Below are positions 1 through 42,590 of a DNA stretch of 42,590 nucleotides, piece after piece. Source of the DNA: Candidatus Nanohalarchaeota archaeon (lineage in GTDB: Archaea; Nanohalarchaeota; Nanosalinia; Nanosalinales; JAFCCC01); the NCBI GenBank assembly GCA_017610385.1, contig JAFCCC010000010.1, positions 1 through 42,590 of the forward strand. Direction: 5' to 3'. The notes below the pieces were generated by a model, which was not told the DNA's origin, searched no databases, and was given only the letters and a program-made list of their open reading frames with translations. How positions within the stretch are numbered: position 1 is the first letter of the stretch; each line of letters begins with the position of its first letter. The position numbers and the translations under genes are program-made.

Positions 1-97
1 CTTTTGTGCAAAAAGCTTATTCGCTTAGGCCTTTACTAAAAAGGCTTAGTGAGTTACACTCGTAACTCGCTGTTTGCTTGAGCTTTGTAAAAGCTCA
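1..97. repeat. Cluster of modular hairpin repeats (modules B, A1, A2 and an A1 variant), truncated by window edge
   Basis: TTCGCTTAGGCCTTTACTAAAAAGGCTTA + GTGAGTTACACTCGTAACTCGCTGTT matches the units at 8029-8183 and 42451-42590; CTTTTGTGCAAAAAGCTTAT matches 7268-7287 and 12696-12715. Confidence 0.9.
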
Positions 98-99
98 AA

Positions 100-173
100 T
101 GGACTCGTCGGGATTCGAACCCGAGGCCTTTCGCTTGCAAAGCGAACGATCTACCAGACTGATCTACGAGCCC
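100..173 (-). tRNA. tRNA-Ala(TGC), no intron, downstream of 16S
   Basis: Reverse complement GGGCTCGTAGATCAG...TTCGC-TT-TGC-AA-GCGAA...GGTTCGAATCCCGACGAGTCCA forms a cloverleaf. Confidence 0.97.
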
Positions 174-220
174 GAACTGCTGTCAGTTCGATCAACAGAG
201 CGCGTTATAAATAACGCACT
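174..220. repeat. Hairpin module C plus variant A2 hairpin in the 16S-tRNA-Ala spacer
   Basis: GAACTG-CTGT-CAGTTC then AGCGCGTTA-TAAA-TAACGCACT; same layout at 6504-6554; 23 nt identical (inverted) to 11935-11957. Confidence 0.75.
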
Positions 221-242
221 ACTCTCGTAGTCTGGTTTACTT

Positions 243-269
243 TGTACGGTTATGTTATAGATGCTTTAT
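243..269 (-). other. 3' strand of the pre-16S processing stem (BHB-like)
   Basis: RNA AUAAAG-CAUC-UAUA-ACAUAACCGUACA pairs with leader UGUAUGGUUAUGU-GGUG-AAA-CUUUAU (1781-1806), giving bulge/4-bp helix/bulge. Confidence 0.75.
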
Positions 270-281
270 TAAAAGTATAAT

Positions 282-1748
<1,467 letters not shown>

Positions 1749-1780
1749 TAATGACAGGTGTACATTTCATTACACAATCA

Positions 1781-1806
1781 ATAAAGTTTCACCACATAAC
1801 CATACA
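1781..1806 (-). other. 5' strand of the pre-16S processing stem (BHB-like)
   Basis: Complementary to 243-269 (13-bp, 4-bp and 6-bp helices). Confidence 0.75.
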
Positions 1807-1998
1807 TCTAACCTCTAAAAGCAGAGGCTATCATATCTCGATTCCTTATTGTAAGGAATCCTATTTTGAAAATTGTAGTACGCCTATGCGCTTATGAATC
1901 TACTCATAAGCATAAACTGCGTATACATCAGAACTTGTGGTCCTTCATCAGGTTAAATATATAACCCATACATTTCTAAATAGTTCTACAAACTCAAG

Positions 1999-2012
1999 CT
2001 TAAATACTTTTT
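1999..2012 (-). promoter_or_regulatory. Candidate BRE/TATA promoter of the rRNA transcript
   Basis: Minus strand AAAAAGTATTTAAG upstream of the hairpin-rich 16S leader; the AT-rich context makes this weak. Confidence 0.35.
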
Positions 2013-2071
2013 GTCCACTTAATTGATAAATTACAGAACCATTATTAACTCTTCTCTATAATTATTTAAAA

Positions 2072-3199
2072 ATGACCCAATGGCTTCATTATTTACATGG
2101 AATTCATATTAAAGGAGAACTAAAAGAATTGTACCTTAATTTAGCTATTAGAAACTTTGCACTTTCTTTAATCGCAGTTTTTATACCAATTTATCTTTTA
2201 AATTTAGGTTATTTACTTAATCAAGTTATATTATATCAATTAGTTTATTTCGCAGTTGCTGGTATATTTGCAATACCTACTGCTTTTTTGTCCTCAAAAT
2301 ATGGCTTTAAACATATCGTAGTTATTTCAATTCCATTAATGTTACTGCAAATGGTTTTATTATTTTCTTTAGAATACTCTAAGGTTCCACTTTATTTAAT
2401 TGCATTTTTAGGAGGACTATCAATGATCTTCTATTGGCTGCCTTTAAATGCTGATTTTGCTAAAAATTCAGATAAAAAACATAGAGGTAAACAAGCTGGA
2501 TTTTTAAATGCAGTTTCTAGTGCATCCCACTTATTGGGACCGTTAATTGGTGCTTTACTCTTAAAATTTTTCAGTTTTCACTTATTATTTTTTATCGTTT
2601 TACTTTTAATGATCATTTCAACAGTTCCTTTATTTTGGACTTTAGATATCCGAGAAAAATCTGATCTAAGATTCAAAGTTATCTTTTCTAAGAGGCATTT
2701 TAAGTATTTAATTAAATTTATTGGACAGGGAATGTATTATGTAGGAGAGGGGTTTATTTGGCCTCTATTTCTTTTCCTGTTTGTTTATGATACATTAAAT
2801 GTAGGTATTGCTACTACATTAAAGGGAGGCGGTGCTATTGTTTTCGCATTAATTCTCGGAAAATTAAGTGATTTGAAAGGGCGAAAATCTTTGATAAAAA
2901 TCGGAGCCGTTCTTTATTCTCTGCTTTGGATTTTCAGGCAATTTTTTCAGGGACCCATCCATGTTTTTATTTTCTCATTTTTAGGAGGACTCTTATTAAC
3001 TATGACAAATATTCCGTTTTTTGCTAAGGTCTCTGATGAAGCAAATAAAGAAGACATTTTAGAATTTATGACTTTTAGAGAAATCGCATTATCTATCGGG
3101 CGCCTGATTTTATTAACAATTTTGGTTTTGGTATCTTATAAATTCGCCATGGGTTTTTCGTTAGCTGCACTAGGTCATTTGCCTTTTATCTTGTGGTAG
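2072..3199 (+). CDS. MFS transporter
   Basis: ~11-12 hydrophobic segments; MFS motif-A-like GKLSDLKGRK. Confidence 0.85.
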   Translation: MTQWLHYLHGIHIKGELKELYLNLAIRNFALSLIAVFIPIYLLNLGYLLNQVILYQLVYFAVAGIFAIPTAFLSSKYGFKHIVVISIPLMLLQMVLLFSLEYSKVPLYLIAFLGGLSMIFYWLPLNADFAKNSDKKHRGKQAGFLNAVSSASHLLGPLIGALLLKFFSFHLLFFIVLLLMIISTVPLFWTLDIREKSDLRFKVIFSKRHFKYLIKFIGQGMYYVGEGFIWPLFLFLFVYDTLNVGIATTLKGGGAIVFALILGKLSDLKGRKSLIKIGAVLYSLLWIFRQFFQGPIHVFIFSFLGGLLLTMTNIPFFAKVSDEANKEDILEFMTFREIALSIGRLILLTILVLVSYKFAMGFSLAALGHLPFILW

Positions 3200-3284
3200 T
3201 TGTTCTTTAATATAAGTATTGCTGTGAAGGTTGCTTCGGAGAAGCCGAATGCAGCCTAAAGTGCTGCCTGATTTCACAGGCAAA

Positions 3285-3416
3285 TGGACTGACCGGGAAT
3301 CGAACCCGGAGTCTCTGCCAATTTCTAATTGTGAAGTCTTCTATGAAAGACCACTAACCCATTCATTGAATTTGCAGTTATGCGAAGGCAGCGTCATTCC
3401 GTTAGACCACCAGCCC
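3285..3416 (-). tRNA. tRNA-Ala(CGC) with 60-nt intron at 37/38 (3321-3380)
   Basis: GGGCTGGTGGTCTA...CTGCC-TT-CGC-A [intron] T-GGCAG...GGTTCGATTCCCGGTCAGTCCA. Confidence 0.92.
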
Positions 3417-3517
3417 ATATTTTGTTTTTATTTTGAGAGTATAAATTATATTTTCTATCAGAGTCATTTAAATAGAGTACTTATTTAATAAACTATTAAT
3501 TCTAATGTATTTCTAAT

Positions 3518-4225
3518 ATGTCAAAAAAAATAATAGATGCTCGTTCTAAAACCGGTATAAAAGGACTAGATAAAATGTTATTTGGAGGCATACCTTCTGG
3601 AAATTTAGTTATGTTAACGGGTTGTCCCGGAACTGGAAAAACTATTTTGGCGTTATCTTTCTTATTACAAGGTGCAAAAGAAGGAATAAAGAGCTTATAT
3701 ATTTCCTTGAATGAGCCTGTACAAAATATACGCAAACATGCCTTAATGGTGGGTTTAGATTTAGAAGAATATGAAAAAAAAGGATTACTTCTAATCAAAG
3801 GCTCAACGCATTTAGAGGTTACAGATCCAATTGGAGATATTGCGCATCATGTAAGCAATTTTGGTGCTCAAAGATTAGTGATTGATCCAATTAATGTATT
3901 AGGTGCTTATATAGGAAGTGCTCAAAAATTAAGAAAGAAAATTTTAGATTTGAATGAAACACTTTCTATGCACAATTGTACAACACTTACTATTTCTGAA
4001 ATACGAGAAGGAAGTCAACACATTTCCGCTTATGGAATAGAAGAATTTGTTTGTGATGGAATTATTATTATATACTACTTAAAAAAAGCAGACACGTATG
4101 AAAGAGCAATATGTGTTAGAAAAATGAGAGGATCTCAACATTCTAAAGAAATACGTCCCATGACTATTTCTCAAGGGGGGATTAAAGTATTCCCAACAGA
4201 AGAAATTCTTGGATCTGGAATATAA
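3518..4225 (+). CDS. KaiC/RAD55-family RecA-superfamily ATPase (single domain)
   Basis: TGIKGLDKMLFGGIP, Walker A GCPGTGKT, LVIDP, RKMRGSQH. Confidence 0.9.
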   Translation: MSKKIIDARSKTGIKGLDKMLFGGIPSGNLVMLTGCPGTGKTILALSFLLQGAKEGIKSLYISLNEPVQNIRKHALMVGLDLEEYEKKGLLLIKGSTHLEVTDPIGDIAHHVSNFGAQRLVIDPINVLGAYIGSAQKLRKKILDLNETLSMHNCTTLTISEIREGSQHISAYGIEEFVCDGIIIIYYLKKADTYERAICVRKMRGSQHSKEIRPMTISQGGIKVFPTEEILGSGI

Positions 4226-4263
4226 AATCAAGCTAATTCTACAGCTTTTTAAGAAAAATAAAG

Positions 4264-4337
4264 GGTGAATGCCGGGATTCGGACCCGGGACAGGCGGGCC
4301 ACAGCCACCCAGTTTAACCAACTAGCCTACATCCACC
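4264..4337 (-). tRNA. tRNA-His(GTG), encoded G-1, atypical T-loop (TCCGAAT)
   Basis: G-GTGGATG/CATTCAC-C acceptor stem; GGTGG-CT-GTG-GC-CCGCC anticodon arm. Confidence 0.9.
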
Positions 4338-4544
4338 ATAAACTACAGTTAACTTAACCCATCGAGACAACATTCCAGTGGAAGTCACCTACAGAGTTAA
4401 GTAATCTAAACTTTCTTTACTTTATTCTATTTAACGAAGATTTTTAAAGTTAAGTGGGTAAAGGCACAATCTTTGTTCATAGTGTTCCTTAAAGCAGCTT
4501 AGCTAATTTGTACTAACTTTTAGATTTTCCCGTTAGTCAAACGA

Positions 4545-4631
4545 ATATAACAAGGATTAAACAGAAAACGCCTCAGCCCGCCATTTTCCTAAATTCGCCT
4601 TTGACAACTTCGTTAAATTCTTGTGTTAATC
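4545..4631 (+). other. Solo integron attC-like imperfect palindrome
   Basis: ATATAAC-AAGGATTAAAC ... CTTCGTTAAATTCTTGT-GTTAATC; shares AACTTCGTTAAATT with the attC-like site at 37650-37795. Confidence 0.5.
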
Positions 4632-4670
4632 ATTTCATTTAGTATTATTGTAAAATCAAGAGAAAAGGAG

Positions 4671-4753
4671 TGCAGGGGATGAGATTTGAACTCACGAACT
4701 CCTATGAGACTGGGTCCTAAACCCAGCGCCGTTGACCACTTGGCTACCCCTGC
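4671..4753 (-). tRNA. tRNA-Leu(TAG), no intron
   Basis: GCAGGGG acceptor, CTGGG-TT-TAG-GA-CCCAG, long variable arm, GTTCAAATC. Confidence 0.96.
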
Positions 4754-4874
4754 AACTGATGTATTAATTAGTACGCCAAAACCTTGTAAACAATTCACTT
4801 AAAATGTTTTTAGTAGAAAGATTTAAAATACATATTGATACTTCTTAAGTTTTACGTCTGGTTCTTATACAATA

Positions 4875-6290
4875 TTACTTTTTTAGATTTAGGAAAGCAG
4901 AGAACGCTCTGAATGCCTGATAAATATCCGCTTTTGAGGAAATTTCGTACGGAGAGTGCATTCCTAAAACCGAAATTCCGGTGTCAATCACGTTCATACC
5001 TCTATGAGCCAAGTAAGCCGCAATAGTTCCTCCACCACCAAAATCAACTTTTCCTAATTCTCCAGCTTGCCAAGGAACTTTATTCTGATTATAAAGCGTT
5101 CTAATTTTACTTACATATTCTGCATGAGCGTCATTCGCATTATATTTTCCACCAGATCCCGTATACTTCGTTAAGCAAAGCCCATGACCTAATCTTGTAG
5201 AATTTTTAGGATCATGCACGTCAGGATAAGTTGGATTAAATGCTCCATCTACATCCGCAGACAAAACCTCAGATTTTCTAAATACTTCAGAAAGTGTAGA
5301 ATATTTTACTTCACAGCCTTCTAAATCAAGTAGTTTAGAAACAAAATTTTCTAAAAATAAAGATTGTGCGCCAGTACTACTTTCACTACCAATTTCTTCT
5401 TTATCAAAGAAGCAGGTTAAAACAGTATAAGTTGGATTAGCTGTTAAAAGTGCTTTAAAGGAAATAAACACATGAGAACGGTCGTCTTGGCCATAGCCAC
5501 CAATCATACTTCTATCTAAACCTACATCTCTTGGTTCTAACGCAGGAACTAATTCTAGTTCTGCACTTACTAAATCTTCTTCTTTAATTCCATATTGTTC
5601 ATTCAGAATTTTCAGAATGTTTAATTTTACTTTTTCTTCAATTTTTTCGTCTTCAAAAGGAATATTTCCAATTAAAACATTTAATTCCTCTCCTTCAACT
5701 ACTTTGTAACCTTTTCTATTTGCTTGATCTTTGCCTAAGTGTGGTAAAAGATCTGAAATTACAAACACAGGATCCTCTTTTTTACTTCCAATAGAAATAT
5801 CAATCTTCTTTTCATCGTTTGTAAATACAACTCCTTTTAGTTCTAGAGGCACATTAACCCACTGATATTTCTTAATTCCCCCATAATAGTGGGTTTTCAA
5901 TAATCCTATTCCCTGGTCTTCATATAAGGGATTTGGTTTGAGGTCAATTCTAGGAGAATCTAAGTGGGACCCAATAATCTTTAAACCATCGGACGGCTTT
6001 TTTTTACCTAGTATTCCAAGAACAACCAGTTTCTTATTAAATACAGAATAAACTTTCAAACCCTCTTTGTATTTTCTAACAACATCAATATCTTTGAAAC
6101 CTTCTTTTCTGGCATTTTTAACTAAAAATTCCGCAACATCTCTTTCTGTTTTACACTCAGAAAGAAAATCTTTGTAGTCTTTTGAAAATAAAATAATTTC
6201 TTGTTTCTTTCCAAATTCCCAAGCGCTTTTATCTATCTTAGATAGTTTTTTTTGTAAAAGTTGTCCTTTTGTTTTAGTTTCTTTTGCCAT
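4875..6290 (-). CDS. M18-family aminopeptidase
   Basis: CKTER, GSHLDSPRIDLKP, GQDDR, DKEEIGS, SADV, MHSPYE motifs. Confidence 0.92.
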   Translation of the reverse strand: MAKETKTKGQLLQKKLSKIDKSAWEFGKKQEIILFSKDYKDFLSECKTERDVAEFLVKNARKEGFKDIDVVRKYKEGLKVYSVFNKKLVVLGILGKKKPSDGLKIIGSHLDSPRIDLKPNPLYEDQGIGLLKTHYYGGIKKYQWVNVPLELKGVVFTNDEKKIDISIGSKKEDPVFVISDLLPHLGKDQANRKGYKVVEGEELNVLIGNIPFEDEKIEEKVKLNILKILNEQYGIKEEDLVSAELELVPALEPRDVGLDRSMIGGYGQDDRSHVFISFKALLTANPTYTVLTCFFDKEEIGSESSTGAQSLFLENFVSKLLDLEGCEVKYSTLSEVFRKSEVLSADVDGAFNPTYPDVHDPKNSTRLGHGLCLTKYTGSGGKYNANDAHAEYVSKIRTLYNQNKVPWQAGELGKVDFGGGGTIAAYLAHRGMNVIDTGISVLGMHSPYEISSKADIYQAFRAFSAFLNLKK

Positions 6291-6352
6291 ACAACAGTAT
6301 AGTTCTGTCTCTTAAATATAGTTTTCGGAAAACTTTTTTCAAAATAAATAGA

Positions 6353-6503
6353 TGCCCCGTCCGGGATTCGAACCCGGGTCGCCGGCTGTCTTTTCAGAAT
6401 CATACCTTTCTAATCGAAAGGCCGGAATGAATTGCCCAACATCCCTCTTAAATCACTTCCTGAAAAGAGGAACTGATGTTTGGCCAGGCTACACTAACGG
6501 GGC
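6353..6503 (-). tRNA. tRNA-Glu(TTC) with two introns: D-loop (~6431-6479, ~49 nt) and 37/38 (6388-6414, 27 nt)
   Basis: Removing both gives GCCCCGTTAGTGTAGCCTGGCCAATCATTCCGGCCTTTCGAGCCGGCGACCCGGGTTCGAATCCCGGACGGGGCA. Confidence 0.9.
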
Positions 6504-6601
6504 AACTGAATTGTCAGTTGACACCAACAGCGAGTTAACCAATTGTTAACTCACCTCAATACTTTCTAATTTTCGCTTAAGCCTTTTATTAAAAAGGCTT
6601 A
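6504..6601. repeat. Hairpin modules C + inverted A2 + A1 in the tRNA-Glu 5' flank
   Basis: AACTGA-ATTG-TCAGTT; AACAGCGAGTTAAC..GTTAACTCAC; TTCGCTTAAGCCTTTTATTAAAAAGGCTTA. Confidence 0.85.
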
Positions 6602-6645
6602 CTTGATAACCATTCTATCATAGATTATTTAAATGTAATTGTGAT

Positions 6646-6954
6646 TCAAGATTTAGAAATATGTTGCTTAATTTCTTCTAAGTCTTTTTCAGTTAATTCA
6701 TAAGCAGTTCCACTAAAGAATCCCTCTTCTATATAAGAATCTCCAAATTCTACTCTTGCTGGTTCAGTTAGTCTTATTTGGACTAGGACACTATATGCAT
6801 CAGCCATAGAGTCATAACTTCCAATCTCTATTGCAATCTCAGAGTAATCATCGCCCAAAATGCCCAATAAGCCATAAGGTCCTTCAATTTCATCTGGCCA
6901 AATATCATCTTTCAGTCTTTCTTGAATATATTTTGCAAGTGCTTCTGGATCCAT
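6646..6954 (-). CDS. Hypothetical acidic protein (~102 aa)
   Basis: Open frame with protein-like D/E-rich composition between two tRNA genes; ATG at 6954 (track starts at 6963). Confidence 0.65.
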   Translation of the reverse strand: MDPEALAKYIQERLKDDIWPDEIEGPYGLLGILGDDYSEIAIEIGSYDSMADAYSVLVQIRLTEPARVEFGDSYIEEGFFSGTAYELTEKDLEEIKQHISKS

Positions 6955-7021
6955 ATTACTCACTATTTACTAGTAGTAGTATTTATTTATAAATACATAT
7001 ATTCTTTAGAATATATATGCA

Positions 7022-7372
7022 TGGGCCAGTCGGGATTTGAACCCGAGTCTACACCAGTTTGTGCGCGGAAGTGTATTTGTTTATTTCGCTTAAGCCTTTA
7101 CTAAAAGGCTTATTTTGCTTGAATTGGAAATATGTTGATTTCCGATTTAGGAAACTTAACAAGTTTCCGTGAGCTTTTATCTGAAAAGCTCATTTTATTT
7201 TCGCTTAAGCCTTTTACTGAAAAGGCTTAGTGGTAACGTACTTTTGCTTAAGATTTTTGCACGTTTACTTTTGTGCAAAAAGCTTATTTTGCTTAAGCTT
7301 TTATTTAAAAAGCTTATGTGCAAAAAGGCGCTCCCCAAGGTGCAATGCTAGTCCGGACTACACCACCGGCCC
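7022..7372 (-). tRNA. tRNA-Pro(GGG) with 276-nt repeat-filled intron at 37/38 (7057-7332)
   Basis: 5' exon GGGCCGGTGGTGTAGTCCGGACTAGCATTGCACCTTGGGG; 3' exon TGGTGTAGACTCGGGTTCAAATCCCGACTGGCCCA; relaxed BHB with GCGC/GCGC outer helix. Confidence 0.88.
7057..7332. repeat. Array of ~7 hairpin modules inside the tRNA-Pro intron
   Basis: A1 at ~7085 and ~7200, A1 variants at 7170 and 7294, B at ~7254, two further hairpins at ~7122 and 7150; 7225-7289 identical to 12653-12717. Confidence 0.9.
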
Positions 7373-7462
7373 ATTAGTTAATTTATTCATCAAATCAATT
7401 ATTGATTTTAAATATGAATCATGTTTGTGAAAGTTATATAGTATTTTAAGTAATTTTAATTT

Positions 7463-7735
7463 ATGCGAAAACACTTAAAAAAAATAAGAAAATCCATAAT
7501 TACAAAAGAAGAATTAATCGCCGACATAATATTTTTAGCGATCTCTGCGTTTGTTTCATTCCTTTTCATCTTTCTATTTGATATTCATCACAGTTTTTAT
7601 GAGTGGCCAATGACTTTGAAGTTTATTTTCAAAACACAGGCACCATATATGTTATTCACACCTATTGGCACGATTGTTGGGTTTATTCTAATAAAATTGC
7701 TCTTGCTTGGATTGAAAGAAGAGGAAAAGCTCTAA
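7463..7735 (+). CDS. Small hypothetical membrane protein (2 TM)
   Basis: 90 aa, two hydrophobic stretches, basic N-terminus. Confidence 0.7.
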   Translation: MRKHLKKIRKSIITKEELIADIIFLAISAFVSFLFIFLFDIHHSFYEWPMTLKFIFKTQAPYMLFTPIGTIVGFILIKLLLLGLKEEEKL

Positions 7736-7798
7736 TGTGCTTATTTCAATCTGAAAAACCTTATTTGATTGTAAACAGCATATTGCAATATAAAAGAT

Positions 7799-7996
7799 TT
7801 AAGCTTTCTTATGTTTAGAAATGTCTTCTAGCAAATCAACTTGGCTTAGAAATGCAGTTCTACAACAATAGCTTTTTATTCCAAGAATATCTAATGCTTC
7901 TTTAGCCGTTTTACCTTGTGATAGATAGTCTTTATATGGCTGCCATTTGTCTCCTATTACTCTCCCACACGTTATACATCTTACTGGAATTATCAT
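7799..7996 (-). CDS. rpoN: RNA polymerase subunit N (Rpo10)
   Basis: MIIPVRCITCG...YCCR; position after rps9. Confidence 0.97.
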   Translation of the reverse strand: MIIPVRCITCGRVIGDKWQPYKDYLSQGKTAKEALDILGIKSYCCRTAFLSQVDLLEDISKHKKA

Positions 7997-8005
7997 TTTG
8001 ACCTC

Positions 8006-8183
8006 TGAGCTGCAGTCAGCTCAATTTCATTTTGGCTTAAGCCTTTTATTAAAAAGGCTTAGTGAGTTACACTCGTAACTCGCTGTTAAATTTTGGCTTA
8101 AGCCTTTTATTAAAAAGGCTTAGTGAGTTACACTCGTAACTCGCTGTTAAATTTTGGCTTAAGCCTTTTATTAAAAAGGCTTA
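8006..8183. repeat. Module C variant + tandem 61-bp two-hairpin repeat (2.5 copies)
   Basis: Units start at 8029, 8090 and 8151 and are identical; each is TAAGCCTTTT-ATTA-AAAAGGCTTA + GTGAGTTAC-ACTC-GTAACTCGC. Confidence 0.95.
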
Positions 8184-8573
8184 CCTATATGATTTCTGTC
8201 TCTTATGCCTTGGCCCTTTAGAACTTTGACTTGGTTTATGTACCTCTGTTCTTCTTGAATCCTCTACCAATAAGTTCCGATCATAAGCCAAAAATTTATT
8301 TTTCAAATTTTCATCTTTTGTATATTCTAAAAGTGCTCGTGCAATAGCTAATCTAACTGCTTCTGCCTGACCCATTTGTCCGCCACCAGTCACATTAGCA
8401 CGAATATCCACGTTAGTGATGCCAGATAACCTTAGTGGTTCTAAAATCATTAATTGCAAGTAATGTGGCCAGTTTTCTAAAGATTCCTTATTAATGCTAA
8501 TTTTTCCAGTTCCTTCCTTTACTGTCACCCGTGCTTTCGCAGTTTTTCGTTTTCCAACACTAAATACTACCAT
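8181..8573 (-). CDS. rps9: 30S ribosomal protein S9
   Basis: GKRKTAKAR, GGGQMGQAEAVRLAIARAL, QKSYR C-terminus. Confidence 0.98.
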   Translation of the reverse strand: MVVFSVGKRKTAKARVTVKEGTGKISINKESLENWPHYLQLMILEPLRLSGITNVDIRANVTGGGQMGQAEAVRLAIARALLEYTKDENLKNKFLAYDRNLLVEDSRRTEVHKPSQSSKGPRHKRQKSYR

Positions 8574-8986
8574 TATAACGTCACCTTTGATCCCAAATGT
8601 TTTGAAATTTCACCTAATTTAACATAACGTCCTTTCCTTAATTTATGTTCAATATTAAAACTATCTATTTTTTCATTCAAATATTGTTCAGGAATAGATC
8701 TAAAAACTTTTAATTGACTTAAGCATTTTCTTCCTCGTCTGTTTTTTGGCAACATTCCACGCACACATCTCTTCATAATTCGTTCAGGCGCTCTCGGAAA
8801 AAAAGGTCCGGTATGTCTCTGACCTCTATCAAATTTCTTTTTGTATTCTGTTTGCAACTGAACTTTTTCACCAGAAACAATTGATTCTTGTGCATTAAGA
8901 ACTATGATTTCAGTGCCTTTCTGCAGTTCTTTAGCTAATTCACTTGAAAATCGTCCTAGTATTTGATTTTTCGCATCTAATATCAT
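8573..8986 (-). CDS. rpl13: 50S ribosomal protein L13
   Basis: ILDAKNQILGR, VRGMLP; synteny. Confidence 0.97.
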   Translation of the reverse strand: MILDAKNQILGRFSSELAKELQKGTEIIVLNAQESIVSGEKVQLQTEYKKKFDRGQRHTGPFFPRAPERIMKRCVRGMLPKNRRGRKCLSQLKVFRSIPEQYLNEKIDSFNIEHKLRKGRYVKLGEISKHLGSKVTL

Positions 8987-9342
8987 TTTAAAATCCTCAA
9001 ACCACTTCCTTTTGGATTCTTCTTTATAATCTCCTCAAAATTCATAAAAGCACCATTTTTACTAATTTTCATTTTTGCAGATTGAGATGCTCCAAAAGCT
9101 ACAACAATAACCTTTTTATCTAATTCTCCAAAGCCCAAAACCTTTCCCGGAATAATAACTGTTTCTCCTTCTTTAGCAAATTTATTAATTTTAGAAAGAT
9201 TAACTGAGGCCTTATTTGGTCCAGATTTAGCCAAGGTTTCCGCTACTTTAATCCAAACACTAGCATTTTCTTTTCTTCCTTGCTTCTCTAATTTTAATAG
9301 TGTTTCTTTTAAAACACTGTTTGTTGACCTTGTTTTAATCAT
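8983..9342 (-). CDS. rpl18e: 50S ribosomal protein L18e
   Basis: VNLSKIN, IPGKVLGFG; synteny. Confidence 0.97.
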   Translation of the reverse strand: MIKTRSTNSVLKETLLKLEKQGRKENASVWIKVAETLAKSGPNKASVNLSKINKFAKEGETVIIPGKVLGFGELDKKVIVVAFGASQSAKMKISKNGAFMNFEEIIKKNPKGSGLRILK

Positions 9343-9376
9343 TGTTAATTTCTCTTCAGGTACTTTTTTAAATCTT

Positions 9377-9498
9377 TGCGGGGGATGAGATTCGAACTCA
9401 CGAAAGCACTAAGCTACAGGATATCTCATCATAGCATTACACTCAATACTTAAGTATTAACTTAAGTCCTGCCCCGTTGGCCGCTTGGGTACCCCCGC
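9377..9498 (-). tRNA. tRNA-Leu(TAA) with 38-nt intron at 37/38 (9423-9460)
   Basis: GCGGGGG acceptor; CAGGA-CT-TAA-G [intron] A-TCCTG; long variable arm. Confidence 0.92.
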
Positions 9499-9569
9499 AA
9501 GTTGCTATTATATGAAAATCAAAGATTTTCTTAAATTACGAAATCCTGTCACAAGCATTATTTTATAAC

Positions 9570-10319
9570 CTAATTCATTTTTAAGCTTTTTATGTTGTCT
9601 TGAAACTCTGAAACATCCCCTTGTAGTATTTTTAGTGCTTCTAATACGATTTCTTTTGGTTTTAATCCAGATACACTTTCAACTGTAAATATAAATCGAT
9701 CTGGTCTATCCTTTACTGTAATTTCTCCATCAGATAATTCTTGGCATCTTAGACACAAAGAGCAATTCTCTATTCTTTTTACCTCTAATTTTCCATTTTT
9801 CACTTCAAAAACATTGTTTGGACAACCCGCCAAAATTTCATCCACATTTTTGACATGACCTATTTTGATTTCTGGATAATATTGATAGGCTACAACCGCA
9901 GATTGCCATTTTATATGTTCTGTTCCTTTACCTAATCTTGCCTTTGCTTCTAAATCTACCTCTTGATCTTTGAATAATGAAATTACAAGTAAATCTGGAT
10001 TTACTGGGTTAATGCCTTTTGGAGTTTTAATATCTTTCGCTTTAACTTCCATAGGTCCTTTTGCTTTCAAACTCATTTCGATTTCATCATCTTCTTTTAA
10101 GTTTTTTAGATCAAATGTCCAAGGAATTAAACCTAATCGATGCGCCAAAGATTCATCAAACAGTCCTGAGCCATTTTTAATAAATGTTACGTCATCAATT
10201 GCCAATGTAGAGATCCTTGACAACATAGTTCTTCTTAATGAGTTTACAAAAGCAGGATTTGTCCCGTCAATTTCAAATCTCAAAAAATTCTTTTCTGTTT
10301 CCAAAATTTTAATATTCAT
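9570..10319 (-). CDS. rpoD: RNA polymerase subunit D (Rpo3)
   Basis: NSLRRTML, LAHRLGLIP, HIKWQ, Fe-S-type CP...CSLCLRC insert. Confidence 0.97.
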   Translation of the reverse strand: MNIKILETEKNFLRFEIDGTNPAFVNSLRRTMLSRISTLAIDDVTFIKNGSGLFDESLAHRLGLIPWTFDLKNLKEDDEIEMSLKAKGPMEVKAKDIKTPKGINPVNPDLLVISLFKDQEVDLEAKARLGKGTEHIKWQSAVVAYQYYPEIKIGHVKNVDEILAGCPNNVFEVKNGKLEVKRIENCSLCLRCQELSDGEITVKDRPDRFIFTVESVSGLKPKEIVLEALKILQGDVSEFQDNIKSLKMN

Positions 10320-10321
10320 AA

Positions 10322-10711
10322 TTACACCCTTCTACCACGCCTACCGCCCTTTTTTCTCATATGATCATGAGGGACCGGCGTAATATCTTCTATTTTGCCC
10401 AACTTTAAACCAGATCTTGCAAGAGCTCTTATAGCTGGTTGCGCACCTTGACCTGGTTGTTTTTGTTTAATTCCTCCAGGAGCTCTTACTTTTACATGAA
10501 CGCCTTTTAATCCTTTTTCAAGCGCTTCTGCAGAAGCTTTCTTAGCAGCCAACATTGCCGGAAAAGGACTTCCTTGTAATCTATCTTTATCAGTCATAAT
10601 GCCACCAGAACACCTTGAGATGGTTTCCGCGCCAGTAATATCTGTAATATGAACAATAGTATTATTAAAACTAGAATAAATGTGTGCAATTCCCCATTTT
10701 TCTTCAATCAT
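10322..10711 (-). CDS. rps11: 30S ribosomal protein S11
   Basis: [24 protein letters not shown]. Confidence 0.98.
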
Positions 10712-10721
10712 TTTGTTTCAC

Positions 10722-11171
10722 CTAAATTTTCTTAAGCGCATCTTCTTCAGACCGTTTTACAATATAACTTGGTACATCTACTTTGTTATTTTCTACATAA
10801 ATGTGACCATGAATTATTAATTGTCGTGCTTCTTTGATTGACTGTGCAAGACCCTTCTTAAATGTTAATGTTTGTAATCGTCTATTTAATAGACTATAAA
10901 TTTCTAAGTCTAAAACATCATCTAATGCAGATTTCTCTTCAATTAAACCTAACATATTTAATTTTTTCAAAAATTCATTCCCTTGACGTTCTTCTATAGT
11001 TGCAGTTAATCGTCTCGCCTCTCTTCTAAATCTTCTTAATTTTGTCTGCACTTTCCAAAGTTCTCTTTTGCTTTTTAGGCCATAGTCGCTCATTAATTTT
11101 CTCTCTTCAATAAGCCTTTCTTTTTGCCATGCCTTTACTGGTGAGTCGTATGTTCTTTTTAAATGTCTCAT
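10722..11171 (-). CDS. rps4: 30S ribosomal protein S4
   Basis: YGLKSKRELW, RRLQT, ARQLIIHGHI. Confidence 0.97.
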   Translation of the reverse strand: MRHLKRTYDSPVKAWQKERLIEERKLMSDYGLKSKRELWKVQTKLRRFRREARRLTATIEERQGNEFLKKLNMLGLIEEKSALDDVLDLEIYSLLNRRLQTLTFKKGLAQSIKEARQLIIHGHIYVENNKVDVPSYIVKRSEEDALKKI

Positions 11172-11177
11172 TTTTCA

Positions 11178-11672
11178 TCACATTTTCGGTTTAGAAGTTT
11201 TAGGTTTTGTCTTAGAAACTCCAATTTTTCCACCTTTTCTAAAGCTAGTTTTGGTTCTTTGTCCTCTTACGGGTAAACCCCAACCGTGTCTCAAACCCTT
11301 ATAGCTCTTTATTTTTCTCATCTTTCTAATATCAAATTTTTGAGTAAATTCTCTTTCTGCTTCTGTTAAATGTTTATTGTCTCCTGAATGCGGATCTTTC
11401 CTTCTATTATATATCCATGCCGGAATGCCATTCTTCTCTGGATTTTTAACAACCGCTTCAATTGCTTTAATGTCGTCTTCTTTTAAAGTTCCTATTTTTG
11501 TTTCTGATGAGAATTTTGTTTTAGAAATGACTGCATTTGCAAAGGAATGTCCGATTCCTGTTACTCTTTTTAGTCCTTCTATCAACGATTTTGTTCCATA
11601 TACATCTCTACTCATAATTCTTACAATCTCTTCAAAATCTTCATTTTTTTGAACTTGTTTTTGCTCAACCAT
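11178..11672 (-). CDS. rps13: 30S ribosomal protein S13
   Basis: GIG, NRRKD, YKGLRHGWGLPVRGQRT. Confidence 0.98.
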   Translation of the reverse strand: MVEQKQVQKNEDFEEIVRIMSRDVYGTKSLIEGLKRVTGIGHSFANAVISKTKFSSETKIGTLKEDDIKAIEAVVKNPEKNGIPAWIYNRRKDPHSGDNKHLTEAEREFTQKFDIRKMRKIKSYKGLRHGWGLPVRGQRTKTSFRKGGKIGVSKTKPKTSKPKM

Positions 11673-11853
11673 TTCTACCTCAATCTTAAATTTAATGTAA
11701 CGTTTTTAAACTTAACTGCAACTGCCGTCAGTTGAATCAACACATAAAACCCCCATGAGTTTTTCTGACCTACAAATTATTTTTGTAAGTTATAAATTCA
11801 TTCGCAAGCACAACAGGTTAAAAACGACTCATTTTGCTTAAATCTAATCCTTT

Positions 11854-12039
11854 TAGCCCGTCCAGGATTTTCGTTGAATGTGTCAGTCATTAAAAGTATG
11901 GTAAGGAGACTTCACTAAATGAATGTCGCCTTTATTGATCGAACTGACAGCAGTTCGAATTCGAACCTGGGTCCCGAGATCCAGAGTCTCGGATGATTTG
12001 CCGAATTTTTCAATTCTTTGGCCACTACACTAACGGGCT
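11854..12039 (-). tRNA. tRNA-Gln(CTG) with two non-canonical introns: D-loop (~11998-12018, 21 nt) and T-loop (~11869-11960, 92 nt)
   Basis: Spliced: AGCCCGTTAGTGTAGTGGCCAATCATCCGAGACTCTGGATCTCGGGACCCAGGTTCGAATCCTGGACGGGCTA. Confidence 0.88.
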
Positions 12040-12146
12040 GTCTTATAAAAACCTCTTTCTAAGGTATTTATTGATATCGTCTTTACACTAATTTATTTAT
12101 TACAAATAAAAACAAGAAAAAGAGTAAAGCATAATAGGTAATAAAC

Positions 12147-12596
12147 ATGTTTGGATTTAGTAAAGGCAAAATAGACTTTATACTGAGTAACTATAATTAT
12201 TCTCCTGGACAGGAAATAATAGGAACTTTGTTAATTACGACCAAAAAACCACTTGAAGGAAAAGAATTAACCATACGATTAATTGGACAAGAGCGACTTA
12301 TTCGTCATATGGGAACTACAACAAACGTTCAATATATTACTGTTTTTGACTTTAAACAGCCATTAGACGGCTCGAAACAATATTATAATAGCGGAGCTCC
12401 TTTAGAATATAGATTTAATATAAAAATTCCATCTAATGTATTAGAAGAACAAGCACCAAAAGGAACTTTAGGAAACATTGTTAAAGCCGCCCAAGCGTTT
12501 CAAGGACGATCAAGAAGAATAAAGTGGTTTTTAGAGGGGAACTTGTCTGTTAAGGGTATTGACATAAAGAAAAAGGTTCAAGTAAATATTAGTTAA
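12147..12596 (+). CDS. Hypothetical protein, possible arrestin-N/SpoOM-like beta sandwich
   Basis: YSPGQEIIGTL...LIGQE...YRFNIKIP...IKWFLEG pattern resembles arrestin-like domains. Confidence 0.6.
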   Translation: MFGFSKGKIDFILSNYNYSPGQEIIGTLLITTKKPLEGKELTIRLIGQERLIRHMGTTTNVQYITVFDFKQPLDGSKQYYNSGAPLEYRFNIKIPSNVLEEQAPKGTLGNIVKAAQAFQGRSRRIKWFLEGNLSVKGIDIKKKVQVNIS

Positions 12597-12627
12597 TGCA
12601 CACAAAAACGCATTTTGGCCTACACCG

Positions 12628-12788
12628 TTTGCGTTTACTTTTGCAAAAAAAAGCTTAGTGGTAACGTACTTTTGCTTAAGATTTTTGCACGTTTACTTTT
12701 GTGCAAAAAGCTTATTTGCAAAAAAAGGCTATGCGGAAGCGTATTTTTCCCTAGGGTTTTTTTGCGTTTACTTTTGCAAAAAAAGGCT
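12628..12788. repeat. Module B repeat cluster abutting the tRNA-Ser 3' end
   Basis: Three copies of TTTGC(AC)GTTTACTTTT(GT)GCAAAA; 65 bp identical to the tRNA-Pro intron. Confidence 0.9.
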
Positions 12789-12789
12789 A

Positions 12790-12925
12790 CGCTGAGAGCA
12801 GGATTTGAACCTGCGCTCCCTTACGAGAACCGGTTAAGTTGGCGCAAATTATTATATGGGATTGTATTTTTCCCACAGGTAAGCGCTTTCAAGACCGGCG
12901 CATTAGACCACTCTGCCATCTCAGC
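12790..12925 (-). tRNA. tRNA-Ser(TGA) with 52-nt intron at 37/38 (12836-12887)
   Basis: GCTGAGA acceptor, CCGGT-CT-TGA-A [intron] A-ACCGG, long variable arm, G discriminator. Confidence 0.92.
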
Positions 12926-12952
12926 ATAAAAATGAATTTCATCAGAAACCTT

Positions 12953-14236
12953 TTAAAACTGATCCAAGGATTTTTGTTTTCTTTCGAAATCAAAATTGTA
13001 TTTTTTCCTTAATTCAGAATGATCTCCATTATTTTGTTTCTCCTTGAAAAGTGGTTCACCATAAACTCCATCATAACCTGGTTTAACTTTAATTTTACCC
13101 TCTCTATTTTTCATAATTAATTCCGCGAACTTTTCTCCTAGAAGTTCAGAAATTTCTTCTTTTGGCGCATTTAAAAGAACATTAAATTCTGTTCCAAACT
13201 TAGCAATTAATTGATTGAAAATACCCCAAACTCTTTGAGAATATAATTGTTTAACGCCATAGTGTAGACTAATTATTTCAGATAAAGGAATCAAATCGAT
13301 AAATTCTTTAGCATTCTGAGATTTTTCTCCTAACGGTCGATCCGCTAATTGATTAACTCGATAAAGAACACCAATAGTTAAGGGTTTTCCACATTTGGGG
13401 CAAATACCATTGTATTTTTTAGTTTCTTCTGGTGAGAAAGAAATATTACAGTTTCTGTGTCCGTCAAAGTGATATTTCCCATAACTGGGATCTGTTTCAA
13501 TTGTTTTTACCAAACCTTTTCCTGTTCTTATGGCGTTTAAAATTGCATCATATTTTAATTCTGTATCAAAAACAGTTGCTTCTCTTCCAATTCTCCACGG
13601 CCAGAAACTGTGCGCATCAGAAAATGAAACTAAATTAAATTTATCTAATGCCTTTAGTCTCCAATTTAGTGGGGGATCTGAACTTAATCCGGTTTCAACG
13701 GCGTGAATGTATTTTGTTTTCTCTTTAAAGCACTCTTCTATTGAATCAAAACCGCTTTTAGATCCTAAGACTCCAAACCAAGGAGTCCAGATATGTGCGG
13801 GAATTATTTCAATTTTCGAACTAATCTCTTTCATCATATCTACTAATTCAATAGCTGAAAATCCGAAAATCGGTCGTCCGTCATAATCTAATCGCCCTCT
13901 TTTCCTTAACGTAGCTATAATTTGATCTACAACAGATAGTTTTGGAGCCAAAAGAACAAAATGAATTCTTCTTCCTTTTCCATCTTGAGTATACATCAAA
14001 GAAAGCTCAGTAGAGAGAATAAATGAAAAACCGGTTTTAGTTTTTAAAATTCCATCCTCTGTCTCTGTTAACTTTTCTTTAATCTCTTTATTCCACAAAG
14101 GGTGTTGAAAATCTCCTGTGCCGAGCAATGTTATCCCTTTAATTCTAGCGTATTTTTCCAAATTTTCAATGGAAGTTTGTTTGCTACACGCTCTGGAATA
14201 TTTGCTATGTATGTGAAAATCAGAAATTATTTCCAT
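12953..14236 (-). CDS. Endonuclease Q-family PHP-domain protein with Zn ribbon
   Basis: DFHIHSKYSRA, GTGDFQHP, PAHIWTPW, ETGLSSD, SDAHS, GKYHFDGHRNC, CPKCG. Confidence 0.88.
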   Translation of the reverse strand: MEIISDFHIHSKYSRACSKQTSIENLEKYARIKGITLLGTGDFQHPLWNKEIKEKLTETEDGILKTKTGFSFILSTELSLMYTQDGKGRRIHFVLLAPKLSVVDQIIATLRKRGRLDYDGRPIFGFSAIELVDMMKEISSKIEIIPAHIWTPWFGVLGSKSGFDSIEECFKEKTKYIHAVETGLSSDPPLNWRLKALDKFNLVSFSDAHSFWPWRIGREATVFDTELKYDAILNAIRTGKGLVKTIETDPSYGKYHFDGHRNCNISFSPEETKKYNGICPKCGKPLTIGVLYRVNQLADRPLGEKSQNAKEFIDLIPLSEIISLHYGVKQLYSQRVWGIFNQLIAKFGTEFNVLLNAPKEEISELLGEKFAELIMKNREGKIKVKPGYDGVYGEPLFKEKQNNGDHSELRKKYNFDFERKQKSLDQF

Positions 14237-14240
14237 ACAC

Positions 14241-15224
14241 TCATTTCCACATCTTAGGATATAAATCCTTCTCCATAAAAACTCTTTCGAGTTTTACGGC
14301 AGTACCTGCTTCTTTTAAAATTTCTTCAGAATTCATTAGGCTTTTTCCCAACGCAATTAATTCTCCTTTTAAACTCAGAATTGCAATCAAGTCATTTTTT
14401 TCAATTTTATCTGTTAATTTTGAAATCCCAGAACTGCCTACTGATGCGCCATAACAAATCGAATTCACCGCAGAATCTTTTACATACACTTTTCCTAAAG
14501 ATTTAACTCCTTCTTCTACGGGTCTGAGCAGATCATTAAGCTTATTCTTTTTATCTTCTTTCCAGAATACATATTCATCAACCAGATCTTGCAAAAAAAC
14601 CAAGTCTGATTCATTAAAAAGCCCTGCCTTAGTTCTTCTTAAATCAATCATTACTCCTTTTGAATTTAGTGCTCGTGCAAACTGTTTACAGAACACCCGG
14701 ACATAGAACCCTTTTTCGCATCCAATTCTAAAGAGGATTTCATTTTCTTGAACTTCTAAGATTTCTAAGTAATATATTTTTCTAGTTCTCTCAATCCGTT
14801 TAACTGCGGCCATTTCTGGTGGCGTCTGTTTTATTTTTCCAATCATTTTTTCAGCTACTTTTTTAGCAGCGTTTAAAGAAGGATTACTACTTACTTTAAG
14901 CACGCCTACATATTCCTTATTTGCTAATTTTAGAGCCTGAATTATTTTGGTACCCTTTCCTAACGCAATTGGTAAAACCCCCGTAACATGTGGGTCTAAT
15001 GTTCCAGAATGTCCGGTTTTTTTCAAATTAAAAATTTGTTTAACCCAATATGAAACCTGATGTGATGTTGGACCATAAGGTTTATCAATTAAAACAATGG
15101 AATTATTAAGTTTTTCTTCAATTGTTCTTTTTTCCGGTGTTTTGCCATATTTGGAATCTGTTTTACTTTCTTCTTTCACTATGATTTTAAATTTGATTTC
15201 TTCTTCTGGAAGCATAATTTCCAT
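14241..15224 (-). CDS. cbf5: H/ACA pseudouridine synthase Cbf5 (TruB family) with PUA domain
   Basis: DKPYGPTSHQV, GHSGTLDP, YPKMWK; likely ATG at 15224 (track starts at 15254). Confidence 0.95.
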   Translation of the reverse strand: MEIMLPEEEIKFKIIVKEESKTDSKYGKTPEKRTIEEKLNNSIVLIDKPYGPTSHQVSYWVKQIFNLKKTGHSGTLDPHVTGVLPIALGKGTKIIQALKLANKEYVGVLKVSSNPSLNAAKKVAEKMIGKIKQTPPEMAAVKRIERTRKIYYLEILEVQENEILFRIGCEKGFYVRVFCKQFARALNSKGVMIDLRRTKAGLFNESDLVFLQDLVDEYVFWKEDKKNKLNDLLRPVEEGVKSLGKVYVKDSAVNSICYGASVGSSGISKLTDKIEKNDLIAILSLKGELIALGKSLMNSEEILKEAGTAVKLERVFMEKDLYPKMWK

Positions 15225-15297
15225 TTCTCGCTTAGGCTTAAATAAAAATCTCAAAACAGAGCATATCTATATAAATTTTGTTGCTGTTTGTCTTAAA

Positions 15298-15672
15298 ATG
15301 AATTCAGAAATTAATCCAGATTGGTTCATAGAAGTTCAGGCTGGAAACGGTAGACCTCTCAGAGTAGTAGATGTAAGTTATATTGTATCAGAGGAATTTG
15401 TAGATAATACTTCTAATTTCATATATGCAGTAGTTCCAGGCAATCCTGAGCGCGGAGACGCATTTGTTATGAGGCATTACGATCCTCGCAAGGTCATTTC
15501 CGCTAATACTGCGAAATATATTGAAAATATAGCTAGATTTGGGCACGCATATGCTGGAGCCACCCCAAAATTTAAGGAGATATTAGAAAATTTAAGAATT
15601 CGTTTAAATCATAAAGATTATGATAGTCTGGATAGCTGGTTAAAAGATCCTACAGCTGATCCCACATTCTGA
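15298..15672 (+). CDS. Hypothetical protein (~124 aa)
   Basis: Non-overlapping part of ORF 15097-15672 from ATG 15298; protein-like composition; opposite strand to the operon. Confidence 0.6.
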   Translation: MNSEINPDWFIEVQAGNGRPLRVVDVSYIVSEEFVDNTSNFIYAVVPGNPERGDAFVMRHYDPRKVISANTAKYIENIARFGHAYAGATPKFKEILENLRIRLNHKDYDSLDSWLKDPTADPTF

Positions 15673-15673
15673 T

Positions 15674-16381
15674 TTATGCTACTTTCAAAAGCTTTCTGAA
15701 TAGGTATGTGAATGGAATTCCAATTATAAAATAATACCCAAACCATTCAATACTTCTCTCTACGAATGGCAAACTAAAAGGGAGATTAATAAAAACTAGT
15801 GAGGGTCTTACTTTAACACTATTACCATCTTTTGAGAACGCGATACTTTTAATTTGCCACTGAGTATCTTCAATTTGGATATAGCCTCGATTTCCTACCA
15901 CACCATACCCCGAAACATTTATTATTCCTGTTGTTTGATTTAGACTTAATGGCACATTAAGATCCATATAATTTAATTCACCTACAAAAGTTCCATTAAT
16001 TTGTTCAAAAGGAATTTCTGGATTAAATGTGGTGCGAACCCAGGGAAAAATTAAAAATACCAGAATCATAGAAATAACCATAGGTTTCAGACTCATTCGC
16101 AATAATTTATTATTATATTCCATGCTTTTTTTCATGTACTCATTCATTTTTTTGACGTTATTTTCTTTCTTTGCAACATCAACCTTTTTTCGTAATTCTT
16201 TGATATTCCCTTTTAATTCTTTGGATTTTTTTTGATCCATTAAAAATTTATAAACCAACGCCAAAAGAAGCGACCAGAGTACATTGATAATCAAAATCGT
16301 TAGAAGAGCACCAGTAGTTCTATTTCCAATCTGCATTATTGGCAAGAATATATTTCCTAAAATCACATACAAAAAACTCAT
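15674..16381 (-). CDS. DUF106/EMC3-TMCO1 (Oxa1 superfamily) membrane protein
   Basis: TM-coiled coil-TM, KPM, WFGYYF, FRKLL; conserved position after secY. Confidence 0.85.
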   Translation of the reverse strand: MSFLYVILGNIFLPIMQIGNRTTGALLTILIINVLWSLLLALVYKFLMDQKKSKELKGNIKELRKKVDVAKKENNVKKMNEYMKKSMEYNNKLLRMSLKPMVISMILVFLIFPWVRTTFNPEIPFEQINGTFVGELNYMDLNVPLSLNQTTGIINVSGYGVVGNRGYIQIEDTQWQIKSIAFSKDGNSVKVRPSLVFINLPFSLPFVERSIEWFGYYFIIGIPFTYLFRKLLKVA

Positions 16382-16461
16382 TTCTATTTCTCTAAATTTG
16401 CCACGTAGCTTTAAAAAGATTCATTTGAGAACCTAATGGTAATAATTCCGTTCTAACTATT

Positions 16462-17853
16462 TTAAAGATTTGTAAAGAACTTTCGTAATGTAGGATTCAT
16501 ATCTTCCATATGTTTTTTGGCTAATTCCTCATAAAGCTGAAATATGATCATAACTGCTAAAAGTATACCTGTTCCACTTCCTATGGCATTAGTCCAATTA
16601 GCAAAGGCAGCTAAAAATCCAATGGATGCACCACCCAATATAGTTAAAGCTAAAACATATCTCTTTAGTATTTTTACCATCACTCTTTTATCTTTTCTAA
16701 AACCGGGAATCCTCATTCCGCTATTGTGTATTTGATCTGCTAAAGTCTCTGGATCCTGTCCACTTGTTTTCATCCAAAATATTGAAAATACAGTAGCACC
16801 CAGTACATAAATTACTGTGTATGTAAAAACTCTAAGAATTTCTGAACCAATAACTGTTCCTGTAAATATATGTAATAAAAAGTCTCGTGGAGCTGTTAAA
16901 TAATACATCAAAGTATTTGACGTAGGTGCACCCGATGCCAGATCCCCAACTATATGGAAATTACCTATGACTAAATCTTTTCCTTTAGATGCTAACATTC
17001 TAAAGACTAATTGAATATTGGCAATTAGTGCAGAAATCAAAATAACCGGTAATACGCTGGTATATAGGAATTTTAAAGGCCATTTTCTTCCAAAACCACG
17101 CACATTCCCAAAAGTTAATGGAATTTCAACTCTCATTGCTTGTGCATATACTGCGATTAAAAATACAATAACTGTCATAAGTAATGGAATTAAAATGAAA
17201 AATTGTGGATTCCCAACAGCAAATCCACGAATAAATTCTGGAATAATTCCTACTAAACCCTCTCCTTCTGCTAGTCTAATCGGACTTAATATTCTTACCA
17301 ATAGGCTTTTACTTACTCCTGCGACAATGAACAGGCTTATACCCGATCCAAAGCCCCATTTACTTACAATTTCATCCATAAATATAATGGCCAAGCCACC
17401 CAATGCAACTTGAATAACAACTAAAAAGAAAAATCCAGGAGTGTTCTGAACAGGAACTATCGCGCCCATAGACACAAATGCGATTGATTCAAAGATAACA
17501 AACAAAAACGATAAAAGCTTTTGAAGTCCTTGAAATTTTTTCCGATTTTCAGGATTATTCATATCCCACGGAATAATTTTAGATCCAACTAATAATTGTA
17601 AAATAATAGATGCAGTAACAATCGGACCAATACCTAATGTAATCAAAGAACCAATTGCGGCGCCCAAAATAACCTGATATGTTTGAAAGAATTGAAGTGT
17701 GGTGGTGCTCATTCCAAAAACTGGAATTTGCCCCAACACAAAATAAAGTAAAAGTACAAGACCAGTCCAAATTAATTTTTGTTTAAAGCTAAGTCTATTT
17801 ACTGGCTTTTTTACTCCTGGGAGTATATGTGACAGGCTCGCTAAAAATGACAC
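16462..17853 (-). CDS. secY: Protein translocase SecY
   Basis: KLIWTG, LGIGPIVTASIILQLL, KWGFGSGISLFI, GTGILL. Confidence 0.98.
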   Translation of the reverse strand: MSFLASLSHILPGVKKPVNRLSFKQKLIWTGLVLLLYFVLGQIPVFGMSTTTLQFFQTYQVILGAAIGSLITLGIGPIVTASIILQLLVGSKIIPWDMNNPENRKKFQGLQKLLSFLFVIFESIAFVSMGAIVPVQNTPGFFFLVVIQVALGGLAIIFMDEIVSKWGFGSGISLFIVAGVSKSLLVRILSPIRLAEGEGLVGIIPEFIRGFAVGNPQFFILIPLLMTVIVFLIAVYAQAMRVEIPLTFGNVRGFGRKWPLKFLYTSVLPVILISALIANIQLVFRMLASKGKDLVIGNFHIVGDLASGAPTSNTLMYYLTAPRDFLLHIFTGTVIGSEILRVFTYTVIYVLGATVFSIFWMKTSGQDPETLADQIHNSGMRIPGFRKDKRVMVKILKRYVLALTILGGASIGFLAAFANWTNAIGSGTGILLAVMIIFQLYEELAKKHMEDMNPTLRKFFTNL

Positions 17854-17854
17854 T

Positions 17855-18274
17855 TTAATCAGAGCTCACGAATTTAGAACCCGCCTCCGTAATTTTGATT
17901 TTCGCGTTTTTAGAAAATTTCTTAGCGCGAATTTCAATTTTATGAGTTAATCTTCCATTTCCCAGAACTTTTTCGTAATTTGCTTTACTAGCATAGAAAA
18001 TATAATTATCTTTTACTTTTTCTGCAAAACCTTTTTTAACAAATATATCAATTTCTCTGTCAAGTTTTGATAAAGTAATTGCTCCAGGACCTTTGTTTTT
18101 GATTCTAATTTTAATTTTTTCTTCTTTTAATAATAAGAATTTTTTATGCTGTGCTTTTTTACCCATACCCGCTCGACCTCTACCTCCTCTATTTCCAGCA
18201 CCACGTGGTCTAGCAGAATCCCCATGTCCATGAGTTCTATTGTCATTTTTCTTCTTCCTGTGTCTTAATACCAT
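17855..18274 (-). CDS. rpl15: 50S ribosomal protein L15
   Basis: RTHGHG...RGAGNRGGRGRAG, KVLGNG. Confidence 0.96.
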   Translation of the reverse strand: MVLRHRKKKNDNRTHGHGDSARPRGAGNRGGRGRAGMGKKAQHKKFLLLKEEKIKIRIKNKGPGAITLSKLDREIDIFVKKGFAEKVKDNYIFYASKANYEKVLGNGRLTHKIEIRAKKFSKNAKIKITEAGSKFVSSD

Positions 18275-18282
18275 TATATCAC

Positions 18283-18741
18283 CTAAAGCATTTTCTTTAA
18301 TAATTTATTAATTTCTTTTCCATGAAATCCCAGTTCTCCTCCCTGATTAAATCCCTTTTTAATGCCTTTATATCCTTTTGATGGTGCCTTTAACCTAAAA
18401 GGAACTTTCAATCCCTTTTTCTTAAGAGCAGCAATAGAAGTTTTTCCATCAAACAAATCTCTAACAAGTGATTCAATATTTTTGTAGTCTAAATCCGTCA
18501 AAGCATCTTTGAGTTTTTTTGGTCCAACATATGCTTTTTTTTCTAATATTGCTGTAAAATCATCTTTACTAATTATTCCATATGCAATATAATCTTTCAC
18601 CGCGTTTAACATTCCCAAATAATTTGAATTCTCCGGATAAACCATACAACCATTATTTTTTGTTAAATTTAAATTTGTAAATGTTGTTCTGGCTGATTTT
18701 TCTGTTCCAACAGATCCTCTAATTTTAATTGCTAAATACAT
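18283..18741 (-). CDS. rpl30: 50S ribosomal protein L30
   Basis: AIKIRG, KDYIAYG, FRLKAPSKG, GGELG. Confidence 0.95.
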   Translation of the reverse strand: MYLAIKIRGSVGTEKSARTTFTNLNLTKNNGCMVYPENSNYLGMLNAVKDYIAYGIISKDDFTAILEKKAYVGPKKLKDALTDLDYKNIESLVRDLFDGKTSIAALKKKGLKVPFRLKAPSKGYKGIKKGFNQGGELGFHGKEINKLLKKML

Positions 18742-19487
18742 TATAATGCACCCTCTTTCATACCAGTCATAGCGATTTGTTTTTCCATTACTTTTACTTT
18801 ATTTAATTTTTTTAGACCGTCGAATGTCGCTTTAATTAGATTTTCTCGGCTATTTGTTGATCCACGAGTTTTCATCCAAAGATCTTTTATTCCTGCTAAT
18901 TTAATCATTTTTTTAGCTTCATCATTGACACACAATCCAATTCCTTTGGGTGCTGGTAATAATATTGCAATAGAAGCACCACAACGTCCTTCTACTTGAA
19001 ATGGAATCGAATGTGATGTTTTACATCCGCATTCCCATGACCCACAACCTCGTCTAATTGAGATTATGTTTACTTTTGCTTTGTTAAGCGCCTTACCAAT
19101 AGCTTCTCTCGTGTCTGTAGCACCCCCTTCTCCTATCCCAATATATCCGTTATTATTTCCAACTACGACCATAGCTCTTGTAGTAAATCGTCTACCAGAC
19201 CTATGCATTCTCGCAGTTTTTTTAGAAATAATTCTCTTTTTACCACCACCTTTTCCAGGTGTGCCACCAATTAATATAATTTGTTCTTCTAAATCTGGCA
19301 AAAGATAATCTACTATTTGTGGTTCTTTAATTACATATGCGTTTTCTAAAATATAGGAAAGATCCTTAATTTCACCACTTTTTACTTTTAAACCCAAAAC
19401 AGTCTTAGGTTTCCAACTCGAAAATCTCTCTTCAAAGGTTTGTTTAACTACTTCCCGTCTTTGACCTCTCCTTCTTCTTCTAATCAT
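18741..19487 (-). CDS. rps5: 30S ribosomal protein S5
   Basis: WKPKTVLG, SGRR, RGCGSWEC, PAPKGIG. Confidence 0.97.
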   Translation of the reverse strand: MIRRRRRGQRREVVKQTFEERFSSWKPKTVLGLKVKSGEIKDLSYILENAYVIKEPQIVDYLLPDLEEQIILIGGTPGKGGGKKRIISKKTARMHRSGRRFTTRAMVVVGNNNGYIGIGEGGATDTREAIGKALNKAKVNIISIRRGCGSWECGCKTSHSIPFQVEGRCGASIAILLPAPKGIGLCVNDEAKKMIKLAGIKDLWMKTRGSTNSRENLIKATFDGLKKLNKVKVMEKQIAMTGMKEGAL

Positions 19488-20034
19488 TTATCTTTGCCTC
19501 TATTTGTTTTTTAGTTTTTTCAAATATTTTTGAAATTTTTTCGCTATCTGATTTTACTTTAGAAAAATTAGTTTTAGAGCTTTTTGCAAAATTTTCAATA
19601 TGTAGCCCTTTGATTCTTTCTTCTGATGGGAAGATTCCTTTTCCGTATGGCAATTCTAACCCCGCATCTATTAATCCTTTAATCGTAGCAAAAATTCGTG
19701 TTCCTTTCTGATTGGTTTGCATTCCCACGTCAACAATTGCATGTTTTATTTTAACTTTTTTTGCTTTTAATCCACAAAGATAACCAGTTAAATATGCTGC
19801 AGGAATGTTTCCTTTACTTGCGTTCCAACCAAACTTTTTTAAATCTCTTGAACTCGCTGCAGCCAAAATTTCGTCTCCTTTTATATTATATTTAATAAGC
19901 TGAACGTTAATTCCATTTACACTTCTTCTAATTACTACTCGTGTTCTTTCAGATACGAGAAGATGTTCTCGAAGTTTATAATTTGTTTTCCTTTCTCGTT
20001 GTCTTCTAAATTTTAAAACATATTTTGAATTCAT
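19480..20034 (-). CDS. rpl18: 50S ribosomal protein L18
   Basis: RRQRERKTNY, NIPAAYLTG, KGLIDAG. Confidence 0.97.
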   Translation of the reverse strand: MNSKYVLKFRRQRERKTNYKLREHLLVSERTRVVIRRSVNGINVQLIKYNIKGDEILAAASSRDLKKFGWNASKGNIPAAYLTGYLCGLKAKKVKIKHAIVDVGMQTNQKGTRIFATIKGLIDAGLELPYGKGIFPSEERIKGLHIENFAKSSKTNFSKVKSDSEKISKIFEKTKKQIEAKIND

Positions 20035-20477
20035 TCTTGTTTCACCTTTTTCTCAATATAAACATCCATATGCTTTTTATTTCTAAAAAATCCACCAGAC
20101 GACATAGAATACAAGTGTCTATAGTCATCTATGTTAATTTTTTCTTCTGTTTTTAGTCTCTTCAAATGCCTTCTCAGTGCTCTAATTTTAGTAATCCACA
20201 AAGTTTTAGAGTTTTTACGGGCGTTTTTAGTGCCTTTTCTATTTCCTTGACCAGTTCTATATCCCTTTTTCTTTTGAATTTTAATTTTTTTTGCTCGTGC
20301 GTTAGATGTTCCAATAATTCGTCTCTTTTTAATTACTCCTGATTCTATTAAATTTCGAATATCTTGTTTCGTTAATGCATTATTTACTCTCTCTAAATAG
20401 TCTGGATTAATCCACACTCTATTTTTTCCTACCTTCAAAATTTTTGATGCAACTACTTTTTGAGTTCTTAAATTCAT
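20031..20477 (-). CDS. rpl19e: 50S ribosomal protein L19e
   Basis: QKVVASKILKVGKNRVW, RKGTKNAR, WITKIRALR. Confidence 0.97.
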   Translation of the reverse strand: MNLRTQKVVASKILKVGKNRVWINPDYLERVNNALTKQDIRNLIESGVIKKRRIIGTSNARAKKIKIQKKKGYRTGQGNRKGTKNARKNSKTLWITKIRALRRHLKRLKTEEKINIDDYRHLYSMSSGGFFRNKKHMDVYIEKKVKQE

Positions 20478-20488
20478 TTTTAATCCTC

Positions 20489-20653
20489 TTAATTATTATT
20501 TAAAATCACTTCTTTTCCTTCATCTAAGACTAAATATTCATTGAATTTTGCATTACATACTGGGCATTTTTTATAATCCCCCTTCTTTTCTCCAAAAGCT
20601 CCGCAAAAGGGACATTTCCTATTTAAATGTTGTAAATATGCCGTATCAATCAT
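20489..20653 (-). CDS. 54-aa Zn-ribbon microprotein (not in ORF track)
   Basis: MIDTAYLQHLNRKCPFCGAFGEKKGDYKKCPVCNAKFNEYLVLDEGKEVILNNN; CPxCG...CPxC; fills the operon gap. Confidence 0.8.
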   Translation of the reverse strand: MIDTAYLQHLNRKCPFCGAFGEKKGDYKKCPVCNAKFNEYLVLDEGKEVILNNN

Positions 20654-20672
20654 TTTTATCACTTTTTTTAAT

Positions 20673-20820
20673 CTCTTTTTCTTCCTTTACTCCTTTTAAA
20701 CCTTCTTTCTTGACTTTATTTTCTGATTCTTTTTTACTGGATTTTAATTCACTTGATTTTTCTATCTTTTCAACTTTCTTTTCCGCTTTCAATTTCGCTC
20801 TTTTTACTTTCCTTTTTAAT
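20673..20820. repeat. Copy 1 of ~150-bp duplicated ribosomal-protein tail block
   Basis: 20673-20787 identical to 23533-23647 (115 bp); 20788-20820 identical to 23669-23701 (33 bp). Confidence 0.95.
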
Positions 20821-21183
20821 GCCTTTTTCTTCGATAATTTTCTTTTTTTCAACTCTTTTTGGATTTAATATTCTAATATTCATTTTTTCAGCTTCTGTCT
20901 CTATATCCTTCCTCTTTTTTAATCCAGTTTTGGAAGAAACTCTAACTACCACTGAATCATCTAGTTTTCTTAATTCAGTAATATTACAAATTAAAACCTC
21001 GGGTTTTCCAGACGGATGCAAATTTCGAGTAGATTTTGGAGATCTATATCCAGATCGTGGATAGTTGCCAGCACCCCGTATTTTTCTTTTAAGTTTACTT
21101 TGTAATCCCTTTGGTTTTCTCCATTTCATACCTAATCTTTTAAATCTGTGTGCATCTTGTCTCAAAAATTTAATTTTACTCAT
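20770..21183 (-). CDS. rpl32e: 50S ribosomal protein L32e with K/E-rich tail
   Basis: FLRQDAHR, WRKPKG, GYRSP, LHPSG; ATG at 21183. Confidence 0.96.
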   Translation of the reverse strand: MSKIKFLRQDAHRFKRLGMKWRKPKGLQSKLKRKIRGAGNYPRSGYRSPKSTRNLHPSGKPEVLICNITELRKLDDSVVVRVSSKTGLKKRKDIETEAEKMNIRILNPKRVEKKKIIEEKGIKKESKKSEIESGKES

Positions 21184-21706
21184 CAGACCACCCCACAGGA
21201 TAAATTCCATCTTGAAACTTTCTTGGATCTCTTCTGCCTTTATAACACGCCTTTTCTAATTTTCCTGCTGTCTGAGATACAAATTCTTTGCTCATTCCCC
21301 GAATTACGATTTCGTTACCATTTACCTTCATTGTAACCCCATCGCTCATGTTAATTTTTCGTGCTTTTCTCTCCCCTAAAAAATTCTGAATTTGAATTTC
21401 ATTACCTTGCACCTTAACAGACATTGGAAAATGTGCAAAAACACATTCCATTTTAAATACAAATTCTTTTTGAACTCCTTGAATCATATTTTTAATTAAA
21501 GCAGTAATTGTTCCTAAAACTGCGAGATCTGTTCTCTTTGCGCTACTGCACTCCAGCTTAATTTTTTTCTCGTTTGAGTTGTACTTTATTGAAATACCAC
21601 TATACTCAAATCGTTTTTTTAATTCTCCAAGGGTACTTCGTATAATAATAAAAGGTAATTCAATTTGGACATCTACGCCCTCTGGAACAATAAGTTCTTT
21701 TCGCAT
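21176..21706 (-). CDS. rpl6: 50S ribosomal protein L6
   Basis: NMIQGV, AHFPM, NFLGE, DPRKFQDGIY. Confidence 0.97.
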   Translation of the reverse strand: MRKELIVPEGVDVQIELPFIIIRSTLGELKKRFEYSGISIKYNSNEKKIKLECSSAKRTDLAVLGTITALIKNMIQGVQKEFVFKMECVFAHFPMSVKVQGNEIQIQNFLGERKARKINMSDGVTMKVNGNEIVIRGMSKEFVSQTAGKLEKACYKGRRDPRKFQDGIYPVGWSDE

Positions 21707-21714
21707 TTTAATCT

Positions 21715-22104
21715 CTAATACACATATGCCAATAATGCGCCTCCTATGCCCTTTTCATGAGCTTCATAATGTGAAATTACTCCTTGAGACGTGGACAAAA
21801 TTAAAATACCAACACCTTTGGCCGGTAAATATCTTTTTTCCCACTTTAAGAATTCTTTATTTTTAATGTAAAATCTTGGTTTAATAATATTACAAGTATT
21901 AATTTCTTTATTGATCTGAACTATAAATTGATCAGCCCCAGAATTTTTAATAAATTCAAATTCGCCTATATAATTCTCTTTTTGCATTACTTTTAAAACA
22001 TCTTTAATTAGATTAGAGGCAGGACTAACTATAACCTCTTTTTTACCTACTCTTCTTGCATTTTTAATCGCACTTAATGCGTCTGCTAATGTATCTTGTT
22101 GCAT
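21715..22104 (-). CDS. rps8: 30S ribosomal protein S8
   Basis: DTLADALSAIKNA, IKPRF, STSQG, GGALLAYVY; ATG at 22104. Confidence 0.97.
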   Translation of the reverse strand: MQQDTLADALSAIKNARRVGKKEVIVSPASNLIKDVLKVMQKENYIGEFEFIKNSGADQFIVQINKEINTCNIIKPRFYIKNKEFLKWEKRYLPAKGVGILILSTSQGVISHYEAHEKGIGGALLAYVY

Positions 22105-22112
22105 TATCTCAC

Positions 22113-22346
22113 CTATGAATATTTCTCGAAACCGAGATCCTCTGCAATTTCTCTGAAGCACTGCCTACAGTAATACAGATTATATTTTCTGATTATTCCT
22201 CGTCCGACTCTTCCGCATCTTCTGCACTTTCTTTTGCCTCTTCCGTAGCCTCTATTTTTTGGCATACTATGTTTCTTAAATCTCTTTTTCTTGTTCTTTT
22301 TATTCTCAATTTGTTTTAAAATTTCCTTATAGCTCAAATCTGTCAC
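22113..22346 (-). CDS. rps14: 30S ribosomal protein S14 (Zn type) with N-terminal extension
   Basis: CRRCG...CRQCFRE...GFEKY. Confidence 0.96.
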
Positions 22347-22863
22347 CTTTTTCTACTTTTTCAACAGTAACATTGAAATTATTTCTTATATATTCAATTG
22401 CCTCCTCAGGAGTAATTTTATGCGTTTTACCAATTTTTCTGGGATTTCTTTTTAATTTAATTGAAAACCCAGGCCTTTTTAATGTCACACAAACATCAAA
22501 CCCTAAAATCCCGATCTTTGGATCATATTTCATTCCAGGAACATTCAAATATTCTTCAATACCAAATGAAAAATTTCCCTGTGTATCAAAGCTTTTAATA
22601 TCAATAATCTGCTTGGCCTCAAACATTTTCCGTAAAAATTCAATTGCCTTTTTACCCCTCATCGTTGCTTTAACACCAATATTTAGTCCTGGTCGAATAC
22701 CAAAAGTTCTTGCGGTTCTATTTGCCTTCGTTTTAACAGGTTTAACCCCAGTAATTCTTTCAATTAAGGTATACGCTTTTTCTAATTCTTCACCCGTACT
22801 TTTTAAACCCATATTAACCGTTATTTTACTTACACCAATGGTTCTCATTATATTTTCACTCAT
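22327..22863 (-). CDS. rpl5: 50S ribosomal protein L5
   Basis: [30 protein letters not shown]. Confidence 0.97.
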
Positions 22864-23522
22864 AATGTCAACTCCTCTTTTTCTTTACCAATTACATAAA
22901 CATAGTCTTTTATGGTGTAAAATTCTTCGTCTCCTTTTAATTGAACCTGATTTCCATCGATATTTATAATTTTACTGATTTTTCCTCTATGATTTCCTTT
23001 GAATACAATTGCCAAATTACCTTTTTCAAATAATAATTCTTTTTTGATTTCTTGTTCTGGTATGCTAATTACCAAGGAAGTAAAAGGACGGTATTTCTTG
23101 TCAGATAAAATATTTCTTCCATCATGCAAATTTATTTGGTATTTTCCATTTTTCATAGTTCTTACGCCAGTTACCCTGGCGATTTTTAGTTTAGATTCTT
23201 TATTACTAATTTCTTTTAAGGTAAGACCTTTTTTATCTACAGATACGCGATAATTAAGTTTTATAGATGGCATACTTATGACATCCATCAAACCTACACA
23301 ATATGTATCTTTTCTAACCTTGCCATCAACAAAAACTTCTTTACCATTCAAAATTTTCTTAACTTCTTTTCTTGTATCTGCTAATTTTAAAACATCTCGA
23401 ATAATTATAGAAAGTGCTAATCCATTTTCCTGTTTATGCGGACCTTTTGGCACTACTGTAAACTTCTTGGCCTTTCTTAGTATGGGATAGTGTCTTGGTG
23501 CAGATATTCTTTTAATTTGCAT
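22860..23522 (-). CDS. rps4e: 30S ribosomal protein S4e
   Basis: KRISAP, GPH, VDGKVRKD, VGLMDVI, LHDGRN. Confidence 0.97.
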   Translation of the reverse strand: MQIKRISAPRHYPILRKAKKFTVVPKGPHKQENGLALSIIIRDVLKLADTRKEVKKILNGKEVFVDGKVRKDTYCVGLMDVISMPSIKLNYRVSVDKKGLTLKEISNKESKLKIARVTGVRTMKNGKYQINLHDGRNILSDKKYRPFTSLVISIPEQEIKKELLFEKGNLAIVFKGNHRGKISKIINIDGNQVQLKGDEEFYTIKDYVYVIGKEKEELTL

Positions 23523-23532
23523 TTTTATTCGC

Positions 23533-23701
23533 CTCTTTTTCTTCCTTTACTCCTTTTAAACCTTCTTTCTTGACTTTATTTTCTGATTCTTTTTTACTGG
23601 ATTTTAATTCACTTGATTTTTCTATCTTTTCAACTTTCTTTTCCGCTAGCTTCTTTATTTCCTGTTTTTTCAATTTCGCTCTTTTTACTTTCCTTTTTAA
23701 T
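23533..23701. repeat. Copy 2 of duplicated ribosomal-protein tail block (21-bp insertion relative to copy 1)
   Basis: See 20673-20820. Confidence 0.95.
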
Positions 23702-24154
23702 CTCCTTTGTTTCTGTTTTAGTTTCTTTTTTTGGTTCTTTATTCTTTCTCTCCTTTTTCAAAGATTCTTTAATTTTTTGAGATAGTTTAGACTTCTTAAA
23801 TCTTTTATCATCTTCCATATGTAATGCGGTTACCACGACATTAGAGGGATCAACAGCGACTTTAACTTCAGAACTGTCTCTTTTTTTGGAGACAATTCCA
23901 TTAATATATATCTTATATTTCATTCGATCAACTTCAATAATTTCTCCTGAAATTCCTTTATGGTCTCCTCGTAATACTTTCACATAATCTTTTGTTCTTA
24001 GAGGAACGGCTCTTGAACCTAATTTTTTCCTTAAATCTTTTGAAAGCGTTGCGCTTAATAACTCGTTTCTAATGTGTTTTGGAGCATTTAGCCTGTATTT
24101 TCTTTGTTTTCTTCTATTTTTAGAGCTTATCCAGCTTTTACTCCACGCTTTCAT
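23630..24154 (-). CDS. rpl24: 50S ribosomal protein L24 with K/E-rich tail
   Basis: RKQRK..NAPKH, LSKDLR, KVLRGDHKG, DPSNV. Confidence 0.96.
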   Translation of the reverse strand: MKAWSKSWISSKNRRKQRKYRLNAPKHIRNELLSATLSKDLRKKLGSRAVPLRTKDYVKVLRGDHKGISGEIIEVDRMKYKIYINGIVSKKRDSSEVKVAVDPSNVVVTALHMEDDKRFKKSKLSQKIKESLKKERKNKEPKKETKTETKEIKKESKKSEIEKTGNKEASGKES

Positions 24155-24561
24155 TAATATACCACCCTTGAAATTTTGCCTATGGATATAAATCGTTCTA
24201 CTGCTTCTTTTGCAATAGGTCCCTTAATCTTAGATCCCTTTGGTGTATTTTCCTCAGTTATCATAATTGCAGCATTATCTTCAAATTTAACTCTCATACC
24301 ATCTGCCCTCTGGAATTCTTTTTTTTGCCTTACAATAACCGCCATATGAACATCTCCCTTTAATTTTTCAAGACCTTTTGTCACTCTCACAATAATTTTA
24401 TCCCCAATTCCCGCGCTTAAAAGCCTTCTTCTAACTCCTTTTTTAACTTTAATACCTATGATCTGAAATTCTTTAGCGCCAGAGTTATCAATACATAAAA
24501 TCTTAGATCCAATGGTCAGCCCCTTGGTCATTTTAATTCCAATTGATTTCATGATAATCAC
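24154..24561 (-). CDS. rpl14: 50S ribosomal protein L14
   Basis: DNSGAK, AVIVRQ, FEDNAA, GPIAKE; start may be 24552. Confidence 0.97.
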   Translation of the reverse strand: MIIMKSIGIKMTKGLTIGSKILCIDNSGAKEFQIIGIKVKKGVRRRLLSAGIGDKIIVRVTKGLEKLKGDVHMAVIVRQKKEFQRADGMRVKFEDNAAIMITEENTPKGSKIKGPIAKEAVERFISIGKISRVVY

Positions 24562-24860
24562 AATTTCCTCAATATAACAAATTTAACTGTTTTGGCAATA
24601 GGTCTGCATTCTGCAATTTCTACTTTATCTCCCTCTTTTACGGTAATGCATTCTGGAATGTGTGCTGCAACCCGCGATGTTCTTCTTTCGTATCTTTCAT
24701 ACTTTGGTATTTTTTGTAAGTGTGGCCAAGATACAATCGCTGTCTTATCCATTTTTGCAGAGGTTACTTTACCTACAAACTTCCTCCCACGAGTACTTAG
24801 TGTTCCGTGGAACGGACAGTTTTTATCATTACATTTAATTTTGGTTTCTTTCTCTGTCAT
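24558..24860 (-). CDS. rps17: 30S ribosomal protein S17
   Basis: CNDKNCPFHG, KYERY, ECRPIAKT. Confidence 0.97.
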   Translation of the reverse strand: MTEKETKIKCNDKNCPFHGTLSTRGRKFVGKVTSAKMDKTAIVSWPHLQKIPKYERYERRTSRVAAHIPECITVKEGDKVEIAECRPIAKTVKFVILRKL

Positions 24861-24861
24861 T

Positions 24862-25158
24862 TTAATCTGTTACATATTGCCATTTTTTAGGCAATCTTTT
24901 TTTTAATCTTTCCTCAGGTCTACCAAAAATTAATTGGCCAGAGACCTGGACTTTATCTTTATTTTGTAATGTAAATCGAAATTCACATTGTTTTTTTGGA
25001 ACTCTAATTTCTCTTTTATTCTGCTCTATTATTAACATGTTTCGTGTTTCGTCAATTACCGTCCCTACAAGCCCTTTTATGTTCGGGTCTGTACTTTCCA
25101 CAATCTCAACTGGAAGTCCAATTAATTCATGGCGCGGCAAGTTTTCCGCAGTTCTCAT
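24862..25158 (-). CDS. rnp1: RNase P protein component 1 (Rpp29/POP4)
   Basis: HELIGL, GTVIDETRNML, GRPEER; synteny. Confidence 0.95.
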   Translation of the reverse strand: MRTAENLPRHELIGLPVEIVESTDPNIKGLVGTVIDETRNMLIIEQNKREIRVPKKQCEFRFTLQNKDKVQVSGQLIFGRPEERLKKRLPKKWQYVTD

Positions 25159-25165
25159 GGTTCCT

Positions 25166-25468
25166 TTATTTTATTTTTATTTGGTTTTCCGCAAGTCCGA
25201 GTTTAACCAGCGCCGCTTTAACAGTTCTTTTATGGTTTCCCTGCAATTCTATTACTCCATTTTTTGCAGTTCCGCCACATGCAACCTTGGATTTCAACTG
25301 AGACGCTAATTCTTTTAATTCCGCATCTTTCATGTCGAAACCACTAATCACAGTCACTTCTTTTCCATATCTTCTTTTAACAACGCTGACCTCTATTTTT
25401 TGTGCTTCCCGTTCAATTACGTTACATACACAAATATCTTCCGGTAAACCACATTTAGGACAAATCAT
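25166..25468 (-). CDS. sui1: Translation initiation factor aIF1/SUI1
   Basis: CPKCGLPEDICVC, LKSKVACGGT, IELQGNH. Confidence 0.96.
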   Translation of the reverse strand: MICPKCGLPEDICVCNVIEREAQKIEVSVVKRRYGKEVTVISGFDMKDAELKELASQLKSKVACGGTAKNGVIELQGNHKRTVKAALVKLGLAENQIKIK

Positions 25469-25680
25469 TAATCCTTCTTAACCTCCTTTTTCTGATTTAG
25501 GAATGTATTGATTCTTGCTATGGTTCTCTTAATCTCTTTTAATTTTCCTGGATTTTCAGGCATACCACCAACCTTAAGCTTTCCTCTTTCCTTTGATAAT
25601 TCTAATTTTAATTCTTTTTTCTTTGTTTCAAGGTCTTTAGCACCCATTATTTTTATTTTAGTCATTTTGAGTATTGCCAT
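25468..25680 (-). CDS. rpl29: 50S ribosomal protein L29
   Basis: NPGKLKEIKRTIARINT. Confidence 0.95.
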   Translation of the reverse strand: MAILKMTKIKIMGAKDLETKKKELKLELSKERGKLKVGGMPENPGKLKEIKRTIARINTFLNQKKEVKKD

Positions 25681-25687
25681 TTTCTCA

Positions 25688-26614
25688 CTATCCGGAAACT
25701 CCAGTATTCAAAGTATCTAACAAAGTCTTTCTAGCTTTGCCCCTATTCTCCTGTTTTATTAGTTCTTTACACATACTTACAAATTCTTTTCTGGTCAATT
25801 CAGTTTTCTTTTCCTTTAAAAACGATTTAATTTCTTTAATCTTTTTAGTTAATATCTCTTCAGGAATTTTGACTGTATTCTCTTTCTTATTTTTTTCTTC
25901 TGTTTTTTTGGACTCTTTACTTTTCCCCTCTATTTCTTTCTCTTCAGTATCTTTTTTTATTCCTTTTTCTTCTTCGGTTTTTTTCAATTCCAATGTCTTT
26001 TTCGCTTGTATTTGTTCTAATTGATTTTTTTCGAATCTCTTTCTATAATAATATTCTGGAAGTTCTGTCATAATTCTTACTGTTACTCCAATAGTTCCTG
26101 GTTTAGTAACTGCAGTCGCCTTCGCAATTTCTACATATTCTTTTGCAGAGCCACCGCATCGTTTAACGCATCCAGATTTTATTTTTACTGTCCTTTTTCT
26201 TTCTCCTGATAATTTCCCGCTAATTTCAACCTGTGCACCAATCGCACCAGCACTCATTATTCTTTTTAAATAAGTACTTGCTACTCTTTTTGCATTGCCC
26301 CCTTTTTCTAACCAGCCGGCAATGTTCTTTGTGACTACTTTTGCATCTAAATCTACTTTTATAACCTCTTCTGCTTCAACTACTGGATTTTCAATATTAA
26401 AATTGTTCTTCAAAGCCTCTATTAATTTATTAATCTTTTCTCCACCACGACCAATAACTATACCCGGTTTTTGAGCTCTAATAATGATTCTTGTGCTCGT
26501 TGGAGTTTTATAAATAAAGATTTTACTGTAATTAGCTCGATCTAATTGTTTTTCCAAAAACTCTTCTAATCGTGCGTGTTCAATCCCTTTTTTTACGAAA
26601 TCTTTTTCAATCAT
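25688..26614 (-). CDS. rps3: 30S ribosomal protein S3 with long K/E linker and extra C-terminal helical domain
   Basis: KPGIVIGRGG, GAIGAQVEISGKL, GTIGVTVRI. Confidence 0.97.
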   Translation of the reverse strand: MIEKDFVKKGIEHARLEEFLEKQLDRANYSKIFIYKTPTSTRIIIRAQKPGIVIGRGGEKINKLIEALKNNFNIENPVVEAEEVIKVDLDAKVVTKNIAGWLEKGGNAKRVASTYLKRIMSAGAIGAQVEISGKLSGERKRTVKIKSGCVKRCGGSAKEYVEIAKATAVTKPGTIGVTVRIMTELPEYYYRKRFEKNQLEQIQAKKTLELKKTEEEKGIKKDTEEKEIEGKSKESKKTEEKNKKENTVKIPEEILTKKIKEIKSFLKEKKTELTRKEFVSMCKELIKQENRGKARKTLLDTLNTGVSG

Positions 26615-27018
26615 TTTTCCTTTACCTTAATTTTAATATGCGTCATTTTAGGCAATCGTCCAGCATTTCTTTTTGGTGTTCTAAATTGCCTTCCCGTATT
26701 TACGATAGTTTCTGCAATATACAGTTTTTCACTTAGACCTGCATATTTTGCATTTTCTATTGCGCTTTTTATTAATTTTAAAAATTCTCCAGCAGCTTTA
26801 ACAGGATATCGTCCCAATTGTCCCCCAGTTCTATGTCCCGCATTGCTTTTGAATCGTTTAATTGGAACATATTGTTCTTTTTTGACAACTCCTTGTAACT
26901 GAACAATTGCTTTTTCCGTGGATTTTCCCTTGATAAATCTCGCAATTTCTACAGAATACTTTCTAGAGATTCTTAAATTCCTTCCGATTGCAATCGCGGA
27001 GTTATCTTCTTTTATCAT
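26611..27018 (-). CDS. rpl22: 50S ribosomal protein L22
   Basis: ISRKYSVEI, GRYPVKAA, SAIENA. Confidence 0.96.
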   Translation of the reverse strand: MIKEDNSAIAIGRNLRISRKYSVEIARFIKGKSTEKAIVQLQGVVKKEQYVPIKRFKSNAGHRTGGQLGRYPVKAAGEFLKLIKSAIENAKYAGLSEKLYIAETIVNTGRQFRTPKRNAGRLPKMTHIKIKVKEK

Positions 27019-27029
27019 TTTTCACCTGA

Positions 27030-27195
27030 CCTTCTGAAAGATCAATCCTCACGTAAAACTCTTACGAGTTTTCCTATGTTGTGAACAAAGTTCACAAGTA
27101 CAGCCAGTTGCAAGCAACTCACCGCCAAGCATTTGAGCCCATAGACTAAAACACCGTATTTGGTCAAACTTCGTTAAGTTTGCTCTTCTCATAAT
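27030..27195 (-). other. Multi-hairpin structured intergenic element (or 47-aa ORF 27049-27192) between rps19 and rpl22
   Basis: Inverted repeats AAAACTC/GAGTTTT, TTGTGAAC/GTTCACAA, AGTTGC/GCAACT, CAAACTT/AAGTTTG. Confidence 0.55.
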
Positions 27196-27200
27196 TTTGC

Positions 27201-27578
27201 TTATTTTAATGGTACAAATTTCGAGGATCTTGTAGCACCTAGACCCGGAGCAGAGTGTAAAGTTCTTCTTCTACTCATAGCAAATTCACCTAAATAGTGA
27301 CCAACCATCAGCGCTTTAATTTCCACATTCATAAATTCTTTTCCATTGAATATTCCAACTACTTTACCAATCATTTCTGGGATAATAATCATGTCTCTAA
27401 CATGTGTTTTGGCAGATCCTTTTTTTCTTAGTTTAAGCAACAATCTTTTTTGTTGATCAGTTAAACCTCTTTTTAAAGACCGTCTTATTCTTGAAGGCAT
27501 TAATTCTGCAAATTCATCCAAGTTCATATTTTTTAATTGCTCTTCTGTTTTACCGTAAATTTTTAGTTCTTCTGCCAT
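27201..27578 (-). CDS. rps19: 30S ribosomal protein S19
   Basis: [32 protein letters not shown]. Confidence 0.98.
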
Positions 27579-27583
27579 TTATT

Positions 27584-28279
27584 TTACCTCTTTTTCCTCC
27601 CAGTTCTTCGAGAAGCAATAGTACCAACTTTCTGACCTGGTGGTGAACTTCTTTTAACGTTCTTAGGTCTTCCAGGACTAGTACTTCCTCCAAATGGATG
27701 ATCTCTAGCATTCATTGCACCTGCAGAGGTCTTTGAATGCTTTTTACCATGTGCTTTTAATATTAATTTTCTTCTTCCAGCTTTATAATACGGCTTTTCT
27801 AATCTGCCGCCTCCACCCACTTTTCCAATTGTCGCTTTACATTTAGAGTTTAAGTCAACGAATTTTTTGGAAGGTAGTTTTACTTTAACCTTATCTCCTT
27901 GTGAGACTAATAATGCATAAGTACCTGATGCTCTGACAAATCTTCCACCATCTCCTGGCACACGTTCAATATTATAAATTGGCGTTCCTTCTGGTATATC
28001 TACTAATTTTAAAACATTCCCTATTTTTAATTCCTTTGAATTATGAATAGAGATTTTATCTCCGACCATTAGTTGTTCTGGTGCAATTATATTCAATGCA
28101 CTACCATCTTCTAGTTTTAAGTGTGCTAGCGGCGCAGTTCTGCCTGGATCTCTTATTAAATCCATTACCTCACCACTAATACTTCTTTTAGGATAGTATA
28201 CTGGACCTTTTGCTCTATGTACTGGAGCTCTCCATGTTGGTCTTCCAGTTCCTTTTCTTTGTGCCCTAATTCTTACCAT
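27584..28279 (-). CDS. rpl2: 50S ribosomal protein L2
   Basis: DPGRTAP, GDGGRFVRASG, MNARDHPFGG, GQKVG. Confidence 0.98.
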   Translation of the reverse strand: MVRIRAQRKGTGRPTWRAPVHRAKGPVYYPKRSISGEVMDLIRDPGRTAPLAHLKLEDGSALNIIAPEQLMVGDKISIHNSKELKIGNVLKLVDIPEGTPIYNIERVPGDGGRFVRASGTYALLVSQGDKVKVKLPSKKFVDLNSKCKATIGKVGGGGRLEKPYYKAGRRKLILKAHGKKHSKTSAGAMNARDHPFGGSTSPGRPKNVKRSSPPGQKVGTIASRRTGRKKR

Positions 28280-28286
28280 TTTTCAC

Positions 28287-28556
28287 CTATAACATACCTA
28301 ATTTAGTTGCAATATCTAATGCTTCGTAATCGGCAGTCAATTTGACATATGCCTTTTTTGTTCCTTTTCTTGTGATTTGCGTATTAATGTTTTGTATTTT
28401 AACATTAAACATTTCTTCGACAGTTTTTTTAATCTGTTGTTTCGTGGCTTTTAAATTTACTATGAAAACTAAGGTATTTTGTTCATCCACCAACCCCACA
28501 CTTTTTTCAGTCAGGTGCGGATATTCTACAATGTTTTCATTTACTTTTTTAGCCAT
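28287..28556 (-). CDS. rpl23: 50S ribosomal protein L23
   Basis: PHLTEKS, NTLVFIV, KKAYVKL; start 28556 or 28565. Confidence 0.96.
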   Translation of the reverse strand: MAKKVNENIVEYPHLTEKSVGLVDEQNTLVFIVNLKATKQQIKKTVEEMFNVKIQNINTQITRKGTKKAYVKLTADYEALDIATKLGML

Positions 28557-28561
28557 TTTAA

Positions 28562-29368
28562 TCACATAAATAATTTATTTTCTTTTAATGATTTGATTGC
28601 ATTTTCAGTCCAGATTACTAATCTTCCTGGTTGTGTCCCTGGAGCCAATAATTCTGCATTTAAATCTTTGACGTTAACTACTTGAACTCCTGCAATATTC
28701 TTGCAAGAGTTTATAATTCCTTGATCTTTTCCGATAGAAACTAATGGCCCAATCTTTCTTTTATACGGCCGATTTCTCATTTTTCCTTTACCGCATCTAA
28801 TTTTTTTCCTGCTGGCCCTCTCTAATTCTATTTTTAATCCCAGATTATTCAAAACATCCATTACTTCTTTAGTTTTCTTTAAGGACTCAAATTTATTGTC
28901 TAAAACCAATGGCACATTTGTTTTTTCAATATTATGTCTTTTATTCACCAAATCTAAATTTACGGATGCGGAAATTGCGCTTCTAATAGCTTTTCTTCTT
29001 TCTTTTGTATTAATTTCTTCTCTCCAGTTCTTTTCCGCTTTCGGTGGATGACTTCTTCTGCCTCCTACAGTATTTGGTGCAACTGCACCAACCCAACCAA
29101 ATCTCGTCCCTCGTCTACTTAATATTTTTCGTGGAGTTCGAGAAATACCAAAACCATAAGAGCCTCTATATGATTTTCTTCTTTTTGATAATTTAGCACT
29201 CTGTTTCATTCCTGCTTCTGGGTCACTACCGTACGCTTGTCTTTTGTGAGACTGAATTGCTAATACAGCTCTTTTAATTAAATCTTCTCGTACAGACTCA
29301 TTAAATTGTTCTGGAAGTTCTATTTCACCAGTTTCTTTCCCAGTTAAATCTAATATTTTAGCTTTCAT
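28562..29368 (-). CDS. rpl4: 50S ribosomal protein L4
   Basis: REDLIKRAV, GGRRSHPPK, LLAPGTQPGRL. Confidence 0.98.
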   Translation of the reverse strand: MKAKILDLTGKETGEIELPEQFNESVREDLIKRAVLAIQSHKRQAYGSDPEAGMKQSAKLSKRRKSYRGSYGFGISRTPRKILSRRGTRFGWVGAVAPNTVGGRRSHPPKAEKNWREEINTKERRKAIRSAISASVNLDLVNKRHNIEKTNVPLVLDNKFESLKKTKEVMDVLNNLGLKIELERASRKKIRCGKGKMRNRPYKRKIGPLVSIGKDQGIINSCKNIAGVQVVNVKDLNAELLAPGTQPGRLVIWTENAIKSLKENKLFM

Positions 29369-29376
29369 TTTTTACC

Positions 29377-30330
29377 TCATTTTAGGATATATGTAATTTC
29401 TGGAGCTTTCGCGGGTGTTATCTTTCTAATCGCAGGCCTAAATAAAATTAACCTTTTAGTAGCTCCCGGTACCGACCCTTTAATTAATACATAGTCTGAT
29501 TTAATTAACCCATAATTTTTAAAACCGCTCTTCGGTGTAATTTTTTCTGTATCATTTTCAATTAATAATAAATTTTTGTTATATTCTGTTCTTCTTGTAT
29601 ATCCCATTTGACCCATCATTGGAATTCTCCAGTCAGTATAATGCGGATGCCATGGGCCGATATTTCCTGCTTTTCTTTTGGTTTTTTCACTTTTTGGATG
29701 CAATACCTTTACTCCGTGTCTTTTTACTGGACCTTGTGTTCCCTTACCCTTTGTAACTGAAATTACGTCTAAAAAATCTCCTTTTGAGAATACATCAGAA
29801 ATCCTTAATTCTTTGCCAAAGTAATGCTTAGCTAATTCTATTTTTTCATCAAGGGAGCCGTATAACGGTATTTCAAAAACCTCTGGTTTCTTTTTTGACA
29901 AACCAGATTTTTTAGGTTGTGTATGAACTAATAATCTCAAATCAATTATTTTTTCAATATCTTTTAAAAGGGTCTCTAATTTGCCATTGCTTTTTTTTGG
30001 CGTAGAAAACTTTCTTTTCAAGTCTTTAGATAAATTCTCAACATATATTTCCCTTATCGCGTTTTGAGCAACACCGTCTGTTCCATAAGTTCTTACCCCA
30101 TAAACCATTAACGGAGGACATTCTAAAATGGTTACAGCTTCTACTTGTTCTCCTTTACCTTTCTTTTTGAGAATTCTACTCATTCCGACTTTATAACCCG
30201 CGAAACCAAGAATTTGTTTATCTTTAAAAATCGCATCGACTACGTTCAACGTGGGATAAATCCGTTTTGCCCGTTTCATAGGCTTAAATTGCAATGATCC
30301 TCTTCTAGGATGATGAAATTTTGATGACAT
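29377..30330 (-). CDS. rpl3: 50S ribosomal protein L3
   Basis: HPRRGSL, GYKVGM, TKGKGTQGPVKR, GQMGY, GSVPG. Confidence 0.98.
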   Translation of the reverse strand: MSSKFHHPRRGSLQFKPMKRAKRIYPTLNVVDAIFKDKQILGFAGYKVGMSRILKKKGKGEQVEAVTILECPPLMVYGVRTYGTDGVAQNAIREIYVENLSKDLKRKFSTPKKSNGKLETLLKDIEKIIDLRLLVHTQPKKSGLSKKKPEVFEIPLYGSLDEKIELAKHYFGKELRISDVFSKGDFLDVISVTKGKGTQGPVKRHGVKVLHPKSEKTKRKAGNIGPWHPHYTDWRIPMMGQMGYTRRTEYNKNLLLIENDTEKITPKSGFKNYGLIKSDYVLIKGSVPGATKRLILFRPAIRKITPAKAPEITYILK

Positions 30331-30972
30331 TTTTATCTTGTAGCTATAGCTTTTTGTAGTCTAAAATACTACTTTTAGTTTTTCCGGAGGCCCTCGAACA
30401 AAAGTCTGATTATTCTAAGCAACTTAAGTTTAAGTTATGTGTGGCACGGAGTCTTAGAACCTAAGACTAATCTATAACTTACAAGAAACATTTATAAAGG
30501 AATCGTCAATCTACGCAGAAATGGGTTTTTCAGTAGATAAAAATATCAGATACAATTTTTCTTCTTTGATTTCTACCCTTTGGATCACGAGATAAATTCC
30601 AACTAATGGACCATTTTTTGCAACCTTAATGGACGCTGACTTTATTTTTGAAAGATATTTCTTTGGAACTTCTAACCACAAATGTTAATTCAAAGAGTAA
30701 GATATAAGTTTCATCATGAGGTCTACGGGGTGTTTGAGGCTCCACAGCCTTTAAATTTCTAGGTTGTTTTAAGTTATTTATCACCACACTAAATTTTACA
30801 GTGTGTATTTGTTCTATTTTTGTTTTTAGTGGATTAGTGATGCGGATGTTTTATAGTTTAATTTGTTTTAACAGTTTTTTTATTTGATAAATATCCATAA
30901 TTTAATTTATCTTTATTCAAATAAACATTTTTCGTTCAAACCTTTATTTAACCTGTAATTTAATTATGCAAT

Positions 30973-31458
30973 ATGAAGCGAGTGAAACTTGCAATTAAAA
31001 CCGGCTTTGGTTTTGGGATAACTTCCGCAGTTATAACCACTTTAGGTTTAATGATTGGTCTGAATGCTGGAACAAATTCTAAATTAGTGGTTATTGGAGG
31101 TATTTTAACAATAGCTATTGCAGACGCATTTTCAGATGCTTTAGGAATTCATATTTCAGAAGAATCTGACAAGAAGAATACAGAAAAACAAGTTTGGGCC
31201 GCAACTTTATCAGCGTTCATTTCAAAATTACTTTTTGCCTTAACTTTCTTAATTCCTTTATTACTCACAAACCTTACAACCGCGATTTTTATCAATATTG
31301 GATGGGGCCTTTTACTTTTAGGAGTTTTTTCTTATTTAATGGCTAAGACAAGAGCTGAAAATCCGTTTAAAGTAGTAGGAGAACATTTATCAATTGCATT
31401 CTTAGTCATTATAATAACTCATTATTTTGGTCTGTGGATTGCTACTTTGTTTGCCTAA
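30973..31458 (+). CDS. VIT1/CCC1-like membrane transporter
   Basis: FGITSAVITTLG, IAIADAFSDALGIHISEE; ~5 TM. Confidence 0.82.
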   Translation: MKRVKLAIKTGFGFGITSAVITTLGLMIGLNAGTNSKLVVIGGILTIAIADAFSDALGIHISEESDKKNTEKQVWAATLSAFISKLLFALTFLIPLLLTNLTTAIFINIGWGLLLLGVFSYLMAKTRAENPFKVVGEHLSIAFLVIIITHYFGLWIATLFA

Positions 31459-31631
31459 GCGCCAAAATCCAAAATCAAATTGGATTTTTCCTGAGCTTTC
31501 ATTTTTTTGATACACTCTTTATGAGCATGACCTTCTTCGGTTTCTACTGTGCTTTCGCGGTCAATGAAAGAATCGTAAATTAAATTACCACAAATAAAGC
31601 ATCTTCCTAGAGAAATTAAATTATTTGTCAT
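31455..31631 (-). CDS. 58-aa CxxC...HxxC Zn-finger microprotein (not in ORF track)
   Basis: MTNNLISLGRCFICGNLIYDSFIDRESTVETEEGHAHKECIKKMKAQEKSNLILDFGA. Confidence 0.7.
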   Translation of the reverse strand: MTNNLISLGRCFICGNLIYDSFIDRESTVETEEGHAHKECIKKMKAQEKSNLILDFGA

Positions 31632-31848
31632 TCTTAATCACAATATACTATTTGTGATTCTTTTTTATAAGCAAACTCGTACACGAATATTTAGTTGAAA
31701 ATATGGAGATTCCTTTACCGAAATATATAAAAAAGACTAAACTGTTAAGTTATAAATCCCAGAACTCGGATATATACGGTAGTTTATAAAGCTCCGACTA
31801 TACGGACTGTTCTATGCATATAAACACATGTTCATACTTTTAACTCTC

Positions 31849-32943
31849 TCATTTCATTTTTCTTTTTACTCTTTTTTGAGCTAATTCCATTGCAGCAACT
31901 CTCGGGCAAATTTTATTTTTTTTAGCCAAGTTCAAAACCGCTTTTGTATTTTTGGTGATTTTTTCTTCAACCATTTTAAACATTTGTTCTGGTTTTCCAC
32001 CAATATACTCTACATAAGATGAAATTACTCCTCCCGCATTTGCTACAAAATCTGGAATAACTAAAACACCTTTTTTGTGCAATTTTTGCTCAGTCTCTAG
32101 ATCCATTGGTATATTAGAACCCTCTACAATTAATTTCGCTTTTATTTTTTTTACATCTTTCTTTGAAATCAGATCTGGAATCGCCGCAGTAACTAAAACG
32201 TCACACTTAACTGAAATGATTTTTTTATTGGAAAGAACAATTGCTTTCGGATATTTTATTACAGTTCTTTGTTCTTTCTTCACTTTTGCAAGTGTTTCAA
32301 AATTCAAGCCATCTTTTTTATAGACCACGCCTTTTGAGTCTGAAACAGCAACAAGTTTACATCCTTTTTCACTTAAAAATTTGGCCACAAACCAACCAAC
32401 ATTTCCGAAACCTTCAATTGCGACGCGCATTTTTTTAGGATCTAATCCTAAATGTTTCATCGCAATTAACGCGGAATGATATACTCCAAATCCTGTGCTT
32501 CCTACTTCATGAGGAATACCGCCCATTTTTTTGGGTTTGCCAGTACATGCTTTTTTTGATCCATTGGCTTTAGAAAACCACTCCATTTCCTGTTCAGCGA
32601 TATTCATGTCCGGTGCCGAAACATATAATTTAGGAACAACAATCTTCAAAGCTCTTGAAAAGGATTCCACTATCTCTTTTTTCTTCTTCAAATTAAAAGT
32701 ATGTGAATCAGCAATAATTCCGGATTTAGCTCCTCCAAAGGGCAAATCCGCCAGAGCACACTTCCACGTCATGGCCCGCGCCAATCTAGAAACTTCCTCA
32801 ATAGAAACTGTAGGAGTCATTCTTATACCTCCTTTTCCAGGACCTCGTTTTGTGTTATCAATTACAACAAAACCGCGCATGCCAACTTTGGGGTCATACA
32901 CTTCAATTATTTTTTCTGGACCAAATTCATCAAAATTCACCAT
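31849..32943 (-). CDS. gdhA: Glu/Leu/Phe/Val dehydrogenase
   Basis: GPGKGGIR, MTWK, GGAKSGI, APDM, EGFGNVG, PDFVANAGGV. Confidence 0.93.
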   Translation of the reverse strand: MVNFDEFGPEKIIEVYDPKVGMRGFVVIDNTKRGPGKGGIRMTPTVSIEEVSRLARAMTWKCALADLPFGGAKSGIIADSHTFNLKKKKEIVESFSRALKIVVPKLYVSAPDMNIAEQEMEWFSKANGSKKACTGKPKKMGGIPHEVGSTGFGVYHSALIAMKHLGLDPKKMRVAIEGFGNVGWFVAKFLSEKGCKLVAVSDSKGVVYKKDGLNFETLAKVKKEQRTVIKYPKAIVLSNKKIISVKCDVLVTAAIPDLISKKDVKKIKAKLIVEGSNIPMDLETEQKLHKKGVLVIPDFVANAGGVISSYVEYIGGKPEQMFKMVEEKITKNTKAVLNLAKKNKICPRVAAMELAQKRVKRKMK

Positions 32944-33027
32944 AAAATCCCCTTCAGACTATAATTATTTTTATCACTATATATTATCACTATTTTGATT
33001 TATTACTTTCTTGTATTTGCTTGAGTG

Positions 33028-34485
33028 CTACCCTTTAATAGAAATCAGTGGCTTAACACGAGCCACTTTTAAGGCGATACCGGAATTATGCATAACATCA
33101 ACAACATCAGTCGCATCTTTGTAGGCGCCAGGTGCCTCTTCTGAAATCCCCGAGAAACTATGACCCCGAATTATAATTCCTTTCTTTTCCAAATCTTTTA
33201 AAAGATCTTCTGCTCTCCATGTTTTTTTAGCTTGCATTCTAGACATGTTTCTTCCTGCACCATGAATCGCAGATCCAAAAGTGTCATCCATTCCTTTTTG
33301 AGTACCATGCAAAATGTATGAACAAGTACCCATAGTTCCTCCAACTAAAACTGGTTGACCGATTTTTCTATACTCTCTAGGTACTTCTTTTCTTCCAGGA
33401 CCAAACGCCCGAGTAGCACCTTTTCTTAAAACTAACAGTTCCTTATTCTTTCCATTTATAGAATGTTTTTCTAATTTTGCAGTATTATGCCCAACTTCAT
33501 AAAATGTTTCAATTTCAGTTTCATCAATTCCAAAAACTCTAGAAGTTGTTTCTCTTGCTAAATGAGCTAAAACTTGTCTATTTGCAAAAGCACAATTAGT
33601 ACCGCAATTAACCGCACTAAAATATTTTTGTCCTTCTTCGCTTTGAATGGGTGCACAAACCAATTCCCTTTCTCTAATTGGAATTTTATATTTCAAACTT
33701 GCTTCATGAAGTTCTTTCAAGTAATCTGTTCCTATCTGATGTCCTAAGGCTCGTGAGCCACAATGTAATGAAATTAAAATCTGACCTTTTTCTAACCCAT
33801 AAATCCTAGCAGCGTCTTCATCAAATATTTCGTCAACGTATTGAATTTCTAGGTAATGATTTCCAGAACCCAGCGTTCCAATTTGCTTGAATTGTCGTCT
33901 TTTAGCTAAATCACTTACAACTCCAGGATCTGAATTTTTCACTTTTCCATTATTTTCTATAAAATTCAAATCCCCTTTGATTCCATATCCCCTTTCAATA
34001 GAATATTCTGCACCTTTTACTAAAACCTCATCAATCTGATCTTTAGTTAACCTTATTTTTCCAGTAGAGCCCAATCCCGCAGGAATAGTTCTAAATAATT
34101 CTTCTGCAAAACTCTTTTTTTTCTTTTCCACGTCTTCCTTTTTTAATGTAGTTCTAAGAGTTCTGACGCCGCAATTTATGTCAAACCCAACGCCTGCAAC
34201 GCTTATAACTCCTTTTTCAATATCAAATGCACCTACACCCCCAATCGGAAAACCATACCCAGGATGAACGTCACTCATCGCCATAGCTGCTTTTTGAATT
34301 CCAGGCAAACACGCCACATTAGCAATTTGTTTTAATGCATTCCATTCTTTACCTGCTTTAAGATCGTCTACTAAATGAGCTATGATTCCTTTATTTCCAT
34401 AAATTCTTCCTGGAACCAACATATCCTCCATTTTTGGGATTTCATATACATATTCTGAAATTTTTTTTACAGTAATTTCCCCCAC
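33028..34485 (-). CDS. rtcB: RNA-splicing ligase RtcB
   Basis: DVHPGYGFPIGG, GFDINCG, GSGNHYLE, HCGSR, HNTAK, HGAGR, EEAPGAYK; GTG at 34485 is the likely start. Confidence 0.97.
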   Translation of the reverse strand: MGEITVKKISEYVYEIPKMEDMLVPGRIYGNKGIIAHLVDDLKAGKEWNALKQIANVACLPGIQKAAMAMSDVHPGYGFPIGGVGAFDIEKGVISVAGVGFDINCGVRTLRTTLKKEDVEKKKKSFAEELFRTIPAGLGSTGKIRLTKDQIDEVLVKGAEYSIERGYGIKGDLNFIENNGKVKNSDPGVVSDLAKRRQFKQIGTLGSGNHYLEIQYVDEIFDEDAARIYGLEKGQILISLHCGSRALGHQIGTDYLKELHEASLKYKIPIRERELVCAPIQSEEGQKYFSAVNCGTNCAFANRQVLAHLARETTSRVFGIDETEIETFYEVGHNTAKLEKHSINGKNKELLVLRKGATRAFGPGRKEVPREYRKIGQPVLVGGTMGTCSYILHGTQKGMDDTFGSAIHGAGRNMSRMQAKKTWRAEDLLKDLEKKGIIIRGHSFSGISEEAPGAYKDATDVVDVMHNSGIALKVARVKPLISIKG

Positions 34486-34493
34486 AATATCAC

Positions 34494-34913
34494 CTATATA
34501 TCCAATACACATCGCACATAATATTTAGTATCTCTTTTTTTAACTCTTAACCCAGAATAAGTTGCAGCTTTTACTTCAGTTTTAATTCCATGTTTGTTCT
34601 GATCTAATTTTTCTCCATATGCTTTGCCTAATAATTCCAAATGACCCCGACTATTCATTATAGTAATTTCAAACTTTGAAAATAACATGTTTTCAATGCC
34701 CGCTTTTCCCAACAATTCATTTAAAAATTCCACGAAAAGCGTTTCAATATCTCTAGCAGAACAGAATAATTTTACAGGAACTTTCGACTTAACAGTGTTT
34801 ATTTCACACATTACATTAAACATTGCTTTAGCGCCCTCTGTGAATGCTTCCTCTAAAGATATACCAATTCCTTCTATTCCAATATCTGCTTCATGTTCTA
34901 AATATCTGTACAT
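34494..34913 (-). CDS. Archease (RtcB cofactor)
   Basis: YLEHEADIG, EVKAATY, C-terminal LDI; adjacent to rtcB. Confidence 0.95.
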   Translation of the reverse strand: MYRYLEHEADIGIEGIGISLEEAFTEGAKAMFNVMCEINTVKSKVPVKLFCSARDIETLFVEFLNELLGKAGIENMLFSKFEITIMNSRGHLELLGKAYGEKLDQNKHGIKTEVKAATYSGLRVKKRDTKYYVRCVLDI

Positions 34914-34974
34914 TATTATTACATTATTTTCCGAGGTTCAGATTTATATTTCTTTATTTCCATTGATTTTTAAA

Positions 34975-35622
34975 ATGAACAAAAATGATGAAATTATATT
35001 GGTTGTGAGTCGTGAGAACTTATTTCAAGAAGGACTTTTTGAAGGATATAGACTTGCAACAGATCTCGATTATGAATCTCGCATTCTAAGGTTTTTAGAA
35101 TATAAAAGAAGAGGAAATATGGAAGGAAATGCAGAATATAAACAACCAATTCCATATATGCTGTTGATAAATAGGGTATTGAGAAAAGTTTTTGCGTATA
35201 AACGAGCTGAAAATGAAAGATATGTTGAGAAAAGATTAAAGGGGATGTGGTCTTTGGGTGTGGGTGGTCATATACAAAAAGGTGATGAATCTGATGGATC
35301 TCCGATTTGGGGTGGGCTTTTTAGAGAATTACAAGAAGAAATTAGTACCCCCCTCAAAGGAACTCCTTATGTATTAGGTTATATAAATTCTGAAGGAAAT
35401 GCGGTAGGCAAAGATCATTTTGGAATATTGTATATTGTTGAAACCGATTCTATAGAGGTTTATCCAAAGGGGTCCGAAATAGCAGAAGGTCGTTTAATGA
35501 GTTTGGAAGAACTAACACAGATTTTAACTTCTTCAGATTGTATTCTAGAGGAGTGGTCAGAGATTGCATTAGAACCCCTAAAAATTACTTTAAGAAATTC
35601 AGAGATTGTTCAACAGGAATAA
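34975..35622 (+). CDS. NUDIX-like phosphoesterase (YmaB-type)
   Basis: RRGNME..EYKQPIPY, SLGVGGHI, RELQEE, VGKDHFG, EEWS; ATG at 34975. Confidence 0.85.
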   Translation: MNKNDEIILVVSRENLFQEGLFEGYRLATDLDYESRILRFLEYKRRGNMEGNAEYKQPIPYMLLINRVLRKVFAYKRAENERYVEKRLKGMWSLGVGGHIQKGDESDGSPIWGGLFRELQEEISTPLKGTPYVLGYINSEGNAVGKDHFGILYIVETDSIEVYPKGSEIAEGRLMSLEELTQILTSSDCILEEWSEIALEPLKITLRNSEIVQQE

Positions 35623-35703
35623 ACTCTCATAGATTATATGCCCTAAAGTTCTTTAAATGAAAGATATTTAAATCAATTTTACCTTAATTTTTGTTGGGTA
35701 AAC

Positions 35704-35904
35704 ATGACTGTTTCCGGTTATTTAAAATGTAGGCATTGTGGTTCTGTTTTCGAGAGAGATTGTACAGATCCAGAAGTTACATTTTTATTAAGATTAGATA
35801 AATGTAGTAATTGTGGTAAAAGGTCGATTTACGGTTATTTTTCTGGTAGACAGGATCCTAAATTTTGGGAAAAACATCCCTCAAAATTATGGCAACTTCT
35901 TTAA
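35704..35904 (+). CDS. Small Zn-ribbon protein
   Basis: CRHCG...CSNCG, 66 aa. Confidence 0.7.
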   Translation: MTVSGYLKCRHCGSVFERDCTDPEVTFLLRLDKCSNCGKRSIYGYFSGRQDPKFWEKHPSKLWQLL

Positions 35905-36024
35905 TTTTTAGTTTAGAAAGCATAAAATTCTTGCATTGTAGAATGTGAAAAATTCTTCAATTTAAAGAATAAAAATTATTTGCTTTATACAATACATACC
36001 TATTTTATAGAATACAAATATGTT

Positions 36025-36795
36025 TTATAAAATAAAATACAAAATCACGCTTATAATTCCCATAATCCAGCAATAATACGAGAATAAATGAAATTTTCCT
36101 TCTTTAATTACGGTAATTAGATATTTTAATGCGAAATACCCGACTGCTCCTGCACAGAATGCACCAATAATCATAGGGAACCAGTTAGAGCTATGCATCT
36201 GCGGTAATTCTAAAAGTGCAGCACCTAAAATTGCAGGAATTGAAAGTAAGAATGAGAATTTTATTGCCTCTTCTTTGTTAATTTTTAGTAGTAAAGAAGA
36301 ACTTATTGTTGAGCCGCTTCTAGAAACTCCTGGAATAACTGCTATTGCCTGCGCTACTCCAATCAATATTGAATGCCACCATTTCAGTTCCTTTTTACCG
36401 ACCCATTTCTCTGAAATAAAGAGGAACGTTCCCGTAAACAATAGAGCAAGACCAACGGCCAATAAATTATAAAATAACTGTGTTATGAACGTTCTCAAAA
36501 AGAATCCAACTAATGCAATTGGAACAGATCCAAGTAGGATAAATATAGCAAGTTTTCCATATTTACTTTTAAAATTCAGAGTGAAAATCGCTTTTAAAAT
36601 TTCCAAAATATCTTTCCAGAATACAATAAAGATTACAGACAAAGTCGCCAAATGTAAAATAACATCAAAAGTGACAGTTCCTTGTAATTTAAATAAATTT
36701 TGAATTATAGCTAAGTGACCAGAACTAGAAACAGGTAACCATTCTGTAATTCCCTGAACAATTCCTAAAATAATCGCATGCCAAACCTGCAACAT
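36025..36795 (-). CDS. uppP: Undecaprenyl-diphosphate phosphatase (BacA family)
   Basis: GIVQGITEWLPVSSSGHL, PGVSRSGST, FSFLLSIP. Confidence 0.95.
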   Translation of the reverse strand: MLQVWHAIILGIVQGITEWLPVSSSGHLAIIQNLFKLQGTVTFDVILHLATLSVIFIVFWKDILEILKAIFTLNFKSKYGKLAIFILLGSVPIALVGFFLRTFITQLFYNLLAVGLALLFTGTFLFISEKWVGKKELKWWHSILIGVAQAIAVIPGVSRSGSTISSSLLLKINKEEAIKFSFLLSIPAILGAALLELPQMHSSNWFPMIIGAFCAGAVGYFALKYLITVIKEGKFHLFSYYCWIMGIISVILYFIL

Positions 36796-36862
36796 AAATT
36801 TAATTTCGTTTTAGACTTAAAGAAGATTTGCAAGTTTTTTAATATCTCTATTTGCAACGCGT

Positions 36863-36994
36863 GTATAACTTTGGGTCGTTTTAACTTTTTATTGGCCACA
36901 CAAGCACATAGCTTCGACTTAAATATAAAAAATTCACTTTAACATCCAAAAATACGGTTAACTGTATAATTGCTGCATAGAATGGTTGTTAGAC
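36863..36994 (+). other. Degenerate att-like site ending in GTTAGAC core (left cassette boundary)
   Basis: GTTAGAC (36988-36994) fits GTTRRRY, and GTTAGACGA is complementary (1 mismatch) to TCGTTTAAC at the other end of the cassette; inner palindrome poor. Confidence 0.4.
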
Positions 36995-37012
36995 GAAATT
37001 GATTTCTGGCGT

Positions 37013-37267
37013 TTATATCTTTTTATATATATTTTTTCTGTGTCCAATTAAAGTTATTTCAATTCTTTTAGAATTATTATCACTATCTGCAATCGCCCTA
37101 TAATCACCAATTCTTACTTTATAATCATTTCTATCAGTTAATCTCTCAAAAAAATGATGTGGATTTTCCTTGGTCGATATACTTTTAGCTCATATGCGTT
37201 TAGCTAAGCTCTTTTCAGCTTTTTCTAGAAAATCTAACGCTTCAGGATCAAAAATTACTTTGAACAT
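37013..37267 (-). pseudogene. RelE/ParE-family toxin with in-frame TGA at codon 26
   Basis: MFKVIFDPEALDFLEKAEKSLAKRI*AKSISTKENPHHFFERLTDRNDYKVRIGDYRAI...IGHRKNIY; RIGDYR and GHRKNIY are RelE-type motifs. Confidence 0.85.
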
Positions 37268-37507
37268 TTAAAAGCCTAGCCTCTTTCTTGCTTCTTCCTC
37301 AGTTACAAAATTACCATCTTTTATTCTTTTTCTAGCTTTTTCAATAGATTCAATTGCTTCTTTACTTAATTCAGGTTGAGTCTTAGCTTTTTTTGCAATA
37401 TATATCATTTTTTTAATTAATTCATCATAACTTTCATTTTTATATTCTCTAAACTGGTCTAACTGGTGTTTAGTATTTCCATGAACTTTAATTGTTGTAG
37501 CTTCCAT
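37268..37507 (-). CDS. Putative antitoxin (79 aa)
   Basis: MEATTIKV...ESYDELI...FVTEEEARKRLG; directly upstream of RelE; ATG at 37507. Confidence 0.8.
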   Translation of the reverse strand: MEATTIKVHGNTKHQLDQFREYKNESYDELIKKMIYIAKKAKTQPELSKEAIESIEKARKRIKDGNFVTEEEARKRLGF

Positions 37508-37649
37508 AAATCTCACCGTATACTTTAGTATATTTAAGTATATATAAATCTTTCTATTTTTTACGCCAGAAATCAACTCTCTCGCTCCGTTCGAGCCACA
37601 TTGTATTCTCGCTCCATTTTTATGCTATGCTAAAAATTCCGCTCGGGTC

Positions 37650-37795
37650 GTTTAACAGCAATTTAACGGCCCGCTCGTTGCACTTCACACACCCAAATTC
37701 TTAACCTACTACAACACCCTATCCTGCACGAGCTGTGGTATGCCTCATCTCGATGTCGCACCCTACAAGAACTTCGTTAAATTGCAACGTTATAT
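37650..37795 (+). other. Integron attC-like site (146 bp)
   Basis: R'' GTTTAAC, 11-bp perfect inverted repeat GCAATTTAACG (37658-37668)/CGTTAAATTGC (37775-37785), R' GTTATAT. Confidence 0.7.
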
Positions 37796-37865
37796 CTAAT
37801 TGTGAGTGCTATTGGTTTGACTGCCAAAGGTGTTTTGTGAAATATAGATCTATTTAGTTTTAATA

Positions 37866-39233
37866 TTAATTTTCTGTCTTGGCATTAAGCAATTTCGTTA
37901 GTGCAGCTTGAGCTGCAGTAATTAATGGATAAATTGTTGGCGCTGCAGTCAAAAGAGGATGCGTTGCAATTTGTAAAATGTCAAAATTGTAAATTGTCGT
38001 CTCTTTTTGGATTGCTAATGCAAGTATATTTATCATTTCACCAGCACTCTGTGGACCCTTAATTAGACCACCCAATAATAATCCGGATTTTTTAGAAAAA
38101 ATAAGTTTAACTTTAATCTTATGGGTATTCGGTAATGTGCCTGGATGGTGGTTCATTGCCTCACTTTCTCCTATTACTATGTCAAATCCTTCTGATTTAG
38201 CTTTTTGTTCATTCAAACCTGCAATACCCGTCATTACTCCAGAAACTTCTGTTGAAAAAACAGCCAAAGTTCCACTATTTTTGATTAAATTCTCTTTTCG
38301 ATACAGATTAGCAGCCGCAATTCTTGCTTCATGGCACGCAGTTGATGCAAGCATTACTGGAACATATTTTTTAGTTAATAAACTTTTGGTTTCCGCACAA
38401 TCTCCTATTGCAAAAACATCTTTAAAACTCGTTTCCATGTATTTATTAACTTTAATTGCGCCATATTCTCCAATTTTAATTCCTGCATCTATTGCTAAAT
38501 ACACATTTGGTCTTGCACCTATGGAAAAGATAACCAAATCCGCTGGAATTTTCTTATTTTTTAATTTTACAAATTCTACGGAATCTTTTCCTAAAATTTC
38601 TTGTACTTCTGCACCAGGGTAAATTTTTACACCTTTTTCTTTTAATTTTTCTTCAATGTCAATCGCAAATTCTTTGTCAAAAGTTTTTATTAAACAATGC
38701 CGCGATCTTTCCACAATTGAAATATTCAATTTTTTAATACTACTTAATTCTTCTGCAAATTCAATACCTATAAATCCACCACCAATAATTACAATATTTT
38801 TTGACTTCAATACCGCCTCTCGAAACGTTTTTAAATACTCAAAATCTTTTTTGATATGCCAAACGCCTTTTTTATTTATGCCTTTAATAGAAAGCAAAAT
38901 GGATTTAGAACCAGTAGCTAAAATTAATTTATCATAACTTATGTGTTTTTCATTTGCCAAAGTCACGTTTTTTTCAGCAGGATTAATTGAAGTTACCCGT
39001 ACAACTGAAATTTCAACTTTGTTTAGCCTAAGAGTCTTATCTGACAACAAATCTTTTTCAACAGAATCTAACCGATTAAAGATATAGGGAATGCCACATG
39101 GAATTACCTCTTTCTCTTTCTCTCGAAGTAACATAATTTTCTTTTTGGGGTTATTTTTTCTAGCAGTGACTGCTGCTACAATTCCTGCAGGACCCCCACC
39201 AACAATTAAAATATCTGTCTTATGTATCTGCAT
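37866..39233 (-). CDS. FAD-dependent pyridine nucleotide-disulfide oxidoreductase (NADH oxidase/CoA-disulfide reductase type)
   Basis: GGGPAG, PCGIPY (single redox Cys), ATGS, GGGFIGIE, AIGDCA. Confidence 0.92.
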   Translation of the reverse strand: MQIHKTDILIVGGGPAGIVAAVTARKNNPKKKIMLLREKEKEVIPCGIPYIFNRLDSVEKDLLSDKTLRLNKVEISVVRVTSINPAEKNVTLANEKHISYDKLILATGSKSILLSIKGINKKGVWHIKKDFEYLKTFREAVLKSKNIVIIGGGFIGIEFAEELSSIKKLNISIVERSRHCLIKTFDKEFAIDIEEKLKEKGVKIYPGAEVQEILGKDSVEFVKLKNKKIPADLVIFSIGARPNVYLAIDAGIKIGEYGAIKVNKYMETSFKDVFAIGDCAETKSLLTKKYVPVMLASTACHEARIAAANLYRKENLIKNSGTLAVFSTEVSGVMTGIAGLNEQKAKSEGFDIVIGESEAMNHHPGTLPNTHKIKVKLIFSKKSGLLLGGLIKGPQSAGEMINILALAIQKETTIYNFDILQIATHPLLTAAPTIYPLITAAQAALTKLLNAKTEN

Positions 39234-39368
39234 GACTTTATATTTTCTCAGAGCGCTTAAGTAATTTTCTTTTTTATGAAAAATACTGATAATTTAAAAA
39301 TCGCTCTTTTTTGTTTTAAGCTTAATAATTCTCTTAGATTTTTATCTAGTCAAAATATTCAACTGGTT

Positions 39369-39456
39369 TGGGTCTGGGGAGAATCGAACTCCCGATCTTT
39401 GCCGTTCTCAACAACTGTTTGTGAGGGCAACATCATAACCCCTAGACCACAGACCC
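39369..39456 (-). tRNA. tRNA-Val(CAC) with 15-nt intron at 37/38 (39405-39419)
   Basis: GGGTCTG acceptor; TTGCC-CT-CAC-A [AACAGTTGTTGAGAA] C-GGCAA; GTTCGATTC. Confidence 0.93.
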
Positions 39457-39533
39457 AACTGATAGGCACTCAACACCTCCTTAAGGTATTTGTTGACGCA
39501 GTTATAAATCATATTCTCGAAGTATTTATTAAA

Positions 39534-40451
39534 ATGACTGAAAAAATTAAACTTCCAATAGGGTTTAAAGAAAAATACGAAAAATTAACAAATTGGGCAG
39601 AATTTGGCAAGTTCTTTTATCCAGTTGAAAAATCAATTCGAGTTAATACCTTAAAAATCTCTGTTTCAGAATTAAGAAAAAGATTAGAAAAAAAATTCAA
39701 AGTAATTCAGATTCCGTGGTGTCCCGAAGGCTTTTGGATTTCTTCGAGATACAAGAATGAAATTCATTTAGGTTCTTTAGAAGAGTCTGAGCAGGGTTTA
39801 TTTTATATTCAAGAAGCAGCAAGCATGATTCCTCCTTTAGTTTTAAATCCGAAGCCAAAAGAAAAAATTCTGGATATGTGTGCTTCTCCTGGAAGTAAGA
39901 CAACCCAAATCGCACAGTATATGCAAAATAAAGGAACATTAATTGCAAATGACATAAGAAAAGACAGAATTGCAATCTTAGAAAGAAATCTAAAAAGAAC
40001 AGGATCTATTGCCGTAGTAACAATGCAACCTGGTCAGCAATTTAAAGATGTTAAATTTGATAAAATTTTAGTTGATGCACCTTGTTCTGGAACTGGAACA
40101 ATAAGAAACACTTTGAATTTCAAAGATTGGAACCCAGAAACCTTTGAACGACTCTCATTTGAACAAAAAAGTTTACTTCATAGTGCATATAATATATTGA
40201 AAAAAGGCGGCCTTTTAGTTTATTCTACTTGCTCCATGGAACCTGAAGAAAACGAGCTTGTTGTTGATTGGTTATTAAAAAGACATAAAAAAACAAATTT
40301 AGAAGAAATCACGATCAATCTAAAACGTAGCAAACCGATTCTAACATACAACAAACAAAAATTAGACACGAGAATTAAAAAAACACTTAGAATTTGGCCC
40401 CAAGATAACAATACCAGCGGTTTCTTTGTTGCCAAAATCAGAAAATTATAA
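39534..40451 (+). CDS. RsmB/NOP2/NSUN-family RNA m5C methyltransferase
   Basis: IRVNTLK, YIQEAASM, DMCASPGSKT, DAPCSG, YSTCS..PEENE, GFFVAK; ATG at 39534. Confidence 0.95.
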   Translation: MTEKIKLPIGFKEKYEKLTNWAEFGKFFYPVEKSIRVNTLKISVSELRKRLEKKFKVIQIPWCPEGFWISSRYKNEIHLGSLEESEQGLFYIQEAASMIPPLVLNPKPKEKILDMCASPGSKTTQIAQYMQNKGTLIANDIRKDRIAILERNLKRTGSIAVVTMQPGQQFKDVKFDKILVDAPCSGTGTIRNTLNFKDWNPETFERLSFEQKSLLHSAYNILKKGGLLVYSTCSMEPEENELVVDWLLKRHKKTNLEEITINLKRSKPILTYNKQKLDTRIKKTLRIWPQDNNTSGFFVAKIRKL

Positions 40452-41099
40452 TCTTTCTAATTTAGACTCTAATTCAGATAGTGATTGAATTGAATTTTCA
40501 TTATCCCAATATTTCATCTTACGATCTACTAAAATACTCTTAAATCCAAATTCTTCCGCAGCTTGTACATCATTTTCCAAATTGTCACCCACCAGGACAA
40601 TTTCATCTTTCTGCAATCCTGTTTTTTTAAGCACCAACTCAAAGAAATCAAAATTCGGCTTTAACAGGCCAACATCACATGACTTAATAACAACATCAAA
40701 AAGAGCACTTACATTATATTTTTTATTAAGAATCTCAAAACTTTTGCCAGTAGTATTTGTTAATAACACCAACTTAAATTTTGATCTTAATTTCTCTAAT
40801 GTTTCCAAGACTTCAGGAAATGCCATTTTATTTGACTCATTAAGTCTTTTCAAAGTGAATCCCAAGCGATCCTTTAAGTCTTCATTCGGATTAATGCCTA
40901 CATCATTAAGTAAGTTTCTTGTAGGTTCTTCAAAATCTGAAAAATTTTCAGTCATAAAATGCTTTTCAAATAATCTAGAAAAACGAGGATTGTGCATTGA
41001 GAATCCTATTTCATTAGCAAAGCTCTCAAAAGGATGGCTCTGTGCAGAGTGATAAAACAATGTATTCCAACAATCAAATACTATGGCTTTCAATGGCAC
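40446..41099 (-). CDS. HAD-family hydrolase
   Basis: FDCWNTL, LTN, KP, VGDNLENDV. Confidence 0.9.
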   Translation of the reverse strand: MPLKAIVFDCWNTLFYHSAQSHPFESFANEIGFSMHNPRFSRLFEKHFMTENFSDFEEPTRNLLNDVGINPNEDLKDRLGFTLKRLNESNKMAFPEVLETLEKLRSKFKLVLLTNTTGKSFEILNKKYNVSALFDVVIKSCDVGLLKPNFDFFELVLKKTGLQKDEIVLVGDNLENDVQAAEEFGFKSILVDRKMKYWDNENSIQSLSELESKLERL

Positions 41100-41192
41100 A
41101 CTTAACCTATATGTTATAAAATATATAAAGAAAGAGTATATACTTTTTATTAGATAACAACGGTTAAAAAAACGACTTTCTAGTAGTAATAT

Positions 41193-42422
41193 ATGTTAGA
41201 ACTAGATTCTTGTGTTTATACGAATCATACGCCTATTCCTGGGCAAGAACTTGTAAAAGATATATTATTTCCAACAAGATTTCCTTTAATTGGCTGGATT
41301 CCCCGCGCTTTGCTTTCATATCAAGGTTACTCGCTTCTAGGAATAAATACAAAAGAACTTACTCAATATTTAGATAAACACAAAGATCAGGCAGTAATCT
41401 GGGTAGAAAACAGACATTATCCAAATCCGGTTAGAGTTCCGTCCGATTATGAAGATCGTGTTTTACTTGGTTTAGAAGATCCAGAAGATGGGATGATTTA
41501 TGTTGGAACAAAGACGCTTCCAGAAGGTTCTGACATTTATGATAGAATCGTAAACTGTTGCTCTGAAAGGGGTTTATGGATGGCACCACCTTCTTTGTTA
41601 CTGGATATAACGAATTTATCTTCAAAAGAGATTCGGCGAGGTAGAATTCTTTATTCTTTACTAAAAGAAGGTTATGACGCAATTCCAGGAGATTCTCATA
41701 ATAATCTTCCGGTTATGGGAGGATCAGGCGCAATTCAGTATTATTCAAATATTCATTGCAGTTATTGTGAAACTAATTTACATGATATACGAGACTTTTT
41801 AGATGCGCCCGAACGTGTGAAAACAGTATTTCGTTTAGAGGATCCTTGTTTAACAAGCGCGGCAGAATTATTCTGGCAAACCTTATGGAATAAATTAGAA
41901 GAAACATTTCCAAAACGCGCACAAAAACATCTGACATATATCGAAAACAAACAATTCCGTTTTTCAGAAACCTCATTGAGAAAAAAACAAAATCCAAATT
42001 TATTATACAGCGCCCTTTCGGTTTTTAGAAGAAACCCATATACTTTACTTCTTCCAACACTTTATGCGTGGTATAAACTTTACCCAGTGATTCTTTCAGA
42101 GGAGGCTTTGCATAGTTATGAAAATCTAATGAATTTTCGAATGGATCGTTTATTGCATTTTTTTGTAGGAAGTGCTTCTGAAGCATTTTATCATACATTA
42201 GGTTCTACAAGAGATTGGTCTAGTAGAGATACTTTTTTGGCTTCTGCGATAGGTACAACTAGCGCAGCTATTTCTAAAGAACTTTGGGACGTAGTTTTAC
42301 GAAGTAATCTTTTTGACCCAGTAGATGTCTTATCAACCATGGCCGGATTTTTAACTAATCTGGGTTATAGAGAAATAAAAAGCGGATTTAGAAACTTCGG
42401 TGAACATAAGAAATCACGTTGA
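41193..42422 (+). CDS. Hypothetical protein: degenerate PHP-like domain + C-terminal VanZ/YfiM-like membrane domain
   Basis: PHP-like motif order without metal ligands; C-terminal DRLLHF...KELWD...FDPVDV. Confidence 0.6.
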   Translation: MLELDSCVYTNHTPIPGQELVKDILFPTRFPLIGWIPRALLSYQGYSLLGINTKELTQYLDKHKDQAVIWVENRHYPNPVRVPSDYEDRVLLGLEDPEDGMIYVGTKTLPEGSDIYDRIVNCCSERGLWMAPPSLLLDITNLSSKEIRRGRILYSLLKEGYDAIPGDSHNNLPVMGGSGAIQYYSNIHCSYCETNLHDIRDFLDAPERVKTVFRLEDPCLTSAAELFWQTLWNKLEETFPKRAQKHLTYIENKQFRFSETSLRKKQNPNLLYSALSVFRRNPYTLLLPTLYAWYKLYPVILSEEALHSYENLMNFRMDRLLHFFVGSASEAFYHTLGSTRDWSSRDTFLASAIGTTSAAISKELWDVVLRSNLFDPVDVLSTMAGFLTNLGYREIKSGFRNFGEHKKSR

Positions 42423-42450
42423 TCGATATAAAAAGGCTTCTTCTTTTGTT

Positions 42451-42590
42451 TTTTCGCTTAAGCCTTTTACTGAAAAGGCTTAGTGAGTTACCCTCGTAAC
42501 TCGCTGTTTACTTTTCGCTTAAGCCTTTATTAAAAGGCTTAGTGAGTTACCCTCGTAACTCGCTGTTTACTTTTCGCTTAAGCCTTTATT
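42451..42590. repeat. Tandem 59-61-bp two-hairpin repeat (A1+A2), truncated by window edge
   Basis: Units start at 42451, 42512 and 42571; same family as 8029-8183. Confidence 0.95.

Follow-up and report, generated by a model that had tools for sequence, protein, structure and literature searches.

Archaeal tRNA introns of the BHB class are among the known systems closest to the intron reported here, and in a 2014 compilation they span 11-129 nt with a median of 12-25 nt (PMC4090602; newer data may hold longer examples). In Thermoproteales, families of introns are common to several tRNA types, and the mechanism of their transposition is given as unknown (Fujishima et al. 2010, via PMC4090602). 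The route by which introns arrive in archaeal tRNA genes is called open in a 2026 Asgard preprint. An intron built from repeats may help to explain the origin of archaeal introns, and in the main texts of the literature searched we found no prior description of a repeat-built archaeal tRNA intron of this kind.

We analysed such an intron in a tRNA-Pro(GGG) gene from a 788-kb archaeal genome. It resembles archaeal BHB tRNA introns in its position (37/38), in a predicted arrangement of two 3-nt bulges on either side of a 4-position helix with flanking helices, in the presence of the host enzymes and in having no ORF; it differs from them in its length of 276 nt, in a G.A in the central helix and in consisting of concatenated dispersed repeats. 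From the sequence comparisons set out below, we consider it probable that the tRNA is functional and that its intron arose by multi-copy expansion of an intron-forming element which is mobile and has been shared horizontally. What is new here is that the hairpin family is tied to tRNA genes.

The interrupted tRNA-Pro(GGG) gene and its putative splice motif

The window, by which we mean the whole stretch of DNA analysed (42,590 nt), carries on its minus strand at 7372-7022 a well-formed tRNA-Pro(GGG), interrupted at 37/38 by an intron of 276 nt. The parts of the gene, its splice motif and the splicing enzymes encoded in the window are as follows.

7333-7372, minus strand: tRNA-Pro(GGG) 5' exon, 40 nt, tRNA positions 1-37, anticodon GGG at 7336-7334 (ARAGORN, joined exons)
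7057-7332, minus strand: intron, 276 nt, canonical position 37/38 (ARAGORN -i; fold z -8.2)
7022-7056, minus strand: tRNA-Pro(GGG) 3' exon, 35 nt, positions 38-73, discriminator A at 7022 (ARAGORN, joined exons)
7328-7338, minus strand: BHB 5' half, with central strand UUGG 7338-7335, bulge GG^A 7334-7332 and outer strand GCGC 7331-7328
7056-7066, minus strand: BHB 3' half, with outer GCGC 7066-7063, central ACAA 7062-7059 (A 7062 opposite G35) and bulge AC^U 7058-7056
33028-34512, minus strand: RtcB tRNA-splicing ligase
34494-34913, minus strand: archease (RtcB cofactor)

With introns allowed (-i0,400), ARAGORN called tRNA-Pro(ggg) at c[7021,7373] with an intron of 276 nt; default ARAGORN reported four tRNAs and missed this one, and the Rfam tRNA model gave no match to it at the gathering score, nor at E<=10. 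When the exons were joined by script, ARAGORN folded them into a canonical cloverleaf for tRNA-Pro(GGG) with a 7-nt loop and all four stems paired, so that removal of the intron restores a canonical tRNA, as it does for BHB tRNA introns. No second GGG gene was found among 37 ARAGORN calls and 31 Rfam tRNA matches in the genome, and the gene at 7372-7022 is the sole clear GGG gene found in the assembly; a second Pro-GGG gene may be unassembled, since the genome is 93.5% complete. Of the 198889 codons counted across 555 long ORFs, 2737 are CCU or CCC, CCU being common at 10.3 per 1000. An uncertain tRNA call at C6:4145-4296, labelled Pro(agg) by ARAGORN, might conceivably be another reader of CCY codons. 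At least a dozen expected anticodons were not detected in this genome and default finders miss Pro(GGG); hence, missing-tRNA calls in DPANN genomes may reflect such introns.

Reading away from the anticodon stem, the splice motif comprises the AC^U bulge, the UUGG/ACAA helix with its G35.A mismatch, the GG^A bulge and the GCGC/GCGC helix. Its geometry is exact, a 4-position helix lying between two bulges of 3 nt; the inner helix pairs at 5/5 positions, the outer at 4/4 (GCGC) and the central at 3/4 plus G.A. A blind scan recovers this BHB, although the central helix is absent from the RNAfold minimum free energy (MFE) structure. The four outer base pairs are all GC although the intron is 33% GC, and the G35.A beside the 5' bulge is also found in the Ala-CGC, Pro-CGG and Thr-CGU introns of the same genome. 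EndA, RtcB and archease, the host enzymes of BHB introns, are all encoded. EndA is present as one gene at C13:61352-61897, which encodes 181 aa with both Pfam domains. Compared to M. jannaschii 1a79, its catalytic Tyr and His are separated by seven additional residues, rich in Lys, which align with the inserts of ARMAN-2 4fz2 and N. equitans 3iey_A.

In the fold of the intron the terminal GCGC/GCGC helix encloses seven hairpins, and its MFE of -79.3 kcal/mol was matched by none of 200 dinucleotide shuffles (z -8.2). No sense-strand ORF longer than 47 aa lies within the 276 nt. Nested BHBs within the intron were considered and set aside, as 39 loose motifs compared with 19.5 in shuffles (maximum 43) are not significant. 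The sense strand contains three T5 and three T4 runs, none of six or more, which could terminate an archaeal RNA polymerase; against such termination, runs of T>=5 occur at 3.0 per kb in ORFs.

Much of this had been anticipated by an initial annotation made from the letters alone. Its two intact tRNA-Pro exons, 276 nt apart at 37/38, have correct coordinates and arithmetic and agree with ARAGORN and the cloverleaf; two of the checks it had suggested, with a tRNA finder permitting long introns and for any other Pro-GGG gene, gave the 276-nt call and the single clear gene described above. The relaxed BHB (GG^A and AC^U bulges, UUGG/ACAA with one G-A, GCGC/GCGC) was found exactly as it had been drawn, rtcB and archease do lie at 33028-34913, the claim that the intron holds no credible ORF was upheld, and about seven consecutive hairpins had been counted where the fold gives seven.

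Two alternatives concern the gene itself. It could be a decaying or silent tRNA gene, in which an old intron has been flooded by repeats and is spliced inefficiently, CCY codons being read by an unassembled copy or by tRNA-Pro(UGG). Consistent with decay are an intron more than twice the 129-nt maximum of the 2014 review (PMC4090602), its three T5 runs, the G.A in the central helix and the incompleteness of the genome. Yet both exons are intact with every stem paired, the private ends of the intron form a GC-rich BHB equal in quality to those of other introns here, no second GGG gene was found and CCU is a frequent codon, and we therefore think decay improbable. The second alternative is a split tRNA. 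Each half would then have its own transcript, that of the 5' half stopping at a T5 run seven nucleotides into the spacer, and the two would be joined in trans. Split tRNAs occur in other small-genome archaea and that T5 run is close behind the 5' half; however, the halves follow each other in cis and in the right order with 276 nt between them, the spacer ends are complementary over 4 bp only, which is far too short for trans pairing, and no TATA-like promoter was read by eye before the 3' half. With adjacent halves in cis and 4 bp of complementarity we place the locus outside the split tRNA class, and find this alternative scarcely credible. Most likely, the archaeon's working tRNA-Pro(GGG) gene is the one at 7372-7022 on the minus strand.

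A dispersed hairpin family within the intron and beyond it

Seven hairpin modules that recur elsewhere in the genome make up 238 of the 276 intron nucleotides, and only the ends, of 16 and 22 nt, are unique. From 5' to 3' the intron reads as follows.

7317-7332, minus strand: unique 5' intron frame, 16 nt, with no second genomic copy
7287-7316, minus strand: H1, an A-variant (TAAGCT...) with a AAGCAAAA tail; three genome copies when <=10% substitutions are allowed, including one in the Pro-CGG intron
7230-7286, minus strand: H2, the long hairpin 'F', with a 12-nt linker; the F core has seven genome copies
7193-7229, minus strand: H3, the core 'A' hairpin TAAGCCTTTT-loop-AAAAGGCTTA with a AAGCGAAAA tail; ten genome copies
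7113-7192, minus strand: H4-H5-H6 (C, D, E), a composite block
7079-7112, minus strand: H7, a short A hairpin with a AAGCGAAA tail
7057-7078, minus strand: unique 3' intron frame, 22 nt

The modules occur elsewhere as longer blocks. A 70-nt block at 7220-7289 (intron nucleotides 44-113) is 98.6% identical to C9:12648-12717, just 3' of tRNA-Ser(UGA); intron nucleotides 101-249 are 95.3% identical to C12:2-150, and nucleotides 137-249 are 96.5% identical to C3:1-113 and C6:1-113. The H4-H5-H6 block, with its order kept, is found at C3:1-113, C6:1-113, C12 and C11 (three times), and antisense in the tRNA-Trp intron of C13. The 38-nt private frame resembles the ends of the 52-nt tRNA-Ser(UGA) intron in the window.

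Across the genome the family comprises 25 loci (3012 bp), all of them non-coding, with at most 2% of any locus inside the ORF mask, and modules lie on six contigs besides that of the window. Block identity between loci is 94-100%, so that there are many near-identical dispersed copies, as in MITE- or REP-like elements. Fifteen of the 25 loci lie inside a tRNA gene or within 150 nt of one, against an expectation of 2.66 and a maximum of nine in 2000 random placements over non-coding positions. These loci are situated in introns, 3' trailers and 5' leaders, and 13 of them run in the same sense as the tRNA. Four further ARAGORN-called introns are filled by the family, namely those of Pro-CGG (151 nt), Trp (177 nt, antisense), Gly-GCC (79 nt, antisense) and Gly-UCC (53 nt, a weak call); together with Pro-GGG, these ARAGORN-called introns place closely similar sequence in tRNAs of different types. 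The initial annotation had stated that the intron modules are also present outside tRNAs in the window, and they were located at five places.

1-79, minus strand: family array 21 nt downstream of the rRNA-operon tRNA-Ala(UGC), running off the contig end
6567-6605, minus strand: single A module 63 nt upstream of ARAGORN-called tRNA-Phe(GAA) 6351-6504
8018-8184, minus strand: three tandem A-B units with a 61-nt period between ribosomal protein S9 and rpoN, the array beginning on the S9 stop codon
12628-12788, minus strand: family array beginning 1 nt past the tRNA-Ser(UGA) 3' end
42443-42590, minus strand: A-B array running off the other contig end

Two readings of the arrays were rejected. A leader-trailer processing stem like that of rRNA, formed between reverse-complement B in leaders and B in trailers, would require both in one tRNA, and no single tRNA has both; a CRISPR-like reading, suggested by the hairpin and GAAAAC tail, was set aside because the 'spacers' of the array are identical repeats.

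Repeats of this kind raise the possibility of a partial assembly artefact, in which the exon halves are truly adjacent and the number or order of modules has been invented or collapsed in a repeat graph. The intron shares exact repeats of 65, 59, 49 and 48 nt with other loci and six contig ends break within the family. A search for sequencing runs that contain the locus returned two DNA runs with small shares (0.08 and 0.05) and no RNA run, and among these data no read or contig spans the intron: run X1 covers 6747-6964 only, and a 261-nt contig from X2 resembles 7085-7286 and then enters a different array. Module order and number could thus be mis-assembled. Against an artefact, both exon-frame-module junctions are private sequence, exon order and orientation are correct and the BHB halves match, a typical read of 100-150 nt exceeds the exact repeats in length, and the same family fills the four other ARAGORN-called introns on other contigs; an artefact seems to us quite improbable.

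The positions of the family might also suggest a use to the host. Hairpins begin 0-6 nt past seven tRNA 3' ends, family arrays begin on the stop codons of S9 and of another ORF, and hairpin-plus-T-tract sites number seven in 6300-8300 where 1.1 are expected. Bacterial REP elements protect upstream mRNA, and the modules here might likewise serve as processing, stability or termination signals at tRNA and mRNA 3' ends and not be selfish DNA, their occurrence in the Pro intron being a by-product or a regulated feature. The sense orientation of 13 of the 15 tRNA-linked loci favours this explanation also; its weaknesses appear when the distribution of the family is taken into account.

A related element in another phylum

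The core hairpin with its AAGCGAAAA tail matches a two-hairpin element of about 55 nt in another phylum, where it lies mostly inside tRNA genes, in all arms; H3 is homologous to this element. A hairpin pattern of 23 fixed bases has exact matches on 22 metagenome contigs and 11 species-genome contigs. In the other phylum 14 of 371 genomes carry the element, with 1-4 pattern matches each (a palindromic site may score on both strands), while in the window's own phylum the pattern is carried by 1 of 70 genomes, that studied here (G000), which has 18 matches, and the 69 relatives are without it. A whole-gene search of 40 genomes of the same order returned tRNA exon matches only and no repeats, an exact scan of metagenome contigs for the D-E module gave no match, the A pattern was not found in viral contigs, and no Rfam family matched the external element.

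At 6 of 33 loci ARAGORN calls a tRNA whose intron contains the element, and it is spanned by an Rfam tRNA match in 3 of the 14 loci scanned; at most other loci it abuts, by inspection, exon sequence of the D-, anticodon- or T-arm. Sites at 37/38 in other genomes include Gly, Ser and Trp (ARAGORN), and inspection adds Asp at 37/38 as well as T-loop and D-loop sites. The element lies within an RNase P RNA match at one locus (L031), and by inspection the sequence that flanks it is the same at another (L045). At L018, ARAGORN calls a Trp intron of 216 nt. Inside tRNA genes of the other phylum the element is a single unit, whose first hairpin runs from intron nucleotide 2, and this is exactly where the outer BHB helix must begin. 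In hairpin 2 one base pair, and only that pair, covaries, with 13 of 16 sequences able to pair and three Watson-Crick types represented; the search pattern itself leaves hairpin 1 no variation. An alternative pairing of the element, AAGCG/CGCUU, was discarded on inspection of the alignment, as variants break it rather than compensate.

Strong conservation of the stem sequence across phyla is a further point for host-serving signals. Such signals would not be expected to be so sporadic (1/70 and 14/371 genomes), as an essential host signal would not be, nor to number 18 pattern matches here against 1-4 elsewhere; both orientations are found inside introns, most tRNAs of this genome are without the family, and a terminator in an essential tRNA would be harmful. 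We therefore regard a host-serving role as unlikely, and favour the expansion of a mobile intron-forming element.

A possible origin of the intron, and known systems compared

On this preferred reading, 7372-7022 of the minus strand would be transcribed as a 351-nt precursor, in which the intron ends would pair GCGC/GCGC and the 3' intron tail would pair with anticodon-loop nucleotides 32-35. This pairing would offer two 3-nt bulges to EndA, and RtcB with archease would join the exons and probably circularise the intron. EndA/RtcB chemistry is known to allow circularisation of excised introns, from which release as a circular RNA may reasonably be inferred; circular tRNA introns were reported in every archaeon of one reanalysis (PMC12558985). 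The intron would not have evolved as a single sequence: its 238 nt of hairpin modules would have been copied in blocks from sister arrays into the 38-nt private frame, likely by recombination, gene conversion or slippage between palindromic repeats. The core of the family (10-bp hairpin, AAGCGAAAA tail and second hairpin) appears to behave as a mobile intron-forming element that would have multiplied in this genome, settling where RNA processing removes or tolerates it, that is, in tRNA introns, trailers and leaders and right after stop codons.

The initial annotation had proposed a selfish repeat that uses introns as a safe harbour. A non-coding dispersed family does fill the intron; however, it is not a mere squatter, its core being homologous to a tRNA-gene element and the family being tied to tRNA genes. 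Given the cross-phylum homology of the core and the specific attachment to tRNA genes, we prefer an intron-forming mobile element that expanded to a generic selfish repeat. Searches for mobility partners revealed no Y1/RAYT transposase, no reverse transcriptase and a TnpB zinc-ribbon at sub-threshold level only, and neither terminal inverted repeats nor target duplications were made out by eye, so that the case for mobility is drawn from the distribution of the family. Three tyrosine recombinases are present, and were dismissed as movers as the hairpin's 4-nt spacer appears unlike a recombinase core site.

More tentatively, the two-hairpin element of about 55-60 nt could be an 'introner' of the archaeal BHB system, one that would insert in or beside structured-RNA genes (those of tRNAs, in all arms, and of RNase P RNA) and carry with it a ready outer BHB helix directly at the new 5' splice site, which would make it removable by EndA and RtcB. 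It would pass from one DPANN phylum to another, and here would have run away into arrays and multi-unit introns. Were this true, the gain of archaeal tRNA introns would for the first time have an identifiable donor pool, and with it a structural rationale. One family exists in three states: single-unit introns occupy many tRNA positions in one phylum, free copies lie in intergenic DNA and tRNA flanks, and another phylum has stacked introns that reach 276 nt. The coexistence of these states makes intron gain directly testable.

Among known systems, the box C/D-bearing tRNA-Trp introns, which are long, structured, functional-looking, released and circularised, are alike in being long structured tRNA introns and unlike in that each is a single guide rather than a repeat family; Rfam at E<=10 over 6900-7500 gave no family for the intron and no credible C/D match, the snoRNA-type hits being far below gathering and on the opposite strand. 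Bacterial REP/BIME elements and MITEs share with the present family short palindromic hairpins, clustered arrays, sites in intergenic regions or 3' of genes and many near-identical copies. They differ in that no RAYT/Y1 was found here (Y1_Tnp and RT being searched, inverted repeats and target duplications judged by eye only), and that the host is an archaeon in which the elements form spliceable introns in structured-RNA genes. The intron families of Thermoproteales likewise place related introns in different tRNAs, and the accounts consulted (PMC4090602 and the 2026 Asgard preprint, each in part) state no intergenic donor pool for them. Here the family is not confined to tRNA genes but is found as well in trailers, leaders, intercistronic spacers, tandem arrays and an RNase P RNA match, its introns are stacked from multiple units, and two phyla share it.

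Eukaryotic 'introners' are transposon-derived spliceosomal introns. They differ from the element described here in depending on the spliceosome rather than on the protein EndA at a BHB, and in residing in mRNA rather than in tRNA and RNase P RNA; the likeness, which is one of analogy only, lies in a mobile non-coding element that is tolerated since host splicing removes it, and that thereby creates new introns.

The tRNA-Pro(GGG) gene and its splice motif

The source genome (788 kb in 18 contigs, 32% GC, 93.5% complete), of which the window is contig C9, carries a tRNA-Pro(GGG) gene that is absent from the four tRNAs called across the window by default ARAGORN and is not matched by the Rfam tRNA model, either at gathering score or at E<=10. 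When introns of up to 400 nt were allowed, as the initial annotation had advised, ARAGORN reported tRNA-Pro(ggg) at c[7021,7373] and placed a 276-nt intron directly after G37 of the anticodon loop. The two exons said to be intact (40 and 35 nt) were joined by script and form a cloverleaf in which every stem is paired, with UUGGGGU as its 7-nt loop and A as discriminator; there is no ambiguity in the splice points, since moving them alters the product. The predicted splice motif, a BHB (bulge-helix-bulge), has the canonical geometry.

7372-7022, minus strand: tRNA-Pro(GGG), GGGCCGG...TTGGGG, 276 nt, then TGGTGT...GGCCCA
BHB anticodon stem: 5/5 pairs
BHB 3' bulge: AC^U
BHB central helix: U32-A, U33-A, G34-C and a G35.A mismatch
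BHB 3' bulge: AC^U
BHB outer helix: GCGC/GCGC

A blind layout scan of 7000-7400, permitting one central mismatch, recovered the relaxed BHB proposed earlier, with the same cuts and 276 nt excised. The same G35.A lies beside the 5' bulge in the Ala-CGC, Pro-CGG and Thr-CGU introns (introns with a fully paired inner helix), and so is not peculiar to Pro-GGG. EndA, the splicing endonuclease, is encoded by a single gene (181 aa, both Pfam domains) and, relative to the strict M. jannaschii enzyme (1a79), has seven additional Lys-rich residues between the catalytic Tyr and His, at the location of the inserts of ARMAN-2 (4fz2) and N. equitans (3iey_A). Inserts of this type are associated with relaxed substrate specificity in the portion of the source available (PMC5829648), and by analogy the Lys-rich insert may relax specificity here. 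The genes for the ligase RtcB and its cofactor archease are present at 33028-34913, where they had been placed.

No other clear gene for Pro-GGG was found in the 93.5%-complete assembly, and CCU and CCC together account for 2737 of 198889 sampled codons. Judged from sequence, the simplest account would be a working tRNA gene with an ordinary 37/38 BHB intron. Only some 40 tRNA genes can be detected genome-wide (ARAGORN -i plus Rfam); missing from what we take to be the usual archaeal set are Met, Glu, Asp, Gln, Val-GAC, Ile-GAU, Thr-GGU/UGU, Lys-CUU and others. By analogy, multiple or non-canonical introns probably conceal many of them; Gly and Tyr genes with several introns occur among loci L013-L044.

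Composition of the intron

The intron is predicted to fold into seven hairpins closed by a terminal helix (MFE -79.3 kcal/mol, z -8.2, 0/200 shuffles as stable). The suggestion that it is built of repeats is borne out, since 238 nt (86%) between two private frames consist of modules, nearly all of which have further copies in the genome.

Intron components and genome-wide copies at <=10% substitutions
5' frame, 16 nt: no other genome copy
H1 (first hairpin, an A-variant): 3 copies
A hairpin: 10 copies
C hairpin, D hairpin: 8 copies apiece
E hairpin: intron copy alone
F hairpin: 7 copies
12-nt linker following F: 4 copies
H7 (seventh hairpin, a short A hairpin): 2 copies
3' frame, 22 nt: no other genome copy

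The E hairpin is single at this threshold because its loop differs, and it still lies within 95-96% block matches to other arrays. Intron nucleotides 44-113 share 98.6% identity with 12648-12717, directly 3' of tRNA-Ser(UGA), nucleotides 101-249 share 95.3% with C12:2-150, and nucleotides 137-249 share 96.5% with contig ends of C3 and C6. These matches make the intron a mosaic whose blocks were copied from sister arrays or are common to them. The private frame, A/GCGC ... GCGC-ACAA-AC/, resembles the ends of the 52-nt tRNA-Ser(UGA) intron, A/GCGC ... GCGC-CAAC-UU/, a likeness that would fit an ordinary short intron into which modules were later stuffed.

No reads or contigs spanning the locus were found. 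Exact repeats common to the intron and other loci reach 65 and 59 nt at the longest, and short-k assembly could therefore have mis-ordered modules; the exon-to-frame junctions are unique in the genome. The intron sense strand has three T5 runs, and since runs of T>=5 occur within ORFs at 3.0 per kb, polymerase must often pass through them.

The hairpin family within and beyond the genome

Iterated BLAST located the family at 25 loci (3012 bp on 7 contigs), all outside the ORF mask, a count that is a lower bound because six contig ends fall inside arrays. Against a set of 40 tRNA genes (37 from ARAGORN -i and 3 Rfam extras), 15 of the 25 loci lie within a tRNA gene or <=150 nt away, compared with a mean of 2.66 and a maximum of 9 in 2000 trials of random non-coding placement, and 13 of these 15 are in tRNA sense. 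Seven tRNAs have a hairpin starting 0-6 nt past the 3' end. An A-B unit begins 2 nt past the 3' end of C6:4145-4296 (L058:47-196), which at 41.9 bits Rfam supports as a real tRNA. ARAGORN labels it Pro(agg), with a putative anticodon, a putatively placed intron of 67 nt and a variable region that is long and odd. ARAGORN calls also place the family within four further introns.

Pro-CGG intron: 151 nt
tRNA-Trp intron (gene at C13:67127-67376): 177 nt, antisense
Gly-GCC intron: 79 nt, antisense
Gly-UCC intron: 53 nt, a weak call (irregular cloverleaf; Rfam 27.8 bits, under gathering score)

The second tRNA-Trp intron (167 nt; gene at C17:23520-23757) holds an antisense B-like hairpin, such that both tRNA-Trp(CCA) genes carry antisense family hairpins; no box C/D match for them was obtained among the loci scanned. 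In two cases an array starts on the stop codon that closes the upstream ORF, this stop being the TAA within TAAGCC; one of the two is the array of three tandem A-B units at 8018-8184, between the S9 and rpoN genes. This tandem array breaks the conserved L13 - S9 - RpoN cluster (7799-8986) and leaves only about 25 nt before the rpoN start codon, which implies either read-through of the hairpins or a promoter within the array. At 1-1748 the order is 16S rRNA, tRNA-Ala(UGC) and a hairpin array running off the contig end where 23S rRNA is expected; the rRNA operon was probably broken in assembly by the family. A conserved 5' leader of roughly 50 nt is common to four to five tRNAs (6505-6565, upstream of the ARAGORN-called tRNA-Phe at 6351-6504; C10:10192+; C11:122230+; C13:47548-47607; partly 174-235), comprising a reverse-complement B hairpin (GTGAGTTA..TAACTCGCTGTT), GGTG...CTGACA and a small hairpin, which covaries and whose end falls exactly on tRNA position +1. 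It contains no TATA-like box, which suggests co-transcription and a processing signal.

With <=2 mismatches the A hairpin has 18 hits in this genome and none in the 69 other genomes of its phylum, all of one order, 40 of which gave no BLAST repeat matches. An exact pattern of 23 fixed bases is matched by 22 metagenome contigs and by 11 species-genome contigs, of which several are titled Candidatus Aenigmatarchaeota. One such genome belongs to a phylum in which 14 of 371 genomes carry the pattern at <=1 mismatch, with 1-4 hits apiece, the palindromic site being countable on both strands; none of the 70 own-phylum genomes is among them, and the two carrier groups thus belong to different phyla. 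There the unit consists of hairpin 1, AAGCGAAAAC (or AAGCCAAAA) and hairpin 2, in which one pair covaries (C-G 5, G-C 5, A-U 3, unpaired 3; n=16), and the A-B unit of the window can be aligned with it. Where the tail takes the variant form AAGCCAAAA(A)GGAG, a longer stem that covaries comes after it.

ARAGORN places the element inside a called tRNA intron in 6 of 33 loci (Trp, three Gly and one Ser, one Gly locus occurring twice), and an Rfam tRNA match spans it in 3 of 14 scanned loci. At most remaining loci tRNA exon sequence, some antisense, directly adjoins the element by eye; these multi-intron genes are called by neither program, so that exon adjacency there rests on this inspection. Insertion sites so identified are position 37/38 of Gly and Asp, the T-loop (at least 6 loci) and the D-loop of tRNA-Ala in an rRNA operon. 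In canonical introns hairpin 1 starts at intron nucleotide 2, where the outer BHB helix starts, and the window genome's Pro-CGG intron has the same build. TAAGCC is preceded by A in 23 of 30 distinct copies. A few other-genome copies are intergenic or tandem; tandem arrays occur at L030:24-200 in another organism, and in L017 and L038 the element lies right past an ORF end, with the TAA of TAAGCC after ..ATG/..TTA. In locus L031 the element (7449-7475) falls inside an archaeal RNase P RNA match (7402-7781, 50.6 bits, E 5e-13, below gathering score, perhaps lowered by the insertion), and L045 has the same flanks by inspection, the Rfam scan covering L031 alone. In these two genomes of the other phylum they would be candidate BHB-type insertions in RNase P RNA; that of the window's genome (C6:3321-3594) is uninterrupted.

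Origin and relation to known systems

The intron would most simply be a landing and expansion site for an intron-forming, horizontally shared family of mobile hairpins. In a genome that is 84% coding, the only copies to persist might be those that RNA processing takes out or can tolerate; alternatively, the element might be directed to tRNA genes. Relative to random non-coding placement the excess is roughly 5.6-fold, which suggests that survival in free space is not by itself sufficient; selection and targeting are both possible causes of the tRNA association. No Y1/RAYT transposase or reverse transcriptase was found in the genome, and a TnpB search gave only a sub-threshold, zinc-ribbon-like hit. 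Three tyrosine recombinases are present, with no evident link to the family; one gene (C14:23213-24004) is near tRNA-Ile c[24432,24524] and another (C3:1555-2031) about 1.4 kb from a contig-end array, and these may represent an integrated element or XerA. For the local expansion, recombination or gene conversion is suggested by the identity of whole blocks between arrays. Comparison with relatives found Pro-GGG intronless in the three where it was identified, and unrelated introns (112 and 67 nt) in Pro-CGG of two others, and so does not help with intron orthology.

The tRNA-Pro(GGG) gene belongs among archaeal tRNAs with BHB introns, its 276-nt intron being more than twice the 129-nt maximum given in the available portion of a 2014 compilation (PMC4090602). 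As far as the transposing intron families of Thermoproteales are described in the source portions available, the present family behaves likewise and adds copies lying free of RNA genes, introns in which several units are stacked, and occurrence in two phyla; no prior description of free copies, multi-unit stacking or cross-phylum sharing was found in the literature searched. In genomic habits the family is like bacterial REP/BIME elements and in logic like eukaryotic introners, in both cases by analogy rather than membership.
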